DNA from: Craspedostauros australis
Taxonomy: Eukaryota
DNA length: 49,609 bases
Assembly (NCBI GenBank): GCA_030167865.1
Contig: JALAGF010005545.1
Span: forward strand, 62,001 to 111,609
Reading direction: 5' to 3'
The position numbers and the translations under genes are program-made. Below, piece after piece: positions 1-49,609 of the stretch (positions are counted from its first letter, which is position 1; every line of letters begins with the position of its first letter). Under the pieces are notes generated by a model, which was not told where the DNA came from, did no database searches, and was given only the letters and a program-made list of their open reading frames with translations.

Positions 1-4
1 GATT

Positions 5-16
5 TTTGGCGCGAAA
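5..16. promoter_or_regulatory. E2F-type double site TTTGGCGCGAAA upstream of the DNAJC9-like gene
   Basis: Matches TTTSSCGC on both strands, ~270 nt upstream of the ATG at 287. Confidence 0.4.
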
Positions 17-286
17 ATTGGCAGCACGCCAAACATCCAACACAAAAACATGCTTGCGCCGCACTGCACCCACATCACGCACGTCGCAAAGAACCACCCT
101 CTCGGATTCCTTGTGATTGAGAGATCCGTAACTTGAGAAACGCAAAGCAAATCCGACAAATCAATCAATCAATCAATTCAGGAGATACTTCAGAAAGTAA
201 CCGAGGACGCAAGCAGACAACCGCAGAAGGTACATCAAACACGACACCAGTGCAGCCGTCACAACAGCAGTCGGAACAGCACCAGG

Positions 287-1399
287 ATGAGCGGCATACT
301 GGAACAGGCCTTCGGTTCACGGTCGGTGGATCTGTACAGCGACGTCCTGTGCGTGTCACGCGATGCCAACAACGCCCAGCTGCGCAAGGCCTTCTACAAG
401 CAAGCCCTGAAGTACCATCCCGACAAGAACTCATCCGAAGAAGCCAAGACCAAATTCCAGGCCATCTCCTGGTCATACGATCTCCTCAAGGATGCGGGCA
501 AACGAGCCGAGTACGATCGGACGGGGCATCTGCCATCGGAGGATTGCGACTTCGGTGACGATGACGACATGAATTCCAAGCCGAATGCATGGAAGGAGTA
601 CTTCGACACGATATTCGGCAAGCTGTCGACCGATGATATCGATAGTTTCGCCATGAAGTACAAGATGAGCGATGAAGAGGAGAAGGACGTGCTCGAGAAT
701 TACAACAAATTCAAGGGCAACTTCGTCATGATGCTGGGATTCGTCATGCTGAGTGAAGAAAGGGATGTCCAGCGATGGGTGGAGGATTACATCCAGCCAG
801 CGATCGATGCCGGCACTATTCAGGACTTTCCTGATGCGATTGCCAAGAGCAGGAAGAAGATCCAAAAGAAGCTGGACGCGGCAAGGAAGAAGCAAGCCAA
901 GGAAGAGGCAGAGGAACAAATGGATGACGAGGAGGAGGAGGGTTCTGCGGCAGCCGCTGTCGCCGCCGAGACCGCAGATGACACCATGACCGAGTCCGAA
1001 GACTCAGACAGCGGAATCAATCGACGGGACAGCAAGAGCAAGTCCAAATCAGCAAATGTCAAGGTCAAACAGCCGAGTGCGAAAAACAAAAACAAAACCG
1101 TGAAGAAGGCCAAGCCCACCAAGTCAAAAGTCAAGCAATCCGCCGCCAGCAGCAGCAGCAGCAGCAGCAATAGTATTGCCAAGAAGAAGTCGAAGACGAC
1201 AACAACAAAGAGGAAGAAAGCAGCACCATCGAGCCAGGCAGACCTCATCGCCGCTATTCGAAATAAGAATCGAGGTGGGACCAACCCATTGGCTTCTCTG
1301 GGAGCCCGGTACGGCGTCGCGATGGATGATGATGATCCGTTGGATGACGCTGCGTTTGCCAAGATACAGTCACGCCTCGGAAAGAAGAAGAGGAAATAA
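287..1399 (+). CDS. DNAJC9: J-domain co-chaperone, DNAJC9-like
   Basis: N-terminal J domain with HPD (ALKYHPDKN), DNAJC9-type middle region (YKMSDEEEKDVLENYNKFKG), Lys-rich tail; single exon. Confidence 0.85.
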   Translation: MSGILEQAFGSRSVDLYSDVLCVSRDANNAQLRKAFYKQALKYHPDKNSSEEAKTKFQAISWSYDLLKDAGKRAEYDRTGHLPSEDCDFGDDDDMNSKPNAWKEYFDTIFGKLSTDDIDSFAMKYKMSDEEEKDVLENYNKFKGNFVMMLGFVMLSEERDVQRWVEDYIQPAIDAGTIQDFPDAIAKSRKKIQKKLDAARKKQAKEEAEEQMDDEEEEGSAAAAVAAETADDTMTESEDSDSGINRRDSKSKSKSANVKVKQPSAKNKNKTVKKAKPTKSKVKQSAASSSSSSSNSIAKKKSKTTTTKRKKAAPSSQADLIAAIRNKNRGGTNPLASLGARYGVAMDDDDPLDDAAFAKIQSRLGKKKRK

Positions 1400-2139
1400 A
1401 GAGGGAACAAGAGCTTACTGGTGGCGGGGAAAGAAGGGAAGATCATGTAGGGCGAGAAGAGTAGATTATTGGAACCTCGAGTACGTACGGTGCTTACAAG
1501 GCACAAGACTTATTTTCTGGCCAACGTAGCTAAGATGCATACTCGTACCATACGACCAACCTACATATCTCGAGAGAAACAGTGAATTACATGAAGCTTC
1601 CTCCGTTGCTGACTCTTCCACTCTGCAAATAATAGATATTCTCAGCATGACGCTGCTCTATCGACGGACACGCAGGTCATTTACATACCTACTCCAGTAC
1701 ATACGTTCTCCCTTTGTAGACTACTTGTCTCGAGTTCGATCGGGCTGCAAATACTGAACACACAGTGGCGTTCTTCGTTGCAAATCAACGCATTACTCCA
1801 GCTCTGCCATCGTGCCCATGCACACGAACAGAAGCATCAGCAAAAGCAGAGAATGTTGGTAATCATCAACTATTCCATGCTGCGCACGTGTGCTTACTTG
1901 TATGTCGCGTGTCCAGCCCCAGACGAAGCGAATCCGTACGAGAGTTGTTGGCATCCCCCTTCAATGAACGCATGTACGCACGCTTGATCTTTTGAATTTG
2001 ATTTCCCCTCATACTCCGCTACACGCACGAATAGAATAGAACATGAGTACAGGAGAGGAGTGTGTTGCATGTGCAGCAGCACCACACGTATCATTTTCAT
2101 GCCATACCCGAAGCTTTGGCTTCGTTTACTCCACCTAAC

Positions 2140-4547
2140 CTACATCAACATGTGCGGGAAGAAGGTGTTGAGAACGGACACAGAACCACCGGCGATGACC
2201 GCGAGAGCACCGAAACCCACGAGGAAGCGGCACAGCCACTTCTCAAGTCGTTGCGACCTCATCAGTTGCCCCTTCTTGGCCACGTCTCCCAGATGCGACA
2301 AGAAGAGCAAGGCCGGGAAGATGAAGACGATGGCCGAGCCCATCACGGCGCCGTTGAAGCCGATCACGAAACCGGCGTTCTTCAGCACCAGCGAGCACGA
2401 AACGAGGAGACCAAGTATTATCTTGGTGACCTTTCGCTCGTCGACCTTGCCAGGTCTGCCCTTGGCCGCCTGCCTCTTGTTGAGGAGCACCATGGCCTCG
2501 CTGCGGCAGCCCCGGAAGACGAATGGGAAACCGCCGATTACGTTGACGGCCATGATCATACGGCAGAACGTGGCGAGCGTGTCCATGGAGGAGTAGTTGT
2601 TGAGCATGATGCCCATGGAGTTTCCACCGAAGGTGAGGAAACCTAGCGCCATGATCGATGCGTTGATGACTGCGATGGCGGAGAAGGCGTTGGCGGTGAC
2701 CTTGATATAGTCCGCCATTGCCTTGGTTCCTGCCTTCAAGTTCGCTGCTGCTTTTGCTGCTACTGCTGCTTCATCTGGCTGCTCGCCTTCAACAGCGGTC
2801 ATTGCATTGCTCGCACTGTCGTCACCCTTCAGAGTGTGATAGAAGTCAGGTGCGGAAAAGTGTCCCAAGAAGGACGTTGCGGCCATACCACCGATGATGA
2901 GGTTAGCCGGATGCAAGGCTCCCTTGTTGAATGTGTTGAACTGCGGCAATTGACTGGATGCGAGCGACGCCAAGAATTTTCCACCGGCCATCATGGAGTA
3001 CGGCGATGACGGGTTGATTGCTGGACACCGGAACCCGATGAACACGGCCGTGAAGACGATCGCGAAGACACCAACCAAGGACATTGGTGCAAGCGCCGCC
3101 AACGATTGTAGGTTGCACAACGGTAACAGAACCGTGGCAGCCAGCACCGGTACCCAGAGTGCGCGCGAGGCCAGAATTCCGCCGGAAGCACCAGCAACCT
3201 GCGCGAAGGACTCGGTGATGTCACCAAGCAAGATCGTGAAGGACAGCGTGGATCCGAAGCAGAACACCATCGCCGCCACCGAGATGATCCATGACGAGGA
3301 CTTGCTCTTTTGGCGTTCCCAGATCTCTCCCAACGACTTGGCCTGTGTGAGATGCACCAAACGTCCGTACAATGCAAATGTGTAGGCAGAGAGCCCGCCC
3401 AGGAGGCAAATCACGCTGATTGAGGGAATGAGACTGTGATCGTCGTGATGAATGGCACGAATGTGTCATTTGCAATGGTCGTAGAGATTTCCATTGTTGT
3501 CGTCATTGTGTCCGCGATCGTGGCGGTCGTTGTTGTCGTTGTCGTTATCGTCGTCACCAACGTCACAATATTGCAAAAGCATCGTGCACAGATGAACAGC
3601 CACGGAATCGCAGAATTCCGGAAAAGACGGGGGTTGTCAGAATTTGATTTATTTTCGTTGGGCATCAGGCATCAGCATGGACGACGAAACGAGAGGCAAA
3701 GCGCATGAGCATGGCATGTGCATGAGAAGGAGTGGAGCGTTGAATGAAGGAGGAAAGCGAGGGGATTTGAATTGAGGATGGGTGTGAGAAGGAGAAAAAG
3801 ATGTGCGAGATGCAGGCCGAAGTTGTGCATACGTGTGTGAAGTTTTTGGAGGGCGCAAGCAGTGCAAGTGCAAGCAGTGCAAGCGCAAGTGCAAGCGCAA
3901 GTGCAAGTGCAAGTGCAGAGTCGCAGAAGAATCTGCTTAAGTCTTTGCACCATGGCGAACCGAATGTGCCATACTTACGCCATGGGAGAATCAGTGACAG
4001 CGGCGAGTCCAGATGGAAGGGCAAGCATTCCACATCCGATGACTGCCTTGATCAAGTTGAATGTGGACGATGCGACGAGGTTCTTGGCCTCCGGTGCTTT
4101 TGTCTCCACCTCTGCCTGCGTCACAGTTGTTTGCGGCAAGGTGGCGATCTGCAGCTCCTGTGGCTGCTCCTGCTGTCGTCCCGGCTGTTGCTGTCCCTGC
4201 TGTTGGTACTGTGCAGCGATAGAAACGCTGACATCGGAGCCGGCAGTACTGCCGTCGCTGGCATCACCATCCCACGAAGACTCAGAAGGCGCGACAAATG
4301 ACGCGCCGAGACTGGTCGTCGTTGATGGCGGTCTTGGCCCACGCGAAGTGGTCGATGGTGGAGGCAGCCTACCGCTGATGGATGGCTTTTGCACCTTCGA
4401 CGGCAGAACATTGGTTCTATCATGATGATGGTTGCGGATGCTAGAGTGCGCAAGTCCTTTGGCTGCGTTGTGCAGTTGGTTGCAATGCAAGACCAACAGG
4501 AATAGGATGATCTTGCATGTCGCAAGCGTGTGGAATTTGGTCATCAT
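2140..4547 (-). CDS. Amino-acid transporter (Aa_trans/SLC38-like); exons 4547-3979 and 3433-2140
   Basis: SSTFNLIKAVIGCGMLALPSG motif; GTAAG donor at 3978 and CAG acceptor at 3434 join in frame (phase 2); many TM helices; hydrophobic N-terminal leader. Confidence 0.85.
3855..3917. repeat. (GCAAGT/GCAAGC)n hexamer microsatellite in the transporter intron
   Basis: Visible imperfect tandem repeat. Confidence 0.8.
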
Positions 4548-6435
4548 CTTCGCTGATTCGTTTTGTTGTGGTGAGTACGAGTAGAGAGAACTGTATGTGT
4601 TCTGCTGTTCTGTTGTTCTGCTGTGCGATTGTATTGTTCTATGATATCGTCGAGTGTGTGATTCCAAGAGGAGAGGAGAGATGGATGAAGCGATCCGAGA
4701 ATCTGTGGATCAGAGGGCCGTTGCTGGTTGGATTGGTGAGTCAATCCAGTGCTGCGCTGTCCTGTGGTGTCCTGTGGTGTCTTGTGATCCGATGTGGCTT
4801 GCAATCCGATGCGGTGTGAGATCCGGTGATGCAACGACGATGGCTGCAAACTGATTGATGTGTTGCTTGCCGCTGTTGATGCCAATGCCGACGCAGACGA
4901 TTTTCTTCTTTCTCTTGACTATTTGTGCGATGTGATGCTGTCACCGCTGGTACTGTTGTTTTTGCTGTGGGATCGTCAATGCAACGACTCCTGATCGAGG
5001 CGCGGCTGGGAAGCAGGTAGAAAGAAGAAAAGTGGACGATGGATGAAGGTCAGGGGAGCCCAAGTTGATGGAGACAGATTCGGCAGCATCGGCACACCAA
5101 GAGAGGAATCGCAGAATCGTGCGTTGACAGTCGGAATTTGTGGGAGTCAAAAGACCAGCCGCCAGATGCTGTTTCGTGTCAGCCACATCAAGCAGATGTG
5201 TGTCTCTGGTTTGTCCGTCGCAGACGATCACAGCAAACCGGAGGGCACAGCACGTCACACGGTGATGATGTTGTGATGACGTGATCATGAACCGAGGATG
5301 GATTGAGTCTGCTTGATCAATTCATGTGAAGCAATCGAACGACTCAGTCGTTCCGGCTGGTATTAAATGGGACCTCTCATGGCGATGAAGACGTCGAATT
5401 GCCCAACGACGAGCTCCCACCATTGTTTGGTCTTGGTGTGGGAGGCTGTTCTTGTAAACTCTTTGAACCGTGTCGACGCGAGAAGTCCATTTTTGTCGCT
5501 GCGCTGGATTGGGGCACATCGGCAGAAGCGACGCGCCTCTTTTGGTTGGTTCGGATTCGGCCTTGTCACAAGGCGGACATCTGCCAGACGGGTCTTTTCT
5601 TCGAAATGACAGATGACCTTCGAGTCTTCTTGAATTCTGCGTTTGTGTTCTGTAAGTCGCGGCGAATGGATATACTTGTTAGCTTTGGCAGTGTTGTGCG
5701 GGCTTGAAAAAAGCAATCCAACAAACAGACATACATATAGACAAAGCAAGATGTTTGGTTGAAACTGACAGACATAACATTGCGATACGGTCCAGTGGGT
5801 CAACTGTCTTGTCGCGATGTTGTGTTTTTGTGTCGATCCATCTCGTTCGACACTGTTCATTCGCATTCGAATTGGTTCCGAAATCGTCGCACTTTTTGCT
5901 CTCACAAATCTTCGCGAACTCCTCTTTCTTTGCTCACAAAATCGAAGTTCAACCAATCCAAATCAATTGGATAGATCTCCAACAAGCAAGTAAACATCAC
6001 AAGTCATAGCACCGCAAGAGGTACCTCTCTCTGCCTTGGGTACATAAGCACCAACAGAGGTGTAAGCCGGAGCTCGAGGTCGAACAGCGCCACGCTCTTG
6101 CCAGCACTCCATCGCGGTGCCGTGTGAGCTGAAACCGCACATTGGCCCATAACCAGTTGACGTACGTCAATCAAGATCAGCACGAGCGCCGAACGTTGAA
6201 CAGTTGCCATCGCGAATCAACACGATTGATGCCAACGAAACAACGAAGGAACGAAACAACGAACGAGCCATCAAACATCATGCACGCAATCAGCAACGAA
6301 GAAGATCCAAACTGCGTCCTGCGAGCCCGACAGGTGACGTTCTGTCCTCCTCCGCTGCACTTCACCTTGCGCTCTGTATTCGCAACCACCATCCCATCCG
6401 AACACTCCGCTGCTGAAGCTGCCATAAATCAACAT

Positions 6436-6491
6436 CAACGCAGTACCAACGCAGTACCAACGCAGTGCCAACTCAGTGCCAACGCAGTATC
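6436..6491. repeat. Five copies of an 11-bp unit (CAACGCAGTRC) upstream of glutathione reductase
   Basis: caacgcagtac caacgcagtac caacgcagtgc caactcagtgc caacgcagtat. Confidence 0.8.
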
Positions 6492-6627
6492 AGTATCAAC
6501 AGCAACAGCAGTTGAACGACAAGGCAGCATATCAGCGCACCTCGTCTGCACGCAGCCACTACCCCCACTTCCAGCACCTTCGCAAGCAACCTCGAAAGCA
6601 AGCAACCGTCCGTCTTCGTCACACGCG

Positions 6628-8316
6628 ATGCGATTCACTATCATGTTCACTGCTGCGTGCCTCAGCCTCGGCCGCCGAGCGGCATCTGGCTTCACCGTTT
6701 CCGCGACTTCGACCGCCTCCGCATTCGTGCCTGCGTTAGCCCAGGCGCACAGGACCGGACTGCGCTCCTCCGTGGCCGCCTTCGTGGACAGCCGACAGCG
6801 CACCCGTGGCAGCGCCATGCAGATGTCTTCCGACGCAGGCGGCGAGTTTGACTATGACTACTTCGTGATCGGCGCCGGATCCGGCGGCATCGCATCGGCC
6901 CGACGTGCCGCGACCTACGGCGCCAAGGTGGCCGTCGTCGAGAAGGCACGCCTCGGCGGAACCTGCGTCAATGTGGGCTGCGTGCCAAAGAAGGTCATGT
7001 GGAACGCCGCCTCCATCGCCGAGACCCTGCACGACATGCACCACTACGGCTTCCAGAGCAACGACGATTCCATCTCGTTCGACTGGTCCCTCATCAAAAA
7101 GTCGAGGGACAAGTACATTGAGCGTTTGAACGGAATCTACGACCGCAACCTGGGCAACTCCGACGTCACCAAGATCCTCGGAGCCGCCGCTCTCGGCGAT
7201 GATGCAAACACCGTCGTTGTCACCGATGCTGATGGCAAGACTCAGACCTTCACCGCGAAGAACATTCTCATCGCCACCGGAGGCAAGCCGGTCTTCCCAG
7301 AGGGCGAGGGCATCAAGGAGCACTCCATCTCCTCCGATGGATTCTTCGAGCTCGAGGATCTGCCAACCAAGGCGGTCGTCGTCGGAGCAGGTTACATCGC
7401 CGTGGAGCTCGCAGGAGTCCTGCAGGCCTTGGGCACCGACACCCAGCTCGTCGTCAGGAAGGAGGGCGCCCTCCGAAGCTTCGATGAAATCCTCAAGTCC
7501 ACCCTCGACGAGGAGATGCAGAGACAGGGGATCCAGGTTATCCGCCACACCGACGGAGTATCAAAGATCACCGAGGAGGGTGGCTTGAAGACCGTCCACT
7601 TGAACAACGGAGAAAAGATCGAGGGCGCTGACGTCGTCCTCATGGCTCCAGGCCGCGTGCCGCTCGTCGACACTCTCAACCTGCAGGGACGCGGCGTCGA
7701 GCAGAAGGCCGGCGGTTACATCTCCGTCAACGACTACTCCGAGACCACCGCCGATGGCGTCTTTGCCCTTGGTGATGTCATCGGAGAGGTCGAACTGACG
7801 CCAACAGCCATCGCAGCCGGACGACGCCTAGCCGACCGTCTCTTCGGACCGGAGCAGTACAAGGACGCGAAGGTTTCCTACGACCTCGTCCCAACAGTCG
7901 TCTTCTCCCACCCACCGATCGGAACCATCGGCCTCAGCGAGGAGGCCGCTGTCGAGAAGTACGGCGAGGACAACATCAAGGTCTACCGATCCAAGTTCGC
8001 CAACCTGTACTACGGACCATGGCAGGTGGAGGCAGATGACAAGCCAAAGACTGCCATGAAGTTGATCTGCGCAGGCGAAGAGGAGCTCGTCGTCGGCCTT
8101 CACGTCATTGGCATGGGCGCCGATGAGATGCTGCAAGGATTCGGTATCGCCATGAAGATGGGTGCCACCAAGGCCGACTTTGATGCCACCGTCGCCATCC
8201 ACCCAACCGCGTCAGAGGAATTCGTCACAATGTTCCCATGGGGACTCTCGAAGCAGGATAGCGGAGCCATCCAGAGTCCGCTCAACGGCGCTGCAATTCC
8301 TGAACCCAAAAAGTAG
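6628..8316 (+). CDS. GSR: Glutathione reductase, probably plastid-targeted
   Basis: GAGSGG FAD motif, [13 protein letters not shown] redox disulfide, [16 protein letters not shown]; presequence from MRFTIMF with ASAF motif. Confidence 0.95.
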
Positions 8317-8634
8317 AATTCGAGTTGATCAGCGCAGCGCATACCGTCTCCCACCGACTCACGCCACCAAACACTCCTGATGAAAACGAAAAAAGAACAA
8401 CAACCCGAGACCAACCGTATGGTGCATCACGCCCTGCGCAGCTAAGTCGTATCACTTGCATACACGTAAATAGGGGATTGGCGCATTAAATAGCAAAACA
8501 ATACTCTAGCTCGCTTCCAACCGCAACAGACCAAATTTGATGATGCAGGATTGCGTTGCTGTAATTGTTGTTGCGGTAGCATTTCTAGATCTGTCGTATT
8601 TGCTGCGTGACCCAGCCACAGCATGTGTCAATAG

Positions 8635-9083
8635 AATGCTGACAGTCAACAGGCATGAGCGTGTGGTATGGTATAGTACTTGCGATACTCACATGGAGGG
8701 CAGAGAACAGAGCAGGAATGTAAAAGATGACACCATACCTTGTGCAGCAAAAGATAACTATGAAGAGAGGAAGGAGACGATTCGGCAACATACCACGAGT
8801 TCTCGAGTAACAATTGCGCGTTGATGCAAAAAGTGGAAGTGCCCCCAAACAGGATCGAACTGTTGACCTTCAGCTGACTCTTTGTTGTGATTATGAGACT
8901 GACGCTCTGCCTACTGAGCTATAGGGGCGCTTCTTGTCGTTCTTGTTGCCATAATAATGTATATATTATTGCAAATATGCATGAATGCATGATGAGAGGA
9001 CTCAAGACAGGTTGGTCGAATCTCGTGATGTCGCCAACACAAGTTGCCAGGCCTTTCACTCAATCCATTGGGTGCTGTTGCAC
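8635..9083. repeat. Left arm of ~449-bp inverted repeat
   Basis: Reverse complement of 9480-9928; 8765-9002 is identical to 9561-9798. Confidence 0.9.
8840..8928 (-). tRNA. tRNA-Met(CAT), elongator type, 16-nt intron
   Basis: Exact reverse complement of 9635-9723; T5 terminator follows. Confidence 0.92.
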
Positions 9084-9479
9084 GTGCTTGGTGGACACTG
9101 ATCCGAATAACTACTTGGATCGACACCGCACTCTGTCTAAAACCGGAGCAGCCTTCCGGCGGTTGTGTGCCGCCTCGGGGCCATTCACCGCCTGTTCATG
9201 CCCCAGAGGCATGAAATAAGTTCCTGCGCCAATTGTGGCGGGGATATCGCAAGGCGATTGAGGATAACTATTGTACACACACCCATCTAGATCCCTTCGA
9301 CGCGCCACTTGTGATGATCCATCCTTTCTCAGCTTCCCACCAGGATGACCTGCACACTGTATGTACACAGTTTCCAGTGCATCAAAACGACAGGAGTAAC
9401 AGCACGAGCGCTGCTCCAAACGACAACTGAATGAGGGAGCAGCACTTCTCTCTTTCGAAAGACATGATAAGCTATTCCG

Positions 9480-9928
9480 GTGCAACCACATTCAATAGAG
9501 CGAGCGAGAGGCCTGGCAACTTGTGTCGGCGACATCACGAGATTCGACCAACCTGTCTTAAGTCCTCTCATCATGCATTCATGCATATTTGCAATAATAT
9601 ATACATTATTATGGCAACAAGAACGACAAGAAGCGCCCCTATAGCTCAGTAGGCAGAGCGTCAGTCTCATAATCACAACAAAGAGTCAGCTGAAGGTCAA
9701 CAGTTCGATCCTGTTTGGGGGCACTTCCACTTTTTGCATCAACGCGCAATTGTTACTCGAGAACTCGTGGTATGTTGCCGAATCGTCTCCTTCCTCTCCT
9801 CGTAGTTATCTTTTGCTGCACGATCTATGGTGTCATCTTTTGCATTCCTGCTCTGTTCTCTGCCCCACATACGAGTATCGCAAGTACCATACCATACCAC
9901 ACGCTCATGCCTGTTGACACTCAACATT
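9480..9928. repeat. Right arm of ~449-bp inverted repeat
   Basis: Reverse complement of 8635-9083. Confidence 0.9.
9635..9723 (+). tRNA. tRNA-Met(CAT), elongator type, intron 9672-9687
   Basis: Acceptor stem GCCCCTA/TGGGGGC, D arm GCTC/GAGC, anticodon arm TCAGT-CT-CAT-A[intron]A-GCTGA, T arm AACAG-TTCGATC-CTGTT; TTTTT at 9731-9735. Confidence 0.92.
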
Positions 9929-10206
9929 GTAAAAATACCACATGCGAGGGTATCTGCATCCACTCGACGCAACAACGGCGCTCATTGGTGAACCTCCAAA
10001 ACTCACGTTTGGAATCACCAGCAATGCATCTGGAACAAGAAGGAGCAGTTCGGATTCAGATCTGTTGGCGGGATGTTCTCGCGCACACTGTTCGCCCCAA
10101 ACAGGAACCACAGGAAAAGCCGGAGAAGGGGAAGCCGTCACAACATCGCCGACCATTCCCCAATCAAGCCCATCCATCTTTCTCCAATCTACTGTATTAC
10201 CTACCA

Positions 10207-10566
10207 ATGAAGATCATGCAACTTACCGCATCCCAACGATCCAAAGTGACGCCATTTCAGGCCAAGGTCCTCGACGCTCTCCTGCGCATCCCGGAAGGCA
10301 AGGTGACCACGTACAAGGAGCTGGCGTCGGCGATCCATTGCGGATCCAACCAGGCCGTGGGTCAGGCATTGCGCAAGAATCCATTCTCTCCGGAAGTGCC
10401 GTGTCATCGCGTCGTCAAGACAGACCTGACGTTGGGTGGGTACGGCGGGTCATTCCTCAAGGCCGACAAGAAGCGGAAGAGGTTGGAACTAGAGGGGGTG
10501 GTGTTTGGAGAAAATAGCAAGGGCAAGACGATTGTCGATGACTCCTGCATATTCAGATTCGATTGA
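10207..10566 (+). CDS. MGMT: O6-methylguanine-DNA methyltransferase (single-domain AGT)
   Basis: FQAKV..IPEGKVTTYKELA..AVGQAL..NP..VPCHRVV active-site motif. The upstream part of the tracked ORF overlaps the tRNA repeat and is probably non-coding. Confidence 0.88.
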   Translation: MKIMQLTASQRSKVTPFQAKVLDALLRIPEGKVTTYKELASAIHCGSNQAVGQALRKNPFSPEVPCHRVVKTDLTLGGYGGSFLKADKKRKRLELEGVVFGENSKGKTIVDDSCIFRFD

Positions 10567-11054
10567 CTCGGTCGATCAGCCCAGCTCGTCCATTCCCCCT
10601 CTGCCAGGTCAAGGCATCAACGAGATGATATTGGGCATGGCACCACGCAGACTGATGGGTGACTTGAAGATCTGGCGTCGTATTGGTATGATACCGACGA
10701 GTATGCACCCCGTGCCACGTTAGCAGCGAGGGTCTCCGCCATACAAATTCAATTTCAGTGCCTTCCTCTGGAGACCAGCAAGCCACAGATCGTATGAGCA
10801 GCAACTGATAGTTACGCAGATGCATGGAGTAAATCGAAAACATGACTACGAGTACAGCATGTTTCTTCGTAGATTGCACAACAAGAGATAGCTCGCTTTC
10901 ATCCTCGTCCTACCGAAGGACGGCGTGCGCTGTTGCATGGTTGGGGGCGATGATGTCCTCGGTCTTCACTGAAGCTCTTTCGTTGTGACCAACCTGCTTA
11001 AAGTCCTCGTACTTGTGTTGGCCTCCAACTCGATTGAGAGATAGGGAGGATCAC

Positions 11055-11867
11055 CTATCGACGTTGCACGAAACCAGAAACGACATTCGCGATGCCGACA
11101 ACAGACTCTGCCCACAGCGGTTCCTCGGAGTACACGTCGATGTTCATGGCAAACGCCAACCTGGCCTCGACCAGACCTTCCTCCTTCTGCGCTTCCGTGA
11201 TCGCATCGCCCGCTTGATTGAGACCTTCGTAGATGGATTCGACATAATCCCTTCTGGTTTCGAATCCTGCCTTCTCCCAGTCAAAGTTGTAGTGGGTCGG
11301 AGCCTGCGGCAGCGCCAATGCCATTCGTGTGGGCGCACCCAACATCTGGCCGCCCATCAGATCCGCCAGGTACCGGCAGTAGGCATGTCCCAGCAATCGC
11401 ACGCCGCCCGTCTCTCGATCGGATCTGCCCGCATTCTCGATGGATTGCACGTATCGTCGTGTCGCATCCGAGTACGGCGGGATGGCAGCAACGTCCGATG
11501 TGGCAATGATCTTGGCATCCTGAAGATCTTTCACCAACGCCTGCGTGCGTCGCAGCACGTCTTGATGCTGCTCCCAGAACTTGCCGTTGGGGCTGTCCTT
11601 GGAGCATCGATCAAGCTCCAATTCCATTGTCGAGTAAACGCCGTGCATGCTGGTCGTGAAGCGTCCGTATCGTTCAGTAGATGCCATAGAAGACAGCGTA
11701 CCCATGCCGAAGATGCGCATATCGTGTGACTCCTTGAGAGTGGTGTCGAAGAGCTTTCCGAGGCTGCCCTCAACCTTGTTGGCTCTGGAGCGTTGGATGA
11801 TCTGCGTGGATTCGCTCTCGAGCGATCGTGCAGCGATTCTGCCGAGCTGTTTCCCAAACGATCCCAT
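11055..11867 (-). CDS. Heme oxygenase-like protein
   Basis: Candidate proximal His (LKESHD), distal helix LLGHAYCRYLADLMGGQML, C-terminal EARLAFAMNIDVY. Confidence 0.85.
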   Translation of the reverse strand: MGSFGKQLGRIAARSLESESTQIIQRSRANKVEGSLGKLFDTTLKESHDMRIFGMGTLSSMASTERYGRFTTSMHGVYSTMELELDRCSKDSPNGKFWEQHQDVLRRTQALVKDLQDAKIIATSDVAAIPPYSDATRRYVQSIENAGRSDRETGGVRLLGHAYCRYLADLMGGQMLGAPTRMALALPQAPTHYNFDWEKAGFETRRDYVESIYEGLNQAGDAITEAQKEEGLVEARLAFAMNIDVYSEEPLWAESVVGIANVVSGFVQRR

Positions 11868-12641
11868 GATGCAGTGTACGATCACTCGTATGGTGTGCGA
11901 TATTGAAAGGTTTGTGAGTGTGTGAATGTGTGAGTGCGTGTTGATGGGATTCTCTCTGGGAAGGGAGAGAGAGAGAATTACGAGAGTGTTGGATTGGTGG
12001 GAAATGCAGTGGCCTTGATGTATTGGAAGTGTGCATCCGCATGTATTGTATGATATGTAGTGGACCCTTCCGCAATGATTGTTACCTCTCTGTGGCAGAG
12101 CGGTGTCGAGTTTGGTGTGGTGTGTGTACAATTGTGTCGAAGAATGAAGAAAACAGAAAATGAGCTGGTCGGCAGCCACAAGCGAACCAATCAGCAAGGC
12201 GCATTGGAGATGAGGGTCCAGAGATTCCCAACTCTTGCGGAGTGCACCCGTGGAGTTGTTCTACCCAGGGGTACCTGCGACTATTCCTCATCTTACTATT
12301 CATGTGAACAGCCGTTCCAGGCAACGAAAGGAATGCTTTTTTAACGTATGATATCTCATTATAGCTTGCCTTCTTTTGGCTTCACTATTATCCGGGCATA
12401 AAATGCAAGTATGGACAAGCACTAACGACGACAAAACCTAGACGAATCAACGCCTGGATTGCTCTTCCAACAAGATGATGATAGCAGGAATCTCCGCCAG
12501 AGCGTGTCTTCTTCTCGTTCCATTGAAATTTACAATAGCTACCTGGGCGTGCAGATGTATCTGGGAGTCCAGAAACCTGCTCCATTCCGTCATGAATTCA
12601 GAGCGGGGGCTCCAAGCGCATTCAGATCCTCATGCTTCTGC

Positions 12642-13496
12642 TCAACGCTTCATCGCCTCAGCAGTCTCCTCTTCTTCGTCATCTGCTGCGACATTGTCAT
12701 TCGTCTTTGTTTCGCCTTGAGCCGTGGTGGCGGCGGCAGCAGCAGCATCGGCTGAAGCGGTCGTGTTATGCAGCACGGGCATCTTGTGCTTGTACTTCGC
12801 CCATGTGTCGGCATCGGTCGCCAGATCCGCCATGAAGGACGCCACGGATGCTCGCGTCGCTGTGCCGCCACCGAACAAGGACCCCGGTGGGCTGTCGAAG
12901 ACTTGGTAGTCCTTCTCCTCACCGTCCACCAGATCGGTCGGTCGAACGATGCACCACGAGATGCTGTCCTTGCGTTCGTACAGGTAGGCCGCGGCAGCTT
13001 CGTTGTCCGCATGCGGCGGGATCATGTACCGCAGCATGAAGAGGACGGTGCGTTCCGACAACGGCCTGACCTGATCCGTGGTTCCGTCCGGATGCGCGAC
13101 GCCGTCGGAATTCATGAGGATGAACTTGCAGCCCTGCGGCATTTTGTCGCTGATGCGCTCGACCGAATCCGTGACGAGACGGCGGGGGTGACCCCATATG
13201 CCTTCCACGGAGAGGTTGTGCCCGAGGCAGCACACGACGGCATGACAATCCTTGGTCTGCTCCTCCAGCTGCTCTGATGTCAGATCCAGCAGCGATGCCT
13301 CGGTGACGCTGAGGTTGCCTGCGTGCTTCTCTTTGTCGTCCTTGAGGAGTTGCATCAGCTTGTCCTTGGATCGCACGATGGCCTTGACGTCGTGGCCCTT
13401 GTCCAGCAGTTTCTGCACGACGTGATGGCCTGTGGCACCCGTGGCCCCGAGAACCAGCACGCTCATGGTAGAGTCGTCGACAATGTTGTTCGTCAT
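12642..13496 (-). CDS. Atypical SDR / NAD(P)H-binding protein, biliverdin-IXbeta/flavin reductase-like
   Basis: VLVLGATGATG Rossmann motif, WCIVRPTDL, RASVASFM; start at 13496 or 13466. Confidence 0.8.
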   Translation of the reverse strand: MTNNIVDDSTMSVLVLGATGATGHHVVQKLLDKGHDVKAIVRSKDKLMQLLKDDKEKHAGNLSVTEASLLDLTSEQLEEQTKDCHAVVCCLGHNLSVEGIWGHPRRLVTDSVERISDKMPQGCKFILMNSDGVAHPDGTTDQVRPLSERTVLFMLRYMIPPHADNEAAAAYLYERKDSISWCIVRPTDLVDGEEKDYQVFDSPPGSLFGGGTATRASVASFMADLATDADTWAKYKHKMPVLHNTTASADAAAAAATTAQGETKTNDNVAADDEEEETAEAMKR

Positions 13497-14886
13497 GATG
13501 ATACAATCGTGCAAGGCGATCGATCAAAGTATGAGCCCTGATGCGGTTGGGCGAAGAGAGAGAGAGAGAGAGTGTGTGTATTGGTATGAGGCAGATAGAA
13601 AGAGACACCAGCAGAGGGGGCAGAGACCGATGTTGGTGTGGGTCACAGTTCTGGTCATGTGATGTCGCGGTTGTTGGTACCAACTGCCGTCGACCAGCGA
13701 GCGTTGTCTGCGATCCTGGGGAAGGCAGGCCTTCCTCCCAGCTGTTGGGGTATCTTTCGAATGTTTCTTGATTGTTCGTCATGAGTCTTGAATCGTGATT
13801 TGTTCGTGCCAGAAGGTTCTGATCGAAACATGTGACCTTATTCGGATTAGTCAAATGGGTCGAATCAAGGTTCCACAACGGCCCAGTCGTTTCCGCTCCA
13901 CAGAAGAGAGTGAAGGAAGTGCGACATGAATTGAGACTTTACGTACTTAACTTCAGCATCCGCGTGCTAACCCCTCTTTGTTGAAGTATACGATCGTCGA
14001 TTTCTACGTACGCCGGTAGAACTTTTTGTTTCACCGATTGAGCAACACTACAGGACCAAACGAGAAAGACCTTCTTGGATGAGCGTTCGCTGTCCTCGAC
14101 GTGGTGCGGCGTGACAGAGATCACCAACAACACGAGGCGAGATTGACAGGTTAGCGGGTAGGAGGAATACGGGGACGACTCGGTACCTGACTGCATGGAG
14201 GTTCCGAAGTTGCGAATAGAGCCCAGTAGAACACAGTACATATTTCTACGAGGTAGTATTGGTGTCATCACGACCACACCGGTACTCGCCTTGGCCCAAT
14301 CAGCAGGTCCATGACGCTGAAAGGCGACAACGACAGCAACAGCAGCAGAAGCAGCAGAAGTTGCAGCTGGGACGACAACAGAGGCAGAAACAGCGACAGT
14401 CACAGCGGAATCATGCGAAGAAGAAAAACACGAGCGCGCTTGTTCTGGGGGAATCGAGAGGGGCTTGCCACATCAGTAGCACCGCTGACGCAACCGTCTC
14501 CGCAGCGATCGACGCCTCCTCCTTGCTCGCAAACGCCCATTGATACCGTCGCCATTCGCAATCATCATCACCATTATCATCATCATCGAACCGCTGAAGC
14601 TGATCCAACCCCTCTAATACATACCAATACGAGAGCGCTCTGCATCCACACCAAGGTCTGTTCCAGATAGTATCCTCGTCGAACTGTTCACCAGACTGCC
14701 CCATTTCGCAACAACAGAAAGGAAGCACCACAGAAGCCTCACAGCGAGCATAAAGAGCAGGCGCCTCAAGCATCACCAGCACCAGCAACGAGTGGGAAAC
14801 ACAAGCACCAGTTGCGAGTACTCTATCAGAACCATCAGCGCAAGCGAGAAAACGAAAGAAACAAACGAAAACTCAACTAAGGCAAG

Positions 14887-16961
14887 ATGTGTAACCCTAA
14901 CATTGCCATCAGCAACAAGAAGCCGCGGGTGTTGAGCTACGAGCTCTCCCAGTTCCACCAGAAGGCTGCCACTGCCACCGCTGCTGCCCAAGAGAGAGGC
15001 AGCAACAATGGTGGCTTCAATGGACGCGCGGGAGCGGCCACGACACCGTTCTTCAACCCATACCAAACCTCGTTCTTCTCCATGTCCCCGCCGTTGCAAC
15101 AGCAGCAGCAGGCACAGACCATCAGCGACAGCTCCACCAACGCCTCCGTCTCCAGCGGCAGCAATGGCAACCTCAGCGCCAACACCAGCCCGACCATGTC
15201 CAGCATGCCAAGGGCACAGTGCGCCCCCATGTCGGCACTCAACGTCGACCTCAACGTGGGTCCCAGCATCCCACAGAACATCTACCCAGGCATGTGGCAA
15301 TCATCGCCCATGGGGAGCTCCTTGCCCCCCACCGGCTCCCTCGCCTCACCGCTCGACGGAAGCAGCAGCTGCGGCGGAGCGACATCGCGCGCTCTCCCAC
15401 AGCAGCACATGCTTGATCCGCAACTTTCCTCCAACTGCGGTCTGGAAAAGACCAAGCCCAAGAGGCGTCGCCGCAAGCCATCCAAGCCGGGCAAAACAGC
15501 CAAGAACCAGGAACGCCACTTCGTCGTCCACAACTACCATGACCACGCCGACGATCCGGACACACCAACCGAGGAAAAGAAGACCGCTCGCAAGGGCGGT
15601 GCATCCGTCTCCTTCCCCATGAAGCTCCATGCCGTGCTCGGCCAAGTGGAGCGTGAAGGCTTGACACATGTCGTGTCATGGCAACCGCACGGAAGGTGCT
15701 TCGTCATCCACAAGCCCAAGGAGTTTGTATCTTACATCATGCCCAAGTACTTCCGCCAGACCAAGCTCACCAGCTTCCAACGTCAGCTCAACCTCTACGG
15801 GTTCAATCGCCTCACCAGGGGAGCCGACGAAGGTGGCTACTACAACGAGTACTTCCTCCGCGGAAGGCAGCATCTGTGCAAGCACCTTGTGCGCACCAAG
15901 GTCAAGGGAACCCGCTTCAAGGCAGCCAGCAATCCGGAAAACGAGCCCAACTTTTACTCGATGGTATGTGCTCTCATGGCACCAGCACCCTCACGAATGC
16001 CCCGTCCTGTTGCATGCTCTGCTTGGAAACTTGCTGCAGCTGATGTTGCCACCATTGTTGTGAACGCTGTTGTTGCTTGCCAGCTGGCAAGCTCGCCTGC
16101 TCTCCCACCACCACCACCGCTCCACCCCCAAGCTCCACTTGTCACCTCGACTTTGTCCGTACGAACAAGAGTCTAACCTCGCCCTTTCCGACATTCCGAA
16201 CTCGCGCTGTCCCGCCCCCATCTACTCAACTCTATTCTACTCTTCAACTCCCTCTGAACGAACAGAAACCTGTCCCACAGGCTTCTGTCGCCCCACATCT
16301 TGAGGTGAGCCCGCCAGTTCCCAAATCGAGCTGTCCCACGGACACCTTGCTACCACCAGATGTCGTGCACCCAGTGTCCCCCAGCACTCTCGTGAGAGCC
16401 AGCAACGGCTTCGCAGATGTGTTGAGCGGAGCCAACAAGATGTCGTTCCTCAACTCGAACGCAGCCTTGGTCACATCTGCGCAAAACCAACTTCGTACGG
16501 ACCAATTGACTTCAGCGCCATTTGGATGCGCTGCTCCAACTCAGCAGCAGCAGCTGCAGCTGAACCAAGCTGCCTCGATCAACTCTTGCGGACTTTCCAA
16601 CTTGAACGCAAACAGCAACAACAACAACGCGCAGGTGACTGCAAACAACATGTACGGCCTGAACCTTGTTGGATCTCCGACCGCGCAAGCCTCTTTCCCA
16701 GACGCCTCCACCCCGGCCCAAGTCAGGAACGCTGGAGATGCCTTTGATCAGGCCATCGAGGACATCTTCGTGGGCGTTGGCAACAACATCGTCCAATTCC
16801 AGTCCCAGACTCCCACCAGCAACGCCGCTGCCGCCAACAACAGCAACGACGTGCTCGACTTCATGAGCAGCTTTGATCTTGGTGGACTCGGAAACACCGA
16901 AGATGACATCGATGACATCCAAATGGGTGACATGCTCGGTGCCATGTTGGAAGGTTTCTAA
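14887..16961 (+). CDS. HSF: Heat-shock transcription factor; exons 14887-15963 and ~16266-16961
   Basis: FPMKLH..VVSWQPHGRCF..YFRQTKLTSFQRQLNLYGF DNA-binding domain; GTATGT donor at 15964; in-frame acceptors at 16265 or 16280. Confidence 0.9.
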
Positions 16962-17806
16962 GCAGGAAGATGAAACTCGACCTCCGCAGCACCAGCTCAA
17001 CGGTGATCAATGTAAAAGTATCATACACACCGGGGGACACAACCAGGAGCAGGAATTACGATCACCACGGGCTCGGAAGCATTGAGAGGAGAACTCGCGA
17101 AAGTGGGAAGAGATTGAAAGGACAGGAAACACATTACGTCTGCCACAGCCAGCCAACAGGAACCACATGAGCAAAGGCATTGTATCACAAATGCATGGAA
17201 CTGCAATCCAAACGCCCCAGTCCGCGCAGAGGGAGGGAAAGGGGGTTCAATACATGAAGCAACTTTACAAACGAATAAAGAAACGAGAAAGCGAACGACC
17301 GAATGAACGAAGGAATCAAGCAAGTTAGCAAACATGGCAACATGGAAACAAATAGTACAGCTCGCCGGAAAGCCGCAGTATCTGATTGTAGAAGTACCAC
17401 TTTGGAATCCACGGAAGCAGTTGCATAGTGTCCTGTGCTTGATGGTTCCGCTCTGCTCGTAGCATAGCAGTGCAAGATTGCGCGAGTGCCAAGAGCCACC
17501 AATACCCACAAGCTGAAGTGGATGGTGCTACTCTACGACTATGAGCCATAATATCACCTAATATTTTGCATAAGTGCGCGTCTCTTGTTTGTCTTCGCTG
17601 CCAACGATGATCACAACAACAGCGGTGGTGGCAACTATCTCATCTCACACAACAGCGCCGGTGTGACTGCCACGAAGCGATCGGCGGTGGCGCGAAGGAC
17701 GAGTTGCGGCAGATCAACGACACCAACAACCACGACAAGCACGACAACGCAACCACGCTGTACATACGACTACGATAGTCGTACCCACCCAATCGCACCC
17801 ACAGGC

Positions 17807-18904
17807 ATGGCAGTCACAGCAAGCACACAACCAAGGAGCGCTGTCGTTCTGGGGGCGAGCATCGTTGCCGCAATCGCAGGGGCCGTTTTGGTTGCCAGAA
17901 TCGTCACCACGACAAACGGATCCAAGCATGACGATGGCGGCAAGAACCGCAGTAAGCGCGGCAACACAGACCACACCGACTCTGCGACCCGAGGCAAGTC
18001 AGGGAGCACAGCAGCGGCTGCTTCTGACTTTGAGGAGGAGTTGCCGCCGCATGTGAAGCGGGAGCTGCACAAGGAACGGCGCAGGAAGGAGAGCGTGCGG
18101 TTCCTCGCCATGAAACGGCCCATGTACGACAACATCGAGATGTACTCGCAGGCGGGCGAGATCCTCTGCACCATCTCCAAGAAGAAGGCCAACTGGTACA
18201 TCAACAAGGAGATCGCGATCTGGAAGAACCCGCAGGACCAATCCGCCATCCAGCTCCTCTTCGACCCCAAGGGCCAATCGGAGAAGACCCTCTACACCGT
18301 CTCGCAAAAGAACAACATCTGCGTCTCGTGCGGCGACGACAGGCACTTCATGCGCCATTACGTCGTGCCGTACTGCTACCGCACGCTGCTGCCGCAGAAG
18401 TACAAGTCGCACACGCCGCACGACATCGTCCTCATGTGCCCCGACTGCCATCTCTCGTGCGAGCAGGCCACGCAGGCACGTCAGAAGCGCATGGAGAACA
18501 GGCTGCGCAAGGACCCCGCGACGAAGCCGCCCCTCCTCAAGGATCGCCGGCTGCATCACATTCGCAGCATCAGTCTGGCGGTGTGGAAGCATGCCGAGCA
18601 GATACCGGAGGCCGTGCTGCAGAGGCATCGCACGGAGATTCGGAAGCATTTCCGACTGCCCGATGATGCTGACATTCCTGCGGAGCTGTTGGAGGAGGGG
18701 AGTCGATTGGAGACCCACACGCCCAATCCCAAGTACGTGCCAGGTGCGGACCTGGTGGCGGCGGCGTTGCAAACGGAGGAGGACATCGAGGCATTCATCG
18801 TGGGATGGCGCAAGCACTTCTTGAGCGTCGTGAAACCTCGGTACATGCCGATTGGTTGGAGCGCCGAGAGTCCTGTGCATTCCGATGTGCGCGAGAAGGA
18901 GTGA
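17807..18904 (+). CDS. Membrane-anchored protein with EXD2-type C-terminal (HNH-like, Cys/His-rich) domain and no exonuclease domain
   Basis: N-terminal TM (VVLGASIVAAIAGAVLVA); MYDNIEM..KKKANWY..CVSCG..HYVVPYCYR..KSHTPHDIVLMCPDCH..WRKHFL..PRYMPIGWS. Confidence 0.75.
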   Translation: MAVTASTQPRSAVVLGASIVAAIAGAVLVARIVTTTNGSKHDDGGKNRSKRGNTDHTDSATRGKSGSTAAAASDFEEELPPHVKRELHKERRRKESVRFLAMKRPMYDNIEMYSQAGEILCTISKKKANWYINKEIAIWKNPQDQSAIQLLFDPKGQSEKTLYTVSQKNNICVSCGDDRHFMRHYVVPYCYRTLLPQKYKSHTPHDIVLMCPDCHLSCEQATQARQKRMENRLRKDPATKPPLLKDRRLHHIRSISLAVWKHAEQIPEAVLQRHRTEIRKHFRLPDDADIPAELLEEGSRLETHTPNPKYVPGADLVAAALQTEEDIEAFIVGWRKHFLSVVKPRYMPIGWSAESPVHSDVREKE

Positions 18905-19908
18905 TGCTCGGTCGTCGCAACATCGTGTTCAATTGGGGCTGGGTGTAGTCGAGTGTAATAGTACTCTCGTGTAGTGAAGTACAATACTTCAGAACAGCAA
19001 TGTTGGGTATCCTACAGAGCATGGCACGGTACTCTCGAGAGAATAATAATAGATCGTAACATGGCAGATGTTGGGAATGGGATGAAACTACCTTGAACCT
19101 ATACTATTTCTCTCTACGTGATGATAGGTACGCGTGCGTGTGCTTGCATGACCCTAGCTTGACTTTCCCACAGATGGAGTGTGCGATATGCGTACTCCAT
19201 GGAACAGGATGCCGATAGTCTGCGTGACTTCAATGAAGAAGCACCTACATCGCAGAAGACCATGGCGCCGTACGCAACTCACTTGCGCAACCTCCCTCCC
19301 TCTCGAACATATAATAGACCACAGAACATACGGATGCATGTACCTACCATACTCGTCGAACGCAATGAAATGCGATACGATACAATACGAGGCAACAGGT
19401 TACACCAACGGACGAGGCGTGATGTGAAGGCGATGCGCTGCATCATTCCGATTCTCGATACATCGCTGCCAACCTTGATGCCGCGTTGAGCAGAATCAAA
19501 GGGGAAGACTCCTTCCGAGGGGATGAAAGAGATGGGGACGGGCATCGGTCTCACTTGCGTGTTCACGAATGCCGTCCGGTTCTTGTCCCCCGAAGTCGTC
19601 GTGCCAAATCGAGATGTCGGAGCAGAATGCCGCCGCCGCAGTTGTCGCGCCATGGGAGAGTTTGGGACGTTTCATCTTCGTTCTCTTGCCTTCTTGTGCA
19701 TGGTACGTACTGATACCAATGCCACACCACATCACCTCCCCAGACTCCCGCCAAGAGCGGGGCCTTGCTCACAGGATGTGTTGGTAGAAGGTGGTGTCAG
19801 TCCCCTTCCCATGTTGACGGCAACTTCCACGGCCACGACATGTCACACCATGTCACGTCTTGTCGCGTGTACTCTGCTGCGATACAGACTGCTGCAGCCC
19901 TGCTCAGT

Positions 19909-20046
19909 TTAGAGGCAGCAGCAGCAGGCACTCTTCATCTTTCGGCAGCACAGGACGGTCTTGAATTTGATCCATCCAGGGTATCCGCCCTGCTCGTATG
20001 CCTGCTTGGCACCCTGTTCTTCTACTTGATCGGAAAGCCAGCCCAT
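19909..20046 (-). CDS. 45-aa small ORF with Cys-rich C-terminus ending in a CaaX box
   Basis: MGWLSDQVEEQGAKQAYEQGGYPGWIKFKTVLCCRKMKSACCCCL*; ATC-ATG start context; mostly C/G-ending codons; below the ORF-track cutoff. Confidence 0.55.
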   Translation of the reverse strand: MGWLSDQVEEQGAKQAYEQGGYPGWIKFKTVLCCRKMKSACCCCL

Positions 20047-21084
20047 GATGATGACGCAAGTTTGACGTTGGTTGTTCGAGTGACCTTGGGGGCAATGTTA
20101 TTGATGTCAATGTCGATGTCGATGTCACCGTTGGTGTCGATGTTGGCTGGGCAAGTTGGATGCGGAGTGCTTTTTGTGAGGCGATGGCCTTTTCGCTCTC
20201 CCTCTGCGAATGGATCAAATGATTTGCTTCTTTCGTGTGTGTTCGGAGCGGTGTGGTGAACGCCAGCTTGTGGTGGGAGACCCAAGAGAAGGATCGAAGA
20301 AAGCGGCAAGAAGCGAGACCAACGCAACGCAAGGAGGAACGTAGCGAAGGAAGAACAGACCGATCAACCAAAACAAACAACCAAAACAACCAAGGAGTAG
20401 CCAGCCAACAAGCCAGCCAAGAAATGGTCGTGATTCGTTGGGCTTGTCTTGTGGATGCGGAAGCGAACAGCGAGAAAAACTACGGGACTATTTATTCTTG
20501 GTTCGTTGTTCGGCATCTCCGATTGTTTGTCCGTTTCAACTGGCATCCAAGAGGCATCAATTGTTCGTCATGCGTTCTCGATCAAGGCTTCCCTCTCGTG
20601 TCCACAAGACAACCGCAGCGACAGGCCATTTGTTGAGTGTTCATCCATTCGTTGTTGGGATCTCACTTGTTTGCGGAGTTGGACCAAACATGACGCTAGG
20701 CATGGACATGGGCACAGGCCTAAAACAGACTACTCTACTCTATGCTTCTCGACGTCAACAAAGATGTGGGAAGCCGCGGCCATGATCTTCCAAACCGTCC
20801 GATATCTATACCTGTCTTGCGCAGAAATGGAGTCCTATGTAGTGCTTCCCTTCTTCTCTATGATATATCTCCCCTTTCCTTCTCGATCATCCAATTCTTG
20901 TATCATGTGATATCAAAGCACGGCATTCACGTTCATGCACATGCTCATGGTGATGATCCGCATCACCTTGTGTCGCTGGATGTTTGGGGCGACGCATTTA
21001 CGCATCTACGCATTCATCCAGCGTCCAGCGTCCAACAACCGACGTGCAGCATCCACAACTAGATGCAAATCGCATGCCATCCAT

Positions 21085-21783
21085 TTACAGCGCACCAGCC
21101 TTACACTGTTGCAGCCTCGGCTCCTCGTTGGTGTTGAATTTGGGCTGCGGCGAGGCCATGCCGGATCTGTCCACGGATGACACAATTCCGTATGTTCCGT
21201 CAGACAATTGCATTTTGAATTCGCCCTCACGTTCCAAGCGTTCCATGATCTCCTGCTTCAGTTCGTCTTTGGTCTGCTGCGGCTTCGTGATGCCATTCTT
21301 GTTTCTTGCGGAGCATGTTCGTCTCATCCGTCTTCCCTTTTGGGGGACGTTCTTGTTGCCTCGGTTGCTGCTGTTGGTTGGTCGACTCAATTTGTTGTTG
21401 CTGTCTCTATTGTTCCGTCTTGCGCCTCTGGCATTGAGCGGATTCTGCGTCAGGAAGATGGACACCCAACAGCCCAGGACAACAAACATGGCCATGCATG
21501 CGATGATCGTCACGAATCTCAATCTCCGGCTGGTGCTCGTCACTGACCGTTGATCATAGTGCTTCTGCTTTTGCTGCTGCTGCTGCTGCTGCTTTCGTTT
21601 TGACGACTTGCTCTTCTTCTTGTTCGAAGTGGCGCCGCCGCTTGAATGGGTAGTCGGCACGGCGTGGGCTTGGACGATGCCCGTCTGCCGTCTTCTTGTC
21701 CGGAATGCCGAAAGAGTTGATAACGATCCTGACGATGACTTCGTCGATGATGTCGAAACGACTTCTGCGTATACGATCTCCAT
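21085..21783 (-). CDS. Hypothetical single-pass membrane protein
   Basis: 232-aa ORF, ATC-ATG start, one TM (FVTIIACMAMFVVLGCWVSIFL) after basic residues; no family recognised. Confidence 0.5.
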   Translation of the reverse strand: MEIVYAEVVSTSSTKSSSGSLSTLSAFRTRRRQTGIVQAHAVPTTHSSGGATSNKKKSKSSKRKQQQQQQQKQKHYDQRSVTSTSRRLRFVTIIACMAMFVVLGCWVSIFLTQNPLNARGARRNNRDSNNKLSRPTNSSNRGNKNVPQKGRRMRRTCSARNKNGITKPQQTKDELKQEIMERLEREGEFKMQLSDGTYGIVSSVDRSGMASPQPKFNTNEEPRLQQCKAGAL

Positions 21784-22662
21784 GATGAATGATGTGCGGG
21801 AGTTGTGTCGTTCTCTTTCTCTCTCTTGTGGTCTTCTTCTGAGGGAACGGTGGCTCGAATGTCGCTGTTTCCGAAGTGACGGGTAACGGGTAACGGGTGA
21901 TGGAAGAAGTCGATGTCGAGCAGCTTGTATGTGACCTGATTGGAATGGCTTGGCGACGAGTGGATGCGAATGAAGCAGAGTTGAGTATGGTGGAGTCGAG
22001 TTGAGCGGAGATTATGACCACAGATGACTCTTGCGAGCAGAGCAGTGAGAACTCTCGTGGGCAGAGTTTGCGGTCGACTGTTGTTTTGCGTCGTGGCTTT
22101 TGTGATTGGATGTCGGTTGGCCATTCTTGCGATGCATTGTCCGCACGATGAAACGTACTGAACGACTCCATCCCCCCGCTTTCTCATCATGTGAATCGAT
22201 CACGTACGGTGCGCGATACTGGAACTACAACGAGTTGACCTCATTCCCTTGACGTTGATTTGTGTGGCGTGATCCGGTTCCAGCATGGGTTGCGTTTGGT
22301 TTTGGTTTTGGTGCACGGCGCATCATCACTGGTCGGACGTCCTGCGTGACACCCATCGCGCAGCTCAGGTGCGCGGAATCCTGATTCTGTGACCGGTAAG
22401 ATCGTGACATTGCGCACCTCATTTTGAGTTCAAATGAGACATCTCCAAAAGCTGCTTCGACCCAACCTGATCCAACCCTCGACTCGACTCGATTCGATTC
22501 ACAGAAACGAACAGCTCAGCTCGGCCCAACCGAGACCAGTTGGATGCAAGACCAGGCGAAGGCGGTCGCACAGCAGCATTAGCATGGAATGGCATGTGAT
22601 GAGGCCAGACGAATGCTCGTATCCAACTCGCCCGCTTTAGTTGGCATCACATTCTTTGCAGG

Positions 22663-23189
22663 ATGAGGTTTGCGAAGATCTTGTCGTCAAGAGTGTCAAG
22701 GAAACGAACAACGCAGCTCCACAATGAGGAACGAAAGCAAAAGAAGGAAGACCGCAAGAAGAAGAAGGCTGAGAAGAAGAAGCGGAAACCCATCAAGGTT
22801 AGTCGCAGCATTGCAATGCCGCGGTTCCTTGCCTCTGTTGTTCTGGTACATTCATTCCGTCACTCACTCGCTCATTTACGCACTCATCTCGTTCTCCACC
22901 TCTCTCCTCCCATCCACTGAGAACATGCATACTCGTACTTTCATGCTCTCGTATGAGTACACAGGTGAACGTCCAGATCCTGATGGGAAGGGCCGTGCCG
23001 ATCTCCATCAGCCCCGATGACAGGATCGAAGCAGTGAGCGCGAAGATCGAATCTCGCGAAGGCATTTCGCCGGACCAGCAGATCCTCCTATTTCATGGAC
23101 TGCAGCTCGACTTCTTCGACAAGGTCGACGATTGTCACATCCGGGAGGGCGACACCCTCTTCTTGACCCTCCGCAATCGAGGTGGTTGA
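22663..23189 (+). CDS. Divergent ubiquitin-like protein ending in RGG, with Lys-rich N-terminal extension; exons 22663-22797 and 22965-23189
   Basis: Phase-0 intron GTTAGT..ACAG restores the first beta strand; AKIESREGISPDQQILLFHG and TLFLTLRNRGG align with ubiquitin. A further upstream exon is possible (TTTGCAG ending at 22661). Confidence 0.75.
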
Positions 23190-23510
23190 TGTTTGATTGC
23201 GATCCCCATTCAGAAAGATGCAACCTGGTCGCGGACGTTACTTTGTTACGCGTTGGGGTAACCAACAAACCAAAGAGCCACGACTGGATGGCTTCTCATC
23301 GTCGTCATTCCGAGAATCTCCGATTCAATCGATTCCATGACAAACCACAACCACAACCACAAACAAGGGCTGCCAACAACACAAATGGAACAAAAATGAA
23401 CCGACCATGATGTTGTGCCGTTCGTGGAACCCATCACCAAGGGTCCATCAGCACGAACATGCCAACAAGAGATCGCGCCAGCAAATTCGTGAGACCAACA
23501 AAAGCATCGT

Positions 23511-23533
23511 CTCTCTCTCTCTCTCTCTCTCTC
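23511..23533. repeat. (CT)n microsatellite
   Basis: Visible run. Confidence 0.85.
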
Positions 23534-23953
23534 TATTGGCACTCATACAGAGAGGAGTACGTACATAATCGCAGATGCAAGCGCACGGGAAGCACTCGAT
23601 CAACACCAATACAGACGCGCGCATACACACGCCCACAATTTAGAGCAAGACAGAATCAAAACGACAGACGCTCTGTTCTTCTCTTCTCTTACGTACATCA
23701 ACACAAGTTCTTGCGCCTCTCTTGCAATTCAATCCACCCATCCACGTTTGAGCGCTCCTTGATCTCTCAAGCACAGGCGCACCCAAGCGCACACACACCA
23801 TTGCATGCCTATCTATCATATCACATCATATCACGCCACATATATATTGGCGTAAGCAGATAGAACATTCCGCTCCAGCCCAGTTCATTCCAGCCCGCTC
23901 CACTCGATTCATTTCTACTGCCTCTATTCCGGCATACTCCAGAGAAATTCATC

Positions 23954-26900
23954 ATGTCATCAGTCTTCCTGCCACCAGACCAAACAAGGTTGGTGACGAT
24001 CTGTGCTCATGTCGATCATGGCAAGACGACGTTGGCGGACAACCTCATCGAAAGCAACGGGATCATCTCCGAACGACTGGCGGGCACCATCCGCTATCTG
24101 GATTCGTTGGAGGAAGAGCAACGCCGCGGCATCACCATGAAGGCATCCGCCATTGGTCTGAAGCACATGTACATATCCAAGCAAACCAAGATCGAGACGA
24201 TACATCACCTCCTCGATTCGCCGGGACACACCGACTTCTCCACTGAGGTCAGCTCCTCCTTGCAGTGCTGCGATGGAACGCTCTTGGTTGTCGATGCCGT
24301 GGAGGGCATGTGCGCGCGGACGCATCAGGTTCTGCGAGAGGCGCACTCGCATCAATTGGTCCCCATCCTCGTCATCAACAAAGTCGATCGATTGTGCACG
24401 GATCTGTGCTTGTCCCCGGCTGAGGCGCATCTGAGGTTGAGGCGCTTGATCGAGACTGTCAATGCGACGACGGCCGGCATGCTGCTGTCGCGGAATGCAG
24501 AGCTGGAGGAAGATCAGCCAGCTCCAAACACTGCAACTGGCAACGGCGTCAAAAAGAACAACGCTGGCGGCAGCAAACAAATGAAGGGCAAAAAGAAGCG
24601 GCAGCAGCAACAGCAGCAGAACCAAGCGGAAGACGAAGAAACCGAAGAAGAATCGAGGTGGACGTTTGATCCCGCCAAGGGCAATGTCATCTTTGCAAGT
24701 GCGTTGTACGGATGGGGATTTACGGTACCAGCGCTATGTCGCTCGTTGTTTCGCAACAAGACCATCCCCATCAAGCCGATGGTCATGAAGCAGTACATGT
24801 TCGGCGACTTCAAATACAAGGACGGAAAGGTGCTCAAATGGAAGGTCGGGGCTGATGCTGACAGCATGTTTGCGGATTTCGCGCTCCAGCCATTGTGGGA
24901 CATTTACGAAGGCGTCAGCGTGGCTTCAGTTGCGACAAGCGGCAGCAGCCAGCTATTCGCAGATGGCAGAACGGCATATGCTGCTACCGGCGGCAAGAAC
25001 AGCTCCAAAGAGGAGAAGATCAAAGCAACCAGCACTGGGATTGATCGGGTGCTGGCGGCAATGCAGGAAGGATTCACATCCACTCATCACAAACCGCCGT
25101 CGACGTTGCCAGAAATCCAACAGATCCTCACGCGCACCGGATCCTCCGTCGAAGACTCTGTGCTGAGATCACTGATCCGTCGCTACCGACCGCTCAGCGA
25201 TACAGTCCTGGACGTTGTGTACGAACTGTGCCCATCACCGATGGAAGCCTCCACGAATCTCCGAACCACAGCGCTCGCATTGAAAAAGGACGAAGATGCT
25301 TTGGCGGACCCAGGCTTCAACTCGATTCGGAATGCTGTTAAGTCATGCGACGTTTCTGCCGGCGCGCCCACCGTAGCACATATATGCAAGTTCATGTCGG
25401 TGGACCGTGCTCACATCCGGGATCCAGAGCTCGATGATTCCAATTCGAACATCATCCTCGGCCTTGCTAGAGTCCTTTGCGGGATGCTGCGCAGCGGCGA
25501 CGACTACTTCGTCATGGGGCCCAAACACAACTTCAAGGATCGGCAGAAGCTCAGCAGCAAATCCATTCGTCTCTACCTCCTGATGGGGTCTGCCTACGTT
25601 CGCGTCAACGAAGTCCCCGCTGGTCATCTGTGCGCGGTTCAGAATCTGGAAGATGTGCAGCTCAAAACGGCCACCCTCTGTGACCAGATTCACGGCATGC
25701 CATTGCAAGGCTTCGAACAAGGCGTGAGGCCGCTGGTCAAGGTCAATGTCGAGGCCACCGATCCAGCCGATATCGAAACACTCGAGCACGGTTTGTTGAA
25801 GCTAAGCCAGGCAGATGGTGCCGTCGAGGTGACCGCCACCGCGAAGGGTGAACGCATCTTGGCCTGCCTCGGCGAATTGCACCTGGAGCAATCCATCCTG
25901 GACCTGCAAAAGATATACTGCGGCAACGACATCAAGCTCCGCATCTCCGAACCCATTGTCGAGTTCGGTGAAACTACGGACTGGTTCGAAGGCGAGACGG
26001 ACTTTCAGCAATTCTTCGATTCGTCGCTTCCACCACCTCGGCAATCATCGATACCGCCGTACAATGAAGAGGAGGGCCTGGACAGCGCTGTCTTGGGAAG
26101 GGCGAGGGTGGTGTTGACTGGTCGACCAGCAGCCATCAGCCTACGTGCCGTCCCACTTTCGTTGAAGCTGCACTCGGCGTTGAAGGATCAAACGTTATCG
26201 GAGGAGGCCCATGACGATGTTCTTGTCCTTGGAAAGGCACTTGGGTGTGTAGAAGCTGATCCTGCCGTTGTCTTTGAACAGATAGTGAAGTGCATCTCGT
26301 CCATCGATGACAATGGCAATGCGATGATGGAGGCGCCATCCCTCCGAGCTGGCGCCACCGCATTTGCCGTGCAAGCGCAACCGGACGGAGTGCCCGTCAT
26401 GAGGAAAGAAAAGGAAGACGAAGTGGACGAAGAGAATGACAACGAAGCAGCAACGCCTACGGAAAATGTCATGAATATTATGCGTAAAAGAATACAGCAA
26501 TCGCAGTTTTCGAATAGCCACGTGAATGGTGGTGGCGATGAGATCACCGCAGAAGCACGAGAGGGACATGCGGCAGCCAATGCTGCGGCGTTGAAACTTT
26601 GGAATGAAAAGATGAAAGGCTCGCTAGCTGCGGGCTTCAAGTTGGCCATGAGTGCTGGCCCCATCTGCGAGGAATCGGTGCGCAGCGTGTTGATCGTTTT
26701 GGAGGCTGTTGAAGTTGCCGTTGAGACAGATAAGGAAGGAGAGCACCGATGCTCTAAGCCTCTGAGCGGAGGCATGATGCTGGGAGCATTGAAGACAGGC
26801 ATCCGGTGTGCTTTGCTGTAAGTCGTTTCTATTTGCGCAGAGGATGGGAGCGAGTCGATGGATCGGTCGATGGATCGACCGATGGATGGATGGATGGATG

Positions 26901-27578
26901 AATGGATCGACAGTGCATTGATTGACTGTGTCCAATGCAGAAGCCTGCTGCTGCTGCTGGTGCATTACAGATTATGGAAATTCGGTTCCTCATTCTCACA
27001 CTTTCATACTTGCTTGGTTGTTCTCGTCTGGATCTGTCTTTCATTCCATTTGTTTCCATTCCTGCTACGTCACAACAACGATGATGATGATGATGATGCA
27101 TATATCACGCAACAGTTCACGGCCAGCGCGATTGATGGAGAGCCATCTGAAGCTGACATTGCATTCAGCCATGTCTGGATTGGGCCCTCTGTACACGGTG
27201 CTGTCCAAGCGACGTGGGAAAGTCCTCGATGATTCCATGGTGGAAGGCACTGATCTCATCCTCCTCACCGCAACTCTCCCGCACGCAGAATCGTTTGGTT
27301 TGGCGCCGGAGCTATTCCAAAAGAGCAGCGGCGAGGTCACGGCTCCCGAGCTCATCTTCTCCCACTGGGCACGCTTCGATGAAGATCCATTCTGGATCCC
27401 AACCTCATTGGAGGAGCGCGAAGATTTTGGCGAGATCTCGCAGACTGGCGATATCTCCACGGGTTTGGACAACACGGCGTTGGACTACATTCGCAAAGTA
27501 CGACAGCGCAAGGGCCTCCTTGTGGATTCCAGCAGAACAGTCGCGGCGGCGGAGAAACAGCGGACGCTCAAGCGGTAG
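23954..27578 (+). CDS. EFL1: Elongation factor-like GTPase 1 (EFL1/Ria1); exons 23954-26817 and 27116-27578
   Basis: AHVDHGKTT, RGITMK, DSPGH, NKVD; C-terminal EDPFWIP..VRQRKGL..AEKQRTLKR; phase-2 intron GTAAGT..ACAG. Confidence 0.93.
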
Positions 27579-28185
27579 GTAGGCACGGTCGTATGCCCGT
27601 ACGCTCGTCCACGAGCAACCGCGGTACCGGGCACTGTTACATTGGCGTCCGCACAACTCCTCTTCTTTCCTTCCGTGCCGTGGCGGTGCGATTGATGAGC
27701 CTGGACAATTGCACCGCAGAGCATGGTATGACAGGTAGGTGTCGCGTTGGACTCGTTCGATCCGTGGAATGCCGAAAAGAGTCCAAGTAACGCAACAATG
27801 AGAAAGTGGAGGTATTCAAGTGCAACGTCCATGGTCTACTGGTGCACTGCTCCGCCGACTCAAATAGCCCGTAGGTGTGTTGCTGCTGCTGACGTACGAG
27901 CATGCACAAGACGCACGGCATAGAAAAAACACTGCTTACAATCATGTTGAAGTCACTGGAGAGGGGAGACTCTCGCTCTCTCCAGATTTATTTGTGTGCT
28001 CATCTTCGTGGATTACTTGGGTTTTATTCTCGTATCAGTACATCAGCACATCTACGGGTGCCGAATAGAGAGGGGTCGCACCACAGGAAGTTTGTTGCAG
28101 TTCTTGATTTTTGTTTGTTTGGTCGGTACTGTAGGCGAACAGAATAGAGTAGAGAAAAGGGCCGTGCCTACTTGGTGCGCTGTCT

Positions 28186-29127
28186 CTAGCAGTTCTTGTG
28201 CCGCTCCAAGCGCTCGCGGGTGTAATCTATAGCAATCTTTGCGCCTCTTGGGTTGCGCTTCATGCTTGGAATGATCTGGACGCAGTTCTCCGACAAGTCT
28301 CCATCCATCGTCCATGCGAGTTCGGTTCCTGCGAAGCCGAACAAAACCTTCAGCTCATACTTTTCCATTGGTTGCAACTCTTCCTCACCATCGCAGTAGC
28401 CACGAAGGAAGTCAGACATCTCCTTTCCCAGAGCCGAATTGTTGTGGATGGTCGTCTTGATGAAGTTCGGGAGGTCGTTTGCGTCGTCGACCGCCAGGAT
28501 GATCTTGATGGGCTCCTTCTTGGATGGATTTGCTTTCATTGACTCCGACCAAGCCACCGGGCTGATATCCATGGAGTGGATGAAGTCGATGGTTTTCTCC
28601 AGGACAGGAAAGTGATCTGCTGCCAATGCCACAATCTGGCTCTTGAGAGCGGCCCGGGCCTCTTCCATGCACTTGTCCATGTTGCTTTCATCGAAAGCGC
28701 AAATGTCATCCTTGATGTCCAACAGCAAGGTCACTGCACCTTTTCTGATGTACGCACTCGAGACCAAGTCGGTCGTTTTGCCAGATCCCTTTTCCCCGCA
28801 GTAGACGAAGACTTTGTCCGCATCGGATGGATCATGGGCTGGTGAGACGTCGACTTCGATGATCTTCGCTGGATCGTGCGCAAATGGACGGAAATCCTTG
28901 CCGGCGAGGAAGTAGCTATACAAGCTCGGTCCGCGGCATAGGAAGGTCGATGGTCGTGCGCTCCTATTGCGGTATGCGAGGTCGTACAACAACGAGCCGA
29001 ATACCAAAATGGTGTTGCCCAGAAGGTGGTAGATCTTTTCAAGTACACGAATGTCCTTGGCATGCTTCGGTTTGGGTTTTGGCTTTGGCTCGCCCTCGTT
29101 TGGGCTGCTGGTGGTATCCGTGCTCAT
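28186..29127 (-). CDS. Orphan P-loop NTPase, possibly decaying; first ATG at 29127
   Basis: Walker A GEKGSGKT after VFVYC; Walker B-like IILAVDD; upstream presequence is disrupted. Confidence 0.55.
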   Translation of the reverse strand: MSTDTTSSPNEGEPKPKPKPKHAKDIRVLEKIYHLLGNTILVFGSLLYDLAYRNRSARPSTFLCRGPSLYSYFLAGKDFRPFAHDPAKIIEVDVSPAHDPSDADKVFVYCGEKGSGKTTDLVSSAYIRKGAVTLLLDIKDDICAFDESNMDKCMEEARAALKSQIVALAADHFPVLEKTIDFIHSMDISPVAWSESMKANPSKKEPIKIILAVDDANDLPNFIKTTIHNNSALGKEMSDFLRGYCDGEEELQPMEKYELKVLFGFAGTELAWTMDGDLSENCVQIIPSMKRNPRGAKIAIDYTRERLERHKNC

Positions 29128-29585
29128 GTTGAGGGTGCGGAATGCTGTTGGGAATGAATGCGCGCTGAGGCACGAGTATGCCGATGGTGACGGTGTTGTG
29201 AATGCTGCCACCTGGGTTGATGCTGAAGCAAGGAAGAGAAGAGAAGTTGAGTCAGTTGTTGCTTGCACACAATGGATGAACGCACTATCTTGCCTTCTTG
29301 GTGTGGCCGTGATTGATTCTTCTTGATAGAGTACTCGCACTCACCTCCAAGCTTTCTGAATGGGTCGATCACTCTGTGCGCAAGGTTGCGATTGATCTCT
29401 TTTTATGAGGAACCAACTTCCCTCCTCCTCATGATGTTGCTTTGTCCACATTCATTCCAGCTTCCAGTGTGACACCAGGCGAGATTGATGCTCTTGATTG
29501 ACGCCCCAACAAAGCCCCAAACCCAACTCCATGTTCTTCAGGTTTATGTTGGACCAAGGAAGAGGAGATCTTTCGATGACCCTAT
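29117..29585. repeat. Copy A of an inverted duplication shared with 49082-49609
   Basis: 29303-29585 matches revcomp 49082-49360; 29117-29245 matches revcomp 49482-49609. Confidence 0.88.
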
Positions 29586-30085
29586 AGTTGATTGTTGCTC
29601 GTGCGTTGGACAACTCTTTGCACATCCTCGTCCACGCCCAGGATCTCAACGTTGTGGCGGCACAACACCAACGTCGTCTGTGAGCACCACGCAATCCGTT
29701 GATTTCTGTCTTTTGTGGAAGATACGAACACGATGGATACTATCGGAGGATGACATATATTGAATCCAATAGAATAAATACCGCGACTTTTAAAAATGCT
29801 AACACCAAACAGACAATGAACAACTCTCTGAACAGACAGACAATCAACAAGGAAGTCGACATTGTGACAGACAGTCTTGCTCCATCAACAAACAGACAAG
29901 GTATTGTTCAGCCACGAATTCAATCACGGACCTTCATCTCCCTCCACGAAATCTTGTTCGTCGTTTTGTTGCATTTCCACATCACATGGCAGAGACAAGT
30001 CACCAAAACCAACACATTTCATTCCAAACCCCATCTGTGTCCGTGCCCTCTTCTCGCTGTGCCTTCCTCTTCTTGTTCGTGCACG

Positions 30086-31441
30086 ATGAGCGATCTTCAG
30101 GAGACAGCGAACAAGCTGTATGCCGGCAAGTCGCTGGCGCCGATGGTCCGTGCATCCACAACACCCCTTCGAGCGCTGGCCTTGCACTACGGTGCCGATT
30201 TCGTGTACAGCGAGGAATTGGTGGACAGGAGCATCTCGGAGACCACAAGGGTTGTGAATGAAGAGCTCGGCACCATCGACTACGTCAAGCACAACGCCCG
30301 CATGTCCAAGAAGGCCAAGAAGCGGCTGAAGAACAACGTCAAGCCAGCGTTGATCTTGCGGATCGATCCAAAGCTCGAGACCGGCAAGTTCGTGTGCCAG
30401 CTGGGATCCGGCGAACCGGAGCTCGCTCTCGCGGCGGCCAAGCACGTGCACAAGGACGTCTCATCCATCGATATCAACATGGGATGTCCCAAGAAGTTTT
30501 CCGTCAGCGGGGGCATGGGAAGTGCCTTGCTGTCGGACCCCGACCGCGGCTGCAGGATTCTCAAGAGCCTGAGAGCCGAGCTCCCTCTCCCCATCTCCTG
30601 CAAGATCCGTCTGCTCAAGGACACCAAATCCACGGTGGAGTACGTTGACGCCATGGTCAATGCCGGCGCCAACGCGGTCGCCATCCATTCTCGTCGCGTC
30701 GGTGATGAATCGACATCACCAGCTGATTGGAATGCCCTGGAGGAGGTGTTTAGCATCATCCGGCCGAAGCATCCGACCATCCCATTGCTGATCAACGGCG
30801 ACTTCTACGACCGCAGCGAGACAGAAGACATGATATCCAAGACCGGCGCAAATGGGGTGCTGCTTGCGCGTCCCGCCCTGTACAACACGAGCATCTTCCG
30901 ACCACTGACAGAGAGGCTCGAAGACAAGACTGTGGTCGTGCAGCGATATGTGGAGCAATCCGTGCGATACGACATGAACCACAAGAATACGAAGTACGTC
31001 ATCTGCGAGATGATGAGCAACCGGCGCAATCCGAATAATCGCACATCGCAGCTGCCTCAATCCTGGCCAGGTGGTCACACGGTCGCAAAAACGTGCGACT
31101 GCCATTCATTGCAGGCCATGTGCGAGTTGTGGAACGTCAATTGGATTGCTCCGACGACTACTGCGACCATTGCGACTCCTGCAAACGGCGAAAGCACCAG
31201 CATCGGTATCAACGGCAACGACAATGACAATGACATGAGACATCACGGCAATAAAGCAGCAGCAGGAACAACAGCAACGGAGAATATGGCTGCAGGCGAG
31301 CACAAATATGATGATTCTTATTTGATTGAAAGGTTGGGAGATACGAGTACTCCGACCAAATCGCAATCGCAACCGAAGAAGAAGGCGAAAGTTCGCGAAA
31401 GTCTCAATGGTACAATGGAGTCGAACAACGAAACGACTTGA
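30086..31441 (+). CDS. DUS2: tRNA-dihydrouridine synthase, DUS2-like
   Basis: LAPMVR, YSEELVD, IDINMGCPKKFSVSGGMGSALL, CKIRL, INGD, NTKYVI. Confidence 0.9.
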   Translation: MSDLQETANKLYAGKSLAPMVRASTTPLRALALHYGADFVYSEELVDRSISETTRVVNEELGTIDYVKHNARMSKKAKKRLKNNVKPALILRIDPKLETGKFVCQLGSGEPELALAAAKHVHKDVSSIDINMGCPKKFSVSGGMGSALLSDPDRGCRILKSLRAELPLPISCKIRLLKDTKSTVEYVDAMVNAGANAVAIHSRRVGDESTSPADWNALEEVFSIIRPKHPTIPLLINGDFYDRSETEDMISKTGANGVLLARPALYNTSIFRPLTERLEDKTVVVQRYVEQSVRYDMNHKNTKYVICEMMSNRRNPNNRTSQLPQSWPGGHTVAKTCDCHSLQAMCELWNVNWIAPTTTATIATPANGESTSIGINGNDNDNDMRHHGNKAAAGTTATENMAAGEHKYDDSYLIERLGDTSTPTKSQSQPKKKAKVRESLNGTMESNNETT

Positions 31442-31575
31442 CCGGATCCTTGAAAGCGAGAATGGCGATGATGGGAACGGCCAAAAAGGCATCCGGAAGC
31501 ATCTGGTGCCGATTGATGTTGCGCATCAGGCGATGGCACCTCATGTCTTGCTTTCTCATTGCAAGTCTCGCGGAA

Positions 31576-34500
31576 TTATCGAGAGTGTCGCTTCCCCCAG
31601 GTCGATGGTTCGATACGATCCTTTGGTTCCAGGATGGTGGCGTTGTTGCAATCGAAGAAGAAGCTTCCGGATTCCGCCATGGCCAGTTTCCAGTCATCGA
31701 TGCTGCCAGTATCCCACATGTGGTCATCCTCACCATCGCCAAGGTCATCGCCGTCGTTATTATCGTTGGTGTTGGTGTTGGTGTTGGCCTCTTTCACGTT
31801 GTAGGTCGCCTCCGCAACATCGTCACGGTCGTCGCGAGCACTGGCTGCATGACCATCGACCTTGTCGCCTGCATCTTTGGCTGCGTGAATCCAGGCACTG
31901 TACGTGCCAGCTGGAAACGACTCGATAGTGGAACCCATGCTGTGGATCGACGGGATGCATGGGATGTCAAGAGTGGTGTTTCCATGGTTGGCAGTGGTCT
32001 GGGTTTCGAAGCTCACTTCTTCAGGAATGTCCAAGTCTTCCTCTGAGGAATATTCGTCGTAGTCTTCCGGCATCCAGTCTTCGGGATCGATCTCGTCTTC
32101 ATCGTCAGCAACGGCGTCGTTGGCATCGTGAGTATGGTTAGCGAAGTCGGCATCATCGCGGTGGGCGCGATGATGCTTCACTTCTGGCTCAAAGTGTTGG
32201 ACATCGCCAGCGGCATGGTTGCCGCCGTTGCTGTGGTTGTGGTCTTGGTGGTGGTTGCGTGCGCCACCGTCAACACCAAAGGTTGGGGAGACGTCGGTTT
32301 GGTCTTCGGTACACACTAAGTTGGTAGACGGCGAATGGATTGCGCCATCACCGACGGTGTTGCCATCAGGATTCTCCTTGCCTTCGGGGGTCCACGGATG
32401 ACCACCCATGTCTGGATGGATAGAGAGAATGACATCCTTGGTGGGTGCGATGCCATGGGTTTCTGCTGCCTTTCCGAAATCTTCATCGCCGATGCGCGCA
32501 TGGTCGGCTTGGCCCATGAGGACATTCGGAGATCCGTAGTGATGTTGCTCGTACTGATGGTGCTCGTGGTTGGTTTCAATGTCGGGTTCACATGAGTGCA
32601 CGTGCGACAGGTCGCTGCGATCACTGCTTCCTGGAATGCAGCCAAGGGAAGTGCTGTTGTCGATATCACCACCGGAGCTGGTGTCGCCGACGGCACCGTC
32701 ACCGCGCCCGTTCTTGTGAGCATGGCTCGCGACCTTTGCCTTGATGGAAAGAAGAAGCACGATGATGCAATAGAGGAAGCTCGGACCCAGGATGAGTAGC
32801 ACCAAGGTGCTGAGGATCTCCATGGACGGGATGGTGGTGGTATCATCATCGTCATCATCATCTGCATGTTCCTCGTTATCCCGGTTCATCAACTTGGCGA
32901 GGACCCCGATCGTGGAGGCGTAGATGAGACAGACTTTGAGCAAAACATCGACCGTGTGCACCTGGAAGATAGAGGATTCGCAGCGTCTTGCGTGGTCGTC
33001 ACGCATGTGTTGCGTCTTCGATGGCCGTCGTCGGAAGGGATCACGAGATCGCTGGAAGAAGTCCGACATGATGGTTTGGACCATCAGGAAGAGGAACACC
33101 AGGAGAGGTCGTTGCTGCTGGACGAAGAACGCCACGGCGATGAGAAGCTTGCGGAGCAGGAGGTAGCCAATCCACCACCATCGCTGCTCTTGGAAAGGGC
33201 GGACGTACACCAACGCATGGAGCGAAGGAGGCGGGGGAGGATGGTAGGGGAAATCCGTGATGGAGCTGCGCGAGCCCATTGCCTCATCTTGTGCGTAGTC
33301 CTTGGACAGCCAGAGCCGGTAGGTGAAGGCGAATGGAAACACGACGCCGAAGAACAGGAAGCCGATGACGCCAAGAACGGATGCGAGGCCGCCCAGGAAG
33401 TCGTCGGATCGACGGCAGAACCAATCGACGCCATCCCGGCTGTCGAAGATACTGGAATGCACCGACGAGCACCCGATGAGCTCCATGCTGGTCAGCACGA
33501 TCTTCTCGAAGGCCAGGAACGTCACGAACCCAGCGACATGGCGGACCATGTTTCTGTGCTTGCGCCACGTTCGATTATCCAGTCTACCGATGACGTACAT
33601 AAACCGAAGAATGCACCATGGCAAAACGAAGAGCATCACGGGGAGCCCGAGAGCGATGGTCAGCTCGGTCCGTGGATCGATGTTTCCGAGACATTGGATT
33701 GGTGCGATGATGCCGATGTCGACGGCAAAGATGCTCAAAAACTCGAAAGCCCAGGCGAGCGGGGAGGACCATTCCATGTGGACCATGCCCGCGAGGAACA
33801 TGAGCCGCAGGTATTCCGTCGTGACGAAGAAGATGGCCGTGCTGGAGGGGTCGTTGGTCGCGAAGTACCAAACCACGAAGAGGAGGTAGGCGAGCAAACC
33901 AACAGAGCGGATGGCGACGGTGGATGTGGCGGGGCACTCGCGGCAAGTTCCATGGATGTTGTAGAAGTCAACGCCGCATTGGAATACTTCGGAGCCGAGC
34001 GGGCTGGATCCGATTCCAGCGTCAAGTTCTGGCGTCGTCGTTGGGGCACTTGATTCGGTTGGTTGGGCGGTTGCTTGATTGGAGGCGGCAGGGCCGTCGG
34101 TTTCTTCTTGTCCATCATTCTCATCGTTATCACTCTTATCGCCATGACCTGCGAGATGGGCTTGAACCACAATTTCAGTGAGTGTTGATGTTGGCGCAGG
34201 TGTTGGCATGGACGTCGGGATTTCACTTGGGGCGATTGTGTCAGGGTGCATCGATGGTGCTGGCTGTGAGACAGGGTGAGGCGTTTGGTCCTTACCTGAT
34301 GCCGGCGTTGGCGACGGCGCCAACGTGGGAGGTGGAAGGCAGAAGACATCTCGTCCGCTGACGTAGACAGAAGTGGCCCCTTCACCATCGTAGTGGCTTG
34401 AATCGCAGGTGTTGCAGTACGTGGCTCGAGGGATGTTGGAGTAGGTTCCTGGTGGGCAGACGCGGCACTCGGTGCTTCCGATGTTGTCGCCGTAGCTTCC

Positions 34501-34776
34501 TGGCGGGCAGCTGTCGCAAATGGCAGCATCCTGAATGTTGGAGTACGTTCCGAAGTCACAACGGTACCGAAGGTTGTCGAAGGGAGGGCTGAAGAAGCCG
34601 GCTCCCACGTCGATGCACTCACGCAGACCGGAGGAACTCACGAGACCGTTGCGGTTCCAGCACCCCGCAGGGCAAGGGTTGACGGATGGGCTGCACACGC
34701 CCAGCACCGGCGCGGCATTGCTGACGATGAACATCAAGCAAAGGATGACGGTGAGAAAGGGCGTGACGATGATCAT
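31576..34776 (-). CDS. Signal peptide + Cys-rich GCC2/GCC3 (ephrin-receptor-like) repeats + multi-pass TM region + acidic tail
   Basis: CDSCPPGSYG, CRVCPPGTYS repeats; Pro/Thr stalk; several hydrophobic helices; WWWIGYLLLRKLLI motif. Confidence 0.8.
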   Translation of the reverse strand: MIIVTPFLTVILCLMFIVSNAAPVLGVCSPSVNPCPAGCWNRNGLVSSSGLRECIDVGAGFFSPPFDNLRYRCDFGTYSNIQDAAICDSCPPGSYGDNIGSTECRVCPPGTYSNIPRATYCNTCDSSHYDGEGATSVYVSGRDVFCLPPPTLAPSPTPASGKDQTPHPVSQPAPSMHPDTIAPSEIPTSMPTPAPTSTLTEIVVQAHLAGHGDKSDNDENDGQEETDGPAASNQATAQPTESSAPTTTPELDAGIGSSPLGSEVFQCGVDFYNIHGTCRECPATSTVAIRSVGLLAYLLFVVWYFATNDPSSTAIFFVTTEYLRLMFLAGMVHMEWSSPLAWAFEFLSIFAVDIGIIAPIQCLGNIDPRTELTIALGLPVMLFVLPWCILRFMYVIGRLDNRTWRKHRNMVRHVAGFVTFLAFEKIVLTSMELIGCSSVHSSIFDSRDGVDWFCRRSDDFLGGLASVLGVIGFLFFGVVFPFAFTYRLWLSKDYAQDEAMGSRSSITDFPYHPPPPPSLHALVYVRPFQEQRWWWIGYLLLRKLLIAVAFFVQQQRPLLVFLFLMVQTIMSDFFQRSRDPFRRRPSKTQHMRDDHARRCESSIFQVHTVDVLLKVCLIYASTIGVLAKLMNRDNEEHADDDDDDDTTTIPSMEILSTLVLLILGPSFLYCIIVLLLSIKAKVASHAHKNGRGDGAVGDTSSGGDIDNSTSLGCIPGSSDRSDLSHVHSCEPDIETNHEHHQYEQHHYGSPNVLMGQADHARIGDEDFGKAAETHGIAPTKDVILSIHPDMGGHPWTPEGKENPDGNTVGDGAIHSPSTNLVCTEDQTDVSPTFGVDGGARNHHQDHNHSNGGNHAAGDVQHFEPEVKHHRAHRDDADFANHTHDANDAVADDEDEIDPEDWMPEDYDEYSSEEDLDIPEEVSFETQTTANHGNTTLDIPCIPSIHSMGSTIESFPAGTYSAWIHAAKDAGDKVDGHAASARDDRDDVAEATYNVKEANTNTNTNDNNDGDDLGDGEDDHMWDTGSIDDWKLAMAESGSFFFDCNNATILEPKDRIEPSTWGKRHSR

Positions 34777-35407
34777 CGCGCTAGTAGGCACAGATGTTGC
34801 TGTTGTCGTTCTTGTTGTTGTTGGTGACGATGGACACCAATTCGGCGATTGTTGCAGTCTTGTGTGGATTGTGATGTGTGGCAATCTCGTTTTATGTGAA
34901 CACAGTAAAGCATTTGTGAAATGAAACACTCATGACACGCATTTAGCAGGAGAGTCGTTGTAACTGCGTTGTTTTTGCGCGATGAACACAATCACAAGGC
35001 AGCATCAACAGGCACAGCAACAACAACAGTCGCTGAACATGAGGGAACCCATCAACGAGAAGAAACGGTCGTTTTGCGGTGCGGTTTGTGAACCTGTTGG
35101 TATCAATTTTTTGAACGGTGTAAGTCGTGAATGACACCCTCGACCAGTTCGCATAATCAGCCAGACGAACACTCGGGCAAAATGCTCACGAAGTAGTCGT
35201 AGAGTAGACTACAGTAGCACAGCCCGTTGTAGAGCAGAGCACTCATCCGCGTGCGGAGACCGTTCTCTCGTGAGACTGTGTCAGAGTGACATAGTAGTCT
35301 TCTATCCATTCTCTGTCTCAATAACATGTTCATTTATTCGTACATATTGGTACCCAAGACCTCGCACATCCACAAAACTCATCACACTTCCATCAAAGCG
35401 GCACGCG

Positions 35408-35481
35408 ATCATGTGATCGTCAGCGCTGCAGCTGTACCCGCACGTGTGCGGGACAGTCGCAGGCGTCATTCTCACCGTGAT
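35408..35481 (-). promoter_or_regulatory. Candidate SECIS element (non-canonical, no apical AA)
   Basis: Minus strand: helix I (AUCAcgGUGA/UCACaUGAU), core AUGAC..UGAC, ~12-bp helix II, apical mini-stem CCCGCA-CACG-UGCGGG; core lies 100 nt after the stop. Confidence 0.75.
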
Positions 35482-35569
35482 GTCGCCTCCACCTCGTGGA
35501 TTCTGTTGATTCAATTGCGATGGTGCGAGGGCCTTGCTTGGCTGTCTTCGTCCATCCGCAGCGTCGCAA

Positions 35570-36454
35570 TCAGTTTGCACCAAAAAAGTTGGGCAAGGAG
35601 AACTGCGGGAAGGCGGGCTTCTTCTCGGCCTGTTCGTTGGCGATGTTCCACACCTGCTCAATGTCAGGATGATCGCCAGGAAGCTGATCGCTCCACCGGT
35701 AGACGATGTCGTTGCCGTTGACGACGAAGGTGCCTCCGAGACGCAGGACGCCGACGGGAACATCTCCAAACTTCATGTCCTTGGGGATGGGCGAGACTTT
35801 GGAAACGGAGGTGAGGTAGTTCCACCAACCCTTGGCACCGAGATCCGGTGCCGTCATGCGCTTCGTTGCCGCTTTCATTACCTCCGAGTCCTGCTCGTCG
35901 ATGCGCGAGAATCCGGCGGCCTCGTAGGCGTCAAAGTCATAGCCGTCGACAAAGACGGAATCCCTTGGGATATCCGGGTTTTTCTCCAGGAAGACCGAGA
36001 GCTTGTCGGCGTCTCCGATGGAAATGAAGATGGGCCCCGCGACAGAATCCTGCGGGTTGGCGCGCTGGAGCTCACACCAAGAGTTGGCGTAAGTCCAGCA
36101 GTAGGGTCATCCGAGATGCCTCAGGAGGACGACGACGGAAGCGCCCTTGCCCATGAGGTCACCGAGGGACACCTTGTTGCCATCTACGCCCGTGAGTTGG
36201 ACGGAGCGAAGGCCAGCCGCCGTCACGCCCTCTGGAATCACATCCGTCGGCATATCGCATGGTGTGCTGGTTGCGGTGGAAGGAAGAGCCGAAACGGACA
36301 TGGATGTGGCAATGAATGCAATCGAAGTTGGTGTTGCCATCTGAGAATTTCTCGAGGTGGTCAGCGATGCTGGCTGGAAGGCCGATACGCCAGCGACACC
36401 AGCGGCGACTGTCGCCAGACCCAGTAGGGCGACGCTCTTATTGTTGAACATCAT
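35570..36454 (-). CDS. Plastid-targeted AhpC/TSA (peroxiredoxin-like 2, SelU/SelL-related) selenoprotein; Sec116 from TGA at 36109-36107
   Basis: Reading through TGA gives one 294-aa frame: VSAF presequence, VVVLLRHLG-U-PYC, FISIG, LGGTFVVNGNDIVYRWSDQLPGDHP; SECIS-like element in the 3'UTR. Confidence 0.88.
36063..36100 (-). promoter_or_regulatory. SRE-like hairpin just 3' of the Sec codon
   Basis: GCUGGA-CUUACGCCAA-CUC-UUGGUGUGAG-C-UCCAGC: 16 bp plus a closing U-G, starting 6-7 nt after the UGA. Confidence 0.65.
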
Positions 36455-37077
36455 TGTCGATGTTATCTGTGAGTTGTGATCCTTATCAATGTTGTGGGTT
36501 GCACCAATTGCGTTGGTTGCAACGACAACAACAGCAACAGCAACAACGACATCATCATCATCATGTTGCGCTGTTTCTCGTATTGTTCTCGTGTTCCGTC
36601 ACGTTTCGCGATTTCGCGTCGGAATTGTGTGAGTCAGTATTCGTGTTTTGTCATTCCCACAAACGTCAGTCACGAAACAAACGAATCGTGAACACAGAAC
36701 CAATTGATTACTACGAGTCCAGTACACTATCGACTCATGCGAATGATTTGGCCCGCAATCAATGTTCTTGTTTGGCGCGCTGATTTGTGCTGATGGGCAT
36801 TGATGCGATGACCAACCACGAAATCGAAGGAGACAAAGGAGAAACAAAACAAACGACCGAACCGGCCAACACAGATCAACAGAACAAACCAAGGACACAA
36901 TCAAATCCGTCGATCTTGTCGCCTCGCCCGTGCGGGTCCTCTCGTCGTCTCATCGTCTCATCGTCTGATCAGCTGCCAACACAGACACCATCGCAATCAC
37001 GGCGTGCACAATATTCGTATCAACACTGTGGCATCAAGCAAAGGGCGACAGGGAAAGCGAGAGAGTGATCGTCGAAG

Positions 37078-40029
37078 ATGCTGTCAGATTCCGAAGACGA
37101 TGTGCCGCTGGAGGCTTTATCATCAAGGAAGAAGAGACGTTCCTCCTCATCAAAGGCGACCAAGATCAGGGCTCCCAAGCTGCCGGAAGAGGTGGTTTCC
37201 GCAGTCTCGCCGGGCACGAAACGCAAGCGCGATCGCGATGTCGACACTGGCTCTGCGAAGAAGTCAAAGGTCAAGGTGGAGGAGAGCGCCACGAATGGCA
37301 ATGGCAGGAAGAAGGGCCTCAAGGAGCTGGACAAGGCGGAGCGGCTGCAATTCGCCATGCAGGCCTTCTTGTGGTGGAACGCGCAGAATCCCCCGGAGGG
37401 TCATCAATGGGTCACGATGGAACACAGCGGCGTCGCCTTTCCGGAACCCTACCAACCGCATGGTGTCAAGATGATCTACGATGGCGACGAAGTGGAGCTC
37501 ACGCCTGTGCAAGAGGAAGCGTAAGTCCGGCCATCTCATCCGTTCTTTTCTGCATCATGCAGATCAGACAGAATGCAATGTGAAGGAGGCTTTGGTCGCA
37601 GAACACAGCCGCGTTTGGTAGAAGACATGGAACTCACGGTGTTTCACCATTTCCGTGTCTCATTCATACGAATATGTCTCGTGCAAGACCTTGTGCCTGA
37701 CTTCCACCATCAATCTAAATGCCCTTTCTTCTCTTCGTTTCATTGTTTGGGTTTCGTTCCACCTTCTTCCCTCGTCACTCCTGCGACCACAGCGCCACAT
37801 TCTTCGCCGCGACCGATCCGGACGGAATGCATCTAGGCAACCCCAAGACGGCCAAGATCTTCATCAAGAACTTCTTCGCCGACTTCAAGACGGTGCTGGG
37901 TCGCAAACACAATATCAAGGATTTCAAAAAGTGCGACTTCGAACCAATCCGCAACCACCTCAAGGAACAGAAGATCATCAAGAAGGCGATCAGCGACAAG
38001 GAACGCAAGGCGAACAAGGAAGATCGCAACCAGGCCGTCATGAAGTTTGGATTTGCGATCGTCGATGGTCATTTGGAGAAGGTTGGCAACTACAACATGG
38101 TACGTGCATGCAGACACACTTGCTAATTTGGTTGCTGTGTCCGTGCATGGCAGAAACACAAAATGATTGAGTGACATGTTGTTGCTCTTATCCGCGGGTG
38201 TACGAGTACTCATCTATGCCATCAACGTCATTGCACCGCCGCATCAACACGTGCGATTATCAATTGCGCATGCACCGCCATGTTGTACAGGAACCGCCTG
38301 GTACTTTCCGTGGACGTGGAGCGCATCCAAAGATGGGAAAGCTCAAAGCGCGGGTGTTGCCGGAGCAAGTGTCCTTGAACTTGTCCGAGAACGCGGCGGT
38401 TCCAATCTGTCACGTGCCTGGTCACTGCTGGAGCGACGTGCGTCACGACCCTCGCAGCCAGTGGCTGGCAACATGGAAGGAGAACATCAACAACCAGTCC
38501 AAGTACATGCAGCTCGCTGCGCAGTCATCGTTCAAGGGCAAGTCCGACAGATCCAAGTACAACAAGGCGGCGCGTCTGTGCGAAAAGATCGTGGCAATCC
38601 GCAAGGCCTACAAGCGGGCCCTCAAATCCAAAGACGACGAGACCAAGCAGCTTGCAACCGCAACCTGGGTCATCGATCGCCTCGCTCTGCGTGTGGGTGG
38701 AGAGAAGGATACGGACGAGGAGGCCGACACGGTTGGCTGCTGTTCGCTGCGTGTGGAGCATTTTCACTTCGACCCCAACAGCGAGGGCGGCGACAACAAG
38801 GAGATCGAACTGGAGTTCCTTGGTAAGGATTCCATGCTCTTCAAGCAGACCATCAACTTTGGCTCTGACCTGTACAACGAGAACAATGGAATGGGCATCC
38901 AGGTGTTCAAGAACTTGCAGAAACTTTGCTCCAAGAAGTCCAAGTCAGAACAAGTCTTCGACGCCATCAACCCCTCCATGCTGAATAATCATTTGAAGCA
39001 GTTCATGGAGGGATTGTCGGCCAAGGTCTTTCGTACGTACAACGCATCGAAGACACTGCAGGACGAGCTGCGGAAGAAGGAGGAAACAGGCAGCTGGAAC
39101 AACCTCACAGCGGCTCAGAAGGTGGTCGAATACAACAACGCAAATCGCGAAGTCGCCATCCTGTGTAACCATCAGCGTACGGTGAGCAAGGCGCAGGAGA
39201 CCCAGCTGGAATCGCTGGGGACGAAGCTCACCACCTTGTCGAACCAACGCAAGGAGCTGAAGCGATTCCTGAAGCTTCTGAATGCCGGCAAGTCCGAGAA
39301 GATCCGATTGAAGAAGGACGAGAAAAAGCTGGCCGAAGCCGTCGCCAAGGCGCTGGAGAAAGCGAAGAAGATGAAGGACAAGGCCAAGACCAACGAGGAG
39401 AAGATCAAGGCGACCGAATTCGACGAGAAGGCGAAACTCAAACGCAAGGAGCTGACGGAGCTCAAGTTCAGCCAGGCGCATCTCTGGGAGAAGACACCCA
39501 CATCAGACCAGGTGATTCGCAAGCTCGAGAATTGGAAGAAGAAGATAACGAAGTCGGAGCTTGACCTCAAGCACAAGGATGACAACAAGGAGGTGGCGTT
39601 GGGAACCTCGAAGGTGAGTTGAGCGTGAAATGGCATGACTTGATTTGATTTGATAACTTCGATGTTTGTGTGATGTTTGCAACTTGGTGTGGCCGTGGTG
39701 GATTGGACATGTCTTCTTGTGGCGGAGTGCAATGCAACGCAGCATGATCTGTCTTGCTTTACTCGGCAGTCCAACTGTACTTGAATGGCCGTCCGCAATC
39801 ATTACATCTCACACAACCAGCTTCACTCAACACTTCCACAATTGTGACCTGTCATCGACAATCCGGACGACAGATCAATTACATGGACCCTCGGATATCT
39901 GTCGCTTGGTGTAAGCGCAACGAAGTGCCAATCGAGAAAGTGTTTTCGAAGACCTTACGGGATAAGTTCAATTGGGCCATGGCCGTCGAGCCAGACTGGG
40001 AATTCAATGCCAAGATCGCCAACGAATAG
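37078..40029 (+). CDS. TOP1: DNA topoisomerase I (type IB); exons 37078-37520, 37793-38099, 38291-39613, 39874-40029
   Basis: [49 protein letters not shown], catalytic SK|INYMDPR; all introns GT-AG and in frame. Confidence 0.96.
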
Positions 40030-40423
40030 AGCGGTGATCATGATCGGCTTTGCACGAACGTACACACTTGTAGAATACGAGGAAGTTATAGAGTCGAATG
40101 AAAGTTGAGTTGTGTAGAGTAGAGTAGGGTGGAAGAAGACTGAAGGTCGTGTACCAGCAGCGGTACGAGCCATTCATTGCAGAGTGCTCGTGGTGCCGTC
40201 GTGCTGTCGTCGCTCATGCCGAGTGATTTTCTTCATGTCGATCTTTCCCCATTTCAAGTCCAACCCAACCAACCAACAAAGAGATTCATCCAACGAAGAT
40301 CACAGAAATGATGTGTGTTGGAACTCGCACCCCATCATTAAATCACGAATGCCAATGCCACCGACGACGACGACGACGACGATGAAGGCAGCACGAAGAC
40401 GCAAGCAACAGCACATCAAGAGG

Positions 40424-42122
40424 ATGCTGCGAATTGCCACGATCACAACCGTCTGCACATTGGTGACCTCATCAACAGCATTGTTGTCGTCATCGTCGTT
40501 ATCAACTCGCATTCGCGCTCACATTCACGTTCACACTGGCAACAGTGGCGACAATGATTCGTTGTCATGCCATCGCGCACAGCACAAGAACATTCGAAAC
40601 GTTGCATTGGGCTACTTACGAAGATCAGCATCAGTATCGTTTTCGTTTTCGTCGTCATTACCATTATCATCATTCAAGTCAAGGACATCATCGTCCGCGG
40701 CATCACAGCAACGAATGACATCAACTCGTCTCAATCACTCGCCTGAACACGAAGTCGATACCATCGCGCGCTACGAGCATGATGTCACCACAGTCCTCAG
40801 AGACCTGCGCCCATGGCGGTACGATCCCACCATCCCGTCCTGGTTCCGCATGAGCCAACTGAGCTTCACGAATTATTGGGGATTGAAGGATTGGGATGCC
40901 TACACCAGCCGACGTCGATTCCTGCGCTTCTCCTTTGGCATTCCGCGATCGCGTCTGCTGCGACGCATCTTGCCTCAGCTTTCGGTGCTGGTGCTGTGGT
41001 CCGCGCTCTGCATCGCGCTCGACGCTCGGGCCAAGGTGTTTCGAATTCAATTTCCATTGACGTCGCTGTCGTTGGTGAGCACATTCGTTGCGGGCCTGCA
41101 AACGTTGCGAACAAATCAGGGGCTGGATCGGCTGTCGAATGCAAGGACCTCCATGGGATGCATGGTGCACACGACGAGGGACACAGGTAAGCTGCGGCGG
41201 AGTTGCGCTCTTCTAGAATAGTTCATCTGCTATGTGGTGCAACCTGAACAGCGTTGCTACTCGATCGTTCTCATCTCACTTGATTCTCAATCTACTGCGC
41301 TACACGGTTTCGACAACAGCGTCCTTGGTTTCGGCATACATCTCTCCATGGAACGAGGTGCTGGGTTTGCGGATCGCGCGGCATTTGGCGCTGTTTGGAT
41401 GGGTCTTCAAATCTCACATCCGTGACACGCAAAGCAAGGATATAGTGCGCACTTTGTTGAATGAAGCCGATGCCGAATACATCCTGAGCGAACGCAAGAC
41501 GCCCGTGGCGGTCCTCGGCAGGCTGCGACAGTTCGTCGCGTATGCACAGAAACAGCTTCCCATCGGCACCACGGAGCATCGACTGCTTGAGAACAACCTG
41601 CAGAAACTGGATCAGATCGTCACGACGGCCGAGCGTATACGGGCGACACCCATCCCTCCAGTGTACGCAGGGCACGCCACGCGTCTCATGATGATCTACC
41701 TGATCTTGCTGCCACCGGCGTTGCTGGGATCCAACCTGGATGCGCCATCGACATTCGTTACCGTGCTGATGATCGGCGTGGCGTTGCTAGGCCTCGACGA
41801 GATGTCGCACATGTTCGAGCAACCGTATCGGTTCATGCCGCTCTACCAGCTTTCCAAGGTGAGCATGCTGGATGTCGCCGATCGATTCTGCCGTCCTTTG
41901 CCGAAGTTGCCAGAAACGATCAACGAAACGCTGCACCCAATGGATTCTGGCAGTGATGATGCAAAGGGCGCCGGTGAACCGACTCGCAAGCCAACGTACT
42001 GGCTCGTCTCAGAGCAAGACCCATCGTTGCCGTACAGTGGCAAATACTTGTGGGCCTCGGATAAACACAATGCCAGCGATGGGCCTCCTAAATCGGTCGA
42101 TGAAGGGAATGGGATGCAGTGA
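40424..42122 (+). CDS. Bestrophin-like (UPF0187) anion channel, possibly plastid/thylakoid; intron 41187-41319
   Basis: LQTLRTNQGLDR, ERIRATPIPPVYAGHATR, LGLDEMSHMFEQPY; hydrophobic then Ser-rich leader; start uncertain (40348-40424). Confidence 0.85.
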
Positions 42123-42582
42123 TTTGATCAGCGACTCTACCGAGTATTGTTGGAAGCATGGAGACAACCATGACTCTGGGGTTGGCTTTGATTGTGCTAC
42201 ACTCTATGCAGGAGTAGGTAGGCGTTCAAGATTCAAGCTCTCTGTAAATTGCGAAGAGCGAAAGTGTGCCTAAACTGTCTCGATCGTGTTGGCTTGAGTC
42301 CAATTTTGGGGCACGAATTGACAGACTGTGTTTAGAAGAGAGGTACCATTCGAACAACCAAACAACAAACACAATTCAACACAAAGCAAGACGACACACA
42401 AGAGCCACAGAGAGCACCATCGGTCGTACCAGTAGTCGTACCCACCCATTGTTGCACATCAGATCCAAACCAGAGCAAAGCAACACAGCCACGCCCGTCA
42501 ACGCCAAAGTTGAGACAAGAACAACAGCAACGGTAGAGAAGAGACATTATAGATTGAGAAGAAGCAACGATCAAACGCAACC

Positions 42583-43434
42583 ATGGTCGAGGGAATTGGA
42601 GCATCCGCAGTGGCATCCGTGGAGAATGCCGCAGAGCGTCAATTCGGCGCTGAATTCGAGGACATCCACATCTTATCCAACGCTCAAGTGGCCTTGATTC
42701 TGCAGGTCAGCGCACGCTCTGCGGTGGACCGCGATGAAGAGCTCAACGAGGTGTACCGCAAGACGCAGAAATACGTGGAACGATTCAACACCATGACGAA
42801 TCCGGAGAAGGATCATCAGGAGCTCGTCGATGAGTTGGATAACTTGCAAGAGTGAGTTCGACTGGACGCCCCTACAGCTGAGCACGATAGAGTAGTTGGA
42901 TTGGCGCCAGAGTGCACATATGGACAGACCGGTGCATACTTGTACATTGACGAAGGCATTGATGAAGGCCCTTGAGTCAATCCATGGACGCGGAAGCGGA
43001 AACACAAGCGAAAGCATCAAGACGAAACACGGCAGAGGGAGAGTATCTATTCTTCCTTCTATTTGCATCCCGGTGCAGTGTTGGATCCAATCGTCCCAGA
43101 TCTATCTGGATTGCTCCGCTATCGTGCTAGTCCTTGCCCTCACACTATGACTTTCTCTCTCACTGCTGCCATTCCACCCTGCCATACTAAAACACCCGCT
43201 TTTTGAATCACCGAAACCATCAGCGCCTTGACCACATTCCGAAAAGAGACAGACGAGGGAGAAGACCTGGAGCTGCATGGATTCGAGGTTGCCGCACTCA
43301 TGAATTTGGTCATCACAGATACATCCGTGGAAGAGGCAGTGACGTTGATACCGTCGCTATCGAGATTACCAGAGGCAGCAATCGATGAGATTCTGGATCT
43401 GATCAAGAGCACCATGATCCGCATCGTATCGTAA
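42583..43434 (+). CDS. RPB4: RNA polymerase II subunit RPB4; exons 42583-42851 and 43224-43434
   Basis: FGAEFEDIHILSNAQV, KTQKYVERF, LHGFEVAALMNL, EEAVTLIPSL; phase-2 intron. Confidence 0.88.
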
Positions 43435-43704
43435 ACAAGGAGCTGGGCGGGAATTCAATGTCGGCATGAGATAACGCACGGTCTGATGTGACACAGCATG
43501 GTGCAGTAGGTCTGAGCATGGGGCTACCCGTACAATGGAGATTGCCCGATGCGCTGCATTGCCTTCACTCGACTCTGCTTCAGTTCGTTTTACCACACCC
43601 TTTCTGATCATATCATCCCGGCAGCATGCATAGTAGAGTAGTCTAGAGAGCACACTACTATTCCTACACCTGTGTCCAGCCGAGTAGAGGCAGAGGGATC
43701 CGGT

Positions 43705-44781
43705 TTACTGTTGCATGATCTTATCCATCAGAGCCTTGGCCTGTTCCAATTCACCCGGCGGCACGATCGCAAGGTACTTCTTCATAGCGTTGGTGGCGAT
43801 GTCGGCGAACTTGTACAGATCCTCCGTCTCCTTCTCGCCGCTCTTCATCAGGTACTCCAACTCGGCGCGCAGATTTTCAACATTCGTCAGGACATCGTTG
43901 CGCAGAAGGTATGCCAGGCTCTGCTCCGTCTTGGGGGTCGCGCCACCACCCAGGTACACGTTGGCCCGATCGGGATCGCTGTAGTAGATGTTGTCGCCGT
44001 ACGCATTGAAGGCTTTCTTGAATGGGATCTTCTCGTACTTCTTCTGCTGCATGATGGTGAGGGCGTCTGGCCATCTGCTCTCATCGCGGACAAGCTTCTT
44101 GACCTGCGTCAACTCGTAATCGATCTCCAGGATGGGCATCAGCAGCTTCGGGTACGCATCCACTTTGCCTTTGTTGCCAGCGTCTCCTGCCTCCAATTCG
44201 CCGCTGTACTTGATGTTGTCGGCCTCGGCTTGTTCCCATATCCGGATCTGGCGATTTAAGTCAAGAGGAAGGCGGTATTAGGATGCCATGTGGTTATTGA
44301 GAGTTGAGTATATTGGAGGCGAGTAGCGCAGTTGTTGTTGCTGCTGCTGCAGCGATGGTCAAGAGGGGGCCATGACCCTTCATCACATCGCATCTCATCT
44401 CGTGCATTCACTCATGCGTCCACCCATTCACTCATTGTGAAAACCCATCATGGACAAAAGCCTCCCATTCCAAACAATAAAAGACGCAAATAGACACGTA
44501 TCGCAACGCACCTGCTCGAGCATGGGATTCGTCAACGGATTCTTCTTGAACAGATCATCGCGTGCTTGCGCTGGTGTTGGATTCATTGCGATCAAACCCA
44601 AACCAACCGCCGCTTGCACGAAGGATCTGCGATCGGTGGATTCCTTCTGCATGTTCAGTGCGGATGCCGACGATGACGTGGAGATGTCCTGGTGCGCAGG
44701 CACAAAGGCATGGCATGGTACCATGCCAATCAAGGCCAAGATGACCAACGACGTGAGCGCGATGGGAGTTTTGTTCGGCAT
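43705..44781 (-). CDS. Uncharacterised thylakoid-lumen protein with tripartite presequence; exons 44781-44512 and 44247-43705
   Basis: Signal peptide + CHAF, twin-Arg DRRSFV, hydrophobic stretch, AQA cleavage; phase-0 GT-AG intron gives 270 aa. Confidence 0.8.
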
Positions 44782-45327
44782 TGTTGGTGATGGTATGTGT
44801 AGTGGTGCTGGTAAGGGATGAGATGAGTATGTGTTATTAGGGTTGCTGTCAAGGATTGACCTGCTGTGCGAGTGCTGGATGGACTCCGTTATGGTTGGAG
44901 TTGTGTCTTGTTCCAGTTGAAGGGTGTGAGTTGTGTTGTCAACTGGCTGCGAAGCCATGTGCAGTTGAGTGGAGTGAATGTTCTCTTCATCGTTGCCGTC
45001 GTCAGTCAAGTTGATGGGCCTCACTGGTGTTGAATACGAGGACACGTACGAGGACGAGCATGAATGTGCGTATCTTTTGACGTTTTGCTGGATGAGGTGG
45101 TGCGGATTATCTCTTGTCATGAATGAGTCACCATCGGATGCTGTTTTCCGCTCCGGATGCGAGGCCCACAGTGATGGCACGTACTCGGCTCCACCTCTCT
45201 CGTCGAATTCATCATCCGAAGAGACCTGCACGCCTTCGCAATACGAGTACGGTAAGACATGACAAGCAAAGAAGCATGGCCGATGTGTTTGTGTCGAGTA
45301 ATTTGTTTTCTAAGCCAAAGCAGACGT

Positions 45328-46810
45328 TTAGTTTTGCTTGGAGGCCAAAGGTCCAAGGAACTTTGCCTTCTCCTCTGCTGTCTGGAAGCGTCCGTGTCCG
45401 AACTTGGAGCTGGTGTCGATGAACTTGATGTCGATCTTCTCCAGCTGCTTTCGCGTGGTGTGCTTCATCATGGACTTTCGCAGGACGAGTGGGCGCTTCT
45501 TGACTCCGACGACGGCACCCTTGAGCATGAGCCAGTCGTTGGTGACCTCTCCGTAGTGCACGAATCCTCCCATTGGGGTGATGCTCTTCTCGGTCAGGTC
45601 GGCCTCGGTCTGGCAACTGGCCTTGTCGTCCTTCTTTCCGATGCGGTACACCTTCTTGTTGAGCTCGGTACGGTGGAAGTAACCGTTCTGACCGGCACGT
45701 GCCACGGTGGTAGACACACGGGCTGGATGCCACGATCCGATACAGGCGACCTTACGCAGACCACGGTGGGTCTTGCGTGGGAGACGAGTGACACCCCAAC
45801 GGGTGGTCACGCCCTCGTATCCGTGTCCCTTTGTGACTCCGAGAACATCGATGTTCTCGTCCTTGGCAAACACACTGTCGACGGTGACCTCCTTCTCGAA
45901 GAGGGACTTGGCGAAGTCGACCTTGGCGGCGGCATCTCCTCCGTTGACCTGGATCTCCATGATGTGGGCCTTCTTGATGCGGAGATTGAGCTTCTTCACC
46001 TGGGTGTGGGCGATGACACGGACGATGGTGCAGAACTTCTTAATGCGCTCCAGCTCGGCCTCGATGTCCTTGGCGCCATCCTCGTACTTCTTGGCGTACT
46101 TGGTGTACGCCTTTTTCTTGCTGTGGTACCAGTTCTTGTAGCATCTGCGCTTGAACTCCTCGCTCAAATGCTCCGCGAAGACGGTGGTGAGCGTGCGGAG
46201 ACCAGTTGGTGTCTCGACGTATCCGACAACTCCGACAACGACCATCGGTGGCGTCTCAATGATGGAGACAGCATCGACGACCTCGCGCTTGTGCATGAGG
46301 GCACCTGGACGGTCGACGCCACGGACGATGTGGGTCATACCGGCCTTGTATCCGCGGAAGGCGGTCAGGTGTGGAGCGGCGGTGGCATCATCCTTGGGGA
46401 AGGAGCGGATGCGACCGGTGTGGCTCTTGGTACGCTTCTTTGGGAGGAATCCAAGGGATCCCTTGCGTGGTGCCTCGAACTTTCTGTGCGACCTGTGATT
46501 TCACAAGAGATGTACCAAAGCAGAGCAGAGTACGGTGTGAGATTTCATGTCTTGGCACTGTTGTTGTTACTGCTGTTGTTACTGCTGTTGTTACTGCTGT
46601 TGTTACTGCTGTTCTTGCTCATGAAAGGACACACGCAGCGTATTTTTCACAGGTATCGGCTTCACATCTGACCTCAGCCACAACAACGATTGCTGTCATC
46701 ATCATGTTGGTGTTGGGTCGACATCTCCATTGGCTGGAGAGGTAACGCAACGACTACTACGCCACGTGCGTGCGGCACACAACCGCACTTCCGCCATGGT
46801 CGACTCACAT
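45328..46810 (-). CDS. RPL3: 60S ribosomal protein L3; start codon split AT|G by intron 46808-46493
   Basis: Spliced [21 protein letters not shown]..; [18 protein letters not shown]; 388 aa in frame. Confidence 0.96.
46557..46613. repeat. 12-bp tandem repeat (ACTGCTGTTGTT) x ~4.5 in the RPL3 intron
   Basis: Visible tandem units. Confidence 0.85.
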
Positions 46811-47320
46811 CTTGAACTTGCTGTTGTCCTGGTGCGGATTTTGGCTATTTGGCGCGGGTTGGCTTGCCTGTCGATTGCTTTGTTGCTTGGACGGCGTTCG
46901 TGCTGGTCAGACGGGTGCAGACTCTCGTTGGCTGGAGGGACTTCGAGATGTCTTCGTTTTCATCACCTTCATCGTCTTCGTGCTTTTGTTGGTTGCCGCA
47001 GATTTCTTAGTATGTGAGGTACGGATGGTAATCGATTCAACGGACTAAACGTGTGACTCATGTGACTGCATGTCACGTTTTCGAATTTCGTCTGATTTTC
47101 TGATTTCGACAGAATCTCCGCAAAATCGGAACCGTTGTTTGATGGCTGACTTCGGCGCCTCATTTTCATCTCTCTGTTCGACGTGCACACTCCACGAGCT
47201 TCGTACTCGAACAGACACAAGTAGCCTCCCTCCACCAGTCTCACACAACAGAGAGAGGCAACCGATCAGCGAAGCAATACGACTACTCACAAGAGAGTAC
47301 CTCATCGAAGCAGTATCACG

Positions 47321-48648
47321 ATGCATCCAACTCGATTCCTCACGGCGTTCGCCTCGACGTCTTCGTCATCGTCTTCCGCGGCCGCAGCGGCGACTGCCGC
47401 CACCTCCGTCCCGCAGATTCACAACTCCATCAGCGAGATTGCCGACCTCTACGATGGGTTCATCTTGGATCAGTTCGGCGTGTTGCACAATGGCAAGGTA
47501 CCTCTGGAGGGGGCACCGGAATGCATTCGATCGCTCAAGAAGATGGGGAAGAAACTGATCATCCTTTCCAACACCTCTGGCACGGCCGTCTCCGCATTGT
47601 CCAAGCTACCGAGATACGATATGGACCCCTCCGACTTTGTGGGTGCCGTCACGAGCGGCGAAGAATCCAGCAGATATATTCGAGAAACCTACGGTAATGC
47701 AGATGGTGCAGCCGACGGTGCGCAGCGACCGACGCGACGTGCCGTCTTCTTCACTTGGGATTACCACGACGATCCGAATCGCCAGAAGTCGTATCTGGAC
47801 AAATGTGGCGGCAACATCGTGCCGGCCAATTCAGTGGAAGAGGCGGACTTCGTGCTGGCGCATGGCGCGAATGTGTGGCAACGAGAGCGTATCGAGGATT
47901 TCACGCAGCTCGAAGGCTTCCTGCAGCAAGGTGATCTCAGCAGCATCGAGCCGATATTGGAGCAATGCAAGGCAAGGAACTTGCCGATGGTGTGCGCCAA
48001 TTCGGACTTCATCGTGCGCATGCCTGACGGTTCCACTGGGTACATGCCAGGTACGTGACCATACTCCAGGGGTACCATCCAATTGATTGGTTTGATGCTT
48101 GCCAATGCATCCACCTGGTTCTTGCCAATGGCCAGATCTCGAGTTTCCGCTCCATTGACGTACCTTGTCCACGTGTAGATGAATGTATCCAATCTCATGC
48201 CAATACTGACACCATCGTAACTCTTCTTCCAATGACCGTACTCGTTCAAAATGCTTCGTGAACACAATCATTGTCATCGTCAACAACAACAACTACATAT
48301 TGCTACAACAACATGGCCACCATGACAACAGGGAACATCGCAAAGCGATACGAAGAGATGGGAGGGGAGTGCAAGTACTTTGGAAAGCCTGACCCGAAGC
48401 CCTTTCGAGCATGTGTGGAGATGCTGGGACTTGATGCATCACGAGTTGTGCATGTAGGAGATTCGCTGCATCATGATATCGCAGGAGCGAACGCTGCTGA
48501 GATAGCGAGCGTCCTCGTCACCAGTGGCATTCATTGTGAGGAGTTGGGGACCAACTTTGGTAAATTGCCAACAGATGATGCCTTGGTAGACCTGCTGCAC
48601 AAGTCAGGCCACACGCCGACGCACATCGTGTCAACATTTCAGTTGTAA
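47321..48648 (+). CDS. HAD-superfamily subfamily IIA hydrolase; exons 47321-48050 and 48332-48648
   Basis: FILDQFGVLHNG, LSNT, CANSD, YMP|G, FGKP, HVGDSLHHDIAGA. Confidence 0.9.
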
Positions 48649-49081
48649 ATATCGAACGACGCACGCGACACTACTCCAGGGCTGCTCGTCCATCAACAGT
48701 CTGCTTGCAGCGGTGAACTCTTGCGACACAGTACTCTCCCTGTAACGAAAAAAAACGAGGCCATACCAGGATCATGCATCTTGGTGGTCACGCGATGCCA
48801 ACCTGGCTACGTCACTCATACTCGTATGCACGAGTAGTGAGAGGAAGCATGCATCCGCATTCTTGACCTCTTCATGTCTGCATGGGCGGTGGAATCAGCG
48901 GTATTGCTGTTTTTAGAAGTACTACTCGTGCTTCTTTCGTATCGACCACGATCGTATCTTTCGAACAGAAGACATGCCACCAGATGAGTCGACAATTATG
49001 TACGTTGAGTTCCTGAACACGAAAGGAGGTATGGAAAGAGGCCTTTCTGTTTGGTGTTGAACACTTGGAAGCGACGATCTT

Positions 49082-49609
49082 TGGGGTCATCAAAAGATCT
49101 CCTCTTCATTGGTCCAACATAAACCTGAAGAACATGGAGTTGGATTTGGGGTTTTGTTGGGACGTCAATCAAGAGCACCAATCTCGTCTGGTGTCACACT
49201 GGAAGCTGGAATGAACGTGGACAAAGCACCATCATGTGGAGGAGAGAAGTTGGTTCCTCATAAAAAAGAGATTAATCGCAACCTTGCACACCGAGTGATC
49301 GACCCATTCAGCAAGCTTGGTGAGTGCAAGTACTCTATCAAGAAGGATCAACACGGCCATATCCCGACCAAGATAGAAGGAGGACCCGACCCACCATCCA
49401 ACGGAAAGCATGATGATCCGTCTTCTCCCAACCAAGATGATGCGTTCACCATCAGTCGGTAGAAGACCAGTGAAGTTCGTAGCTCTCCTCCTCCTTGCCT
49501 CAGCATCGACCCAGGTGGCAGCATTCACAACACCGTCACCATCGGCACACTCGTGCCTCAGCGTGCATTCATCCCCACCGGCATTCCGCACCCTCAACAT
49601 GAGCACGGA
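49082..49609. repeat. Copy B of the inverted duplication of 29117-29585; runs off the window
   Basis: High similarity to revcomp of copy A, with ~65 extra nt. Confidence 0.88.
49437..49609 (+). CDS. 5' end of a gene with an intact bipartite presequence, homologous to the leader of the 28186-29127 gene (partial)
   Basis: MMRSPSVGRRPVKFVALLLLASASTQVAAFTTPSPS..RTLNMST, open to the window end. Confidence 0.6.
   Translation, partial: MMRSPSVGRRPVKFVALLLLASASTQVAAFTTPSPSAHSCLSVHSSPPAFRTLNMST

What the first reader, a model, noticed from the sequence alone, without database searches (positions are those of the whole stretch)
35570..36454. Hidden plastid-targeted selenoprotein with a UxxC motif
Seen: the ORF ending VVVLLRHLG* (TGA at 36109-36107) continues in frame without stops (PYCWTYANSW..FISIGDADKL..) into the 35570-35878 ORF, giving 294 aa. 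TGA occupies the first Cys position of a CxxC. The N-terminus is a signal peptide followed by VSAF and a Ser/Thr-rich transit peptide. Known: AhpC/TSA peroxiredoxin-like proteins carry RxxGCxxC; SelU has UxxC and SelL UxxU; diatoms have Sec machinery. Inference: a nucleus-encoded selenoenzyme imported into a complex plastid, which gene callers would split, truncate or bridge with a false intron.
Basis: partly seen in the sequence, partly recalled or inferred. Interest (0 to 1): 0.92.

Follow-up and report, generated by a model that had tools for sequence, protein, structure and literature searches.

The report
Diatom SelU-like selenoprotein gene, probably plastid-targeted
The apparent stop codon inside this diatom gene most likely encodes selenocysteine at the active site of a thioredoxin-fold redox enzyme that appears to be sent to the plastid, and although real it belongs to a selenoprotein family already known from algae.

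Summary
On the minus strand, 36454..35570 is one 294-codon frame with a single internal TGA (36109-36107, codon 116) in the motif RHLG-U-PYC-W.

The TGA is not an error:
- 77 of 80 homologous environmental loci carry an in-frame TGA at the same column, one has TGT, and two are unresolved.
- Database relatives have Cys there.
- A covariance model built only from the homologues' 3'UTR hairpins (AUGA...UGA core) puts its best hit in the whole window at 35481-35408, 89 nt after the stop. The score is weak: 16.2 bits, E 0.15.
- Rfam's SECIS models find nothing.

The protein is a thioredoxin-fold member of the PF13911 (SelU/PRXL2) superfamily. U116 and C119 align with C44 and C47 of human prostamide/PGF synthase.

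The N-terminus has a hydrophobic signal-like segment, VSA|F, then a Ser/Thr-rich stretch with no acidic residues. The Phe is kept in 23 of 24 full-length homologues. Plastid import is therefore likely but untested.

Most public gene models are wrong: 231 of 289 begin after the TGA.

Verdict: a real selenoprotein and a new member of a known kind. Interest is moderate to low.

The parts
35570..36454 (-). Complete coding sequence: 294 codons plus the terminal TGA stop (35572-35570), with no intron
   Evidence: Searches show the frame. One search shows a 1163-nt contig of run X1 colinear with 35316-36478, with 0 differences and no gap or joint.
36107..36109 (-). In-frame TGA, codon 116: proposed selenocysteine, first position of U-P-Y-C
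   Evidence: The same column is TGA in 77/80 loci and TGT in 1. It is C or W in database proteins. It aligns with C44 of human PGFS.
36098..36100 (-). Codon 119, Cys: proposed resolving partner of U116
   Evidence: It aligns with C47 of human PGFS. It is kept as C in every aligned protein and locus that has the motif, apart from 2-3 aberrant database models.
36380..36454 (-). Codons 1-25: signal-peptide-like segment (K6, hydrophobic core, G-V-S-A before the proposed cleavage)
   Evidence: The best 12-residue window has mean Kyte-Doolittle hydropathy 2.12. SignalP was not available.
36260..36379 (-). Codons 26-65: transit-peptide-like stretch beginning with Phe26
   Evidence: 17 of 40 residues are Ser/Thr, 0 Asp/Glu, 1 Arg. 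Phe is at the same aligned place in 23/24 full-length homologues and Leu in 1. The stretch is disordered in the AF2 model.
35600..36241 (-). Codons about 72-285: thioredoxin-fold catalytic domain (PF13911-like)
   Evidence: 10-residue pLDDT block means are 90-98 for residues 71-280. Strand 105-113 is followed by helix 117-132, with U116 at the helix N-terminus; top Foldseek hit is human PGFS 9usa, E 2.2e-7, TM (target) 0.76.
35408..35481 (-). Proposed SECIS element in the 3'UTR: AUGA at 35469-35466, UGA at 35422-35420, helix 2 plus apical hairpin between them, short helix 1 (GUGA/UCAC) outside
   Evidence: MFE -46.3 kcal/mol, z -2.47, with the AUGA and UGA facing each other in an internal loop; this is the best hit of model R1 in the whole window (16.2 bits, E 0.15); the same model hits 51 homologue loci, all on the gene strand, 14-293 nt after the stop.
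35316..36478 (-). Extent of a public-run contig identical to the window. It could be the mRNA, but the run type is only guessed.
   Evidence: table 8. AATAAA lies at 35338-35333. The run is labelled 'RNA? (a guess)', so no transcript ends are claimed.

Best explanation
This is an intron-less nuclear gene of a diatom for a 294-residue selenoprotein of the PF13911 (AhpC-TSA_2; SelU/PRXL2) branch of the thioredoxin fold.

Recoding (inferred from anatomy): UGA116 is read as selenocysteine on cytosolic, ER-bound ribosomes. A SECIS hairpin in the 3'UTR directs this. Its AUGA/UGA kink-turn core lies 100 nt after the stop and 640 nt after the Sec codon.

Targeting (inferred from sequence rules only): the N-terminal 25 residues act as a signal peptide cleaved after VSA. 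The exposed Phe26 and the hydroxyl-rich, acid-free stretch up to about residue 65-70 act as the transit peptide of a bipartite presequence. This would carry the protein across the four membranes into the plastid stroma.

Chemistry (inferred from fold and from the nearest solved enzyme): the mature domain of about 225 residues carries U116-P-Y-C119 at the N-terminus of helix 1. The selenolate attacks a peroxide, endoperoxide or disulfide substrate. C119 resolves the intermediate as a selenenylsulfide, and a thioredoxin or glutathione system re-reduces it.

My odds: genuine Sec codon about 0.93; PF13911/SelU-like superfamily about 0.9; plastid stroma about 0.7; thiol-dependent peroxide or disulfide reductase about 0.5.
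For: Shown:
- There is a single in-frame TGA in an otherwise open 294-codon frame.
- TGA occupies the same column in 77/80 homologous loci and TGT in 1. The frame stays open 131-188 codons beyond it.
- 36 database relatives besides the window protein have CxxC at that column and 12 have WxxC.
- ATGA-N-helix-TGA hairpins occur in 37 of 74 3'UTRs, against 2/370 mononucleotide shuffles and 0/74 reverse complements.
- All 9 helix-2 pairs show compensatory changes. The set was chosen for a closed helix, so this is partly by construction.
- Model R1, built without the window, places its best window hit at 35481-35408 on the minus strand.
- R1 gives 51 hits in 155 kb of homologue loci. All lie on the gene strand; the 50 with a computed offset lie 14-293 nt after the stop, and L045 about 77 nt by my reading. 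27 of the 51 are outside the training set.
- The one Cys-form locus (L055) has no hit in 1497 nt downstream.
- PF13911 is matched by 24/34 family members, best E 4.2e-9.
- A profile search of the PDB finds human PGFS/PRXL2B (E 0.16), with its C44/C47 opposite U116/C119.
- The AF2 model has mean pLDDT 81.8, and 200 of its 295 residues reach 90 or more. Its top Foldseek hit is PGFS 9usa, E 2.2e-7.
- For the Cys homologue P0004, the nearest ESM-Atlas clusters are plant PF13911 proteins (0.93) and PRXL2C (0.91).
- Presequence features are given.
- The neighbours are eukaryotic nuclear genes: topoisomerase I, Dus, and an Ephrin_rec_like membrane protein.

From the literature (passages only): T. pseudonana has tRNA-Sec and 16 selenoproteins, including two SelU (PMC2375036). 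Diatoms have 20-44 selenoprotein genes (PMC7539508).
Against: - Rfam 15 finds no SECIS at E<=10 in the window region or in 20 homologue loci.
- The window hairpin scores only 16.2 bits, E 0.15.
- It failed my own strict rule of three uninterrupted closing pairs.
- It lacks the A-rich apical motif. Among 31 homologue hairpins, AA starts at offsets 13-16 from AUGA 18 times (overlaps counted). The window has C,T,G,T there and a single A at offset 12.
- The window protein itself does not reach PF13911 at E<=1. It gives only sub-threshold PF00578 (16.5 bits against a 26-bit cut-off) and PF08534 hits.
- No genome is held for this window, so tRNA-Sec, SBP2, eEFSec, PSTK, SepSecS and SPS2 could not be checked.
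- The gene's own stop is also TGA, about 100 nt before the SECIS core, so some read-through cannot be excluded.
- No signal-peptide or ASAFind program was run, and there is no localisation or activity data.
Confidence: 0.85

Rival explanations
1. The TGA is an assembly or sequencing error for TGC/TGT, or the gene is a pseudogene. The protein would then be an ordinary Cys enzyme or dead.
For: Cys forms exist among close relatives, for example the Cylindrotheca protein P0004 at 63% identity. The window's SECIS score is weak.
Against: TGA is at the same column in 77/80 independent environmental loci. A public-run contig reproduces the window over 35316-36478 with 0 differences, though it may not be independent of the assembly. 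The frame is intact on both sides, and a family-typical hairpin lies in the 3'UTR.
Confidence: 0.02
2. The UGA terminates translation, or two separate products are made: a 115-residue N-terminal piece and a separately started C-terminal protein, as most public gene models imply.
For: 231 of 289 database models begin after the U column, and 158 of them start at positions 117-140. MMETSP ORF calls label such pieces 'complete'.
Against: The split would cut a thioredoxin fold between strand 1 and the active-site helix. It would also separate the targeting presequence from the domain. Flanking residues on both sides of the TGA are conserved in one frame in 77 loci. Cys homologues are single proteins. 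The short models are what ORF finders produce at any Sec codon.
Confidence: 0.03
3. It is a genuine selenoprotein, but it is not delivered to the plastid stroma. It stays in the ER or secretory pathway, or in the periplastidial compartment.
For: Only sequence rules support plastid import. SignalP and ASAFind were not run. A signal peptide alone sends proteins to the ER, and one homologue has Leu instead of Phe at +1.
Against: Phe follows the hydrophobic segment in 23/24 full-length homologues. The next 40 residues are 42% Ser/Thr with no acidic residue, against 10% Ser/Thr and 30 acidic residues in the mature part. These are the features PMC4329603 lists for stromal import (passages). The nearest named clusters for a Cys homologue are plant PF13911 proteins of 250-270 residues. 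That these are plastid proteins is my recollection and was not tested.
Confidence: 0.2
4. It is a canonical peroxiredoxin (AhpC/TSA, PrxQ/BCP-like) with Sec as the peroxidatic residue, rather than a PRXL2/SelU-type CxxC enzyme.
For: The window protein's only Pfam hits are PF00578 (E 0.0086) and PF08534 (E 0.022). Foldseek lists Bcp4, PrxQ and Tpx just below PGFS.
Against: Both Pfam hits are below their gathering scores. The peroxiredoxin motif, as I recall it, has Pro at -7 and Thr/Ser at -3 from the peroxidatic Cys; here those positions are V109 and H113. More family members match PF13911 (24/34) than PF00578 (8/34). PGFS is the best hit by both sequence profile and structure.
Confidence: 0.1

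Closest known systems
Selenoprotein U / SELENOU (PRXL2 family, Pfam PF13911 AhpC-TSA_2)
   Same: Thioredoxin fold with Sec at the first position of UxxC. Sec and Cys forms interchange between lineages. The family is reported in diatoms (two SelU in T. pseudonana, PMC2375036) and is among the most widespread algal selenoproteins (PMC7539508). PF13911 is hit by 24/34 members of this family.
   Different: The window protein itself does not reach PF13911. The profile match to the one solved family member is weak (E 0.16). It carries a presequence of about 65-70 residues.
Human prostamide/prostaglandin F synthase (PRXL2B), PDB 9us9 / 9usa
   Same: It is the best structural match (E 2.2e-7, TM on target 0.76, 21% identity) and the best PDB sequence-profile match. 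Its C44-x-x-C47 lies opposite U116-x-x-C119.
   Different: It is a cytosolic animal Cys enzyme of 198 residues with low sequence similarity. No substrate is known for the diatom protein.
Plant PF13911 'AhpC/TSA antioxidant enzyme' / thioredoxin-domain proteins (Streptophyta clusters in the ESM Atlas)
   Same: These are the nearest named clusters for the Cys homologue P0004 (score 0.93, 175-177 of 256 features shared). They are of similar length, 252-271 aa.
   Different: Land plants have no selenoproteins, so these are Cys forms.
AhpC_b, the UxxC selenoprotein family reported from Thalassiosira oceanica (Jiang et al. 2020, PMC7539508)
   Same: A diatom selenoprotein with an AhpC/TSA-type domain and a UxxC motif (passage).
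   Different: AhpC_b is described as found in one diatom with only prokaryotic Cys homologues. The present family is widespread in diatoms and other eukaryotic algae. No sequence was available for comparison.
Chloroplast-targeted Sec-type glutathione peroxidases of Chlamydomonas (PMC3095285)
   Same: A precedent for nucleus-encoded selenoproteins predicted to enter a plastid (passages).
   Different: A different fold family (GPx). The plastid is primary, with a simple transit peptide rather than a bipartite signal across four membranes.

Membership tests
Eukaryotic selenoprotein gene | In-frame UGA aligned with Cys (or UGA) in homologues, with conserved coding sequence on both sides | tested here: met
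   TGA in 77/80 loci, TGT in 1; CxxC in 36 database relatives besides the window protein; the frame stays open 131-188 codons beyond the TGA.
Eukaryotic selenoprotein gene | SECIS element in the 3'UTR: stem-loop with an AUGA / GA non-Watson-Crick core | tested here: met
   AUGA 35469-35466 and UGA 35422-35420 face each other between two helices. This is the best hit of the homologue-derived model R1 in the window, but it is weak (16.2 bits, E 0.15); the same model gives 51 hits in homologue 3'UTRs and none elsewhere.
Eukaryotic selenoprotein gene | Recognition by the curated SECIS covariance models (Rfam) | tested here: not met
   no SECIS family at E<=10 in window 34500-36700 or in 20 homologue loci.
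Eukaryotic selenoprotein gene | Unpaired AA (AAR) motif in the apical loop or bulge of the SECIS | tested here: inconclusive
   the homologue hairpins are A-rich at offsets 13-16. The window has CTGT there, followed by CC. CC-type SECIS elements are known only from my recollection and were not checked.
Eukaryotic selenoprotein gene | Sec machinery in the same genome (tRNA-Sec, SBP2, eEFSec, PSTK, SepSecS, SPS2) | not testable with these tools
   no genome is held for this window. The machinery is documented for another diatom in PMC2375036.
PF13911 AhpC-TSA_2 (SelU / PRXL2) | Significant match to the Pfam model | tested here: inconclusive
   the window protein has no PF13911 hit at E<=1; 24 of 34 aligned family members hit it, best E 4.2e-9.
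PF13911 AhpC-TSA_2 (SelU / PRXL2) | Thioredoxin fold with C/U-x-x-C at the N-terminus of the first helix, matching a solved family member | tested here: met
   strand 105-113 is followed by helix 117-132; top Foldseek hit is PGFS (9usa). C44 and C47 align with U116 and C119.
PF13911 AhpC-TSA_2 (SelU / PRXL2) | Orthology to the published diatom or vertebrate SelU genes | not tested
Peroxiredoxin (PF00578 AhpC/TSA) | Pfam match above the gathering score, and the Pro(-7)/Thr-Ser(-3) motif before the peroxidatic residue (motif recalled) | tested here: not met
   16.5 bits against a cut-off of 26. V109 and H113 occupy -7 and -3.
Diatom plastid-targeted protein (bipartite presequence, ASAFAP motif) | N-terminal signal peptide | tested here: inconclusive
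   a basic residue is followed by a 17-residue hydrophobic core (mean hydropathy 2.12) and small residues at -3 and -1. No SignalP run was possible.
Diatom plastid-targeted protein (bipartite presequence, ASAFAP motif) | [quoted passage not shown] | tested here: met
   VSA|F26. F in 23 and L in 1 of 24 full-length homologues at the aligned place.
Diatom plastid-targeted protein (bipartite presequence, ASAFAP motif) | Transit-peptide-like region: hydroxylated residues, few acidic residues, net positive charge | tested here: met
   residues 26-65 have 17/40 Ser+Thr, 0 Asp/Glu and 1 Arg. The ASAFind score itself was not computed because the matrix is in a supplement.
Diatom plastid-targeted protein (bipartite presequence, ASAFAP motif) | Experimental localisation in the plastid | not testable with these tools
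   No data are available.

The most novel reading that the evidence does not exclude
The RHLG-U-PYCW clade may be a lineage of its own: the selenium-using counterpart of the plant plastid PF13911 Cys proteins, imported across four membranes into the diatom plastid stroma. It would then be the first documented selenoprotein of a complex plastid. That would tie part of diatom plastid peroxide or oxylipin redox chemistry to selenium supply. Its SECIS would also be a divergent type that current curated models miss, with a conserved GUGA-AUGA-CG ... CUGA core and, in this gene, no apical AA.
Probability: 0.3. Interest if true: 0.55.

Novelty: new member of a known kind. Interest (0 to 1): 0.3.

Why it matters
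For annotation, this gene and hundreds of relatives are truncated, bridged by false introns or mistranslated in public protein sets. Of 289 stored relatives, 231 begin after the Sec codon. Plastid proteome and redox inventories of diatoms therefore miss the active site and the targeting signal of this enzyme.

For biology, if plastid import is confirmed, it gives a concrete handle on why many diatoms need selenium, namely a selenium-dependent redox enzyme inside the plastid. The family-specific SECIS pattern that Rfam misses could improve selenoprotein finding in stramenopiles.

It does not change what is known in principle. Diatom selenoproteomes and SelU-type UxxC proteins are established.

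Tried and rejected
- Rfam SECIS search of the window region and of 20 homologue loci gave nothing at E<=10. I judge this a sensitivity limit, because a family-built model finds the element in 51 loci.
- Whole-genome check of the Sec machinery: no genome is held.
- RNA evidence: no RNA holder is listed. The only holder, X1, is 'RNA? (a guess)'. Its 1163-nt contig equals window 35316-36478 with no gap. It may be DNA, or the very sample behind the assembly, so I draw no conclusion on expression, splicing or transcript ends from it.
A natural Cys homologue was used instead.
- Supplements of PMC2375036, which hold the T. pseudonana SelU sequences, were closed. The question whether this clade is the catalogued diatom SelU stays open.
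- The second-best R1 hit in the window (35119-35165 on the plus strand, 12.2 bits) was rejected as noise. It lacks the 3' UGA in the alignment shown, and no plus-strand gene ends upstream of it.
- Earlier scan notes: there are none for this genome. A word search returned only bacterial UxxC cases that do not bear on this gene.
- A canonical peroxiredoxin reading was rejected (see rivals).
- Searches for a described plastid-targeted diatom selenoprotein found none in the CC-licensed PMC and bioRxiv library. In one search, only one of the 15 listed papers contains 'selenoprotein', once, and it is a general review. In one search, 4 papers match and 3 are listed, all on Chlamydomonas. In one search, Jiang 2020 has 0 occurrences of plastid, chloroplast or signal peptide.
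Full report
OBSERVATION. On the minus strand, the frame that starts at ATG 36454 runs to a stop at 35572-35570. It has one internal stop, TGA at 36109-36107. Read with TGA=U it gives 294 residues, with U116 in ...VVVLLRHLG-U-PYC-WTYANSW.... The coordinates and the residue strings in the finding are correct.

THE TGA IS CONSERVED. A first protein search found 63 relatives. The named ones are all diatoms: Cylindrotheca, Fistulifera, Attheya, Cyclotella, Pseudo-nitzschia and Nitzschia.
- In the alignment of 34 of them (A1), the U column holds C, or W, or is skipped by the gene model. Alternatively, the model starts just after it.
- I fetched 80 homologous loci from metagenome and metatranscriptome contigs. 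A motif scan found an in-frame TGA at this column in 76 and TGT in one, L055.
- L045 also has TGA, in a variant motif that my regex had missed. L057 and L059 are genomic loci in which the exon carrying the site is cut off by intron-like sequence, so they stay unresolved.
- The tally is therefore 77 TGA, 1 Cys and 2 unresolved, out of 80.
- After the TGA the frame stays open for 131-188 more codons.
Since the corresponding DNA shows TGA, I read W as TGA translated as Trp by a gene caller.
This is the classical Sec/Cys signature. Assembly error or pseudogene is very unlikely.

THE RECODING SIGNAL. Rfam finds no SECIS in window 34500-36700, or in 20 homologue loci, at E<=10.
- By eye and by folding, the 3'UTR holds a hairpin in which AUGA (35469-35466) and UGA (35422-35420) face each other in an internal loop. 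A short outer helix (GUGA/UCAC) and a long inner helix with an apical hairpin flank the loop. MFE is -46.3 kcal/mol and z is -2.47.
- A scan of my own shows the same arrangement in many homologue 3'UTRs, with a recurring context gtGA-AUGA-CG...(A/G)C-UGA.
- Under a strict rule (ATGA, one free base, a helix closed by at least three uninterrupted pairs, then TGA), 37 of 74 UTRs of at least 120 nt have it. Controls gave 2 of 370 mononucleotide shuffles and 0 of 74 reverse complements.
- The window's own hairpin is among the 37 UTRs that fail this strict rule, because a bulge follows its second closing pair.
- I aligned 24 distinct homologue hairpins without the window (A2). RNAalifold finds nine helix-2 pairs, all with compensatory changes. 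The set was selected for a closed helix, so this is partly circular.
- I built covariance model R1 from the 24 hairpins. Searched with filters off over all 49,609 bases and both strands, R1 puts its best hit at 35481-35408 on the minus strand, 89 nt after the stop. The score is modest: 16.2 bits, E 0.15.
- That the top hit of about 99 kb falls on the right strand inside the 3'UTR would happen by chance in roughly 0.3% of cases. This figure is my estimate, not a tool result.
- Over the 80 loci (155 kb, both strands), R1 gives 51 hits at E<=1, all on the gene strand. The 50 with a computed offset lie 14-293 nt after the stop, and L045 lies about 77 nt after it by my reading. 27 of the 51 are loci that were not in the training set, though some are near-duplicates of training loci.
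- 29 loci have no hit. These include three with under 100 nt of UTR held, a GC-rich group whose candidates start with GUGA instead of AUGA, and the single Cys-form locus L055, which has 1497 nt downstream.
- Weak points for the window element are the low score and the missing apical A-rich motif. Homologues favour A at offsets 14 and 16 from the AUGA, and AA starts at offsets 13-16 18 times among 31 hairpins (overlaps counted). The window has C,T,G,T there, followed by CC.

WHAT THE PROTEIN IS. The window protein alone gives only sub-threshold Pfam hits: PF00578 at E 0.0086 and 16.5 bits against a cut-off of 26, and PF08534 at E 0.022.
- 24 of 34 family members match PF13911 (AhpC-TSA_2), best E 4.2e-9. 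Eight match PF00578.
- A profile of A1 against PDB sequences finds human prostamide/prostaglandin F synthase (PRXL2B, 9us9) as the best match. The match is weak (E 0.16), but ...LRRFG-C44-VV-C47-RW... lies opposite ...LRHLG-U-PY-C-WS....
- An AlphaFold2 model built on A1 has mean pLDDT 81.8. Residues 1-70 are disordered and residues about 71-280 are confident. Strand 105-113 leads into helix 117-132, so U116 sits at the helix N-terminus, as in CxxC thioredoxin-fold enzymes.
- Foldseek against the PDB ranks human PGFS first (9usa, E 2.2e-7, TM on target 0.76, 21% identity). Bcp4, Sco, Tpx and PrxQ-type proteins follow.
For the natural Cys homologue P0004 it lists plant PF13911 'AhpC/TSA antioxidant enzyme' and thioredoxin-domain clusters (0.93), a haptophyte-containing cluster (0.91) and PRXL2C (0.91).
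- The peroxiredoxin motif, as I recall it, has Pro at -7 and Thr/Ser at -3. It is absent here: V109 and H113 occupy those positions.
- A full HMMER scan of 1.84 billion cluster representatives finds 582 at E<=0.001 and 82 at E<=1e-30. Most matches begin just after the Sec column.

TARGETING. Residues 1-25 are Met-Met-Phe-Asn-Asn-Lys, then a 17-residue hydrophobic core, then G-V-S-A. Phe26 follows (mean hydropathy 2.12).
- Residues 26-65 are 42% Ser+Thr with no acidic residue and one Arg. The mature part is 10% Ser+Thr with 30 acidic residues.
- In A1, 24 members have a hydrophobic N-terminus. 23 of them have Phe at the aligned position after it and one has Leu.
- Passages of PMC4329603 give the rule for diatoms: a signal peptide, F/W/Y/L at +1 of its cleavage site, and a hydroxyl-rich, acid-poor, net-positive transit peptide.
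- All three sequence features are present. SignalP and ASAFind could not be run, and there are no localisation data. I put stromal targeting at about 0.7.

CONTEXT. The flanking genes are eukaryotic nuclear genes:
- an Ephrin_rec_like Cys-rich membrane protein at 34776-31576 on the minus strand;
- a split topoisomerase I gene from 37078 on the plus strand;
- a dihydrouridine synthase gene at about 30086-31441 on the plus strand.
A contig of public run X1 equals window 35316-36478 with no difference, gap or joint. The run type is only guessed and it may not be independent of the assembly, so I use it only as a reproduction of the sequence.

HOW IT MOST LIKELY WORKS. What is shown is the conserved TGA, the conserved 3'UTR hairpin, the fold and the presequence features. 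The rest is inferred:
- SBP2, eEFSec and tRNA-Sec decode UGA116 under the direction of the 3'UTR element.
- The nascent chain enters the ER lumen through its signal peptide, which is cleaved after VSA.
- The Phe-led transit peptide carries the protein into the stroma.
- The mature enzyme cycles between a selenolate/thiol state and a U116-C119 selenenylsulfide. It reduces a peroxide, endoperoxide or disulfide substrate and is recharged by thioredoxin or glutathione, by analogy with PRXL2B. That PRXL2B is thioredoxin-dependent is recalled, not tested here.

COMPARISON AND NOVELTY.
- Passages of Lobanov et al. 2007 (PMC2375036) report tRNA-Sec and 16 selenoproteins in Thalassiosira pseudonana. 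[quoted passage not shown]
- Passages of Jiang et al. 2020 (PMC7539508) report 20-44 selenoprotein genes per diatom. They place SELENOU among the four most widespread algal selenoproteins and describe a UxxC 'AhpC_b' family from T. oceanica. The paper's main text does not contain the words plastid, chloroplast or signal peptide.
- Mariotti et al. 2012 (PMC3316567; passages) describe the vertebrate SelU1-3 family.
- Chloroplast-targeted Sec-GPx enzymes are described for Chlamydomonas (PMC3095285; passages).
- Castellano et al. 2004, the original SelU paper, is recalled only.
The statement that this clade is the catalogued diatom SelU is therefore likely (my estimate about 0.7) but unproven. Either way the gene is a member of a known kind of selenoprotein in a group known for large selenoproteomes. 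The under-described aspects are the probable complex-plastid location and the SECIS variant that curated models miss.

ANNOTATION CONSEQUENCE. All 289 stored database relatives align to the window protein. Only 58 alignments span the Sec column. The other 231 begin after it, and 158 of those have their first residue projected at positions 117-140. Named genome models from Fistulifera, Cyclotella and Pseudo-nitzschia, and a model from Attheya, skip the site. None of the listed relatives carries a selenoprotein name.

VERDICT. The gene is a genuine but ordinary selenoprotein gene. Novelty: new member of a known kind. Interest: 0.3.

Noticed in passing
window 36259-36257 (minus strand; codon 66, Cys) and column of A1: A third cysteine (C66, in the context T-P-C-D-M-P) sits at the start of the mature domain. 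It recurs as P/V-C-x-x-P in most full-length homologues of alignment A1. It could be a second resolving or regulatory thiol. The model is of low confidence there (pLDDT about 56).
   Followed up: no
window 35572-35570 (minus strand): The gene's own stop codon is also TGA, about 100 nt upstream of the proposed SECIS core. Most homologues end in TAA or TAG, and TGA is mainly seen in the GC-rich group. Read-through would add 66 codons, up to the TGA inside the hairpin (my reading). Whether any occurs is unknown.
   Followed up: no
L064-L079 (metagenome loci): A GC-rich subgroup with the motif LLRHLG-U-PF/YCW mostly has 3'UTR hairpins that start with GUGA rather than AUGA. The ATGA-trained model misses most of them. 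A G before the SECIS core is what PMC2375036 reports for Ostreococcus (passage), so the family probably extends to prasinophyte green algae. The organisms were not identified.
   Followed up: partly
database relatives P0017, P0024, P0027, P0036, P0041, P0042, P0064-P0072, P0148-P0150; locus L055: A sister group has Cys forms with G-C-(T/S/F)-(W/N/H)-C in place of G-U-P-Y-C. The one such locus fetched (L055, TGT) has no SECIS-model hit downstream. These look like Cys paralogues living beside the Sec clade in diatoms.
   Followed up: partly
window 36515-36565 (both strands): A trinucleotide-repeat tract (ATG/GTT/GCT units on the minus strand) lies just upstream of the gene's 5' end. It draws a spurious match from a second contig of run X1 and a weak archaeal RNase P hit in Rfam.
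   Followed up: no
window 37078-39622 (plus strand): The divergently oriented neighbour is a eukaryotic DNA topoisomerase I gene split over at least two ORFs (Topoisom_I_N at 37078-37521; Topoisom_I_N, Topoisom_I and Topo_C_assoc at 38216-39619). It therefore contains at least one intron, whereas the selenoprotein gene has none.
   Followed up: partly
window 31576-34776 (minus strand): The downstream neighbour is a 1066-residue ORF with one Ephrin_rec_like Cys-rich repeat (E 4.2e-8), hydrophobic stretches and long acidic, His-rich tails. It is otherwise unassigned.
   Followed up: no
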